This document shows positions 1 through 34,032 of a stretch of DNA of 34,032 bases, one piece after another. Where the stretch lies: IMG/VR virus record IMGVR_UViG_3300027742_000026; one strand, written 5' to 3'. Position 1 is the stretch's first letter. Every line of letters begins with the position of its first letter. The stretch comes from a virus. The notes beneath the pieces were generated by a model. That model ran no database searches. It was not told the DNA's origin and saw only the letters and a program-made list of their open reading frames with translations. Made by a program: the position numbers and the translations under genes.

Positions 1-99
1 CACATCCAAACATTAAACCAGAGCCAAAAAAGAGAAAGCCCAGAAAAGTCACAAGAAAGAGAAAGAGAGTATCTCAAAAGAAAATGGACAACAAAGACC
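1..99. repeat. Terminal 99-bp block identical to 33934-34032 (circular-contig overlap or short direct terminal repeat)
   Basis: Direct comparison: the first 99 nt (cacatccaaacattaaacc...caacaaagacc) recur exactly as the last 99 nt of the window. Confidence 0.95.
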
Positions 100-209
100 A
101 ATTGATTGAGTTTATCAAATGGGTGTATGAGTTGGATGATGAGGAGATATGTTCTGATGGTTGGAAATCCAAAATAATCACAAAGGTACAATCACTGTTC
201 ACAAAATAA
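3..209 (+). CDS. Hypothetical protein, C-terminal part of the junction-spanning gene that starts at 33638
   Basis: The frame is open from the window start to TAA at 207-209. It continues the ORF running off the 3' end once the 99-bp overlap is collapsed (about 168 aa in total). It contains a basic KKRKPRKVTRKRKR stretch. Confidence 0.6.
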   Translation, partial: HPNIKPEPKKRKPRKVTRKRKRVSQKKMDNKDQLIEFIKWVYELDDEEICSDGWKSKIITKVQSLFTK

Positions 210-216
210 CAATCGT

Positions 217-846
217 ATGATAGATTGTAATGTGGCAGGAATAGAAATAACAAAAAAAATGAGTGTGAAAGCAAAAGAGTGGACAGACATCAAAGCACCC
301 AGAATCACACAGCATTTTACTCAGAAAAGAATCAGCAAGAAAGAAAGTATTTTCATGGCATCACTAGGGGAGATTGCATTTTGTGAGATGATGGATATTG
401 ATTGGGAGAGCAGAAAGATAGAGAACAAACCAGACATTGATGCAATCACCAACAAAGGAAAGATAATGGAAATCAAAACATATTCAGTCCCCAGTCCCTA
501 TTTTGAGAAACTGATTAGGAATGAATTGGATAATGATGACCTATATGGCAGATGTTTGTTTTTAGAGAAACAGGCACATGAGTTGGGAATATGTGACTAT
601 GTATTTTGGGGAGTGTTTCAAGACCATGAGTATAATGTTTGGTATCCAATAGGATACATGTCATCTCATGATATATTGGAAAGATATACAGCCCAGACAC
701 ATGTTTGTGATGGGAGAGTAAAACTCCCACAGATTGCATTTACAGTGGGAAATCAAGATGTTAGGAAACTCAGAAAATGGTACAATATAGCAGATGAGGA
801 TATCAACATACAGCAAGGGCAAAGCATGGAAAAGGGGCAAGTGTGA
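217..846 (+). CDS. Putative PD-(D/E)xK-fold nuclease
   Basis: 209-aa ORF. Motif order GEIAF ... PDIDAI ... MEIKT fits the E / D / ExK arrangement of restriction-endonuclease-like nucleases. An alternative ATG at 259 has an A-rich leader. Confidence 0.45.
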   Translation: MIDCNVAGIEITKKMSVKAKEWTDIKAPRITQHFTQKRISKKESIFMASLGEIAFCEMMDIDWESRKIENKPDIDAITNKGKIMEIKTYSVPSPYFEKLIRNELDNDDLYGRCLFLEKQAHELGICDYVFWGVFQDHEYNVWYPIGYMSSHDILERYTAQTHVCDGRVKLPQIAFTVGNQDVRKLRKWYNIADEDINIQQGQSMEKGQV

Positions 847-1099
847 GGTGTGTGACAGAATGAGATGGTTGTGTCAGCACCATATAGATGGCAGGAAAAA
901 TACAGGGGAGGTGATTTGGGTTTGTAGTAATGGGAAAACAAATGTATTATACCCAGATGCATGTCATCAGAAAATACATAATCCAACAGCATTTGGATTG
1001 CCAAGCACTTGGGCATATGACAATGGTTATCTCAGGAGATTAGATAGTAAATACAGACCAAAGAAAAAGGGAAACAAAAAATGGCAAATCAAAAAGTGA
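794..1099 (+). CDS. HNH endonuclease
   Basis: Sequence CEVCDR...CQHHIDGRK...VIWVC...CHQKIH gives the two Cys pairs and the HH/H of an HNH (beta-beta-alpha-Me) finger. It overlaps the upstream ORF by 53 nt in the +1 frame. Confidence 0.8.
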   Translation: MRISTYSKGKAWKRGKCEVCDRMRWLCQHHIDGRKNTGEVIWVCSNGKTNVLYPDACHQKIHNPTAFGLPSTWAYDNGYLRRLDSKYRPKKKGNKKWQIKK

Positions 1100-2040
1100 A
1101 AACATTTGGGATATATCATGAGTGGATACCAAGAGTTGGGGGCATTGAATCAGCAGTGTTTAATTTGGGCAAAGCAATGGACAAGGTAGGATACAAAGTC
1201 ACAGTGTATTTTGCAGGTTGTGAGAGTTGGGAAAGTTTATTCAAGTATGCACAGATTGGTGATGTGGTGAAATTACTCCCAGACCATAAAGAGGGTCAAT
1301 TCAAAGAGGATGTCCTATTGATAGCATCCAATCATTATATGCCCAAGACTATCAAGGCAGGCAGATATTTGCAGTGGGTTCATAGTGACTATGACAAATA
1401 CAAGTTAGATTTGAGAAACAAGGGTCAGGTTGAGTACATAGCAGTGAGCAAACATGCAAAAAAGGTTATTGAGAGGAGAGAGAAAATCAAGGCAAAGGTG
1501 ATATACAATTTGATTGATGATGATTTTGGTACAGATGACAGAGAGGTTTTGAGATTTGTGACAAACAGTAGAGTCAGCCCAGAAAAGGGATTTGACAGGA
1601 TGATATTATTTGCAGAGGCACTCAATGATGCAAATGTGAGATATGTTTGGACAGTGTATGGGGACAACAGTGTTTCTCCCAAGTATTTTGAGGATTGGCA
1701 GAGAAAGTTCAGACATCTCCCACAGGTTCATTTTGTAGGATACAAACCAGACATCACAGTGGGATTGGAGAATGCCACATACAGTTGTCTATTTTCAAAC
1801 TTTGAGGGTTGTCCATATTCTGTATTGGAGTCACTCAAATTAGGAGTACCCTGTTTGGTGACAGATTGGTTGGGTGTGGATGAGTTGATTGATAATGGGG
1901 TCAATGGGTATATATTGCCAATGGACATGAAATTGTCCAAGTACAAAATCAAAAAGATACTCAAAGAGATACCAAAGTTTGAATACAAACCATTGTCCAC
2001 AGTGAAAGATTGGGTTAAAATTATTGAAAAAAAGAAATGA
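1081..2040 (+). CDS. Glycosyltransferase, GT-B fold family 1 (GT4-like)
   Basis: 319 aa. The C-terminal signature is SPEKGFDRMI...FSNFEGCPYSVLESLKLGVPCLVTD...LIDNGVNGYILP (E-x7-E motif). The stop overlaps the next start (ATGA). Confidence 0.85.
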   Translation: MANQKVKTFGIYHEWIPRVGGIESAVFNLGKAMDKVGYKVTVYFAGCESWESLFKYAQIGDVVKLLPDHKEGQFKEDVLLIASNHYMPKTIKAGRYLQWVHSDYDKYKLDLRNKGQVEYIAVSKHAKKVIERREKIKAKVIYNLIDDDFGTDDREVLRFVTNSRVSPEKGFDRMILFAEALNDANVRYVWTVYGDNSVSPKYFEDWQRKFRHLPQVHFVGYKPDITVGLENATYSCLFSNFEGCPYSVLESLKLGVPCLVTDWLGVDELIDNGVNGYILPMDMKLSKYKIKKILKEIPKFEYKPLSTVKDWVKIIEKKK

Positions 2041-2987
2041 AAAGACTAGGAATAGAAAGACATAACATAGAGGACATGCACTCATATTTCTTTCACAACA
2101 TCAAGATTGTGGATATGGATTACATTGCACAGGTGCAACAGGAAATCAGAGATGAGCCAAAGATTGAAAACTCCTTGTATTATCAGGGCATCATGGATAA
2201 TTTGAGAAAGTATGGAAAGGTGTTTGGTTCAATAGTGACAAAGAGGGATGCCAAAGCAAGGTTTGACCAATTCAGGCAGTTGGTGAAATCCATTGCACAT
2301 GATTACAGACCAGAATGGGACTATGAAATGCAGGAGGGATTACCATATGGGGCAATCACAGGGGTGCAAAGGGATGGAAAGATATTGATTGTGGATGGTC
2401 ACCATAGGTTGGCAATACTGTATGCATTAGGATACAAGAGGGCAGATGTGTTGGTATTTGATGAGAATGGGTTTTGGTATCAGGACAGATATCCAGTGGA
2501 TATGAAATTAGACATGATTGACTATAATTGGAAAGACAAAAGGGTGTTGGACTTGGGGTGCAATTTGGGAGATGTTGGAAAGTATGTAATGGACAGAGGG
2601 GCAATTGAGTATGATGGAGTGGACACAGATGAGGCATACATCAAAGAGGCAAAGATTAGACACCCAGAGATGTCACTATCATTTCATTTATTAGATGCAG
2701 AGGTTGGCACAAAGATGTTTTCAGAGACAAATGTAGTGGTTGCATTGGGATTGTTTCACCATATGCCAAACAAGGCAGTCAAGAATGTGATTGATAGTTG
2801 CAAGGGAGACATTATATTTGAATGCCCAACAGGAGAGAAAGAATATTCAGAATATAGGGTCAGGACAAGACAGTGGTATTTGGATTTGATGTTGTCAAAA
2901 GGGTATCATGTGAGAGTGATGGAGAGTGGTATGCCATTGGACAAGTCATATCCATTTGAGAGACTAACTTTTATCTGTACAAAATAG
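2037..2987 (+). CDS. ParB/sulfiredoxin-like N-terminal domain fused to a class I SAM-dependent methyltransferase
   Basis: ILIVDGHHRLAILYALG is the ParB/Srx-type motif. VLDLGCNLGDVG...EYDGVDTD...VVVALGLFHHM gives Rossmann methyltransferase motif I, post-I and later motifs. No (D/N/S)PP(Y/F) or PCQ DNA-methyltransferase motif was seen. Confidence 0.75.
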   Translation: MKRLGIERHNIEDMHSYFFHNIKIVDMDYIAQVQQEIRDEPKIENSLYYQGIMDNLRKYGKVFGSIVTKRDAKARFDQFRQLVKSIAHDYRPEWDYEMQEGLPYGAITGVQRDGKILIVDGHHRLAILYALGYKRADVLVFDENGFWYQDRYPVDMKLDMIDYNWKDKRVLDLGCNLGDVGKYVMDRGAIEYDGVDTDEAYIKEAKIRHPEMSLSFHLLDAEVGTKMFSETNVVVALGLFHHMPNKAVKNVIDSCKGDIIFECPTGEKEYSEYRVRTRQWYLDLMLSKGYHVRVMESGMPLDKSYPFERLTFICTK

Positions 2988-2988
2988 A

Positions 2989-3141
2989 ATGGTGACACTC
3001 AGGGTTAGAAAAAAATACAATGATTTGGAAAGAAATCAATTGATGACAATTGGAATGGACTTTGAGGTGACAGTAGAAAGAGCCAGACTTTTAATGGAAA
3101 AGGGGTTTGTTGATATAATCAAAATTGAAAAAGTTGTATAA
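2989..3141 (+). CDS. Small hypothetical protein (50 aa)
   Basis: Hand-translated ATG..TAA ORF: MVTLRVRKKYNDLERNQLMTIGMDFEVTVERARLLMEKGFVDIIKIEKVV. It is below the track's size cut-off. Codon style matches the genome and it is tightly packed after the upstream stop. Confidence 0.4.
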   Translation: MVTLRVRKKYNDLERNQLMTIGMDFEVTVERARLLMEKGFVDIIKIEKVV

Positions 3142-3299
3142 TGAAAACAGGGAAAATCATACCATACAAGATTGATGGAAAATATTACATTATGATGTTT
3201 GGCAGAGAGTACGAGTTAATTTTAGGAAAGGCAACAGATGGGAAAGTCCAAAAAGAAAGTAGCCAAAAAGCCACAAGGGAAAAAATCCCTATGGCATAA
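3141..3299 (+). CDS. Small hypothetical protein (52 aa)
   Basis: Hand-translated ORF MKTGKIIPYKIDGKYYIMMFGREYELILGKATDGKVQKESSQKATREKIPMA. Its start overlaps the previous stop (TAATG). Confidence 0.35.
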   Translation: MKTGKIIPYKIDGKYYIMMFGREYELILGKATDGKVQKESSQKATREKIPMA

Positions 3300-3549
3300 A
3301 GTGGTTGGGTGGTTTAGAAAATAGTTTGTTAATATATAGGAAATGATAAAGTATCAAGCACATAGAGAGAAAATTGCTAAAGAAAGAAAAGAATCAAGAA
3401 AAATAGCACATTGTGGGTGGGTACATTAGGCGAGAAATCAGGGTACTGTTATCACAACGGAAACAGTAGGTGTTCATTTACCTCACAAGCCCACAAAGGT
3501 TTCTGATGGTGCAAGTCCATCCCCATCCAAATCAGTTTGATACCATTTG

Positions 3550-3558
3550 TGATATAAT
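3550..3558 (+). promoter_or_regulatory. Possible extended -10 promoter (TGATATAAT) ahead of the packaging genes
   Basis: TGnTATAAT matches at 3550-3558, with no good -35 hexamer at 17-nt spacing. Confidence 0.3.
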
Positions 3559-3717
3559 TACATAACTGTATACAAAACTACAACAGGGGATAGAGTAGAG
3601 TAGGGGAGGGGAGTTTGTATTGAAAACACAATGTTTTTGGTCAAATATCCCAAAATATGGTATATACAATTGAGAGTAGGGGATATTGATATATTTAACC
3701 TATAAACAGCAATTATT

Positions 3718-4032
3718 ATGGGACTGATACTAACAGAATCACAAGCAGATAGTCAGGGCAAAACAGGAAAGGAATCAGTGATTGAAAGTTTTTCAAAAGA
3801 GATGTTGTTGGTTGCATATGATGAGGAGGATGTGGTTGCAGACTACAAGAGACTCAAAGACAAATTGGCAGACCCAACCATATCAAACAGAGATTTTGCA
3901 TTATTGTTGAGATTGGCATGGGATTTCAGATTGCCAAGACCAAAACAGGGGTTGGATGTCACAAGTGAGGGAAAGTCTATATCAGGATATTCATTTGAGA
4001 TAGTCAAACCAAAAGATGATAAAGACAGTTAA
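3718..4032 (+). CDS. Putative small terminase subunit (by position)
   Basis: 104-aa ORF that overlaps the start of the large terminase. It follows a long non-coding region containing direct repeats. No diagnostic motif was recognised. Confidence 0.4.
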   Translation: MGLILTESQADSQGKTGKESVIESFSKEMLLVAYDEEDVVADYKRLKDKLADPTISNRDFALLLRLAWDFRLPRPKQGLDVTSEGKSISGYSFEIVKPKDDKDS

Positions 4033-5230
4033 AGTCACAGGAGTTTATGAAAAGACAGTTGAGGCATCCAAGAAATACAAGATAATATTGCATGAGGGTG
4101 GGTCAAGGTCATCCAAGACATGGAGTATATTTCAGTTTTTTTTAGGAAAGGCAATTGCAGGAGAGTGTATCACTGTCACTATTGTGAGAGATAAACTCAC
4201 ATGGATTAAAAGTACCCTACTCAAAGATTTTCAGGAAATTGTCAAACTGATGGAGTTGGATGTATTGCCAGATGTCAACATCAACAGACCAGAACAGACC
4301 TATTACATCAATGGGAGTGAGTTTGCATTCTATGGATTAGACTATGCAGAGAAATTACATGGGAGGACACAAGATTGGTTTTGGGGCAACGAGGCAATGG
4401 AGATTGCAAAGAAACATTTTGACCAGTTGGAAATGAGAACAAAGATTGGAGGGATATTGGACTACAATCCATATGATGATATGCATTGGGTGTTTGATTT
4501 ACAGAAAAGACCAGATGTGACAACTATCAAGTCAACCATGTTGGACAATCCATTTTTACCAGAGAGCATCAGGACAAAAATCAAATCCTATGAGCCAACA
4601 GAGAACAATATTGCACAGGGTACAGCAGATGAGTTTATGTGGCAGGTGTATGGACTAGGAAACAAGGCAAGATTACAGGGGACTATATTTAACAGTTGGG
4701 ATATTGTGGAGACCATACCAGAGGATGCCAAATTGCTTGGAATGGGATTGGACTTTGGATATACCAATGACCCAACAGCATTGGTTGAATTATACAAATA
4801 CAACAATGAGATATATTTCAATGAGTTGATATATGAAACAGGAATGTTAAACAGTGACATTGCCCAGAGAATGAAAGACTTGGATGTGAATGGATACACA
4901 GATATTTATGCAGACAGTAGTGAGCCAAAGAGTATTGAGGAGATTAGGAGACATGGTTTCAATATCAGGGGTGTGGACAAGGGTTCAGATTCAATCAACT
5001 ATGGAATTGATATAATGAAATCATACAAGATGCATATCACAAGAAAGAGTGATAATATGGAAATGGAGTTGAGGAGATACAAATGGGCAGAGGACAGGGT
5101 TGGAAAGATACTCAACAAGCCAGTGGATGCATTCAATCACTGTATTGATGCAGGGAGATATAGTGTGATGATGTTATTAGGAAAGCAACCAGAGATTCAG
5201 ATATTCAACAAAGAAAGATTTGGTTTGTAG
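4016..5230 (+). CDS. terL: Large terminase subunit (PBSX / Terminase_3-like)
   Basis: Walker A-like GGSRSSKT. Nuclease-domain motifs MGLDFGYTNDPTALVE, IYADSSEP and HCIDAGRY are in the order typical of this family. Confidence 0.92.
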   Translation: MIKTVKVTGVYEKTVEASKKYKIILHEGGSRSSKTWSIFQFFLGKAIAGECITVTIVRDKLTWIKSTLLKDFQEIVKLMELDVLPDVNINRPEQTYYINGSEFAFYGLDYAEKLHGRTQDWFWGNEAMEIAKKHFDQLEMRTKIGGILDYNPYDDMHWVFDLQKRPDVTTIKSTMLDNPFLPESIRTKIKSYEPTENNIAQGTADEFMWQVYGLGNKARLQGTIFNSWDIVETIPEDAKLLGMGLDFGYTNDPTALVELYKYNNEIYFNELIYETGMLNSDIAQRMKDLDVNGYTDIYADSSEPKSIEEIRRHGFNIRGVDKGSDSINYGIDIMKSYKMHITRKSDNMEMELRRYKWAEDRVGKILNKPVDAFNHCIDAGRYSVMMLLGKQPEIQIFNKERFGL

Positions 5231-5274
5231 GTTTGTGATATTATATAAATATAATTTTTGAATCAAAAATACAT

Positions 5275-6591
5275 ATGTTTACAGTACCAGAGGAAAAGTC
5301 ACTGTCAGTTGAATTGATTGAGGATGCCATCAAGTATAATGAAAAGGACAGGAGCAGGTTTGATACATTAGAAAACTATTACAGAGGAGAGCATCCAATA
5401 CTCAAAAGAAAGAAACCCCCAACAGCCAAGAACAGCAGGATTGTGGTTAATCATGCCAAGTTCATTACAGACACCAATGTGGGGTATTTGCTAGGGTCAA
5501 CACCATCATACACAGTTGCAGATGAGAAATATGACATTGCCCCAATCATGGATGAGTACAAAAGGCAGACTATATCAGACACAGACCATGAGATTGCCAA
5601 AGATGTATCCATATTTGGGAAACAGTATGAATTGATTTACAACATAGAGAATGAGGTCAAGTCAAAGGACATAGATGTCAGGAATTGTATTTGTGTATAT
5701 GATGACACAGTAGAACACAAAAAAATGTTTGGAATCATTTACAAACTAGGGAAACAAAAAGATGAGTTTGAGAACATTATTGTATATGATAATGAGTCCA
5801 AGTATGAGTGTGCAGTGGACAAAAAGATTGTGATTGATTCAGAGCCAGAAAAACATTTGTTTGAGAAAGTCCCTATCATTGAATATAGAAACAACAGTGA
5901 GATACAGGGTGATTTTGAACAGGTGGTATCTCTCATTGATGCATACAATCTGTTGCAATCAGACAGAATCAATGACAAAGAGCAGTTGGTTGAGGCAATT
6001 TTGGTTGGGTATGGGGTCAAGTTAGAGAAACCTCAAATGTCAGAATTACTCACAGACAGGACATTGTTTGGATTACCAATCAACTCAAAAGTTGACTATC
6101 TCATAAAGCAAATGGATGAGGGTCAGGTTGATATATTGAGAAAGACTTTGGAGAATGATATCCACAAGATATCCATGACACCAAACATGAGTGATGAGCA
6201 GTTTATTGGCAATGCCAGTGGGGTTGCTATCAAGTACAAATTGCTATTGTTTGAACAGAATGTGACCAACAAAGAGAGGTATTTTGAAAAGGGTTTGTTG
6301 GAGAGGTTTGAGTTATATAACAACTATTTGATAAACATCAAAAAGAGTGTTGAAATCCCATTGTATGAGGTGGATGTGGTGTTCAAGAGAAATCTGCCAC
6401 AAAATGATTTGGAGATATCCCAGATGATTTCAAATCTGTCACCATACATTGATGATGAGACATTGGTTGAGAGACTATCATTTATTGGGAATCCATCAGA
6501 GGTGGTGGAGAAAAACAAGGCAGAGGACAGAGAAAAACAAAAGTTTGTTGCCAGACAGTTTGGTGAGGCACAAATTAGTGAGACATTGTAA
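5275..6591 (+). CDS. Portal protein (SPP1 gp6-like)
   Basis: 438 aa, immediately after terL. The N-terminal YYRGEHPILKR motif, the size and the position before a MuF-type gene are all typical. Confidence 0.85.
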   Translation: MFTVPEEKSLSVELIEDAIKYNEKDRSRFDTLENYYRGEHPILKRKKPPTAKNSRIVVNHAKFITDTNVGYLLGSTPSYTVADEKYDIAPIMDEYKRQTISDTDHEIAKDVSIFGKQYELIYNIENEVKSKDIDVRNCICVYDDTVEHKKMFGIIYKLGKQKDEFENIIVYDNESKYECAVDKKIVIDSEPEKHLFEKVPIIEYRNNSEIQGDFEQVVSLIDAYNLLQSDRINDKEQLVEAILVGYGVKLEKPQMSELLTDRTLFGLPINSKVDYLIKQMDEGQVDILRKTLENDIHKISMTPNMSDEQFIGNASGVAIKYKLLLFEQNVTNKERYFEKGLLERFELYNNYLINIKKSVEIPLYEVDVVFKRNLPQNDLEISQMISNLSPYIDDETLVERLSFIGNPSEVVEKNKAEDREKQKFVARQFGEAQISETL

Positions 6592-6607
6592 TTTGACAAC
6601 ATAGAAC

Positions 6608-9600
6608 ATGGACATCCAACAGAAAGCCAGATGGGTGGCAGGGTTGAGGGTGATGTCAAACTATTGGAGAGGGAGGAGTGTCAACAGGTTGACTGAGAAT
6701 GAGGCAATAGGGCAAGAGGCAATTGAGAGAACATTGCCCATATTCAAAAAGGCACTCAAAGACCTCAACACACAAATCAATGAGTTATATGTACAATATT
6801 CAAATGAGGTAGGTTTGGATGTATTGGAATTGACCAGAGTATTATCAGGGGTTGATAGGAACAAGTTTATCAGTCACATGCACAGTGTCCTCAAAGAGGT
6901 TGGATTGGATGTTGGGGATATATACAACAGGGAGTTTTTGGAGAAACTCACAAGGTTGGAGGCATTCAAACAACAGGTGTATTGGGAGGTTGAGAAATTG
7001 GCAAAGGAACAAGAGGAGATACAGACAGAGGCATACAAGGAAATGGTCAAAAGGAGTTATGAGGAGACAGGCAATGACATCAGGAGGTTGGCAGGAGATA
7101 CAACATCCCCATTTCAAACAATTACCACACAGACCCTCACAGAGTTGTTGAAAGAGAGATGGGCAGGGGGCAATTACTCACACAGGATATGGGGCAACAC
7201 ATCAAGGTTGGGAAAAAAACTCATGGATACATTGGGGACAGGGTTGTTGATAGGATACTCCCAACAGAGGATGGCAAATGAGGTTAGTGAAAGGTTTGAT
7301 GTGACAGAGTATGAAATGATGAGGTTAATCAGGACAGAGGCAAATTATTTCAACAATCAGGCAGAGTTGCAATCATACAAGGATGAGAACATCCCATATT
7401 ACAGGTTTGATGCAATTTTAGATGGGAGGACATCCCATTGGTGTGACCCAAGTCAGGGGGGGTTGGGGGGCATGATATTTGCAGTTGAGGATGCCATTGT
7501 TGGTGTCAATTACCCTCCATTGCATCCACATTGCAGGTCAACCACATACCCTATGTATAAAGATGAGATTGGCAGTGAAAAGATATGGAAATCAAATGAT
7601 GTATTGGCAGGGAATCATATTTTGGTGACAGCATCCCCTCCTCCAAAGCCAAGACCCACAAAGCCAAAGCCAAAGCCAATAGTCACAGATGGTATGGAAT
7701 CAATCACAGATTACAAATCATTCAAGGAATATTTTGCTAGTATCAACCCAAAGTTCAAACCAGTTAGAAAGAGGATTGAAATATACAAGAAAAATATTTT
7801 GAATGCAAAATCTCCCAAAAATGCATATAGCATTATATTAGACAGAGACCATATCACAAGTGTGTATGACAATGAAACAGCCCAGATGGTGTATGCATTT
7901 CAGGAATTGAAACTACTCCCACAGGTGTATGCAGTTAATAAAGAGCAGTTTGAGTTTTTGGAAAAGAACACCAAATCAGCACTATCAATCAGAGAGATAA
8001 TGAGGAAACTGTTGGCACAAAACAATGCAGTGGATATGAGAACAATGTGGGCAGACCAAACCTATTTGGGAGGCAAACAGCCATTACTCAAAGTCATCAA
8101 TTATGCAGAGTTATCCAAAAGCATTGCAAAAGACATTCTCACAGAGAAAGATTGGGGTCTGTTGGTCAGAACAACAGGAAAAGAAAAATGGGGAAATGAT
8201 ACATATTTGAGTATGCAATTCAATCCTGTCAAAATAGAAATAGAGAAATACAAGAAAGAGGGAAAAGGGAGTGAATATATATCCATGATGGCAGAGACAT
8301 ACACATATCTCAGTAGGATTTACAGGGGAAAGAGTGAAAAGAGAGTGGAGGCAGGATGGGAGGAGAGACTTGGTGTGGACTTTTTGACTCAACTGATGCA
8401 ATTCAAAGGGGCAAGAGAGAGATTATTCTTTGGAGAGGGTTTGCCAAAAGAATGGTGGCACTTTGGAAACAAAGTTGATGTGAATAACATCAATAGGATA
8501 CTCAGGAGTGGATTCAAAAAAGCACATAGTGATATGTACAATGAACAAAAGTTCAATGAGATAGTTGCAAGGTATGATAAAGCATTTGACCAAAGCAAGA
8601 CACAGGAAAACATGAAACTGTACAGAGGGGTTTCTTTCAACGAGAATTACACGATTGACAATTTCAAGGTTGGGAGTGTTCAGTCAACCACAGACTATTG
8701 GTTCACAACAGAAAGAGAATCATTAGCAAAGGGATACACAAGTAGTGAGGGTGATGTTGCTATGTTGGAAATATATTTACCAAAGGGTTCAAAAGCACTC
8801 ACAGTGGGACAATTCTATTATGAAAATGACCAAGTGCTATTGGCAAGAAATACCCAGTATGAGGTCAAAAGAATATACATGAGCAAAGAGGGATACCCAG
8901 TCATTCAGTTGCAGTTTCTATTGCCAGAACAGGAGAAATTGGAACAAAGATACTATGACATGTACAGGTTTGATTCAAAAAAGATTCAACCAGTAGAAAC
9001 CAAGACATGGGAGGAGTTGATGGGGGATATGACAAGGTCAATGTTGACTAAAGAGGAGATTGATTTAGTAGAAAGCACATACCAAGATTTTCACATCAAG
9101 AGGGATTTTGATGAGAAACCACATGCCATACATGACTATGTAATGAACAGTGACAAGATAGAAAGGTATCCACATGGAGAGATAATGATGACATATGCAA
9201 AGATTCTCAATAACAAAATGAGGTTTGAGAATGATGATTTGACAGAGAATGCATATCAAGAGAACATTGACAATATACTTGGGGAAATGTTTGGAATAGC
9301 AGAACCCAGAAATCAACTGTTTACAGAAACCCAAGTCCCAGAGAGGTGGTGGCATTTTGGACAAGACAGGGCAACCATCAACGAGGCAAATGCATATATC
9401 ATGGGTGGGTATGATGCAGTCAAAAGAAAGGCAAAAGAATATTGGTCAAGGGCAGACCCAATGCCAGAGAAAGATATCAAAAAAATGATAGAGGAGTATG
9501 ACAGGGCATTTGAGAAAGCACAGAACAAAGAGGATATGACATTTTTCAGAGGGGTTTCATTCAGTCACAATTTCAATATAGATAATTTCAAGGTGGGAGG

Positions 9601-16674: not shown

Positions 16675-18994
16675 GGTATTAGTACAAGCAAATATTGAGC
16701 AGTTTCAAAAACAGATGTCAATTGTTCAAAATCAAATGACAGAGTTGGGGAATGTGTCCAAGCAAACAGGAAAGGCAGTCAGTGGGAGTTTTACAGGAGG
16801 GGTATTCAAAGCAAATATTTTCTCTCAGATACTACTCAAAACAATAGGAAAATTGGGCAATATGATGTTCAATGTGGGCAAACAGGTCATGATGGCAGGT
16901 ACTCAATTGACCAGAATGAGGGTTGCAACAAATACATTGGCAAGGAATGTGGGAATTAGTGTTGGAGAAATAAATGATTTGAGAAAGTCATTAGCAGAGG
17001 CAAATACCTATGGAATCAAGGCAGAACGAGTTATCAGTTCATTGACAAGGTCAGGATTGTGGGAGATGTCAAAAGGGATGGAGGTTGTGGATGCCAGAAC
17101 AGGAGAATTGACAAAAGGTTTGAATGCATTGGTATTGGTCATGAAAGACTTGGGTGCAAGTGCAGGGTTGTCATCATCAGAGGCAATTGCAAAGGTCACA
17201 GAGTTTATTGATAGTGGTGTCACCTCCAGTGTAAAGGGCATGATTGCAATTGGAGACTTGGGTGCAGAATACAAGATGTATGGCAGGACACTAAATAAAT
17301 CAAGAGAGGACATGACAGCAGTTGAGTTGGCACAAGCCAGAATGAATCTTGTTATGAGGGAGGGGAAAAAGGCATGGGGTTCATACTCAGATGCATATAC
17401 CACAGCAGGAAAGATGTTGGGTTCAATCAAGGATGCAATGAGTTCAATTTTTGAGGAGTTGGGCAGTGCATTAGAACCAATGTGGGCATCAATAACAGGA
17501 GGTGTGTTGGAGTTTGTAGCAAGTGTCAGAAACTTTTTGATTGATAATACAGAGACAATCAGGGCATGGGCAACAAAAATTGCAGGAACATTGCAGTGGT
17601 TGGTTCAATCAATTGGAAAATTACTGATGCAATTGCCCAAGATAGGTGGGTATTTTGAAAAGGTTGCAAACTTTCAAGTCAAGAGTGCAAAGGCAGGAGG
17701 CAAACAGGCAAAGTCATTGAGTGGTGTCACAGAGGAAATGGATGATGCCACAGGCAGTGCAAAGGAATTGAAAAAAGCACAGCAGGATTTGGCAAGTTTT
17801 GATGAAATGAATGTACTCAAAGAACAGGAGGCAGGGGGAGGTGGGAATGTTGGAGGTACTATGTTGCCAGACCCACAAGAGACAGAGGGATTATTGGCAG
17901 GTATTGATGAGGCAATTGGGAGGTTTTCTCAAAGTGTAAAAGACAAGATGCAACCAGTGATTGATAAACTCAAAGAGATGTTTGCCCCAATGGTTGAATT
18001 ATGGAATAAATGGGTGAAACCAGCATGGGATGGTTTGATTGCACAGGTGAAAATGTTGGGCAATACAATCAAAAACTCCCCTATCATGCCAATTTTAGAG
18101 GTGTTGGCAGAGGTGTTGGGTGTGATTATAGTTGGGGCAATAGGAATTGTTATCAATGCATTCACAGGTTTGATTGCATATGTTGAGTTTTTGGTGATTA
18201 GATGGTCAATAGGTTTTGAGGCAATGGTTGATTGGTTGTCAGAGGTTATACTCAAAGTCAGGGATTGGTTTTCAAAGTGGGGAGATGCAGTTGATGGAAT
18301 CAAACAGTATTTCAAAGGGTTGATACAGTTTTTCACAGGTATATTCACAGGCAATTTTTCAAAGGCATGGGCAGGAATCACAAACATATTGGGAGGTGCA
18401 TTCAAGTTTTGGAAAAACATTTTTGGGAATATCAAAAGGATTGCCATTGATGTGTTCAGTGAAATCAAATCAAGAATCAGTTTGTATATAGAGGGTTTCA
18501 AAAATATATTCAAAGGGATGGTCAAGTTTGTGTCAGGAGTGTTCAAAGGGGATTGGAAAAAAGCATGGCAGGGAGTCATTCAGGTATTTGCAGGAATATT
18601 TCAACAATTGGTTGCTATATTCAAGACTCCAATGAATGTCATCATTTCAGGAATCAATACATTCATTAGGGGTATCAACAGAATCAAGATACCAGATTGG
18701 GTTGGTGGTGCTATTGGAGGGAAAGGTTTTCACATCCCACAGATGCAGAAACTAGAACAAGGTGGTGTTGTAGAAAGCCAAACAATTGCTATGATTGGAG
18801 AGGCAGGGAGAGAGGTGGTCATGCCATTAGATAGAAATACAGGATGGATTGAGGAGTTAGCAGGGAAAATCAATGCAGGTGGTGGCAACATGAATCTGAC
18901 TGTTAAAATAGGAGAGGACAAAATATATGACAAGTTAATTGACTATATAAATGACAAATCATATAGAACACAAAATAATTTTTTGAGAATATAA
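16652..18994 (+). CDS. Tape measure protein
   Basis: 780 aa. It has long helical and hydrophobic stretches (PILEVLAEVLGVIIVGAIGIVINAFTGLIAYVEF) and repeated F..G.F.G.W motifs. It sits after the G/T chaperones. Confidence 0.85.
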   Translation: MATLDSIEVLVQANIEQFQKQMSIVQNQMTELGNVSKQTGKAVSGSFTGGVFKANIFSQILLKTIGKLGNMMFNVGKQVMMAGTQLTRMRVATNTLARNVGISVGEINDLRKSLAEANTYGIKAERVISSLTRSGLWEMSKGMEVVDARTGELTKGLNALVLVMKDLGASAGLSSSEAIAKVTEFIDSGVTSSVKGMIAIGDLGAEYKMYGRTLNKSREDMTAVELAQARMNLVMREGKKAWGSYSDAYTTAGKMLGSIKDAMSSIFEELGSALEPMWASITGGVLEFVASVRNFLIDNTETIRAWATKIAGTLQWLVQSIGKLLMQLPKIGGYFEKVANFQVKSAKAGGKQAKSLSGVTEEMDDATGSAKELKKAQQDLASFDEMNVLKEQEAGGGGNVGGTMLPDPQETEGLLAGIDEAIGRFSQSVKDKMQPVIDKLKEMFAPMVELWNKWVKPAWDGLIAQVKMLGNTIKNSPIMPILEVLAEVLGVIIVGAIGIVINAFTGLIAYVEFLVIRWSIGFEAMVDWLSEVILKVRDWFSKWGDAVDGIKQYFKGLIQFFTGIFTGNFSKAWAGITNILGGAFKFWKNIFGNIKRIAIDVFSEIKSRISLYIEGFKNIFKGMVKFVSGVFKGDWKKAWQGVIQVFAGIFQQLVAIFKTPMNVIISGINTFIRGINRIKIPDWVGGAIGGKGFHIPQMQKLEQGGVVESQTIAMIGEAGREVVMPLDRNTGWIEELAGKINAGGGNMNLTVKIGEDKIYDKLIDYINDKSYRTQNNFLRI

Positions 18995-18998
18995 CAAA

Positions 18999-19370
18999 AT
19001 GGCAGAATTGACATACCTGTGCAAAATTGGGACAACAGATTTGACTCCCTATATGACAAGTTTTGAGGTGGGATATGAGGAGTTGTGGAGTGATGGTGAA
19101 AGAAATATGGCAGGAAATCTCAAAGCAACATTCATTGGAACAGTCCCCAAGATATATATCAAGTTCAGACAAATGACAAAGGCAGAAATGAGTACAGTTA
19201 TGACATTACTCAATGGACATTCATTCACAGTATATTGGTGGGATGAGGAGTCAGACACATACAGGAGTGGGACATTTTACAGAGGGGAAATGAAAATTGG
19301 TATTAGAGATTTAGACACAGAATTATACAAACAGTTAACAGTTAATTTGATTGCATTCAACAAATTATGA
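18999..19370 (+). CDS. Small distal-tail-like protein (by position)
   Basis: 123-aa ORF directly after the tape-measure gene. Its stop overlaps the next start. Confidence 0.4.
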   Translation: MAELTYLCKIGTTDLTPYMTSFEVGYEELWSDGERNMAGNLKATFIGTVPKIYIKFRQMTKAEMSTVMTLLNGHSFTVYWWDEESDTYRSGTFYRGEMKIGIRDLDTELYKQLTVNLIAFNKL

Positions 19371-21574
19371 TAGGAGTCAGCACTGATTTCAAAACAGCCA
19401 TCAAATCAGAGGGCAGACAACTCAGGGCATATCTCAAACAGGGGATAACACAACTCACAGAATCGGATGATTTGCAGTCATTGGATATTATTGCAGAGGG
19501 AGGGTTGTGCACAACAGTGATGAGGGAGGCAAATGCAACACATTTTGGAACATATACTTTTTTGGACACAGATGTCAATTTGGGAATAGGGGTTGTTTTA
19601 CCAGATACCAGTGTTGAATATATTGATTATGGAACATTCAAAGTGGTTGAGGTTGAACAGAATGTTGGTAGTGGTGTCAGTAGTATCAAGATGTATGACA
19701 AGATGTATGATGCAATGCAAAGATTTGAAATTACTCCAACATACCCAGTGACAGTATTGGAGTTGGTTCAAGCAATTTGCACAGAGTTGGGATGGACATT
19801 AGCAACAACATCATTTGTAAATGATAGCATATCAATTACCAGTGATTTGTTTACAGAACCACAGATGTCATATAGGGATGTTCTCAATCAGGTGGCAGAG
19901 GCAAGTGGTTCAATTATATACTTTGACACAGATGATGAGTTAGTCATTAGAAACATATCGGACACAGTATCGGACACTTTAACAGTAGACCACATGATGT
20001 CTCTCAAATTAGAGCCAGTCTATGGGGAATTGAATAGTGTTGTATTGAGTAGAATGCCCCAAGAGGACAATATTGTTGACCAAGACAGTACAAGCATTGA
20101 AACCTATGGACTCAATGAATTGAAAATCATCAACAATGACATCATGGATGGGAACAGAGAAACATATGTGACTCCACTATTCTCTCAATTGAATGGTTTG
20201 ATGTACTATCCATTTGAGGCAGAAACAATGGGATTAGCATACTTTGAGGTTGGGGACAGAATCAAGATGCAGGACTTGGCACTCAATGAGTTTGAGGTAG
20301 TTGTCATGAATATAGAATTGAATATGTCAGGAGGTTTGAATGAGAGGTTGTGGGCAGATGTCCCAGAACATACAACCACACCATACGATTATGCAGGAAT
20401 CATTGGACAGACTATCAAGAACACAGAAATTATTGTCAACAAGCAAGAGGGTGAGATAGAGATATTGAACAGTCAAATGGAAACTGTTGCAACAGTACCA
20501 ACCCAACCAACAGCCCCAGATGACCCAGAGGTTAATGACCTATGGTTGGACACAGATGACAATGTCATATACATATGGGATGGCAGTGTATGGCAACCCA
20601 CAGGACTCACAGAGGATGATTTGACCAATTACTACACCAAAGAGGAGACAGATTCACAGATAACATTGACAGCAGACCAAATCAACCTATCAGTTGAGGC
20701 AACCCAGACCACAGGTTCAAATGCCATGCAGTTAGCAGAGGACAACAATGAGGAGTTAGACAGTGTCCAAAGCCAATTGACAGACTTGGAATTGACAGTT
20801 GGTGGGTTAGATTTGACAGTTTCAGAGAGTGGAGGTTCAAACCTATTGGTCAACTCAACAGGACTCAAAGGAACAGTTGAGGAATGGCAGGTGTTTGATG
20901 TGGATGGCAATTTGGTTGATGTTGACAATGATGCAACAGTGATTCAGACAACCAATGTAATAGAAAACACAGAGAGTGGTTCAGGTATTCAAATTGATGA
21001 GCAGTATATTGTGCAAAACATTTCAACAATTGTTGGAGGGTCATACACTTTTTATTGCAGGTTCAAAAAACTCAATGACTTGGATATGGACATCACAGGG
21101 GTTGTGGATACAGTCTCAGTGACAATTGATGACTATGTGGATGAGACATGGGCAATATTCAAGTATTCATTTGAGGCAAAAGAGACAGTGACCACAATCA
21201 AGATATCCAATGTGGACAGTGGGGTTAGTAGTTATGCAATTTTGTCTGATATGGTTTGTTTGTTAGGGGACATCAATGGTTGGGTTCAGAGCCCAAATGA
21301 GGTGTATGGGAACAATTACAGGTTTGACAAGGATGGTTTCTCAATCGCAAGTTTGACAGACCCATTCAAAGCAGTATTGGACAATACGAGGTTGGGTATT
21401 TATGACACCAGTTCAGGAACAGACAGAAATATCGCCCTTTTTAGTAAAGATGAGGGTTTGATTACACAACTGATAGCACAAGACGAGTTGACAATTCAGA
21501 GATATGAGAACACCAACAAGGCAACCAGATTCATAGCAACAAGCACAGGATGTATGATAACAGTTAATAACTAA
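19367..21574 (+). CDS. Tail tip / baseplate structural protein (Tal-like minor structural protein)
   Basis: 735 aa. The N-terminal region, a coiled segment (EIEILNSQMETV) and the motif LWLDTDDNVIYIWDGSVWQP are common in siphovirus tail-tip proteins. Confidence 0.6.
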   Translation: MIGVSTDFKTAIKSEGRQLRAYLKQGITQLTESDDLQSLDIIAEGGLCTTVMREANATHFGTYTFLDTDVNLGIGVVLPDTSVEYIDYGTFKVVEVEQNVGSGVSSIKMYDKMYDAMQRFEITPTYPVTVLELVQAICTELGWTLATTSFVNDSISITSDLFTEPQMSYRDVLNQVAEASGSIIYFDTDDELVIRNISDTVSDTLTVDHMMSLKLEPVYGELNSVVLSRMPQEDNIVDQDSTSIETYGLNELKIINNDIMDGNRETYVTPLFSQLNGLMYYPFEAETMGLAYFEVGDRIKMQDLALNEFEVVVMNIELNMSGGLNERLWADVPEHTTTPYDYAGIIGQTIKNTEIIVNKQEGEIEILNSQMETVATVPTQPTAPDDPEVNDLWLDTDDNVIYIWDGSVWQPTGLTEDDLTNYYTKEETDSQITLTADQINLSVEATQTTGSNAMQLAEDNNEELDSVQSQLTDLELTVGGLDLTVSESGGSNLLVNSTGLKGTVEEWQVFDVDGNLVDVDNDATVIQTTNVIENTESGSGIQIDEQYIVQNISTIVGGSYTFYCRFKKLNDLDMDITGVVDTVSVTIDDYVDETWAIFKYSFEAKETVTTIKISNVDSGVSSYAILSDMVCLLGDINGWVQSPNEVYGNNYRFDKDGFSIASLTDPFKAVLDNTRLGIYDTSSGTDRNIALFSKDEGLITQLIAQDELTIQRYENTNKATRFIATSTGCMITVNN

Positions 21575-21591
21575 CATTTGAAAAATACAAT

Positions 21592-23730
21592 ATGTCATTA
21601 TCAGGCAATTTTGATGGGAGTTTCACAGGAGTACCATCAACAAATAGAAAACCAAAATTGTATTGGAGTGCAACTCAAGATGTTGCAGGGAATTATAGTG
21701 ATGTGACATTGACTCTATATTTTTGGTTGTTGAGTAGTACATATTATGCATATAACCTCAATGAGGGTGGTGCATCAGCCCATTGGAATACAGGAAATAT
21801 CAATGGGACAACATCATACACATACACACCATTTGATACTAGAAATCAATCAGGCAATGTTTTTATCAGGCAAATCACAACAAGGGTTAATCACAACACA
21901 GATGGGTCAAAAACATGTTGGTTGGGTTGGTCAGGAGACACACACACCAATATGGAAACATACAACTTTGGACAGACTGTCACATTAAACACCATCCCAA
22001 GACGAGCAACAATCACAAGTACCCTATCCCATACAATAGGAAACAATCTCTCATATACACTGTCAAATGATGGTGCTTTGTATGTCAAATTAGTTTTGTA
22101 TGTTTGGAATGGTAGCAGTTATGACCAAGTCATATCATCAAACAGGGGCACAGGAACAAGTGGCACAATCACATTGGGCAGTACACAAAACAATATCATG
22201 TACAATGCCATGCCCAACAATACAAACAGGACAGCAATACTCAGGGCATACACATATTCAGATAGTGGATACAGTAGTCAGATTGGGGATTATCATGATG
22301 TCACAGGAACAATATATATAAATCAGACAATCAATAAACCAACATTCACCACATACACAGTAGAAAATGTGGACAAGACTGTGGACAATGTGGACAAGTA
22401 TTCAAACACCCTTGTATCCAGTTCAACAGCAACCCTGTTGGGAGACTCATCAAAACTCATCAAAGGACATTCAAAAGCAAGGGCAGTGGTGACCACAGCA
22501 AACAAAATGGTGGCACTCAATTATGCAACAGCAGTGAAATATAGATATGTATCAGGTTTGTCATATAAAGAGGAGAATTACAGTGGTAGTAGTACAGTCA
22601 ATTTGGATATAGATAATGCATCAAGTGGTACAACATCAGTCACAGCATACGATTCAAGAGGTTTGACAACAACAGCCAATCAGTCATTTACCTATGTTGC
22701 AGATTATAGCATGGTGTCACTATGGGGTTTGAGGTTTGAGAGGGACAATGGGGTTGATACAAAAACCAAATTGATAGTGAGTGGTTCATATTTCAATGAG
22801 TATTTTGGTGGTGGTACATCAGGAGTACAAAACACAATCACAGCACATTGGAGATATAAAGAGACAACAGAATCATGGGGTGCACAGACTTGGACAGCAG
22901 TCACTCTCACAGATACAGATGGAGACCTTTCATATGAGGATTATATTGAGGGAGATTTGGGAGTGAATGGTTTTGATGCAGAGAAATCCTATAACATAGA
23001 GGTGAGGACATATGACAAATTGACCAATACCATAGTGGAGGCAATTTTATCTGTTGGTACACCAGTTTTGGATATAACCAATGGTGGGGTTGCTATCAAA
23101 AAAAGGTATGACAGTGATGTGGGGGGTAGTTTGCAAGTTGATGGTGCAAGGTGGTTGCCAGTTGCAACCATATTGGAGTTTGCAGGTAGCAGTGCCCCAA
23201 ATGGGTATTTGCTTTGTAATGGGAGTGCAGTCAGCAGAACAGATTATGCAGATTTATTTGATGTTGTTGGAACAACATATGGCAGTGGGGATGGTTCAAC
23301 AACTTTCAATGTGCCAAACAGAAAAGGAAAGGTTGGGGTTGGTTTTGACAGTGGGGATACCAGTTTTGATGCATTAGGAGAGACAGGTGGTGCAAAGAAT
23401 GTGACCCTCACATCAGCACAATCAGGACTCCCAGCACATTCACATTCAAACACAGCACATGACCATACACAGGATAGTCACTATCATGGTGCATATTACA
23501 AATATTTTTCAGGATTGACAGGGGAAAGTGGCACAAGTGGTTGGGCATTACTCAGGAGAAATGAGGCAGGAGATTCCTATTATGGGACAGATACAAATGC
23601 AATCCACAGCAAGGTGGCAAACAACCAAACATCATCCATTTCAATCTCAAATAATGCAACACAAAATGCAAGTTCAAGTCATACAAACTTGCAACCATAT
23701 ATTACATTTAATTATATAATCAAAACATAA
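21592..23730 (+). CDS. Tail fibre with C-terminal phage tail-collar domain
   Basis: 712 aa. The C-terminus reads FAGSSAPNGYLLCNGSAVSRTDYADLFDVVGTTYGSGDGSTTFNVPNRKGKVGVG...GGAKNVTLT...LPAHSHS, the classic tail-collar signature. Confidence 0.75.
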   Translation: MSLSGNFDGSFTGVPSTNRKPKLYWSATQDVAGNYSDVTLTLYFWLLSSTYYAYNLNEGGASAHWNTGNINGTTSYTYTPFDTRNQSGNVFIRQITTRVNHNTDGSKTCWLGWSGDTHTNMETYNFGQTVTLNTIPRRATITSTLSHTIGNNLSYTLSNDGALYVKLVLYVWNGSSYDQVISSNRGTGTSGTITLGSTQNNIMYNAMPNNTNRTAILRAYTYSDSGYSSQIGDYHDVTGTIYINQTINKPTFTTYTVENVDKTVDNVDKYSNTLVSSSTATLLGDSSKLIKGHSKARAVVTTANKMVALNYATAVKYRYVSGLSYKEENYSGSSTVNLDIDNASSGTTSVTAYDSRGLTTTANQSFTYVADYSMVSLWGLRFERDNGVDTKTKLIVSGSYFNEYFGGGTSGVQNTITAHWRYKETTESWGAQTWTAVTLTDTDGDLSYEDYIEGDLGVNGFDAEKSYNIEVRTYDKLTNTIVEAILSVGTPVLDITNGGVAIKKRYDSDVGGSLQVDGARWLPVATILEFAGSSAPNGYLLCNGSAVSRTDYADLFDVVGTTYGSGDGSTTFNVPNRKGKVGVGFDSGDTSFDALGETGGAKNVTLTSAQSGLPAHSHSNTAHDHTQDSHYHGAYYKYFSGLTGESGTSGWALLRRNEAGDSYYGTDTNAIHSKVANNQTSSISISNNATQNASSSHTNLQPYITFNYIIKT

Positions 23731-23951
23731 TGGAAAACAAACTACAAGCAACAAAAGATAGTGAAAAGTTCATTGGGAATATGACCATCAATGGCAGAAA
23801 ATACAAGTGGCATATCAATACAGATTTCAAATTGATAGTGGAGTTGGACAGTGAACAGGGAGGTGATTTGAATGACACTGACAGGCAGACTCTCAAAGAG
23901 GTCATCAAAAGTGGAGACCCAAGAATGGGGAATGATATAATGACTAAATAA
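23730..23951 (+). CDS. Hypothetical protein
   Basis: 73-aa ORF whose start overlaps the fibre-gene stop (TAATG). Confidence 0.5.
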   Translation: MENKLQATKDSEKFIGNMTINGRKYKWHINTDFKLIVELDSEQGGDLNDTDRQTLKEVIKSGDPRMGNDIMTK

Positions 23952-23968
23952 TGTATGCATGAAAACAA

Positions 23969-24196
23969 ATGGACATAGAAACAGCAAAACAGATTACCAA
24001 AGATATAACAGAATGCAAAATGATGTTGACAAACTCTATCAAGGACATTGCAAAATTAGAGCAGGGGAAATGTTCAAAAGAAAATGTTTGTCACTTGGCA
24101 GAGAGGATTTCAAAAGTGGAGGGGAATCTGTCAAAAATTGTTTGGATAGTTTTGAGTGCAGTTATTGGTGCAATTTTGATGTTGGTTTTGAAATAA
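23969..24196 (+). CDS. XhlA-like lysis-associated membrane protein
   Basis: 75 aa. A coiled N-terminal part is followed by one C-terminal transmembrane helix (IVWIVLSAVIGAILMLVLK), as in PBSX XhlA. It was chosen over the overlapping alternative-frame ORF 23959-24201. Confidence 0.5.
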   Translation: MDIETAKQITKDITECKMMLTNSIKDIAKLEQGKCSKENVCHLAERISKVEGNLSKIVWIVLSAVIGAILMLVLK

Positions 24197-24213
24197 TTTA
24201 GAAATATTGTAAA

Positions 24214-24663
24214 ATGAATATTATGAGAAAGTTATATAATTGGAAAGTGACAGAGTGGGCACTCAATATTGTTCTATTTGGTGTTTTAATCCTCTTTGGA
24301 ATATGGATATATTGGTTGTTTGGGGAATATAATATATTGACACCAATGGAGGGCAATTATCAGTTGGACAAAACAGTGTACAAAAGGGGAGAGGCACTCT
24401 CTATTCATTTTAGAATATGCAAGAACAGAGGTTTTGTAGAGGATATATATGGAAAGTTTGTTGATGGGGTTATATTCTCAGTACCAGAAAACACCAGTGA
24501 TTTTGAGATGGGATGTTATGATACATATATCTCCAGTGTTTCAATCCCAGAGACACTCCCAGAGGGGAAATATATTTACATGGAGGATATTGTCTATCAA
24601 GTGAATCCAATTAGGACTATTGAATATACATTCACCACACCAGAGTTTGAGGTGATAGAATAA
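24214..24663 (+). CDS. N-terminally membrane-anchored hypothetical protein
   Basis: 149 aa with a transmembrane segment WALNIVLFGVLILFGIWIYWLF followed by a soluble domain. Confidence 0.5.
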   Translation: MNIMRKLYNWKVTEWALNIVLFGVLILFGIWIYWLFGEYNILTPMEGNYQLDKTVYKRGEALSIHFRICKNRGFVEDIYGKFVDGVIFSVPENTSDFEMGCYDTYISSVSIPETLPEGKYIYMEDIVYQVNPIRTIEYTFTTPEFEVIE

Positions 24664-24679
24664 TTTTAGCATTTACAAC

Positions 24680-24940
24680 ATGGCAAAAGCCCAAAGACCA
24701 TTAAAACAGACGAGGAGTGCATATCAGGGAAAGAATATCAAAACAACAGGCAAAAAGGTCAACAGGAGAACACTCAAAAGGAAAATAGCAAAATATCATA
24801 TGGGTAGGAGTTATGCATCAACCATTGGATTGGTTGAGACAGCAGAGTATGAGGCATTGGATTATTTGATGTTGCAAAATGGGAGGTATCTGTTAAAACA
24901 GAACAACGAGAGAATGCATTTTAATTTTAGGAGAACATAG
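24680..24940 (+). CDS. Hypothetical basic protein
   Basis: 86-aa ORF with a Lys/Arg-rich N-terminus. Confidence 0.45.
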   Translation: MAKAQRPLKQTRSAYQGKNIKTTGKKVNRRTLKRKIAKYHMGRSYASTIGLVETAEYEALDYLMLQNGRYLLKQNNERMHFNFRRT

Positions 24941-24942
24941 TT

Positions 24943-26046
24943 ATGGCAGACAGCAAGTTGCAAGAGTTGACAAAAATCACAACTCCCCAAAATGATGATT
25001 TACTGTATGTTGTGAGAAATGAAAATGGAACATACACAGACAATCAGATTGCAAAAAGCAATCTCATACCAGATGTGGATGTACCCAGTGATATGTCAGA
25101 ATTGACAGACACCACAGGGGTGATACCCAGTGATGTGTCAGAATTAGCAGACAGTACAAATGTAATACCAAAGGATGTGTCAGAATTGACAGATAGTACA
25201 GATGTGATACCAGAGGATGTATCAGAATTGACAGATACAACGGATGTGATACCTAGTGATGTTTCAGAATTGACAGACAGTACAAATGTAATACCTAGTG
25301 ACATATCAAGCAATGTTTTACTATTAAACAACACAACAGAGTTTACACCAGATGCAGACTACGAACCATCAACCAAGAAATATGTTGATGACAATGCAGG
25401 TGGGACAGTAGTAGACAGGATATATGAGGCATATACATTTGAGGATATGGGGGACAATAATGTGTACTACAAAACTGTGAGTGGTTCAGGGAGTTTGGCA
25501 CTCACACACAAAAATGCAGGGGTTGAATTGCAAATCTCAACAACAAATGGTTCATATGTAGAATTGAAACCAACAAACAGGATGACAGGGAGAAACCTGT
25601 GGAATTGCAACCCAGTATGGGGAATTACATTAGCAACACAGGGGTATGGTTGGGCAACACATTGCACATTTGACCTCAATTTTGGTTCAAGTGACATCAC
25701 AGATACAGGGTCATACATGGGATTTAGAATGAATACAGATGACGGAAAAATATATGCACAGAATTGCAATGGAACAACAAGAACAGCAACAGATACAGGG
25801 ATTGTATTTGCATCAACAGGGAATGCATGGATAGGGCATGATTTGGATTGCAAGATGACATCAGGTGAAAAAATAGAGTTCTATATTGATGGTGTTTTGA
25901 AAGCAACACACACAACAAATCTGCCAACAACATCATCTGATACAAAATGGATAGCAAGACTCACAAGGGTTGGTGAAAGTGGGAATCAGTACAATATGTA
26001 TTTGCAAATGGCAAATATCAGTTATGATATGGTTATACCAACATAA
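24943..26046 (+). CDS. Repeat-containing putative fibre / receptor-binding-like protein
   Basis: 367 aa. The N-terminus (LQELTKITTPQNDDLLYVVR) resembles phage fibre anchor regions. It has five and a half 14-aa tandem repeats and a beta-rich C-terminal domain. Confidence 0.55.
   Translation: MADSKLQELTKITTPQNDDLLYVVRNENGTYTDNQIAKSNLIPDVDVPSDMSELTDTTGVIPSDVSELADSTNVIPKDVSELTDSTDVIPEDVSELTDTTDVIPSDVSELTDSTNVIPSDISSNVLLLNNTTEFTPDADYEPSTKKYVDDNAGGTVVDRIYEAYTFEDMGDNNVYYKTVSGSGSLALTHKNAGVELQISTTNGSYVELKPTNRMTGRNLWNCNPVWGITLATQGYGWATHCTFDLNFGSSDITDTGSYMGFRMNTDDGKIYAQNCNGTTRTATDTGIVFASTGNAWIGHDLDCKMTSGEKIEFYIDGVLKATHTTNLPTTSSDTKWIARLTRVGESGNQYNMYLQMANISYDMVIPT
25084..25311 (+). repeat. In-frame 42-nt tandem repeat, 5 full copies plus a partial copy (PSDVSELTDSTNVI)
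   Basis: Copies lie at 25084, 25126, 25168, 25210 and 25252, with a partial copy at 25294. They differ at a few positions. Confidence 0.9.
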
Positions 26047-26064
26047 TTTTAGAACATAGGAAAA

Positions 26065-27069
26065 ATGACAACATACTACTACTCATCATTGTTCAAGAAA
26101 AGTGATGTGAGAATAACACAGGGGTACAAGATAACTCACAAGGCATTGGATTTATCAAGAGGGGTTGTCAGACAGCCAATATATTCTCCCAACAAATTGG
26201 GTAGTGGTACTGTGTCAAGAGTGGATACATCCTATGTATCAGGTGGCAAAACATACACAAACACATTGGTGGTATGGGTCAAGTATGACAATGGTATGAC
26301 AATGAAAATGTATCATGGACAGGTCAATGACAAAGTGGTCACTAAAGGGAAAAGAGTTTCAGTTGGACAACAGATATACAGAACAGGCAACACAGGATAT
26401 TCATTTGGAGACCATCTGCATGTTGCATTAGTCAATGCATCAGGTGGGACAGTCAATCCCACAGGATGGTTGATAAATGACAATGTGCCAGTTGCTAGTT
26501 TCAAAGTGGGAGACAAAGTTGTATTCACAGGTATTCAAAATGTCAGAAAGGGTGCAGGAGACAAGTTCAAGATTTTAGAGCAGACAATTGTTGGAGATAG
26601 GGCAACCATCATTGATGGTAGCAGGACAAGTCAAAACGAACAGTTTGGATTAGGAGAGGATGACTCATACACATGGTGGGATGTAAAGTTTGCAGGGGGA
26701 GGTACAGGTTGGATGGCAGATGTGGGAAAGTTCAAAATTGATACAGATGTCCCAGAGAGTCCCCAGTCGCCCTCAGAGGAGAGTGAATATCAAAAACAGA
26801 TAGAAACACTCAAAGGGCAATTGAGTGAATGTGAGGGGGCACTAGAGAATGCACAGGCAGATGTTTTGGGGGTGAGTGAGTCATTGGAGTTGGTCAAAGT
26901 GGAGAGAAATGAGTTCAAGAAAAAATTGGATAATATGACAATTGAGAAAAACACGATTGAAAATCAGTATAATGAAACGAAAAAAGAGTTGGATGAGTTG
27001 AAAGAGGGCAGAGATGATTGGATAAACAGATTAGCAGATATGTTGCATAAACTATTTGGAACGAAATAG
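26065..27069 (+). CDS. Endolysin: M23 metallopeptidase + SH3-like domain + C-terminal coiled coil
   Basis: HKALD (HxxxD) and GDHLHVAL (HxH) are M23 motifs. The middle FKVGDKVVF...WWDVKF...GWMA region is SH3b-like. The last roughly 95 aa are heptad-like and rich in E/K/L. Confidence 0.85.
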   Translation: MTTYYYSSLFKKSDVRITQGYKITHKALDLSRGVVRQPIYSPNKLGSGTVSRVDTSYVSGGKTYTNTLVVWVKYDNGMTMKMYHGQVNDKVVTKGKRVSVGQQIYRTGNTGYSFGDHLHVALVNASGGTVNPTGWLINDNVPVASFKVGDKVVFTGIQNVRKGAGDKFKILEQTIVGDRATIIDGSRTSQNEQFGLGEDDSYTWWDVKFAGGGTGWMADVGKFKIDTDVPESPQSPSEESEYQKQIETLKGQLSECEGALENAQADVLGVSESLELVKVERNEFKKKLDNMTIEKNTIENQYNETKKELDELKEGRDDWINRLADMLHKLFGTK

Positions 27070-27170
27070 TGACACCATCAACAGTCAGTCCCTATTGGGA
27101 TTTGTTTTTTGCAGTTGGGTTGGGAGTTTTGTTGTTGACTATGATACTATATGGTATTTTTAACAAATAA
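27069..27170 (+). CDS. Possible small membrane protein (33 aa)
   Basis: Hand-translated ORF with a GTG start overlapping the endolysin stop. It contains one hydrophobic helix, FFAVGLGVLLLTMILYGIF. The start codon is uncertain. Confidence 0.3.
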   Translation: MTPSTVSPYWDLFFAVGLGVLLLTMILYGIFNK

Positions 27171-27189
27171 TTTTAGGGAGTAATAGAGA

Positions 27190-27462
27190 ATGGAAATCAA
27201 GAATGAAAAACCACGATTCATGACACCAGAACAGTTGGAGTCATTCAAGTGGAGGATTTACAATACATTCAAGAGTGTAGTTGTGCCAATTATATTATCC
27301 ATGACACTTGTACAGTTAGAGGCAAACCCAAACAATTTGTCCTGTTTGTTAGAAAAACAATTTTGGGTCAATACAGCATATGCAATTATGGTTGCATTGG
27401 TTGGTAGTGTACTAGCAGGATTGGACAAGGTCAGCAGAATGAAAGTTGGAAAAAGTGGATAA
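27190..27462 (+). CDS. Holin-like protein with two transmembrane segments
   Basis: 90 aa. Hydrophobic segments are VVVPIILSMTLVQL and AYAIMVALVGSVLAGL. It lies adjacent to the endolysin. Confidence 0.55.
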   Translation: MEIKNEKPRFMTPEQLESFKWRIYNTFKSVVVPIILSMTLVQLEANPNNLSCLLEKQFWVNTAYAIMVALVGSVLAGLDKVSRMKVGKSG

Positions 27463-27613
27463 TGACTTGGAATAACATCACCAGATACGATTAGTAGGGT
27501 GTTGAAATGAAAAAAATTACAGAAATACCAAAGAAAATATTTTCAATCAGAGTGGGGAAATATAGGTTGGTATTGTATAAACAAATTGAGAAAATTATCA
27601 ATGATTTGAGTGC

Positions 27614-27642
27614 TTGACATCCCAAATATCAGAGGGTATATT
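27614..27642 (+). promoter_or_regulatory. Sigma70-type promoter P1 (TTGACA-17-TATATT)
   Basis: The hexamers lie at 27614-27619 and 27637-27642 with exactly 17-nt spacing, at the start of the early region. Confidence 0.6.
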
Positions 27643-27648
27643 TTAATG

Positions 27649-27760
27649 GGGAGAGGGGAAACAGGCAAGGATTAGATGACAGGATGGGATGGATACTCTC
27701 AACACTCCTCCAAAGGTATGTTTTTCATATCACAGGAGATGTCCATCCTATTTTGTTATT
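27649..27760 (+). ncRNA. Candidate structured leader or short RNA between P1 and the initiator gene
   Basis: There is no ORF. GGATGGATA(C)TCTC (27687-27700) pairs with GAGATGTCCATCC (27736-27748), and TATTTTGTTATTT follows. Confidence 0.35.
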
Positions 27761-27782
27761 TAATTTGTGAATCCCCAAATAT

Positions 27783-28574
27783 ATGTCAGAGTCAGAGAGT
27801 TTTTGGGTGGTGATACCACATTATGTGTTGTCAGACCCACACATCACAGCAGGAGACAAAATCCTGTATGGTGAATTATCATCCCTCACCAGAAAGGATG
27901 GCAGGTGTTATGCAACCAACAGTCATTTCATTGAGGTGTTGGCAATGTCAGAGAGGTCAGTGAGAAATGGTTTGAATAGATTACAAGATGCAGGATACAT
28001 TCAAGTTGAAACAAAACACAGCAAGAATGGAAAGAAAGGCACATGGAGAACAATTAGGTTGGGAAATATTGATATCAACAAGGGGGATGGTCACATTGGA
28101 GAGGGGGGGGAGGCAAAAAAGGGGAGGGGGGGGAGGCAAAAATTACCTCCCAAAAGAGAGATACACAAGAGAGATACACAAACTGTATATAAATATACAG
28201 GGGACAAGTCCCAAAAGTCAGAGATTTCTCATAAAGAGAAAGACAAGGGGAGTACAGGAGAATATGGAAACCCAGATGTCAACAGATTTATCAAGGGAAT
28301 GAACAAGTATTTGGTTGTTAAACTCCCAGAGGATGGGAAAGCAAGAAAGGTGGCAAACAATAGTTTGAATATATTTACAAAGAGAAACAGTAAAGGGGAT
28401 GTAAAGAATGGCAGGGAGTTCATGGATGATAATACATGGACAAATATCAAAATGTTTTTGGCAGAGTACCATGACAAGAAAATATCAAAAGGATATTCAC
28501 CACAATCATGGGGGACTTTGTATCAGAATATCAAATTGTGGGTGGCAAATGAGGGGAAATTGCCAAGTAAATAA
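27783..28574 (+). CDS. Replication initiator / replisome-organizer-like protein with N-terminal winged-helix domain
   Basis: The N-terminus FWVVIPHYVLSDPHITAGDKILYGELSSLTRKDGRCYATNSHFIEVLAMSERSVRNGLNRLQDAGYIQVE resembles the HTH of plasmid and phage Rep proteins. Origin-like repeats lie inside the gene. Confidence 0.7.
   Translation: MSESESFWVVIPHYVLSDPHITAGDKILYGELSSLTRKDGRCYATNSHFIEVLAMSERSVRNGLNRLQDAGYIQVETKHSKNGKKGTWRTIRLGNIDINKGDGHIGEGGEAKKGRGGRQKLPPKREIHKRDTQTVYKYTGDKSQKSEISHKEKDKGSTGEYGNPDVNRFIKGMNKYLVVKLPEDGKARKVANNSLNIFTKRNSKGDVKNGREFMDDNTWTNIKMFLAEYHDKKISKGYSPQSWGTLYQNIKLWVANEGKLPSK
28103..28142. repeat. Two perfect 17-nt direct repeats GGGGGGGGAGGCAAAAA (iteron-like), 23-nt period
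   Basis: Copies lie at 28103-28119 and 28126-28142. Each starts with a G8 run. Confidence 0.85.
28156..28181. repeat. Perfect 13-nt tandem duplication GAGAGATACACAA x2
   Basis: Copies lie at 28156-28168 and 28169-28181. Confidence 0.9.
28183..28200. repeat. AT-rich perfect palindrome CTGTATAT-AA-ATATACAG
   Basis: The 8-nt arms lie at 28183-28190 and 28193-28200. Confidence 0.9.
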
Positions 28575-28585
28575 TTTGTGAAAGA

Positions 28586-28918
28586 ATGAAAATGGCAGAC
28601 AGAATATATACAGATGTTGGGTTGTTAGATTTAGAGAATATGCAGTATTTGTACAAAAACAATATACTGACCAATGATTATGGCATTAGAAAGAGATTAG
28701 TCAAAAGAGGGGGATTGAAAAGACCAATGAGTGTGTGGGAAATGTTTTGTTTGGTCAAGGATGATATTGCAAGTCAAAACAGTCTCACAGATATCAATGA
28801 CATTGTGGGTGTTATGAGAGAGGAGAGAGTGGATATAATTTCAAGAGGTGCACAGATAGTCAAAGAGATGAACCATGCAATGACAGGGGGAAAGTCATAT
28901 CAAGATTTTGACATATAG
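28586..28918 (+). CDS. Hypothetical early protein
   Basis: 110-aa ORF preceded by TAATTTGTGAAAGAATG, the same 17-mer found upstream of 29963. A second ATG lies at 28592. Confidence 0.5.
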   Translation: MKMADRIYTDVGLLDLENMQYLYKNNILTNDYGIRKRLVKRGGLKRPMSVWEMFCLVKDDIASQNSLTDINDIVGVMREERVDIISRGAQIVKEMNHAMTGGKSYQDFDI

Positions 28919-28919
28919 A

Positions 28920-28948
28920 TTGACACATACTGATTGACACAGTATAAT
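28920..28948 (+). promoter_or_regulatory. Sigma70-type promoter P2 (TTGACA-17-TATAAT) with duplicated GATTGACACA boxes
   Basis: The -35 hexamer is at 28920-28925 and the -10 hexamer at 28943-28948. GATTGACACA occurs at 28918-28927 and 28932-28941. Confidence 0.7.
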
Positions 28949-28978
28949 GTTGCATATAACTTGTGAGGGAAAAAAATA

Positions 28979-29326
28979 ATGGCAAACAATTTCACAGCAT
29001 TAGGAAACTTTCAGACAGGGTACTTGGACAGGGTGATTGGTAGGGGTGGGATATTATCCACAGCCAAGAGGATTGACAAGATGTTGAGTTTACAGGCAGT
29101 CCACAACAGTAGGCAGGGTCATTCAGTTAATTTGGGGGCAGGCAGTATTGTGTACGCCAGATTCAGAAATGAATTGTATTTACTGATTGAGAAAAAGGGA
29201 AAGGTGGGACAACAAGAGAAAGAGTTGGTCAAAAGACTACTCCAACAGATTGAGATGCATGTGTATTCAAATCTGTCAGATGAGGTGTCCAATCAGGTGA
29301 TAAAGGAGTTTGAAAAAAACCTATAA
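28979..29326 (+). CDS. Hypothetical early protein
   Basis: 115-aa ORF that is the first gene downstream of P2. Confidence 0.5.
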   Translation: MANNFTALGNFQTGYLDRVIGRGGILSTAKRIDKMLSLQAVHNSRQGHSVNLGAGSIVYARFRNELYLLIEKKGKVGQQEKELVKRLLQQIEMHVYSNLSDEVSNQVIKEFEKNL

Positions 29327-29349
29327 TATAATTTTTAATATATAGAAAT

Positions 29350-29589
29350 ATGGGATATGCAATGTCAGATGCAGAATTAGTCAGGATTGTAATGGCAATC
29401 AAGGGATTCACAAAACAGGAGATGATGGAGTTCATGGGAGTCAGCAGACAGACCATTTATGCATGGTTGAACAACAAGCAAAATATTGCCCAGTTCAGGA
29501 AACCAAAAATGGAAAGAGTCGTATTTGAGTTCATAGAGGATTTCAAAGGTGTCAAACCTATAACAGGAGAGACAGTTGACACAGTGTAA
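29350..29589 (+). CDS. Small helix-turn-helix DNA-binding protein
   Basis: 79 aa. FTKQEMMEFMGVSRQTIYAWLNNK is a typical HTH segment. The last codons (TVDTV*) contain the -35 of promoter P3. Confidence 0.6.
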   Translation: MGYAMSDAELVRIVMAIKGFTKQEMMEFMGVSRQTIYAWLNNKQNIAQFRKPKMERVVFEFIEDFKGVKPITGETVDTV

Positions 29590-29604
29590 TGCATGGTGTA
29601 TAAT
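29576..29604 (+). promoter_or_regulatory. Sigma70-type promoter P3 (TTGACA-17-TATAAT)
   Basis: The hexamers lie at 29576-29581 and 29599-29604. About 45 nt are near-identical to P5. Confidence 0.7.
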
Positions 29605-29610
29605 GTAGTT

Positions 29611-29937
29611 AGTTAATTGATAGCACATGAACAATAGAAAAAGTATGGATTGGTGGCAGAAAATATTGCACATCAGCAGAGTTGATATCACTATATGGGA
29701 ATATATATGGATTTGTTGATGGTTGATTAGTTGAATACTTTGGTGAGTGAAATCACAGGAGTATATCTTGGATGTGTGTGACTTGCATTATCATACATCC
29801 TATTTGGACAACAGGTGATGGAGATGCGATTACTAACCTGTAAAACTCAATTGGTCTTGTTGGTGAGAGCCCAACCCAATCCTTTTCAAAGATAGATGGA
29901 TGGTTGATTCAAACAGAACATCATCCATGTGTTTTTG
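29611..29937 (+). ncRNA. Candidate structured RNA of about 325 nt (promoter-to-terminator unit with only a 30-codon ORF)
   Basis: Five stems were found by eye. They are 29743-29756, 29770-29800 (9 bp), 29811-29841, 29850-29880 (two-tier 5+5 bp) and the terminator stem 29896-29928. Confidence 0.45.
29896..29937 (+). terminator. Intrinsic terminator
   Basis: ATGGATG (29896-29902) pairs with CATCCAT (29922-29928), followed by GTGTTTTTG. Confidence 0.6.
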
Positions 29938-29962
29938 ATTTAATTTTTTAATTTGTGAAAGA

Positions 29963-30190
29963 ATGAGAAACAAAGAGAAAAAGAATCATGCAGACAAAAT
30001 GATTCATGGGTTGGTGTATGACCACACAAAAAATCTGATGTTTGATTTGTGTGATGAGTATGGAGTTGATATTTCTGATTTAGGATTTGCCCAAATTGAG
30101 AGATTGAATGACAGGATTGGAAAGGCAGTTAAACAAATAATGGTTGATGCCATTATAAACAGCCCTCAATCATGTGTAGAGGAGGTCTAA
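29963..30190 (+). CDS. Hypothetical early cassette protein
   Basis: 75-aa ORF preceded by TTTAATTTGTGAAAGAATG and followed by the hairpin at 30196-30214. Confidence 0.5.
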   Translation: MRNKEKKNHADKMIHGLVYDHTKNLMFDLCDEYGVDISDLGFAQIERLNDRIGKAVKQIMVDAIINSPQSCVEEV

Positions 30191-30195
30191 CAGCA

Positions 30196-30214
30196 GGGAG
30201 GTGAAAGTCCTCCC
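30196..30214 (+). repeat. Intergenic hairpin GGGAGG-TGAAAGT-CCTCCC (member of a hairpin family)
   Basis: Perfect 6-bp stem with a TGAAAGT loop. It is followed by AATATTTTACTTTTAATTGTGAGAAAAATG. Confidence 0.8.
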
Positions 30215-30241
30215 AATATTTTACTTTTAATTGTGAGAAAA

Positions 30242-30538
30242 ATGAAAGAGTTATCAAACAAAAATGCCTGTGGAAAACAAAGAGATGTGGAGAATCCATA
30301 TCATATATACAGGGCATTGTATTTGCCAAATTGGGAGTGGAGGGTACTCAAAAAGTACCAGTCACCAAAAGGTGAGGCAACCAACTCATATGCAAGATGG
30401 TTTTGTGCAGTCAAGAGTCCATGTACATATGGAGATTGGGAATATGGAGATACATATATTTCAGACATTAAAGAGGCAGGTGGTTTTGAAATATCATTGG
30501 CAGAGGCAAAGGGATTGGAAAAAGAGGATAATGAGTAA
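30242..30538 (+). CDS. Hypothetical early cassette protein
   Basis: The track start at 30233 is GTG and the first ATG is at 30242, after AATTGTGAGAAAA. The product is 98 aa. Confidence 0.5.
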   Translation: MKELSNKNACGKQRDVENPYHIYRALYLPNWEWRVLKKYQSPKGEATNSYARWFCAVKSPCTYGDWEYGDTYISDIKEAGGFEISLAEAKGLEKEDNE

Positions 30539-30543
30539 AATCA

Positions 30544-30565
30544 GGGGGGGTGAAAATCCCTCCCC
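30544..30565 (+). repeat. Intergenic hairpin GGGGGGG-TGAAAAT-CCCTCCC(C) (hairpin family)
   Basis: 7-bp stem with one G-U pair and a TGAAAAT loop. It is followed by AATATTTAATTTTTTAATTGTGAGAAAAATG. Confidence 0.8.
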
Positions 30566-30593
30566 AATATTTAATTTTTTAATTGTGAGAAAA

Positions 30594-30884
30594 ATGAGAA
30601 ACTATGGAAAGATGCCATTGATATCCCCAAAGGATACATTGACATATGAGGATTTGATGCATGTCAGGACTGTTGATATATCAGATTATACAAAGGAGAA
30701 TCCATTTTATTACACAGACAAGACATTCTCAAAGTGGTTTGACCCAAAGAATGCAAAAGTTGGTAGCAGATTTGTGGATGCAAACAATGGAGATAATTGG
30801 AGAGTGATATCTGTCAACAATGGTATGTGCAGAATGGTTGTACAGAATATGTCACAACAGTTTATAGACATAATGCATTGGTAG
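30594..30884 (+). CDS. Hypothetical early cassette protein
   Basis: The track ORF 30264-30884 extends upstream through the previous gene and the hairpin. The ATG at 30594, after AATTGTGAGAAAA, is the sensible start and gives 96 aa. Confidence 0.5.
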   Translation: MRNYGKMPLISPKDTLTYEDLMHVRTVDISDYTKENPFYYTDKTFSKWFDPKNAKVGSRFVDANNGDNWRVISVNNGMCRMVVQNMSQQFIDIMHW

Positions 30885-30891
30885 TGAAAAC

Positions 30892-30919
30892 AGAGAGGGT
30901 GAAATATCCCTCTCTTTTT
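30892..30919 (+). terminator. Intrinsic terminator (hairpin family member with a T-run)
   Basis: AGAGAGGG (30892-30899) pairs with CCCTCTCT (30908-30915) around a TGAAATAT loop, followed by TTTTG. Confidence 0.7.
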
Positions 30920-30923
30920 GTTA

Positions 30924-30952
30924 TTGCAATATATTAGTTGACATAGTATAAT
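30924..30952 (+). promoter_or_regulatory. Sigma70-type promoter P4 (TTGCAA-17-TATAAT)
   Basis: The hexamers lie at 30924-30929 and 30947-30952. An extra TTGACA lies 3 nt upstream of the -10, as in P2. Confidence 0.65.
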
Positions 30953-30982
30953 GCAATTAGTTAATTTTTAATTGTGGGATAA

Positions 30983-31477
30983 ATGATAAACAGAGACAGA
31001 ATCAGTTTTAGAGTAGGAGGTTCAGGTGTGACAAGTAAAGGTGCATGGGCAATGGCATTGGTGTATATAGATGCCAGAACATGCCAAGAGGAGTTGGATA
31101 CAAAGTTTGGAGTGGATGGATGGCAGTTCACATGGAGTGAGGTTTGTGGTCATGAGTTTGCAGTGCATGGAGAATTGCAATGCAAGATGGATGATAAATG
31201 GGTCACTAGAGAGGATGTAGGGTATCCACAAGAGTTGAAAATGTCCAAAGGGGTCAATGATAGTGAGGTTCTCAAAGATGCAGTGTCAGATGCCCTCAAA
31301 AGATGTGCAGTTCAGTTTGGTATTGGCAGATTTTTGTATGATGCCCCAAAACTATTTTCATTCAATGTCAAAACAGGTAGGAATGGAAAGGTCAAAGGAT
31401 TTGCAGTTGAGGGTGAGCAGGAAATATCAGACAAAATTGATACATGGTACAAATCAATTAGTAGGGAGGCAAAATAA
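30983..31477 (+). CDS. Rad52/Sak-type single-strand annealing protein
   Basis: ALVYIDARTCQEELDTKFGVDGWQFTW and KDAVSDALKRCAVQFGIGRFLY match the conserved Rad52_Rad22 core motifs. Confidence 0.85.
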   Translation: MINRDRISFRVGGSGVTSKGAWAMALVYIDARTCQEELDTKFGVDGWQFTWSEVCGHEFAVHGELQCKMDDKWVTREDVGYPQELKMSKGVNDSEVLKDAVSDALKRCAVQFGIGRFLYDAPKLFSFNVKTGRNGKVKGFAVEGEQEISDKIDTWYKSISREAK

Positions 31478-31707
31478 TGAAAGAGGAGAGCACATATATC
31501 AATGGTATCAAAACCACAAAGGTGACCAGAAAGCCCATAGACTCAATCAATTTCTATGGACAGGCAAAGGCATCCAAAGAGAGGATTGAGGCAAGTCAAA
31601 AGACAGACAAGAAACTTTCAGAAAAAAAGAAACAAGAAATCATCAAGAGATTTCAAGAACAGTTTGGGTCAAAATATATTATTTCAAAAAAAACAAAAGA
31701 AAAATGA
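31477..31707 (+). CDS. Hypothetical basic protein
   Basis: 76-aa Lys-rich ORF whose start overlaps the upstream stop. Confidence 0.45.
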   Translation: MKEESTYINGIKTTKVTRKPIDSINFYGQAKASKERIEASQKTDKKLSEKKKQEIIKRFQEQFGSKYIISKKTKEK

Positions 31708-32078
31708 TACAGTTAAACAAAAATGGTTTTCAAAGTTCATATAATATAGATGACATGTTGCACAATGACATGATTTGGTTATCAAGAAAGATACACATCC
31801 CAGTGAGGGAGTTTGAGATTATAGGAAAGCAAATGGAATTGAATCAGGAAAATTGGACTAGGTTTTGGAAAATAGTCAACTCATGCAGAGTCCAAGAGAG
31901 AGACATACATGCATTAGTCAATGACAGAGAAAAAGTGTTCACACAGGATGAGTTTGAGGTTGTGATTCAGATACTTGGTACACCAGACGAGGTTTCACTT
32001 TGTTGCAATACCCCAATTGATAGTGATGGATTGTGCATGGATTGTGGAGAACACTGTGACAAAATATTTATATTTTAA
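31704..32078 (+). CDS. Hypothetical protein with C-terminal Cys cluster
   Basis: 124 aa. The C-terminus reads CCNTPIDSDGLCMDCGEHC, a possible small metal-binding knuckle. Confidence 0.5.
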   Translation: MIQLNKNGFQSSYNIDDMLHNDMIWLSRKIHIPVREFEIIGKQMELNQENWTRFWKIVNSCRVQERDIHALVNDREKVFTQDEFEVVIQILGTPDEVSLCCNTPIDSDGLCMDCGEHCDKIFIF

Positions 32079-32094
32079 TTTTTTCAAAACCCAT

Positions 32095-32253
32095 ATGAAA
32101 GATTTTATTTTGAGAATGTTGTTTACCATAATTGTGGCAGTTGCAATTGTGTCATTCATTATGTACACAAGAGAATTGCTTGGTGTGGTACTTGTTGGTA
32201 TTGGTATTGTTTTGCTTGTTTTAATTGTTAATTCCTTTTTTGGAAAGAAATGA
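32095..32253 (+). CDS. Small membrane protein with two transmembrane segments (52 aa)
   Basis: An internal ATG of track ORF 31975-32253 gives MKDFILRMLFTIIVAVAIVSFIMYTRELLGVVLVGIGIVLLVLIVNSFFGKK. Confidence 0.4.
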   Translation: MKDFILRMLFTIIVAVAIVSFIMYTRELLGVVLVGIGIVLLVLIVNSFFGKK

Positions 32254-32693
32254 ACCTCCCTATTGAGCCACATTACAAAGACATGATAACCTATGAGTAT
32301 GTTATATGTGAGATATGTGGGAAAAAGTTTGAAAGTATGACAGCACATATCATCAGGAAACATCACATATCAGTGTGGGAATACAAAGAATATTTTGGGT
32401 ACAATATTAAACAGCCATTGGAGTGTGGGAGATTGCAACAGGTTAGGCATGACCATATAATGGCAAATGGAACATACAAGAATCTGCAACCACATACCCA
32501 TAATTTTAGAAAAGGGCATTCAGGCAGAAAGGTTCACAGAGAGCAGTCAATTGAAAGATATATATTGACATGTGAGAAAAATAACAAAGACCCAGAGATT
32601 CAGAAAAAAAGGAGTGAAACCCTCAAAAAAATGGCAAAGGAACACAACCCAATTGTTAATATGCCAAAAAAATATTGGACAAAAAGAAAATGA
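32250..32693 (+). CDS. Ros/MucR-like zinc-finger DNA-binding protein
   Basis: CEICGKKFESMTAHIIRKHHISVWEYKEYFGY parallels the MucR C-x2-C ... H-x4-H finger and its following 'EYR.KWGL' helix. The C-terminal tail is basic. Confidence 0.6.
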   Translation: MNLPIEPHYKDMITYEYVICEICGKKFESMTAHIIRKHHISVWEYKEYFGYNIKQPLECGRLQQVRHDHIMANGTYKNLQPHTHNFRKGHSGRKVHREQSIERYILTCEKNNKDPEIQKKRSETLKKMAKEHNPIVNMPKKYWTKRK

Positions 32694-33103
32694 AAACTAT
32701 TCAAACAGAAATGAAAAACTACAACAGGAGAGCAGACAACAGTGTCAGTTTCAGATTGGACTCCCTGTTGGAATTATCAAGCAAAGAGATTGGAGAGATT
32801 GATGCATACAGAGGATGTGTTGCCATTATTGTTTTGACAGACAGTATTGTTGGAAATGTTGTGGATTTTGATATGAACACAATCCTCAAAAACCTCCCAG
32901 AGAATGATGCCATCTCAAATTACAAATCACCCTCCAAAAGGTTCAGAGATGTATTGTACAGACTATGTGAGCAGGAGTTGAAAAGACCTCCATCCAAAGA
33001 GGAGTTTGTTGATTACTATCAGAAAGAGTACACTAAAATCACAGAGCACTACAAATCAAAGTTTGAGGATGATATTGGAGAGGGTATAGTTGACACAATG
33101 TAA
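32690..33103 (+). CDS. Hypothetical early protein
   Basis: The track start at 32675 is TTG. The first ATG, at 32690, overlaps the upstream stop (ATGA). The last codons (IVDTM*) carry the -35 of P5. Confidence 0.5.
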   Translation: MKTIQTEMKNYNRRADNSVSFRLDSLLELSSKEIGEIDAYRGCVAIIVLTDSIVGNVVDFDMNTILKNLPENDAISNYKSPSKRFRDVLYRLCEQELKRPPSKEEFVDYYQKEYTKITEHYKSKFEDDIGEGIVDTM

Positions 33104-33119
33104 ACAGAGGGTGTATAAT
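33090..33119 (+). promoter_or_regulatory. Sigma70-type promoter P5 (TTGACA-18-TATAAT)
   Basis: The hexamers lie at 33090-33095 and 33114-33119. The unit is near-identical to P3. Confidence 0.7.
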
Positions 33120-33149
33120 GTAATGTGTTAATTTGAAATTGTGCAAGAA

Positions 33150-34032: not shown

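Follow-up and report, generated by a model that had tools for sequence, protein, structure and literature searches.

A modular phage cassette pairing a GT4-type glycosyltransferase with a ParB/sulfiredoxin-fold methyltransferase fusion, a candidate system for adding and tailoring a sugar

The window analysed here (34,032 nucleotides, IMG/VR record IMGVR_UViG_3300027742_000026) holds a complete circular phage genome of 33.9 kb with a 99-nt terminal repeat. In it, a glycosyltransferase (GT) gene is followed by a gene encoding a fusion of a ParB/sulfiredoxin (Srx)-type N-terminal domain (N-domain) and a methyltransferase domain (MT). A gene-neighbourhood survey found about 35 related phage and metagenome loci carrying this cassette in modular form. 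Its composition follows clear rules: a GT4 glycosyltransferase, an optional DUF115 gene, a ParB/Srx-like or P-loop partner, and a dedicated methyltransferase. This modularity, with fusion and fission of domains and variants containing P-loop kinase-like, DUF115 or deacetylase components, was missed by the earlier note on this DNA and is the main new information. The chemistry of the cassette we infer from family resemblance and gene neighbourhood; with about an even chance, the locus represents one version of a modular phage system for attaching a sugar and subsequently tailoring it.

Gene layout

The GT ORF (319 aa) and the fusion ORF (2037-2987, 316 aa) overlap by ATGA, as the earlier note had stated. 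That note had also described a tightly coupled module, and conservation confirms it: in each of the relatives (L001-L004, L007-L009) the GT gene lies next to the fusion gene or overlaps it, and overlapping or abutting GT/partner junctions recur in L001, L007 and L023. The two small ORFs downstream (Table 1) also have counterparts elsewhere. Homologues of phrog_933 lie directly after or inside the cassette in L007, L010, L012, L016, L023, L042, L044, L046 and L055, and homologues of the 52-aa ORF (33-46% identity) were found in L006, L007, L010, L014 and L015. The cassette is located between a PD-(D/E)xK-like ORF plus an HNH gene on one side and the terminase on the other. The neighbourhood resembles the 5mYOX/ParB gene clusters described in PMC13229309.

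Table 1. Features of the cassette region (positions in the window)
Feature	Position	Strand	Description
GT	1081..2040	+	predicted glycosyltransferase, GT-B fold, CAZy GT4-type, 319 aa; cassette core
ATGA start/stop overlap, GT/fusion gene	2037..2040	+	sequence read directly: ...AAG AAA TGA / ATG AAA
N-domain, aa 1-145	2037..2471	+	predicted divergent ParB/sulfiredoxin fold; invariant DGHHR; family-specific helical insert aa ~27-99
MT domain, aa ~146-316	2472..2987	+	predicted class I SAM-dependent methyltransferase; distinct small subfamily; Methyltransf_25/12/23/11
Small conserved ORF, 50 aa	2989..3141	+	phrog_933 (function unknown), E=8e-7; travels with the cassette
Second small ORF, 52 aa	3141..3299	+	often downstream of the cassette; putative member

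Glycosyltransferase

The GT matches Pfam Glycos_transf_1 above the gathering score (E=4.5e-17, 62.6 bits, cut-off 26.4), with further matches to Glyco_trans_1_4 (4.6e-14) and, at the N-terminus, Glyco_transf_4 (1.3e-6). The EX7E motif reads E242-GCPYSVL-E250, both glutamates being invariant among 28 homologues. By sequence this is a member of CAZy GT4 (Pfam Glycos_transf_1), predicted to be a retaining enzyme of the GT-B fold. The earlier assignment as a GT1-family glycosyltransferase holds for the activity but not for the family, as "group 1" of Pfam is CAZy GT4 and not CAZy GT1. The family contains about 85 homologous clusters, every one on contigs of at most 41 kb.

Profile searches place this family closest to the TarM/SdgB/GtfA clade. 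The best PDB matches of the family profile are TarM(Se) (4.5e-19), SdgB-type 7ec1 (5.4e-14), TarM (8e-13), BshA (5e-12) and Gtf1 (8e-11); PglH/PglA are matched besides BshA. The best NCBIfam matches are SdgB (1.9e-11) and SdgA (9.4e-11), both far under the cut-off (for SdgB, 43 bits against 800). The clade O-glycosylates Gram-positive wall teichoic acid or Ser-rich(-repeat) proteins, as O-GlcNAc transferases (SdgA/SdgB, PMC3794999). TarM, SdgA-SdgB and GtfA (Gtf1) are cytoplasmic retaining GT4 enzymes acting on hydroxyls of polymeric acceptors, and the phage GT is like them in the GT-B fold and the EX7E motif. However, it is shorter (319 aa against about 490-505 aa) and has no inserted DUF1975 beta-domain, and the alignment with TarM is limited to the donor-side half (query 101-287, TarM residues ~268-457).

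Methyltransferase domain

The C-terminal part of the fusion matches Methyltransf_25 above the Pfam cut-off (E=4.5e-8, 34.1 bits, cut-off 27, aa 170-255). The motifs quoted in the earlier note, VDGHHRLA, VLDLGCNLG (aa 170-178), GVDTD (aa 194-198) and LGLFHHM (aa 237-243), are all present, and motif IV reads ALGLFHH. The glycine-rich motif I and the acidic residue at the end of beta2, together with the structure model, identify a predicted class I SAM-dependent methyltransferase. Its subfamily has the conserved motifs YQD, FE(V/C)PTG and SGM...YPF...C and comprises 55 clusters of homologues, most of which are stand-alone and 167-181 aa long.

The PDB profile matches are ToxA/XrdM, 3g5l, WbdD (5e-4), MePCE (4e-3), phosphoethanolamine methyltransferases and BamL. 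Foldseek matches many class I methyltransferases at E of about 1e-8, including ChlM, CmoB, PMT, Hen1 and TleD; of the listed or ranked structural matches, more than 1000 in number, none is a DNA methyltransferase. The fusion contains no DPPY, NPPY, DPPF, SPPY, PCQ or ENV motif and no Pfam match to N6_N4_Mtase, MT-A70 or C5 DNA_methylase, and a tblastn search of 50,697 deposited phages gave no relative. Sequence and model thus support the earlier view that this Rossmann part, with no DPPY- or PCQ-type motif, is not an N6/N4 or C5 DNA methyltransferase. In sequence and fold it is like class I enzymes that act on small molecules, sugars or phosphates.

The earlier note had also held that ParB fusions in phages are normally to N6/N4 methyltransferases. 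Such fusions are indeed common, but ParB-fold fusions to Methyltransf_23-type domains have already been catalogued (PMC12704722), and therefore the architecture seen here is not unprecedented. The catalogued phage proteins are of the same architecture class, a nucleotide-binding ParB-CTPase fold joined to a Methyltransf_23/25-type domain. That survey began from PF02195, which misses the N-domain considered here, and presumed DNA methylation. In contrast to those fusions, the present MT has no DNA-methyltransferase features, is co-inherited with a GT4 gene, occurs fused and split in both orders, and shares its partner domain with a CE4 enzyme.

ParB/sulfiredoxin-fold domain

The motif VDGHHRLA occupies aa 119-126 of the fusion (nt 2391-2414), and its DGHHR core is almost invariant across the family representatives. 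Pfam ParB_N (PF02195) gives no match to the N-domain at E<=1; the only Pfam match is GmrSD_N (E=0.009-0.014). The PDB profile matches, ParB nuclease 5k5d (0.07), SerK (0.25) and SbnI (1.5), are all aligned at "livDGHHR", and the NCBIfam SerK match (5e-5; 22.5 bits against a cut-off of 380) covers the motif region alone. A structure model (pLDDT 82) gives about 32 top Foldseek matches in PDB, nearly all to Srx, SerK, ParB, SbnI, Noc and PadC (E 0.036-1, probability at most 0.99), and in BFVD most named matches are "ParB/Sulfiredoxin" (E 2.5e-3 to 0.1, probability up to 1.0). The matches are consistent though individually non-significant; with these marginal statistics the earlier proposal of a ParB/sulfiredoxin-type domain probably holds at the level of the fold.

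The top sequence and fold matches belong to the enzymatic branch of the superfamily, SerK, SbnI and sulfiredoxin. With these proteins the N-domain shares a strand-DGHHR-helix phosphate-binding motif ("IVDGHHR" in SerK), and none of them has HTH or dimerisation domains. Likewise, the HTH and C-terminal dimerisation domain of canonical ParB are absent from the N-domain, whose 145 residues run straight into the MT. On the other hand, only about 70 residues superpose on SerK, SbnI or Srx (TM 0.25-0.38). The N-domain carries a helical insert of 70 residues, is without the substrate domains found in SerK and SbnI, and does not reach a whole-protein match above the NCBIfam cut-off to either kinase. 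According to PMC12704722, ATP is bound by ParB-fold proteins fused to SAM methyltransferases, and the same fold serves as the ATP module of SerK, SbnI and Srx.

The N-domain family is rare, with 76 matches (73 credible) among 1.84 billion protein representatives. Stand-alone versions have 137-164 aa, and a separate gene of 138-143 aa occurs in L006, L023, L058 and L063. The proteins of both families, N-domain and MT, are acidic, with a median pI of about 5.3-5.5. As evidence against a DNA acceptor this is weak, since an acidic pI is also seen in the 5mYOX-type ParB-like protein of L005.

Variants of the cassette

The N-domain is almost always paired with this MT subfamily. The fused N-MT order is found in the window, P0133, P0146, P0152, P0159 and P0225, and the reverse fusion in P0121, P0141 and L060. 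Separate genes occur in the order N then MT (L006, L023, L016, L044, L058, L059) or MT then N (L063), and L061 contains tandem duplicated N/MT pairs. The GT adjoins the pair wherever the flank is visible. In one case (P0123/L056) the N-domain is fused to a CE4 polysaccharide deacetylase beside the same GT family.

Other loci contain additional or substituted genes. A DUF115/MptE-like gene is added in L010, L012, L014, L015, L042, L047 and L048. In L013, L042, L054 and L055 the N-domain is replaced by a P-loop kinase-like protein immediately upstream of the MT. This protein has the Walker A motif GLSCQGKT and an invariant HTD; its nearest relatives are Nrk1, CMP kinase and gluconate kinase, all weak matches. 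In L056 the CE4-fused N-domain and a P-loop kinase-like gene co-occur, which weakens the idea that the N-domain is the equivalent of a kinase. L057 has the order sugar-epimerase-like fragment, MT-N fusion, GT, and the Pfam census of neighbour genes includes an NAD-dependent epimerase.

Proposed function and possible acceptors

The cassette would act in two steps. As its family membership suggests, the GT4 enzyme would use a UDP-sugar as donor and transfer its hexose or N-acetylhexosamine to a polymer hydroxyl. The fusion would then serve as a two-part tailoring enzyme; here the genomic association is observed, and the chemistry is predicted. The MT half would methylate either the sugar itself, once attached, or a phosphate that it carries. 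The ParB/Srx half would be the obligate nucleotide-triphosphate-binding partner of the MT, most likely binding ATP; its role would be phosphotransfer, as in SerK, SbnI and sulfiredoxin, or that of a nucleotide-gated activator or a substrate handle.

Of the three acceptors proposed in the earlier note (virion protein, host surface glycan, DNA), DNA seems unlikely; indirect evidence slightly favours the hydroxyls of a polymer other than DNA. More likely, the sugar would be placed on a virion protein, or on a polymer in the cell wall of a Gram-positive rumen/gut Clostridia-type host. In the window, a candidate acceptor is a 14-aa Ser/Thr/Asp-rich repeat (5.2 copies) encoded by the ORF 24943-26046. 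Glycosylation of virion proteins is the function of mycobacteriophage (Che8/Corndog-type) cassettes containing GT and O-methyltransferase genes, to which phage announcements such as PMC11256854 refer. Those cassettes are similar in that one or more phage-encoded GTs, in some cases together with a methyltransferase, modify proteins of the capsid or tail, and in that they vary among related phages. They differ in GT families and hosts and in having no ParB-fold partner.

The strongest alternative, in our opinion improbable, is post-replicative sugar hypermodification of DNA: the GT would glycosylate a modified base, the MT would O-methylate the sugar, and the ParB fold would enable work on double-stranded DNA, by analogy with the role of ParB176 for the dioxygenase 5mYOX176. 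Indeed, one phage ParB that has no DNA-binding domain activates a DNA dioxygenase when the substrate is dsDNA, and 5mYOX clusters co-occur with GTs (31%), ParBs (27%), terminases, endonucleases, O-methyltransferases, kinases and epimerases (PMC13229309). BshA-, MshA- and PglH-like GT-B enzymes, to some of which the present GT is similar (BshA, PglH/PglA), glycosylate 5hmC in phage DNA (bioRxiv 2023.12.21.572611). The nuclease and terminase neighbours of the window cassette fit this reading. So do a canonical ParB_N-like gene and a JGT-like TAGT glycosyltransferase gene right after the cassette in L005/L006 (TAGT Pfam match of L005, 1e-20), a canonical ParB-like gene beside it in L063/L064, and the location of the GT among replication and recombination genes in L010, L041 and Butyrivibrio phage Arawn.

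Known clusters for sugar hypermodification of phage DNA combine a C5-methyltransferase/5mYOX or ThyS homologue with a GT and, in some cases, ParB, O-methyltransferase or kinase genes (bioRxiv 2023.12.21.572611, PMC13229309, PMC13326640). The present cassette is like them in its GT-B enzyme, ParB-like element, methyltransferase and kinase-like variants near terminase and nuclease genes, and in its modular, fast-evolving character. However, the acceptor-generating enzyme is not detectable: in the complete genome (Pfam and PHROGs, ORFs of at least 80 aa) there is no TET/JBP dioxygenase, thymidylate-synthase (ThyS/ThyA) homologue, C5-methyltransferase or DNA kinase, and the larger orphan ORFs have no credible HxD...H signature. 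Within the same detection range, the absence of any nucleotide hydroxymethylase or kinase claimed earlier was confirmed; a few small orphan ORFs have no assignment, and a very divergent 5mYOX could still be encoded. For a pre-replicative route, the genome likewise lacks both a phage-encoded DNA polymerase and genes of nucleotide metabolism. The census of neighbour genes covers 25 Pfam families, and relatives may still encode a divergent dioxygenase.

Instead of tolerating restriction sites, the genome totally avoids GATC (0 observed, 111 expected), GGCC (0 and 39) and CpG (observed/expected ratio 0.04). This is the behaviour of unprotected DNA, which argues that the DNA is not broadly protected. 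The acidic N-domain also retains only a ParB/Srx core of about 70 residues, most like the SerK/SbnI/Srx branch and with no DNA-binding HTH, and it occurs fused to a polysaccharide deacetylase.

The connection of a DNA modification with the extreme CpG avoidance, suggested in the earlier note, was rejected, since other cassette-bearing phages do not avoid CpG. Ratios of 0.01-0.04 are limited to the window and its L001-L004 relative; the values are ordinary in L007 (0.59), L009 (0.45), L023 (0.52) and L044 (0.59), and GATC is near expectation in L023 and L044.

The preferred reading, a sugar added to a polymer other than DNA and then tailored, has a more specific version, which we consider somewhat less probable than the DNA alternative: a ParB/Srx kinase would phosphorylate the sugar and the MT would methylate the phosphate or a neighbouring hydroxyl, so that a methyl-phosphate type cap would terminate or mark the glycan. 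The model is WbdD, an established bifunctional enzyme with kinase and methyltransferase modules, which act on the terminal sugar of the E. coli O9a O-antigen and so cap this glycan (PMC3482155). The four loci with a P-loop small-molecule-kinase-like protein before the same MT subfamily, the ParB/Srx-fold phosphotransferases nearest to the N-domain, and the phosphate-methylating WbdD and MePCE among the MT matches are consistent with it. However, the MT matches WbdD and MePCE no better than many unrelated class I methyltransferases, both kinase assignments fall under significance thresholds, the two partners in L056 are not simple substitutes, and the ParB fold may also serve as a non-catalytic nucleotide switch (PMC12704722). 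The kinase of WbdD is of the eukaryotic-like protein-kinase type and comes with a coiled-coil ruler, whereas the cassette partner has a ParB/Srx fold or is P-loop kinase-like, and Pfam finds no Pkinase-type domain in the cassette. The likeness to WbdD is thus an analogy and not a homology.

A similarly low probability is given to a broader formulation. In it, the ParB/Srx fold would be a recruited nucleotide-dependent subunit of a sugar-tailoring enzyme, either an activator or a sugar or hydroxyl kinase acting ahead of a phosphate- or O-methyltransferase. The cassette would then equip a macromolecule with a methylated sugar, possibly a methyl-phosphorylated one; in one version the macromolecule would be phage DNA, modified without a TET/JBP dioxygenase or thymidylate-synthase homologue.

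It is still less probable that tailoring takes place at the NDP-sugar level, the ParB/Srx domain holding the nucleotide handle while the MT or deacetylase modifies the sugar before its transfer by the GT. The ability of the ParB-CTPase fold to bind CTP, ATP or GTP (PMC12704722), the joining of the N-domain to two chemically different sugar-tailoring enzymes and the epimerase-like neighbours point in this direction, but known NDP-sugar methyltransferases themselves bind the nucleotide, CE4 enzymes usually act on polymers, and the cassette has no nucleotidyltransferase.

Finally, an ordinary ParB-DNA methyltransferase (a Dam-like anti-restriction orphan), by chance beside an unrelated GT, is very improbable: fusions of this kind, assumed to be DNA methyltransferases, are common in phages (PMC12704722) and a location upstream of the terminase is typical of such genes, but the motif, Pfam, structural and tblastn searches described above all argue against it, inheritance of the MT strictly follows that of the GT family, and L023, L016, L044 and L060 have separate bona fide DPPY and SPPCP DNA methyltransferases besides the cassette.

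Implications

Phage GT cassettes are common in metagenomes, mostly with no known target, and about 65% of phage DNA-GT-like matches have no base-modification partner (published surveys, bioRxiv 2023.12.21.572611). The present analysis defines a compact, recurrent cassette of a GT4 enzyme, a partner and a methyltransferase, and gives the rare ParB/Srx-fold family a concrete, testable proposed role as partner of sugar-tailoring enzymes. It also cautions that a phage "ParB-methyltransferase" fusion should not, by default, receive the annotation of a DNA methyltransferase. A DNA acceptor would imply a new acceptor chemistry. If the acceptor is a virion protein or a host wall polymer, phage-directed glycan decoration would extend to phages of rumen and gut Firmicutes.

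Composition of the module

The fusion of a ParB/sulfiredoxin-fold domain with a class I SAM methyltransferase is rare, yet its parts belong to a recurrent modular cassette. The window contains the two-gene module described in the earlier note: the glycosyltransferase gene (GT, 319 aa) and the fusion gene (316 aa) overlap by ATGA at 2037-2040. However, the label "GT1-family" has to be corrected, as the product is a GT-B enzyme of the Pfam "group 1" (Glycos_transf_1, E=4.5e-17), that is, of CAZy GT4 and not of CAZy GT1. The EX7E motif is unchanged across 28 homologues. In PDB, the profile of these homologues matches best TarM(Se) (4.5e-19), the 7ec1-type protein, presumably of the SdgB type (5.4e-14), and TarM (8e-13), followed by BshA and then Gtf1. 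Independently of the PDB profile, the top NCBIfam ranks are held by SdgB and SdgA. The TarM, SdgB, BshA and Gtf1 enzymes are retaining GT4 glycosyltransferases that transfer α-GlcNAc or glucose to hydroxyls of teichoic acid, serine-rich proteins or small alcohols. Unlike the TarM/SdgB clade, the phage GT has no DUF1975 insert, and it scores far under the subfamily cut-offs of the clade. It is not a member, although its sequence predicts that it works as the members do.

The methyltransferase half of the fusion (MT, residues ~146-316) is a class I SAM enzyme scoring above the Methyltransf_25 cut-off. The DPPY, NPPY and PCQ motifs are absent. The sequence profile matches ToxA/XrdM, 3g5l, WbdD, phosphoethanolamine methyltransferases and BamL, and the fold matches are ChlM, CmoB, PMT, Hen1 and TleD. 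Neither list contains a DNA methyltransferase. Thus MT lies outside the DNA methyltransferase families, as the earlier note had supposed.

The N-terminal 145 residues (N-domain) are not detected by Pfam ParB_N (PF02195). The family profile matches ParB nuclease, SerK and SbnI at the strand-helix "livDGHHR", and the NCBIfam SerK model matches the N-domain at 5e-5 and another family member, P0145, at 1e-6. Since full-length Foldseek is dominated by matches of the MT domain, the N-domain was modelled on its own. Nearly all Foldseek matches of this model (pLDDT 82) in PDB and BFVD are ParB/Srx proteins, superposable only in a core of ~70 residues around a family-specific helical insert. Every single match is marginal taken alone. 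Together, the profile, NCBIfam and Foldseek support the ParB/sulfiredoxin fold proposed earlier and point to the enzymatic SerK/SbnI/Srx branch as the nearest one. ATP binding is reported for proteins that join a ParB fold to a SAM methyltransferase, and the fold is reported to serve as the ATP module of SerK, SbnI and Srx (PMC12704722); an ATP-using role of the N-domain would fit these reports.

The cassette in related phages

Full-length homologues of the fusion number five in 5.8 billion clusters. An exhaustive profile search with the N-domain produced 76 matches among 1.84 billion representatives. Three of them, long repetitive proteins aligned in 10-36 stretches, were discounted, and 73 were kept; most matches are stand-alone proteins of ~140 aa. 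The MT subfamily comprises about 55 clusters. The GT family is wider, with about 85 clusters, none of them on a contig longer than 41 kb.

The survey of gene neighbourhoods in related phage and metagenome loci (L numbers) and homologous proteins (P numbers) shows that GT, N-domain and MT recur as one cassette. N-domain (137-146 aa) and MT (167-181 aa) are adjacent separate genes in L005/L006, L023, L016, L044, L058 and L059; the N-domain of L006 is 43% identical to that of the window (E=6e-34), and in L023 the two genes lie at 10001-10432 and 10433-10969. In L063 the genes are also split, MT preceding the N-domain. The fused proteins of L060, P0121 and P0141 have the order MT-N, and further N-MT fusions are P0133, P0146, P0152, P0159 and P0225. 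Tandem duplicated pairs, in the order N-domain, N-domain, MT, N-domain, MT, are found in L061 (340-2544) and L062 (4200-5352), and the duplication suggests diversified N-domain/MT specificities inside one phage. Wherever the flank is visible, the pair adjoins a GT gene.

In other loci GT stands alone (L046, L041, L045) or with a DUF115/MptE-like gene (L010, L012, L014, L015, L047, L048), whose profile gave no informative match in PDB. The order GT, P-loop kinase-like gene, MT is observed in L013, L054 and L055, and in L042 it is followed by DUF115. In the P-loop partner, the Walker A motif (GLSCQGKT) is canonical and an HTD motif is invariant; the protein is only weakly similar to nicotinamide-riboside, CMP and gluconate kinases. 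The short contig L056 contains GT (52% identical), a small ORF, a fusion of the N-domain with a CE4 polysaccharide deacetylase, and the P-loop kinase-like gene. Another short contig, L057, contains a sugar-epimerase-like fragment, an MT-N fusion and a distant GT4. Nearly all versions of the cassette are accompanied by an ORF of 50-70 aa (phrog_933), and an HNH gene precedes GT also in L023, L016 and L044. The 25 commonest Pfam families listed for 101 non-redundant neighbour proteins are ordinary phage functions and one epimerase. Thus GT, N-domain and MT are inherited together as a functional unit, in which the MT subfamily has the N-domain as its near-obligate partner. The remaining modules, namely the CE4 deacetylase, the epimerase, the kinase-like protein and DUF115, belong to carbohydrate-tailoring types.

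Proposed role and acceptor

We propose that GT would add a sugar to a hydroxyl acceptor and the fusion would tailor the attached sugar by methylation, its ParB/Srx half providing nucleotide-dependent chemistry or control. Instead of a kinase, the N-domain may be a nucleotide-gated activator or a handle binding the nucleotide part of an NDP-sugar. WbdD consists of a kinase plus a methyltransferase (PMC3482155), and by analogy the N-domain or the P-loop partner could act as the kinase. Indeed, the P-loop kinase-like gene precedes the same MT in loci without the N-domain. However, both occur together in L056, and thus the WbdD-like version is held at lower confidence; a simple swap of an N-domain kinase for the P-loop kinase was downgraded for the same reason.

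As for the acceptor of the proposed glycosylation, we lean slightly towards a non-DNA polymer, either a virion protein or a host wall polymer. Phage DNA seems unlikely, but is a serious rival. 5hmC in phage DNA is glycosylated by GT-B enzymes resembling BshA, MshA and PglH (bioRxiv 2023.12.21.572611). On dsDNA, a T-dioxygenase is activated by a phage ParB that lacks a DNA-binding domain, and genes for GTs, terminases, nucleases, O-MTs and kinases accompany such dioxygenase clusters (PMC13229309). Moreover, ParB_N-like and JGT-like TAGT genes lie directly beside the cassette in L005/L006. On the other hand, all known DNA routes start from a hydroxylated base, which either a TET/JBP dioxygenase or a homologue of thymidylate synthase has to make (for 5hoC, PMC13326640). 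Pfam and PHROGs searches of the ORFs of at least 80 aa in the whole genome found neither, and the orphan ORFs have no credible HxD...H signature. Genes for a phage polymerase or for nucleotide metabolism are also missing, in agreement with the lack of classic base-hypermodification supply genes claimed in the earlier note. The total avoidance of GATC (0 versus about 111 expected) and GGCC (0 versus 39), with CpG O/E 0.04, is the behaviour of unprotected DNA. Finally, the proteins of both the N-domain and the MT family are acidic, and the N-domain partners a polysaccharide deacetylase too.

The ParB_N-like gene (~200 aa) is followed by TAGT (PF20691; DDD and EDY motifs) in L005 (1399-2753), L006 (2307-2936) and L053, Streptococcus phage Javan291 (5405-6756). 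In these unrelated Firmicute phages the pair lies immediately before the terminase, and the 6 kb around it, in Javan291 as well, show no TET/JBP gene. Judging by sequence, the pair may glycosylate DNA in a ParB-dependent way, with a dioxygenase elsewhere or divergent.

The Ser/Thr/Asp-rich repeat noticed earlier is present at 25082-25301 (5.2 copies of 42 bp / 14 aa, unit VIPSDVSELTDST(D/N)). It belongs to a 367-aa ORF between a holin-like ORF and the lysin, with a tail-fibre-like N-terminus and a C-terminal domain without a family match. The product is a possible candidate O-glycosylation acceptor or receptor-binding protein.

CpG and site avoidance

The 46 CpGs of the window are evenly spread, CpA/TpG is 1.54-1.63, and AGCT, TCGA, ACGT, CGCG, GCGC and CCGG are absent. 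Only the 61%-identical relative L001-L004 (CpG O/E 0.01-0.03) shows the same combination of extreme CpG depletion and CpA/TpG excess as the window. L007 is intermediate (CpG 0.59, TG/CA 1.49, GATC 0). Other cassette phages have CpG O/E typical of the group (L007 0.59, L009 0.45, L023 0.52, L044 0.59), and GATC counts in L023 and L044 are near-expected. The cassette is therefore ruled out as the cause of CpG avoidance, a link suggested in the earlier note, and the two are unrelated. The pattern resembles the outcome of methyl-CpG deamination, of strong restriction pressure exerted by the host, or of both.

The cassette phage L023 encodes, at 3655-5655, a C5 cytosine methyltransferase (LYAGIGG...SPPCP) that is unusually short (212 aa) and adjoins a 443-aa DPPY N6/N4 methyltransferase. 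Thus DNA methylation in such phages is performed by separate conventional enzymes.

The phage genome and its host

The first and last 99 nt of the window are identical (1-99 and 33934-34032) and point to an assembly that closes into a circle, so that the genome is complete at 33,933 bp. Its genes are those of a small siphovirus, and every long ORF is on the + strand.

Features of the window
Feature	Coordinates	Strand	Remark
ORF spanning the circle junction, 167 aa	33639 -> 209	+	basic KKRKPRK stretch; counterpart is a 171-aa gene in L001
Orphan, 209 aa	217-846	+	PD...EIK arrangement; conserved only in L001 and L007
Cys/His-rich HNH-like ORF, 101 aa	794-1099	+	overlaps 209-aa orphan; directly upstream of GT
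GT	1081-2040	+	cassette
Fusion	2037-2987	+	cassette
phrog_933 ORF	2989-3141		cassette
TerL	4016-5230	+	packaging
SPP1-type portal	5275-6591	+	structure
MuF protein, 1836 aa	6608-12118	+	structure
Repeat-containing ORF	24943-26046	+	
M23 peptidase + SH3 lysin	26065-27069	+	lysis
Orphan, 206 aa	30264-30884		
Replication initiator, Rad52, Ros/MucR protein, SprT		+	replication/accessory genes

Residues 624-758 of the MuF-like minor capsid protein match an ADP-ribosyltransferase exotoxin domain (PF03496, E=2.2e-14). It is a fusion of the MuF-toxin type, probably packaged or ejected. The orthologue of L001 has 1032 aa and that of L007 at least 1414 aa, and thus the C-terminal cargo is variable. The two orphans had no match in Pfam, PHROGs, NCBIfam and PDB sequence searches; the residue arrangement of the 209-aa one suggests a PD-(D/E)xK nuclease. 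The promoter/terminator scan of positions 1-4200 gave nothing above chance on the + strand. The coding strand is strongly purine-biased (A 12,526, G 8,236, T 8,471, C 4,799). GC skew, taken over successive 2-kb segments, stays between +0.15 and +0.35 with no reversal anywhere, which fits all genes sharing one strand.

The M23/SH3 lysin points to a bacterial host, probably Gram-positive, and rules out an archaeal (methanogen) host, raised by the CpG depletion. Neither megablast with 8 kb of the window nor tblastn with the fusion protein gave matches among 50,697 deposited phages; the lineage has no cultured close relative. The only deposited phages with a match to GT are the Butyrivibrio phages Arawn and Idris (30% identity); among cultured phages, these rumen phages are the closest ones to encode a related GT. 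The paper describing Arawn and Idris does not mention this GT.

Phage GT cassettes, ParB-fold-Methyltransf_23 fusions, and glycan capping by kinase plus methyltransferase are already known kinds. Something much more novel would hinge on the acceptor, and we consider it quite improbable. What is new is the recognition of a divergent ParB/Srx family undetected by PF02195, the way in which this family pairs, as if by rule, with a dedicated non-DNA methyltransferase subfamily in a GT4 cassette, and the modular variants of this cassette.

Follow-up and report, generated by a model that had tools for sequence, protein, structure and literature searches.

The window, as the whole stretch of DNA analysed here is called, comprises 34,032 nucleotides of the IMG/VR virus record IMGVR_UViG_3300027742_000026. 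The genome is complete, siphovirus-type and about 33.9 kb long. Its genes run in the order terminase, SPP1 portal, MuF-ART gene and scaffold, where ART stands for ADP-ribosyltransferase, and the portal, MuF-ART and scaffold arrangement is common to three syntenic phages. The MuF-ART gene codes for a protein of 1836 residues (Table 1). An identical protein is encoded on ENA contig ERZ778604 NODE_1102, where it is flanked by SPP1-type portal and DUF4355 scaffold genes.

The gene product is a minor head protein of the MuF/SPP1-gp7 kind that has expanded to become a polyvalent-type effector. Its domains follow one another in the order MuF, linker, ART-fold module 1, spacer, ART-fold module 2, two repeats and an HExxH domain that is LF/MtfA-like. 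The two modules were initially annotated as part of a MuF protein, and this is borne out: the MuF domain scores above the family threshold, TIGR01641 (SPP1_gp7) gives 79.7 bits against a cut-off of 39.65, and the gene adjoins the portal gene in the packaging module. The wider homology to minor head proteins covers residues 16-557 (phrog_115 minor head protein, 9.7e-63). An NCBIfam scan of the protein found no family besides the gp7 domain, a PADLOC scan of the whole protein gave no match, and the gene had no Megablast match in 50,697 phage records. The only tblastn match among these records is gp4 of Raoultella phage RP180, a “head morphogenesis protein” that is also the best structural match in BFVD.

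Table 1. Features of the MuF-ART gene and its downstream neighbour, with positions in the window
Feature	Residues	Position	Strand	Basis or remark
MuF-anchored multi-domain, polyvalent-type minor head protein	1836 aa	6608-12118	+	ORF list
MuF / SPP1 gp7 domain core	205-313	7220-7546	+	PF04233, 46.1 bits vs 29.6
Pro/Lys-rich linker SPPPKPRPTKPKPKP	343-357	7634-7678	+	Seen in translation
ART-fold module 1	590-781 (PF03496 core 624-758)	8375-8950	+	PF03496, AF2, Foldseek, canonical-only HMM
Inter-module spacer	782-884	8951-9259	+	Sub-threshold WipA_Phos match only, 18.2 bits vs 27
ART-fold module 2 (predicted)	885-1111 (PF03496 core ~930-1082)	9260-9940	+	PF03496, canonical-only HMM, paralogy with module 1
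LPKEWWHFG (module 1) / VPERWWHFG (module 2)		8441-8467 / 9335-9361	+	
YDKAFD (module 1) / YDRAFE (module 2)		8573-8590 / 9497-9514	+	
LYRGVSF (module 1) / FFRGVSF (module 2)		8618-8638 / 9542-9562	+	
LEIYLPKGS (module 1) / LEIVTPKGS (module 2)		8765-8791 / 9704-9730	+	
GQFYYENDQVLL (module 1) / GQFYDGRHTNILDKDQVLF (module 2)		8807-8842 / 9746-9802	+	
Beta-1 Arg of the R-S-E signature, kept, module 1	R673 (AGA)	8624-8626	+	In model strand E80-87
Column of first Ser of STS, module 1	F699 (TTC)	8702-8704	+	Gapless profile alignment; model strand E109-112
Catalytic Glu column (second E of ExE), module 1	Q742 (CAA)	8831-8833	+	Opens model strand E153-156; N740 in first E/Q column
Beta-1 Arg, kept, module 2	R981 (AGA)	9548-9550	+	
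STS Ser column, module 2	F1007 (TTT)	9626-9628	+	
Catalytic Glu column, module 2	Q1062 (CAA)	9791-9793	+	K1060 in first E/Q column
Repeat unit A	1228-1331	10289-10600	+	28% identity over 110 aa to unit B, pairwise E 2e-9
Repeat unit B	1420-1527	10865-11188	+	Paired with unit A
Putative zincin metallopeptidase domain	~1536-1836	11213-12115	+	Motifs and weak family matches
HEIGH / EMFADAF		11573-11587 / 11975-11995	+	In putative metallopeptidase domain
Small acidic ORF	116 aa	12067-12417	+	Overlaps stop of MuF gene by 52 nt; kept in both related phages

The region beyond the modules is less clearly assigned. Repeat unit A has only a weak match, to phrog_2579 “ParB C-terminal”. The C-terminal domain is a putative zincin metallopeptidase, and its HExxH and ExFADAF motifs are invariant in three homologues. 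All three match PF07737 (ATLF) with a best E-value of 2.7e-7, over the last ~40 profile positions only; the window copy reaches 18-22 bits, below the 27.4-bit cut-off, and its assignment rests on the motifs and sub-threshold Pfam matches. Peptidase_M90 is matched by two of the three. The AF2 model of this domain, made from a three-sequence alignment, has a pLDDT of 38.9 and leaves the fold unconfirmed, and a profile search of the PDB with the domain found nothing.

The tandem modules and their fold

The two modules are paralogous, with 30% identity over 188 residues (BLASTP, E 4e-31), and all the shared motifs quoted in the initial annotation are found in frame within the one ORF. The same annotation had delimited the segments as 8413-8900 and 9313-9850. 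Their location was correct, but the structured modules are slightly larger (Table 1). The spacer between them is found in the homologue P0002 and missing from another, P0003.

Both modules belong to the Alt/VIP2/C3 lineage (PF03496) of R-S-E ARTs, as their motifs had suggested. Taken singly, the modules reach 42.1 bits (module 1) and 26.2 bits (module 2) against PF03496, whose gathering score is 23.4; the whole protein scores 53.7 bits across two stretches. A profile made from canonical ExE ARTs only gives 121.8 bits for module 1 and 99.8 bits for module 2.

The AF2 model of module 1 is confident (pLDDT 87.6, pTM 0.82) and predicts a C3/VIP2/Certhrax-type ART fold. In Foldseek the model matches Certhrax, C3bot1, VIP2 and Plx2A at a probability of 1.0 and TM-scores of 0.65-0.69, with Certhrax the best match. 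Module 2 probably shares the fold, judging from its identity to module 1 and its canonical-only profile match. Searches of PDB sequences with one or two query sequences gave insignificant matches only; a 44-sequence profile was required.

Residues at the catalytic positions

The register of the catalytic residues was determined with three independent alignments: one of 44 sequences by MAFFT, one of 98 domains by hmmalign, and one to a profile from which the clade of the modules had been left out. All three place the sequences E-N-D-Q and D-K-D-Q at the ExE site, as had been proposed from the sequence by eye. Profile alignment to known ARTs had been set beforehand as a test of this proposal. 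No ordinary ExE appeared in it, and Q742 and Q1062 stand in the column of the catalytic Glu. One part of the earlier reading needs correction. The segments WFTTE and MFASP had been taken for an intact STS-type motif, but this was mis-registered by one residue, and the first Ser of STS corresponds to F699 and F1007.

The beta-1 Arg is present in all five modules of the clade and in 92 of 93 canonical domains. In the STS Ser column, the five modules have Phe and 87 of the 93 canonical domains have Ser, so the modules lack the STS signature. The catalytic Glu column holds Gln in all five modules versus Glu in 90 of 93. In the first E/Q column the modules have N, K, P, A and H, compared with Glu in 82 of the 93. 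Instead of [E/Q]-x-E with its Glu opening beta-5, module 1 reads N-D-Q and module 2 K-D-Q. The resulting combination is called R-F-Q here.

The rest of the scaffold is well preserved, with the beta-1 Arg-Gly, the EIxxPKG loop and the LL-x-R that follows beta-5 all in place. The modules keep 21 of the 24 columns best conserved among the 93 canonical relatives, and the other three are precisely the catalytic positions, where Ser has become Phe, the first Glu is variable and the second has become Gln. Codons vary across the modules at the invariant residues (CAA or CAG for Gln, TTC or TTT for Phe). Three polar residues, H618, Y656 and Q735, are newly arisen and invariant in this clade only.

A space of ~15 billion proteins yielded only three homologues, all of them from related, uncultured phages that are syntenic. 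They measure 1836, 1813 and 1032 residues, vary in their C-terminal region, and are 45-56% identical in amino acids, with synonymous sites saturated. R-F-Q is invariant in their five modules, a small sample from three phages, although the paralogues are just ~30% identical. The minimal member, P0003, consists of MuF, a single ART-like module and a directly adjoining HExxH domain; it has neither module 2 nor the repeats. Comparison of the five-module alignment with viral, genome and metagenome contigs gave pattern matches only, none of them confirmed, and the clade stayed at three proteins.

Every other relative found keeps the Ser and the ExE. The Glu is present in the MuF relatives P0022 (E-N-E), P0046 (with Tyr in the Ser column) and RP180 gp4 (S-E-K-E). 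Because such close MuF relatives keep the Glu, the R-F-Q state is derived.

Relation to known ART systems

T4 Alt is the functional prototype of head-packaged ARTs. Together with the MuF-ART fusions, it serves as a model for how phages pre-load enzymes that reprogramme the host at DNA entry. The nearest parallels are MuF-fused Alt/VIP2 ARTs such as the EFV toxin of E. faecalis and RP180 gp4. Like the window protein, they have an N-terminal MuF domain, in a gene adjoining that for the portal, followed by a PF03496 ART fold of C3/VIP2 type. Both are canonical in STS and ExE, EFV with S415 and E461-x-E463 (PMC3000352) and RP180 with QSTT followed by S-E-K-E-ILL, where the window protein has Phe and Gln. 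They are also much shorter, at about 490-600 residues, and lack its second module and further domains.

Size and composition are closer to those of the polyvalent proteins, which occur in phages and conjugative elements (Iyer et al. 2017, PMC5512222). These are likewise very large and head-associated, are encoded among late or virion genes, and combine MuF with one or several ARTs and a zincin-like HExxH metallopeptidase. They are recognised by at least two functionally unrelated effector domains in one virion- or conjugation-associated polypeptide, typically with a zincin-like hub. In the window protein the MuF and ART folds are established, and the metallopeptidase is putative, with the HExxH and ExFADAF motifs and a sub-threshold ATLF score. 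The typical ARTs of polyvalent proteins are of the H-Y-D type (Tox-ART-HYD2/N4), in contrast to the Alt/VIP2 lineage and R-F-Q residues seen here.

Two tandem ART folds arisen by duplication also occur in the binary toxins VIP2, iota Ia, CdtA and C2I, and the 44-sequence profile recognises the two domains of VIP2. Degeneration in these toxins is limited to the N-terminal copy, which has lost the Arg, STS and ExE; the C-terminal copy is fully canonical. In the window protein, by contrast, the two copies share one set of specific, conserved substitutions, and the scaffold is intact elsewhere.

Another relative in architecture is anthrax lethal factor (LF). In LF, as in the window protein with its putative peptidase, an ART-like fold whose active site is mutated is joined to an ATLF-type zinc peptidase (HExxH...ExFAxAF). 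However, LF is a secreted, PA-dependent toxin rather than a virion protein, and nothing of the NAD cleft survives in its ART-like domain. The similarity between the peptidase domains is weak, with sub-threshold Pfam scores and a low-confidence model.

Natural ART folds can be active without the essential Glu at the catalytic site. The VopU family of H-Y-Q mono-ARTs is one case, and VopU requires its Q141 (preprint 10.64898/2026.05.07.723553). In Tne5, an ART-fold NAD(P)ase, the canonical Glu is dispensable (PMC13285283). The toxicity of CpnT/TNT is abolished by the double substitution H792N/Q822K. These proteins belong to other ART clades (H-Y-[EDQ], Tne), have no detectable sequence relationship to the R-F-Q modules, and in none of their families is R...F...Q found on a PF03496 scaffold. 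Novelty is limited to the invariant R-F-Q configuration; MuF-ART fusions, tandem ARTs and polyvalent proteins combining ARTs with a metallopeptidase have already been described.

Possible functions of the modules

The tentatively preferred reading, although given somewhat less than an even chance, is that the modules act catalytically on host targets, with a non-canonical chemistry and with NAD+ still bound. If SPP1 gp7, T4 Alt and EFV are a guide, the protein would be packaged via its MuF domain and exit together with the DNA, and would therefore act in the newly infected cell at few copies per cell. For MuF-fused Alt/VIP2 ARTs, packaging in the head and injection have been predicted (PMC9503650; PMC5512222), and the EFV toxin is a toxic MuF-like ART (PMC3000352). 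Early in infection the modules, bound to NAD+ or a close ADP-ribose-containing ligand, might carry out mono-ADP-ribosylation of host targets without the classical Glu, or NAD+ hydrolysis. The paralogues may have different targets, and the C-terminal metallopeptidase may process or release the modules. At a low copy number, a catalyst would be more useful than a stoichiometric binder. A stoichiometric sponge for NAD or ADPr signals was set aside, since an injected MuF protein would be present at few copies per infected cell.

The kept Arg/PKG cleft, the invariant Phe and Gln with synonymous codon variation, and the new invariant polar residues suggest a ligand cleft that has been re-tooled under selection rather than decayed. 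The truly decayed N-terminal domain of VIP2 aligns Y-K-N to the YRG and E-Y-K to the ExE. VopU and Tne5 are precedents for activity without the acid, and ParT and Tpt1 also function without Glu (PMC7827354). Against a catalytic role, the last Glu of R-S-E enzymes is generally held essential for NAD+ cleavage (PMC7827354), and EFV loses its toxicity with E463A (PMC3000352). The Ser that orients the Glu is lost as well, and the bulky Phe could fill the nicotinamide-ribose subsite. No acidic residue near the Gln, either directly before it or at -3, is invariant in the five modules. The family core may also be compared with anthrax lethal factor, in which an inactive ART-like domain is paired with the same type of HExxH domain.

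Nearly as probable is that the modules are pseudo-enzymes, ART folds without catalytic activity that have been retained for binding or as adaptors. On behalf of the LF/MtfA-like zinc peptidase at the C-terminus they would recognise substrates of the host, or else the polyprotein, and their preserved cleft may hold a nucleotide or an ADP-ribosylated ligand that is not turned over. The parallel is domain II of LF, a VIP2-like fold whose active site is mutated and which was recruited to recognise substrates (PMC3496994); a looser one is offered by the N-terminal ART-fold domains of VIP2, iota Ia and CdtA. Every module has lost two of the three signature positions and the first E/Q, and Glu-to-Ala substitutions end the toxicity of EFV. 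The minimal architecture of P0003, the PF07737 matches of all three C-terminal domains, and the position of Certhrax, an LF-related ART, as the best structural neighbour of module 1 favour this explanation too. A guide for a catalytic protease would, moreover, avoid the objection of low copy number. However, in known dead ART folds such as the VIP2 N-domain the Arg is gone along with the remainder of the cleft, whereas here 21 of 24 columns are kept, R-G and PKG included. Invariant replacements accompanied by new invariant polar residues are the pattern of active non-canonical ARTs such as the H-Y-Q type, and the peptidase assignment is itself, for the window copy, one of motifs and sub-threshold matches.

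Two further explanations were weighed. That the modules do nothing biochemical themselves and are simply bulk or spacer within an internal head protein, for instance in capsid filling or the mechanics of DNA ejection, is improbable. Module 2, spacer and repeats are dispensable in the phage carrying P0003, and MuF/gp7 itself has a structural role (PMC5512222), but a filler would not retain 21 of 24 family columns, or an invariant R, F and Q across 30%-identical paralogues. Less probable still is that these are ordinary ExE ARTs mis-registered by eye. An acidic residue does lie three positions before the Gln in four of the five modules (E739 and D1059 in modules 1 and 2), and Asp directly precedes it in three. 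Yet the three independent alignments agree, with PKG and VLL-x-R as anchors to either side; in the AF2 model Q742 comes first in beta-5, in the place of the catalytic Glu; and the residue before the Gln varies (D/D/D/S/N).

If the modules are enzymes, they might also form a new catalytic class in the R-S-E lineage, although this is rather unlikely. Such a class would be head-packaged and marked by the invariant Gln, the Phe in place of the STS Ser, and the new His, Tyr and Gln, with a reaction unlike classical Arg or Asn ADP-ribosylation. It could involve another acceptor, another ADP-linked donor, or controlled NAD+ cleavage. A phage head protein in which a modified ART fold accompanies a zinc peptidase of ATLF type may, in turn, represent a phage antecedent of the architecture of anthrax lethal factor and Certhrax.

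With the ART scaffold preserved, and Ser and Glu exchanged specifically and stably for Phe and Gln in two paralogues, the protein is a natural experiment on the need for a catalytic Glu in the cholera-toxin-type (R-S-E) clade. Active modules would widen the chemistry of this clade, as VopU did for the H-Y-E clade. Inactive ones would offer a clean case, within a virion protein, of an ART pseudo-enzyme recruited beside an LF-like protease. In practice the reach is limited, as the variant turned up in just three related phages among ~15 billion proteins.

A final observation concerns the gene downstream. In MuF polymorphic toxins (Jamet et al. 2017, PMC5576092), a long MuF protein, variable in its C-terminal toxin region, is followed by a small ORF (<150 aa) that is a candidate immunity gene. 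These toxins are confined to temperate phages (PMC5576092). No integrase was recognised among the ORFs scanned, and a Pfam scan of ten window ORFs revealed no partner that would remove ADP-ribose or confer immunity (macro, ARH). The small acidic ORF that overlaps the end of the MuF-ART gene gave no family match. It is 51% and 31% identical to its counterparts in the related phages, and its placement fits the pattern of a small ORF after a MuF toxin gene.

Two ART-fold modules in a MuF head protein

Both segments lie in a single reading frame, in which every motif quoted for them in the initial annotation is found at its given position. They are true paralogues, as claimed there: BLASTP aligns module 1 with module 2 at 30% identity over 188 aa (E 4e-31). 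The intervals 8413-8900 and 9313-9850 locate the modules correctly but understate their extent, since the structured modules are slightly longer (see table).

Both modules are ART folds. Scored singly against PF03496 (ADPrib_exo_Tox; gathering score 23.4 bits), they reach 42.1 and 26.2 bits. Searched exhaustively with HMMER, 1.84 billion cluster representatives gave 75 proteins, of which the more distant are ART-domain proteins. A 44-sequence alignment drawn from these 75 picks out VIP2, Certhrax, CdtA, iota Ia and C3 among PDB entries (E 1e-31 to 1e-14). The AlphaFold2 model of module 1 from this alignment (pLDDT 87.6, pTM 0.82) came out as an ART rather than some other fold; as the alignment consists mostly of canonical ARTs, the model supports the fold and not the fine geometry of the cleft. 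Foldseek pairs it with Certhrax, C3larvin, C3bot1, VIP2 and Plx2A (probability 1.0, TM 0.65-0.69). In a viral structure library, the MuF-ART protein of Raoultella phage RP180 annotated as "head morphogenesis protein" matches it best, and many phage proteins labelled "minor capsid protein" and "VIP2" come next.

PF04233 (46.1 bits) and TIGR01641 (79.7 bits) identify the N-terminus as a minor head protein of the MuF/SPP1-gp7 family, and aa 16-557 match phrog_115 at 9.7e-63. From what is known of this family, the protein would be packaged via MuF and ejected together with the DNA. The small acidic ORF at the end of the gene has no family match. The two related phages each have a copy, at 51% and 31% identity, and it is placed like the small "immunity-like" ORFs reported 3' of most MuF toxin genes (PMC5576092).

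Features of the window, with nucleotide positions
Feature	Position	Strand	Remarks
Glycosyltransferase gene	1081-2040		
SAM-methyltransferase gene	2037-2987		
Large terminase	4016-5230	+	
SPP1-type portal	5275-6591	+	directly before window protein gene
Window protein ORF	6608-12118	+	1836 aa, contains both modules
ART-fold module 1	8375-8950	+	aa 590-781
ART-fold module 2	9260-9940	+	aa 885-1111
Second internal duplication	10289-10600 / 10865-11188	+	aa 1228-1331 / 1420-1527, 3' of module 2
C-terminal HExxH domain	11213-12115	+	~300 aa; HEIGH 11573-11587, EMFADAF 11975-11995
Small acidic ORF	12067-12417	+	116 aa; 52-nt overlap with MuF gene end
ORF at major-capsid position	13048-13890		280 aa
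ORF before endolysin	24943-26046		367 aa
M23-type endolysin	26065-27069	+	
Rad52/22-type recombinase gene	30983-31477		
ROS/MucR-type zinc-finger regulator gene	32250-32693		
SprT-like metalloprotease gene	33141-33620		

Replacement of the catalytic residues

The canonical signature of this ART lineage, R-S-E, consists of a beta-1 Arg, the Ser of STS and the catalytic Glu of ExE. Register was taken from three alignments: MAFFT of 44 sequences, hmmalign of 98 domains, and a canonical-only profile of 39 ExE domains, which scores the five modules of the clade (the window protein and its homologues P0002 and P0003) at 75-122 bits. In each of them Q742/Q1062 take the place of the catalytic Glu and N740/K1060 that of the first E/Q of ExE, and F699/F1007 align with the first Ser of STS. 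Q742 is residue 1 of beta-5 in the module 1 model. The third motif is non-canonical, as had been noticed, and so is the second: WFTTE/MFASP had been read as an intact STS-type motif with the register off by one. That an ordinary ExE motif has been mis-registered is very improbable, given that the three alignments agree and run without gaps between the anchors VG ... LA..Y and PKG ... VLL-x-R.

Column counts set the five clade modules against the 93 domains that the remaining 72 proteins contribute. The catalytic Glu column holds E in 90/93 (the other three seem to be misaligned locally) and Q in every clade module. The first Ser of STS is S in 87/93 and F throughout the clade, while the first E/Q of ExE is E in 82/93 and N, K, P, A or H in the clade. 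Among the 24 columns best conserved in the 93 canonical domains, 21 hold the consensus residue or a conservative substitute in the clade, including D657, R673-G674, G689, I722, P725-K726-G727, L744-L745 and R747; the only departures are the three catalytic changes, Phe for the Ser of STS and, in ExE, a variable residue for the first Glu and Gln for the second. The replacement is targeted, and the scaffold is intact. In contrast, the N-terminal ART fold of VIP2, which reads Y-K-N at YRG and E-Y-K at ExE in the profile alignment, is truly degenerate and has lost the whole signature.

Several residues are invariant in the clade only, being rare or absent in canonical relatives: R603, P613, W617-H618 (the WWHF element), N626, N629, Y656, F677, F686 and Q735. 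The Gln codon is CAA in four of the five modules and CAG in one, and Phe is encoded by TTC or TTT, so both residues have been maintained through synonymous change.

Beyond the window protein, the combination R-F-Q (beta-1 Arg kept, Phe for Ser, Gln for Glu) occurs in only two proteins. P0002 (1813 aa; identity 45% along its whole length) has two modules, reading E-P-D-Q and D-A-S-Q, and P0003 (1032 aa) has one, reading A-H-N-Q. Each of the three is a singleton 90% cluster in ~15 billion proteins, and their genes occupy equivalent positions in syntenic ~34-kb phages. Pattern-based scans of viral, genome and metagenome contigs yielded no further R-F-Q modules. Glu is kept in two MuF proteins closely related to the window's, P0022 (E-N-E) and P0046 (1126 aa; T-N-E in place of ExE), as well as in RP180 gp4 from a cultured phage (QSTT ... 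S-E-K-E-ILL). R-F-Q is therefore derived, having arisen from the state of ordinary MuF-ARTs. P0046 also has Tyr in the STS Ser column and is a possible evolutionary intermediate between R-S-E and R-F-Q.

R-F-Q is new as a variant; MuF-anchored, head-packaged Alt/VIP2-type ART effectors in a polyvalent-type protein are already known. MuF-ART fusions are well documented (PMC9503650; PMC5512222), and polyvalent proteins, whose hallmark is MuF + ART + zincin-like metallopeptidase, contain as many as 12 ART domains in one protein (PMC5512222). Proteins with 2-6 PF03496 copies occur among the HMMER matches, one of which, P0005, joins MuF to four ART domains; the two multi-PF03496 proteins passing the alignment filter read QxE/ExE. 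The metagenomic proteins P0004, P0007, P0009 and P0011 have 3-6 tandem canonical PF03496 domains, with a GNAT acetyltransferase added in one. Large VIP2/C3-type multi-ART arrays seem common and largely undescribed. The R-F-Q protein is rare, and of moderate interest for ART enzymologists and phage biologists.

The C-terminal domain and the case for and against catalysis

The second internal duplication (28% identity, E 2e-9) has no family match except a weak one to PHROG "ParB C-terminal", and is present in P0002 and not in P0003. In the HExxH domain, EMFADAF comes 130 residues after HEIGH, and HExxH and ExFADAF are invariant in the three clade proteins. PF07737 (anthrax lethal factor N/C domain) matches all three C-termini (best E 2.7e-7; the window copy is below the curated threshold) and Peptidase_M90 matches two. 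A PDB profile search gave no match to the domain, and its AF2 model from three sequences has pLDDT 38.9. It is probably an LF/MtfA-like gluzincin. Since P0003 runs MuF, linker, one R-F-Q module, HExxH domain, this order is the minimal family architecture.

Our preferred reading, held tentatively at a little under an even chance, is that the modules are re-tooled enzymes: selected cleft elements would be retained, and NAD+ would be turned over by the R-F-Q modules. Cleft elements appear to be under selection, which counts for this reading. Invariant replacing residues together with new invariant polar residues match what is seen in non-canonical ART families that are active, rather than in decayed domains. 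Precedents also favour an enzyme: VopU, a natural H-Y-Q ART, needs its Gln (10.64898/2026.05.07.723553), the acid can be dispensable in ART-fold NADases (Tne5, PMC13285283), and ParT and Tpt1 are without the Glu entirely (PMC7827354). With few copies delivered per cell, a catalyst would be most useful. The same low copy number makes a stoichiometric "sponge" role unlikely.

A pseudo-enzyme or adaptor, in which the modules bind without turning over NAD+, is almost as likely, also at less than an even chance. The Glu is held essential in R-S-E toxins (PMC7827354; PMC3000352), the Ser that orients it is lost too, with a bulky Phe instead, and no nearby acidic residue is invariant. Further, the family core joins an ART-fold module to a putative LF-type peptidase, recalling anthrax lethal factor, which combines a mutated ART fold with an ATLF peptidase. 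Domain II of lethal factor is VIP2-like, has a mutated active site and is used for substrate recognition (PMC3496994). That the modules are inert cargo is improbable.

Genome and neighbourhood

The terminal 99 bases are identical at both ends (1-99 = 33934-34032), so the window is a complete phage genome of ~33.9 kb, circularly assembled or terminally redundant. All its long ORFs run in the + direction, and the GC skew stays positive along its entire length. Large terminase, SPP1-type portal, window protein, small ORF, DUF4355 scaffold, and capsid and tail genes follow one another. An ENA metagenome contig of 33,988 bp encodes a protein identical to the window protein. The host is probably a member of Bacillota, since the nearest portal relatives (~40% identical) belong to phages of Lactococcus, Brochothrix, Latilactobacillus, Enterococcus and Streptococcus.

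The window ORFs scanned include no recognisable integrase. The 367-aa and 280-aa ORFs are without match in Pfam and PHROG, and the structural module differs strongly from those of catalogued phages. Recombinase, regulator and SprT-like metalloprotease genes lie near the right end. Upstream of the terminase, the overlapping glycosyltransferase and SAM-methyltransferase genes, kept in a related locus (L003), may form a moron pair that modifies DNA or a surface.

What the first reader, a model, noticed from the sequence alone, without database searches (positions are those of the whole stretch)
29576..29940. Promoter-to-terminator unit of about 325 nt with no substantial ORF: candidate structured phage RNA
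A perfect TTGACA-17-TATAAT promoter (P3) is followed by 325 nt ending in an intrinsic terminator (29896-29937). The only ORF is 30 codons (29627-29719, MNNRKSMDWWQKILHISRVDITIWEYIWIC). The remaining roughly 220 nt fold by eye into four consecutive hairpins:
- GTGA-GTGAAA-TCAC at 29743-29756.
- a 9-bp stem at 29770-29800.
- ACAGGT/ACCTGT at 29811-29841.
- a two-tier ATTGG..GTTGG-TGAGAGC-CCAAC-CCAAT stem at 29850-29880.

The region is visibly richer in C than the surrounding coding sequence, as base-pairing requires, and it retains a CpG. A dedicated, strongly promoted non-coding RNA in the early or anti-defence neighbourhood could be a regulatory sRNA, an RNA decoy or antitoxin, or a replication-related RNA. 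I cannot match it to any RNA family from memory.
Basis: seen in the sequence. Interest (0 to 1): 0.66.

Follow-up and report, generated by a model that had tools for sequence, protein, structure and literature searches.

The report
New tRNA-like structured phage RNA
A strongly promoted, gene-free stretch of this phage genome encodes a folded RNA of about 250 nt that recurs, with compensating base changes, in at least five other phages, matches no catalogued RNA family, and has a core that resembles a tRNA with a closed end.

Summary
A perfect TTGACA-17-TATAAT promoter (29576-29604) is followed by about 330 nt with no conserved ORF, ending in a hairpin plus U-run (29896-29936).

A syntenic relative (L012) has the same promoter after the same HTH gene, then a 488-nt ORF-free gap. 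That gap folds far better than shuffles (z = -9.3). The ATG of the 30-codon ORF is ATT there.

Both RNAs share one architecture:
- a long-range closing helix P1;
- a conserved hairpin box GGCAG-N6-7-UGCAC (P2);
- a hairpin P3 and a multi-hairpin domain P4;
- a 5-bp hairpin with a 7-nt loop (P6) that abuts the 3' strand of P1.

P1 and P6 change only through compensating substitutions. Four more phage contigs carry the element (L004, L017, L147, L148). Rfam 15, ARAGORN at default settings and the cultured-phage collection give no match.

The junction lengths, P2 and P6 resemble a tRNA D-arm and T-arm on an acceptor-like stem that is closed. This tRNA-like reading is an inference.

Most likely this is a new family of early-expressed structured phage RNA acting as a tRNA-shaped protein-binding RNA. 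A cis-acting leader for the downstream genes is the main rival. The function is untested.

The parts
29576..29604 (+). Sigma-70-type promoter: -35 TTGACA at 29576-29581, conserved TGTAATG at 29585-29591, -10 TATAAT at 29599-29604. It overlaps the last codons of the upstream HTH gene (29350-29589).
   Evidence: The match is 12 of 12. The same promoter, with TGTAATG between the hexamers, sits at the same place in L012 (4708-4737). Paralogous copies lie at 33090 in the window and 8641 in L012.
29611..29636 (+). Predicted 5' leader. The transcription start near 29611 is inferred from the -10 position. It contains the conserved GCACAUGAACAA at 29623-29634.
   Evidence: The 12-mer is identical in L012 except that ATG becomes ATT. 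The start site itself is inferred, not shown.
29627..29719 (+). 30-codon ORF, judged non-coding.
   Evidence: Its ATG is ATT in L012, and L012 has no corresponding ORF. It overlaps helices P1 to P3. There is no Shine-Dalgarno sequence. Its richness in Trp follows from the G+T-rich strand: TGG occurs 863 times in all frames.
29637..29653 (+). P1 5' strand: outer GAAAA at 29637-29641, bulge AGUAU, inner GGAUUGG at 29647-29653.
   Evidence: It pairs with 29876-29887 in the minimum-free-energy and centroid folds. All 7 inner pairs covary across six members and are 100% paired. One outer pair is compensated against L012 (A-U to C-G), read by eye from the strands listed.
29654..29669 (+). Junction UG, then P2 hairpin GCAG-AAAAUA-UUGC. 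This is the most conserved sequence of the family, the box GGCAG-N6-7-UGCAC. It is like a tRNA D-arm.
   Evidence: The box is present in all six members. The stem is paired in all of them.
29671..29721 (+). P3, a long irregular hairpin of 51 nt.
   Evidence: It is predicted in the fold. L012 has a hairpin of identical span (51 nt) at the same place but with unrelated sequence. In L017, L147 and L148 the corresponding stem is compensated, CCGC/GCGG to CAGC/GCUG.
29725..29856 (+). P4 domain. The closing helix GAUUAGUUGA/UCAAUUGGUC encloses three hairpins: 29735-29764, 29770-29800 and 29811-29841.
Evidence: It appears in the minimum-free-energy and centroid folds. L012 has the same topology, a helix closing three hairpins, at 4874-4960.
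29859..29875 (+). P6 hairpin GUUGG-UGAGAGC-CCAAC, with a 7-nt loop whose first base is U and fifth base is A. It is like a tRNA T-arm and directly abuts the P1 3' strand.
   Evidence: Position and loop pattern are conserved in L012, L004, L147 and L148, and weakly in L017. Three of its pairs change on both sides.
29876..29887 (+). P1 3' strand: CCAAUCC plus UUUUC.
29896..29936 (+). Terminal hairpin (AUGGAUG...CAUCCAU, 29896-29928) followed by GUG and UUUUU (29932-29936). This is a probable intrinsic terminator.
   Evidence: It is predicted by folding. L012 has a hairpin at the same place (5134-5155, GAAA loop) but no U-run, so termination may be partial or specific to this phage.

Best explanation
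The locus is a gene for a structured non-coding RNA of a family that has not been catalogued.

**Shown**
- A consensus sigma-70-type promoter is conserved in a diverged relative.
- It is followed by an ORF-free segment whose fold is conserved.
- The fold consists of:
  - a long-range closing helix P1;
  - a 2-nt junction (U/G, then G);
  - the P2 hairpin with the conserved box GGCAG-N6-7-UGCAC;
  - the P3 hairpin;
  - the P4 multi-hairpin domain, which varies in size;
  - the P6 hairpin (5 bp, 7-nt loop) joined without a spacer to the 3' strand of P1.
- A terminal hairpin follows.

**Inferred**
- The host RNA polymerase transcribes the unit early in infection from about 29611. In this phage most transcripts end at the hairpin and U-run near 29936, giving an RNA of about 330 nt with a 251-nt folded core (29637-29887).
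- The core is built like a tRNA cloverleaf.
  - P1 corresponds to an acceptor-like stem that is extended and closed, so no CCA end is available.
  - P2 corresponds to a D-arm. It carries U8, G10, C11, A14, R15, U16, U17, A21, G24, C25 and A26 but lacks G18 and G19.
  - P3 corresponds to an extended anticodon arm.
  - P4 corresponds to a very large variable arm.
  - P6 corresponds to a T-arm. It has the G53-C61 pair, U54, R57 and A58 but lacks C56.

**Most likely mechanism (inferred, untested)**
The RNA acts in trans as a tRNA-shaped ligand. It would bind or titrate a protein that recognises tRNA shape, such as a host tRNA-directed defence nuclease or a tRNA processing or modifying enzyme. It would not act in decoding.
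For: **Synteny and promoter.** L012 has the order HTH gene, promoter, 488-nt gap, small MRNK... protein. Protein identities to the window are 47% (HTH), 29% (small protein) and 77% (Rad52).

**Structure in L012.**
- The gap folds at -147.2 kcal/mol against -100.0 for shuffles, z = -9.3.
- Five coding stretches of the same length from L012 give z from +0.3 to -3.3.
- The reverse strand gives z = -4.0.
- Its P1 is an 18-bp helix spanning 334 nt.

**Not coding.** ATG is ATT in L012, and there is no shared ORF.

**Covariation.**
- In the core alignment of six members, P1 has 7 of 7 pairs changed on both sides and is 100% paired.
- P6 has 3 such pairs.
- Overall 94% of cells are paired, against 72% in shuffles (0 of 500 reach the observed value) and 36-51% when the partner is slid.
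- In a model-fitted alignment of natural sequences (L017, L147, L148), 98.9% of cells are paired, 5 pairs change on both sides, and slid controls give 35-49%.
- RNAalifold recovers P1, P2 and P3 on its own.

**Family membership.**
- A covariance model built from L017 and L147 finds L148 at E = 3e-16 and L004 at E = 0.007.
- It finds nothing below E = 0.4 in 0.82 Mb of unrelated viral contigs. That set includes most of the contigs picked because they carry a P2-like box.
- A sequence-free descriptor (7-bp P1, 2 nt, 4-bp hairpin, then a T-loop hairpin followed by the P1 3' strand) picks out the window, L012 and L004. It gives about 13 other hits in 2.6 Mb.

**No known family.** Rfam gives nothing. 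ARAGORN at default settings gives nothing. The cultured-phage collection gives nothing.

**tRNA-likeness.**
- The junction lengths and the conserved nucleotides of P2 and P6 can be read directly against the standard tRNA numbering, which is established knowledge.
It calls the window at 29647-29883 only at the 80% threshold.
Against: - There are no expression data, so the transcript ends are predictions.
- The window's own folding signal is modest: the core gives z = -2.4.
- Only six members are known, and some are close to each other.
- I assembled the six-member core alignment by hand around the proposed structure. The 3' strand of P1 was located by complementarity, so the shuffle statistics overstate independence.
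- The covariance model from the L017 group does not detect the window or L012. Their link to that group rests on the P2 box, the shared architecture and the intermediate member L004.
- The tRNA-like reading is weak by formal tests.
  - Canonical G18, G19 and C56 are absent.
  - P1 extends well beyond 7 bp.
  - ARAGORN calls appear only at thresholds where it 'tRNAs' (90% threshold) and 147 (80% threshold) in 108 kb of phage sequence, almost all of them outside the RNA elements. At the 80% threshold it also% of shuffled copies of the six RNAs.
- Hairpins with UGARANN loops also follow the next two genes (30197, 30546). P6 may belong to a phage-wide hairpin class rather than mimic a T-arm.
- In L012 the terminal hairpin has no U-run, and no other sigma-70-like promoter occurs before 8641. 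There the RNA is probably co-transcribed with downstream genes.
Confidence: 0.55

Rival explanations
1. The element is a cis-acting 5' leader. The promoter at 29576 drives the downstream genes (29963-30884), and the folded RNA plus the hairpin at 29896-29936 form a regulated attenuator. It could be riboswitch-like, protein-dependent or an antitermination element that sets how much transcription reads through.
For: - No other sigma-70-like promoter lies between 29604 and 30924 in the window, or between 4737 and 8641 in L012. The downstream genes may therefore depend on this promoter.
- The other four early promoters sit 25-30 nt from their genes, except 27614.
- The terminator follows P1 by only 8 nt.
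- L012 lacks a U-run, so read-through is expected there.
Against: - In L004, L017, L147 and L148 the element sits in different gene contexts: after Rad52 plus small genes, or after an NrdD-like mini-ORF. In those phages a repeated intergenic motif brackets it on both sides. That fits a self-contained unit.
- No alternative pairing between the fold and the terminal hairpin is conserved. P1 closes the whole domain.
- The peripheral domains vary from about 100 to about 250 nt, which is unusual for an aptamer.
- The downstream gene carries the same TAATTTG start motif as nearly all genes.
Confidence: 0.2
2. The element is an RNA-processing or punctuation signal. A tRNA-like fold within an early polycistronic transcript would be cut by RNase P, RNase Z or RNase E to separate or stabilise the flanking mRNAs. 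The RNA itself would have no further role.
For: - The core is tRNA-like.
- Co-transcription is probable in L012.
- The element always lies between genes on the same strand.
- A tRNA-like Y RNA with a 7-bp acceptor stem is cleaved by RNase P (PMC4201824).
Against: - A 160-340 nt multi-domain RNA with an invariant 16-nt box is far more than a processing signal needs.
- P1 is a continuous helix of 15-18 bp in most members. That is a poor RNase P substrate according to the same paper.
- In this window the element has its own perfect promoter and a terminator.
Confidence: 0.1
3. The element is replication-related. It would be an origin-proximal transcript or primer RNA, or a single-stranded DNA structure at an origin.
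For: - It lies 1 kb downstream of the replication-initiator gene (27783-28574; phrog_270 and HTH_36) and 1 kb upstream of Rad52.
- It has a strong promoter.
Against: - There are no iterons or repeats in the region.
- Its position relative to the initiator and Rad52 varies among members.
- The structure is markedly better on the transcribed strand and uses G-U pairs.
- Sequence conservation is concentrated in hairpins rather than in an AT-rich unwinding element.
Confidence: 0.05
4. The region is a small protein gene or a decayed gene remnant, and its structure is incidental.
For: - A 30-codon ORF begins 22 nt after the -10 hexamer.
- The sequence before its ATG (TTAATTG-ATAGCAC-ATGA) loosely resembles the usual gene-start motif TTAATTGTGAGAAAAATGA.
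Against: - ATG is ATT in L012, and L012 has no equivalent ORF.
- The stop codons in that frame are all TGA. However, TGA is a genuine stop in this genome (7 of 40 genes, including ATGA overlaps) and the commonest out-of-frame stop triplet. Recoding is therefore not supported.
- Substitutions in the helices are compensatory, which is selection on RNA pairing.
Confidence: 0.04

Closest known systems
Bacterial and phage Y RNA-like YrlA RNAs (tRNA-like Y RNAs bound by Ro60/Rsr)
   Same: - Both are non-coding RNAs of bacteria and phages in which D-arm-like and T-arm-like hairpins sit on an acceptor-like stem that cannot be aminoacylated.
- In both, the 5' and 3' ends form a long helix.
- YrlA is thought to act by presenting a tRNA shape to proteins (PMC4201824).
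   Different: - In YrlA the ends lie on the anticodon side and the acceptor-like stem is capped. Here the ends form the acceptor-like stem itself.
- YrlA keeps canonical D-loop and T-loop nucleotides, which DusA and TruB modify. This RNA lacks G18, G19 and C56.
- YrlA genes lie next to rsr. The Pfam annotations precomputed for the genes around the locus in the window's contig and in L012 list no TROVE/Ro60 domain.
- No Y RNA or other tRNA-like family matched in Rfam, even at permissive E-values.
- This RNA is 2 to 3 times larger.
tmRNA
   Same: - Similar size range of about 250-400 nt.
- The 5' and 3' ends pair into an acceptor stem, with a T-arm directly before the 3' strand and a reduced D-region.
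- A large structured interior.
   Different: - No CCA end and no G3-U70 pair.
- No tag reading frame.
- P1 continues beyond 7 bp.
- ARAGORN and the Rfam tmRNA models find nothing at normal thresholds.
Phage-encoded tRNA genes, including intron-containing tRNAs
   Same: - Cloverleaf-like junction geometry: 2 nt between P1 and P2, and 0 nt between P6 and P1'.
- Many D-arm and T-arm consensus nucleotides.
- Location among phage genes on the same strand.
   Different: - There is no anticodon arm of standard form, and no G18, G19, U55 or C56 elbow contacts.
- The acceptor is extended to 12-18 bp, or 8 bp in L004.
- ARAGORN detects nothing at default settings, even with introns allowed.
- The 'inserts' are structured domains, not introns with recognisable group I features; no group I intron family matched in Rfam.
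Large ORF-less structured RNAs associated with phages (GOLLD, ROOL and similar)
   Same: - A multi-domain, phage-borne structured RNA of unknown biochemical function.
- Found by an ORF-free gap, conservation and covariation.
   Different: - Much smaller: 160-340 nt against 500-800 nt.
- No sequence or structure match to those Rfam models.
- Not adjacent to tRNA genes.
Lambda PR'-tR' 6S transcript (a short, constitutively made transcript upstream of genes controlled by antitermination)
   Same: A strong promoter is followed by a short ORF-free transcript that ends at an intrinsic terminator directly upstream of further genes on the same strand. This comparison rests on my own knowledge of lambda.
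   Different: - Here the RNA is a large, conserved fold with covariation.
- The neighbouring genes are early replication and recombination genes, not late genes.
- No Q-like protein is evident; the upstream protein is a 79-aa HTH protein.
- The fold occurs in other gene contexts in relatives.

Membership tests
Any Rfam 15 family | Covariance-model score at or above the family's gathering threshold | tested here: not met
   There were no matches at gathering threshold in the whole window. At permissive E-values nothing relevant appeared in the locus (E up to 10), in L012 (E up to 10), or in L017, L147, L148, L004 and L014 (E up to 5).
tRNA | Detected by a tRNA finder at normal thresholds | tested here: not met
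   ARAGORN finds 0 genes in the window and 0 in all six members, with or without introns allowed.
tRNA | Cloverleaf junction geometry: 7-bp acceptor, 2 nt, D-arm; T-arm contiguous with the acceptor 3' strand | tested here: met
   The P1-proximal 7 bp, the UG or GG junction, the 4-bp P2, and P6 followed by 0 nt before P1' are seen in the window, L012, L004, L017 and L147. However, P1 continues beyond 7 bp.
tRNA | Elbow nucleotides G18 and G19 in the D-loop and U55 and C56 in the T-loop; a free NCCA 3' end | tested here: not met
   The D-loops are AGUUA, AAAAUA or AAAA, with no GG. The T-loops are UUGAAAU, UUAAAAC, UGAAAAC or UGAGAGC, with no C56. The 3' strand is paired beyond position 72.
tmRNA | tRNA-like domain with G3-U70 and a CCA end, plus an internal tag-peptide reading frame | tested here: not met
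   ARAGORN's tmRNA search finds nothing at default settings. Position 3 of P1 is A-U or G-C. At the 80% threshold it makes permuted-tmRNA calls in 2 of 6 members only; I did not measure its false-call rate in that mode.
YrlA / bacterial Y RNA | Encoded next to a Ro60 (rsr, TROVE-domain) gene | tested here: not met
   The precomputed Pfam lists for genes within 3-6 kb of the locus in the window's contig and in L012 show no TROVE domain. The large window proteins scanned have none either. Not every small ORF was scanned.
YrlA / bacterial Y RNA | tRNA-like module with canonical T-loop and D-loop; ends in a Ro-binding stem on the anticodon side | tested here: not met
   The topology is the reverse here, with the ends on the acceptor side, and the loops are non-canonical. 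The features of the family are taken from PMC4201824.
Group I intron | Interrupts a gene whose exons join into one frame; P3-P8 core with a G-binding site | tested here: not met
   The upstream gene ends at a TAA within the promoter and the downstream gene has its own start. No group I intron family matched in Rfam at E up to 10. The core motifs were not examined by hand.
Riboswitch or T-box-type leader | Conserved aptamer coupled to a conserved alternative pairing with a terminator or ribosome-binding site (an expression platform) | tested here: inconclusive
   A terminator-like hairpin follows in the window but lacks a U-run in L012. No conserved alternative pairing was seen. The element occurs upstream of unrelated genes in other members. 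A ligand cannot be tested here.
Sigma-70-type promoter | -35 TTGACA and -10 TATAAT with a 16-18 nt spacer, conserved in position | tested here: met
   The match is 12 of 12 in the window and 12 of 12 (18-nt spacer) in L012 at the syntenic site. Activity was not tested. The nearest terminase relatives are Bacteroides and Parabacteroides phages at about 36% identity. From my own knowledge, not tested here, the main sigma factor of those hosts uses a different consensus.
Intrinsic terminator | Stable hairpin followed directly by a U-run | tested here: inconclusive
   The window has a hairpin at 29896-29928, then GUG and UUUUU. The scan did not list it because the loop exceeds 8 nt. The L012 counterpart has no U-run.
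Type III toxin-antitoxin RNA / CRISPR-like decoy | Tandem direct repeats | tested here: not met
   There are no tandem or direct repeats within 29590-29962. The only repeats are promoter and gene-start motifs shared with other intergenic regions.

The most novel reading that the evidence does not exclude
These phages carry a previously undescribed class of RNA derived from, or converged on, the tRNA cloverleaf. D-arm-like and T-arm-like hairpins are retained. The acceptor end is sealed in a long helix. The anticodon and variable arms are expanded into domains of 100-250 nt.

The RNA would be made at the start of infection from a consensus promoter. It would work as a tRNA-shaped decoy or scaffold that captures a host protein which recognises tRNA. 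Candidates are an anticodon nuclease or another tRNA-directed defence effector, or a tRNA processing or modification enzyme.
Probability: 0.25. Interest if true: 0.85.

Novelty: new variant of a known kind. Interest (0 to 1): 0.72.

Why it matters
- New structured RNA families longer than 200 nt are rare, and several of those known are phage-associated with unknown function.
- This one has clear anatomy: a dedicated early promoter, a conserved 16-18 nt box, and covarying helices.
- It has a tRNA-like core that suggests concrete partners to test.
- If it is a tRNA mimic, it would add an RNA-based strategy to the known contest between phages and host systems that attack or sense tRNAs. It would also extend the small set of tRNA-like non-coding RNAs (tmRNA, YrlA).
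- Even if it proves to be a cis-acting leader, it would be an unusually large regulatory fold of a new type in phage early transcription.
- The six members, the P2 box and the descriptor give a starting point for a proper covariance-model survey.

Tried and rejected
1. **Known RNA family.** Rfam at gathering and permissive thresholds on the window and five relatives gave nothing. Weak hits to Pistol and rli48 lie at 30132-30237, outside the locus.
2. **Close DNA relatives among cultured phages.** blastn with the window, L147 and L148 sequences gave no match.
3. **Homologues through the flanking proteins.** Both flanking proteins found only themselves in the word-indexed search of the 5.8-billion-protein database, a search that also missed the 47%-identical L012 protein. 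Searches of IMG/VR and GTDB with them, alone or as an alignment, found nothing. Relatives came only through Rad52.
4. **Exact-pattern scans.**
   - A P6 16-mer gave only chance hits.
   - The window-type P2 box gave more than 119 chance hits, none with the rest of the architecture.
   - A leader-plus-box pattern found nothing in GTDB genomes.
   - The L004-type box found three real members among nine hits, one of them L004's own contig (L146), so two were new.
5. **Stop-codon recoding.** The small ORF's frame has four TGA codons before a TAA. I rejected recoding because TGA is used as a stop, including in ATGA overlaps, and is the commonest stop triplet in any frame.
6. **A second copy in the 730-nt gap at 2988-3717.** The descriptor and ARAGORN both flag 3306/3414-3530. 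However, the region folds no better than shuffles (z = -0.7 and -1.9) and contains plausible small genes.
7. **Covariance model.** A model from L017 and L147 did not detect the window or L012, even with filters off. The tool's MAFFT alignment of four members was not in structural register and was not used.
8. **Alternative pairing.** RNAalifold proposes UAAUC with GGUUA. It is not kept in the window or L012, whereas P6 covaries, so I kept P6.
9. **Target-site duplication.** Direct repeats flank the element in L147 and L017. They turned out to be a recurrent intergenic motif, GTTCTTnnAAA.
Full report
**1. What is in the window**

The window looks like a complete phage genome of about 34 kb. All genes are on the + strand. 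Terminase, SPP1-type portal and tail genes come first, followed by an M23 peptidase, then an early region from about 27.2 kb.

In the early region, a replication-initiator gene (27783-28574) is followed by two small genes and a 79-aa HTH protein (29350-29589). A 373-nt stretch without a called gene comes next (29590-29962). After it lie three small genes and a Rad52/Erf-type annealing protein at 30983-31477.

The 30-codon ORF, the first three hairpins and the terminal hairpin with its U-run are all present.

Folding energy is better than shuffled sequence, but only moderately:

| Stretch | z-score |
|---|---|
| 335-nt unit | -3.4 |
| 266-nt core, + strand | -2.4 |
| Same core, reverse strand | -1.5 |

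The locus ranks second of 260 windows along the genome. Taken alone, this would be suggestive and no more.

**2. The decisive relative**

The two flanking proteins found only themselves in the protein search. That search is word-indexed and also missed the 47%-identical L012 protein. The Rad52 protein, however, has graded relatives.

One of them (77% identity) lies on a 34,115-bp Logan contig, L012, which is syntenic with the window. There the HTH gene (47% identical) is followed by the same promoter, CAGTTGACA...TGTAATG...GGTATAATGTAG. A 488-nt ORF-free gap comes next, and then a small protein 29% identical to the window's.

That gap folds at -147.2 kcal/mol against -100.0 for shuffles, z = -9.3. 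Five coding stretches of the same length from L012 give z from +0.3 to -3.3, and the reverse strand gives -4.0.

The ATG of the window's small ORF is ATT in L012, and no ORF corresponds. The ORF is therefore not a gene.

**3. The shared fold**

blastn finds no similarity between the two gaps beyond the promoter, yet the folds match piece by piece:

| Element | Window | L012 |
|---|---|---|
| P1, long-range closing helix | GAAAA[AGUAU]GGAUUGG with CCAAUCC-UUUUC | 18 continuous bp, GAACAUUGAGUGGAGAGA with UCUCUCCAUUCAGUGUUC |
| Junction after P1 | 2 nt | 2 nt |
| P2, hairpin in a conserved box | GGCAGAAAAUAUUGCACA | GGCAGGAAAACCUGCACA |
| P3, hairpin | 51 nt | 51 nt |
| P4, helix closing three hairpins | 29725-29856 | 4874-4960 |
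| P5, extra domain | absent | present |
| P6, 5-bp hairpin with 7-nt loop | GUUGG-UGAGAGC-CCAAC | UUUGG-UGAAAAC-CCAAA |

P6 is joined to the 3' strand of P1 with no spacer in both.

Between the two phages, every substitution in P1 and P6 is compensated. I read three such pairs in the inner P1, one in the outer P1 and one in P6 from the strands, and no uncompensated change (pairs of the inner P1 and of P6 are listed).

The inner tier is P6. The outer CCAAU belongs to P1.

**4. More members**

Searching held loci for the box plus an adjacent long-range helix found the element in two further places:
- L004, an IMG/VR contig, at 6326-6608. It lies in a 600-nt ORF-free gap downstream of Rad52.
- L017, a Logan contig, at 116-288.

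Their box, GGCAGAGUUAUUGCAC, was used for the last IMG/VR scan. That scan added L147 (1201-1360, minus strand) and L148 (5652-5818, with a 3' extension) among nine hits.

Statistics on the six members:
- In a hand-assembled core alignment, all seven inner P1 pairs change on both sides and are 100% paired.
- Three P6 pairs change on both sides.
- Overall 94% of cells are paired, against 72% in shuffles (0 of 500 reach the observed value) and 36-51% when partners are slid.

Statistics on natural sequences:
- A covariance model built from L017 and L147 finds L148 at E = 3e-16 and L004 at E = 0.007.
- It finds nothing below E = 0.4 in 0.82 Mb of unrelated viral contigs. That set includes most of the contigs chosen because they contain a P2-like box.
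- It finds nothing in more distant Rad52-bearing phages.
- The model-fitted alignment of L017, L147 and L148 has 98.9% of cells paired and five pairs changed on both sides. Slid controls give 35-49%.
- RNAalifold recovers P1, P2 and P3 independently.

Caveats:
- The model does not detect the window or L012.
- Their link to the other four rests on three things: the box; the architecture, which a sequence-free descriptor picks out for the window, L012 and L004 with about 13 other hits in 2.6 Mb; and L004 as an intermediate.
- L004 shares its P1 sequence with L012. It shares its box, its UAAUCGC motif and its P6 with L147.
- I built the six-member core alignment around the structure.

**5. What it resembles**

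No Rfam family matches any member. ARAGORN at default settings finds nothing.

Read against standard tRNA numbering, which is established knowledge, the core is cloverleaf-like:
- A 7-bp inner P1 is followed by U8 and G9.
- A 4-bp P2 stem carries G10, C11, A14, R15, U16, U17, A21, G24 and C25, and is followed by A26. G18 and G19 are missing.
- P3 and then P4 stand where the anticodon arm and a long variable arm would be.
- P6 has a G-C closing pair and a loop with U at position 1 and R-A at positions 4 and 5. Examples are UUGAAAU and UUAAAAC, compared with the canonical UUCRAAU. C56 is missing.
- P6 runs straight into the 3' strand of P1.

The joint absence of G18, G19 and C56 is coherent, because those bases pair with each other in tRNA.

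Formal support for this reading is weak:
- It calls the window at 29647-29883 only at the 80% threshold, where 26% of shuffles are called.
- P1 extends to 12-18 bp in five of the six members (8 bp in L004), so there is no free acceptor end.
- UGARANN-loop hairpins also follow the next two genes of the window: 3 observed against 0.19 expected. P6 may instead belong to a phage-wide hairpin class.

The closest described RNAs are the tRNA-like Y RNAs (YrlA) of bacteria and phages (PMC4201824) and tmRNA. Both fail the membership tests: the topology, the loop nucleotides, the neighbouring genes and the models do not fit.

**6. How it probably works**

*Shown:* a conserved consensus promoter, a conserved non-coding fold with covariation, and a terminal hairpin.

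*Inferred:*
- Transcription is early. The unit sits among replication and recombination genes, in a cluster of five sigma-70-like promoters at 27614, 28920, 29576, 30924 and 33090. The counterparts of four of them (27614, 28920, 29576, 33090) are found in L012.
- In this phage, termination occurs near 29936.

I favour a trans-acting RNA that presents a tRNA-like shape to a protein. The reasons:
- The acceptor end is sealed, so it cannot be charged.
- The D-arm-like box is nearly invariant while the peripheral domains are free to vary.
- The element behaves as a self-contained cassette in different gene neighbourhoods.

The main rival is a cis-acting leader or attenuator for the genes at 29963-30884. 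No other sigma-70-like promoter serves them, and L012 lacks a U-run after the RNA. Less likely rivals are a processing signal, a replication RNA, and a small gene or gene remnant.

**7. Verdict**

By every library available here this is a new family of structured phage RNA, with a tRNA-like core as the best current reading of its anatomy. Its function is unknown and its expression is unverified. Confidence that it is a conserved structured RNA is about 0.85. Confidence in the full statement, including trans action as a tRNA-shaped ligand, is about 0.55.

Noticed in passing
whole window; also L012: CpG is extremely depleted. The observed/expected ratio is 0.04 in the window (46 sites in 34 kb) and 0.01 in L012. 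CpA is at 1.95 and TpG at 1.35-1.45, and CpT is depleted (0.44-0.52) on the coding strand only. Strand skew is strong: G 24% against C 14%. L017 and L004, which also carry the RNA, contain ordinary CpG runs by eye; their ratios were not computed.
   Followed up: partly
window, 10-20 nt upstream of nearly every start codon (for example 24193, 24659, 26044, 27169, 28572, 29950, 30226, 30967): Almost every gene is preceded by (A)TAATTT(G/T), and no Shine-Dalgarno sequence is visible. Late genes mostly have ATAATTTTAG. Early genes have TAATTTGTGA or TTAATTGTGAGAAAAATG. From my own knowledge, the motif resembles the Bacteroidota -7 promoter element TAnnTTTG or a phage late-promoter box. The terminase is closest to those of Bacteroides and Parabacteroides phages, at about 36% identity.
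   Followed up: partly
window 27614, 28920, 29576, 30924, 33090; L012 2733, 4052, 4708, 8641: A family of sigma-70-like promoters is confined to the early region, and the counterparts of four of the five are found in L012. Two subtypes share a 16-nt box, TTGACAYAGTRTAATG. The box covers the -35 hexamer in one subtype and the -10 hexamer in the other, so it may be an operator for the adjacent HTH protein.
   Followed up: partly
window 30196-30214, 30544-30565, 30892-30915: G-rich hairpins with UGAAAnn heptaloops sit directly after three consecutive genes downstream of the RNA. No U-run follows the first two. Loops of the form UGARAnn on 5-bp stems occur 3 times on the + strand against 0.19 expected, and never on the - strand.
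   Followed up: partly
window 2988-3717: This is a second large gap (730 nt) between called genes. It contains two plausible small genes (2989-3141 and 3141-3299, with an ATGA overlap). At 3414-3530 ARAGORN calls a 'tRNA-Asn with a 26-nt intron' at the 95% threshold, and a T-loop-like hairpin GAUGG-UGCAAGU-CCAUC starts at 3505. Folding is not better than shuffles (z = -0.7 and -1.9).
   Followed up: partly
window 27463-27782; L012 2737-2883: An ORF-free leader lies between the promoter at 27614 and the replication-initiator gene. The L012 counterpart (147 nt) folds with z = -4.5. It could be an origin-related or regulatory structure.
   Followed up: no
window 6608-12118: An 1836-aa protein combines a Mu F-like head domain with an ADP-ribosyltransferase exoenzyme domain (residues 624-758). 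It may be a virion-borne enzyme injected to modify host proteins.
   Followed up: no
L014 3588-3713, L147 1416-1577 (-), L148 5436-5594: In three relatives the RNA, or in L014 a related structured gap, directly follows a mini-ORF of 41-53 aa (KRQKCEIYSRVVGYLRPIKQWNPGKIREFKDRKVF). The ORF resembles the C-terminal glycyl-radical segment of anaerobic ribonucleotide reductase NrdD; the L014 product carries Pfam PF13597. It stands alone, which suggests a possible 'spare part' protein.
   Followed up: partly
L017 301-946; L020 4092-4682; L014 3703-3890: Relatives hold further ORF-free, strongly structured stretches.
- L017 1-946 folds with z = -5.6, and includes a domain closed by a 12-bp helix spanning 495 nt.
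- L020 4092-4682 folds with z = -5.1.
- L014 has a helix of about 24 bp closing about 190 nt. Its 5' flank matches that of L017 and L147, but it has no P2 box.

In L017, L147 and L014 the units are delimited by a recurrent motif, GTTCTTnnAAA.
   Followed up: partly
L148 5868-5946: The 3' extension of the L148 element is itself called a 79-nt tRNA-Ala(GGC)-like sequence without an intron by ARAGORN at the 90% threshold. It contains a second T-loop-like hairpin, GGG-UUGAAAG-UCCC.
   Followed up: no
window 30132-30237: There are weak sub-threshold Rfam hits to Listeria rli48 (minus strand, E = 0.004, 29 bits against a gathering score of 100) and to the Pistol ribozyme (plus strand, E = 0.09). Both centre on the hairpin after gene 29963-30190 and are probably chance.
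   Followed up: no
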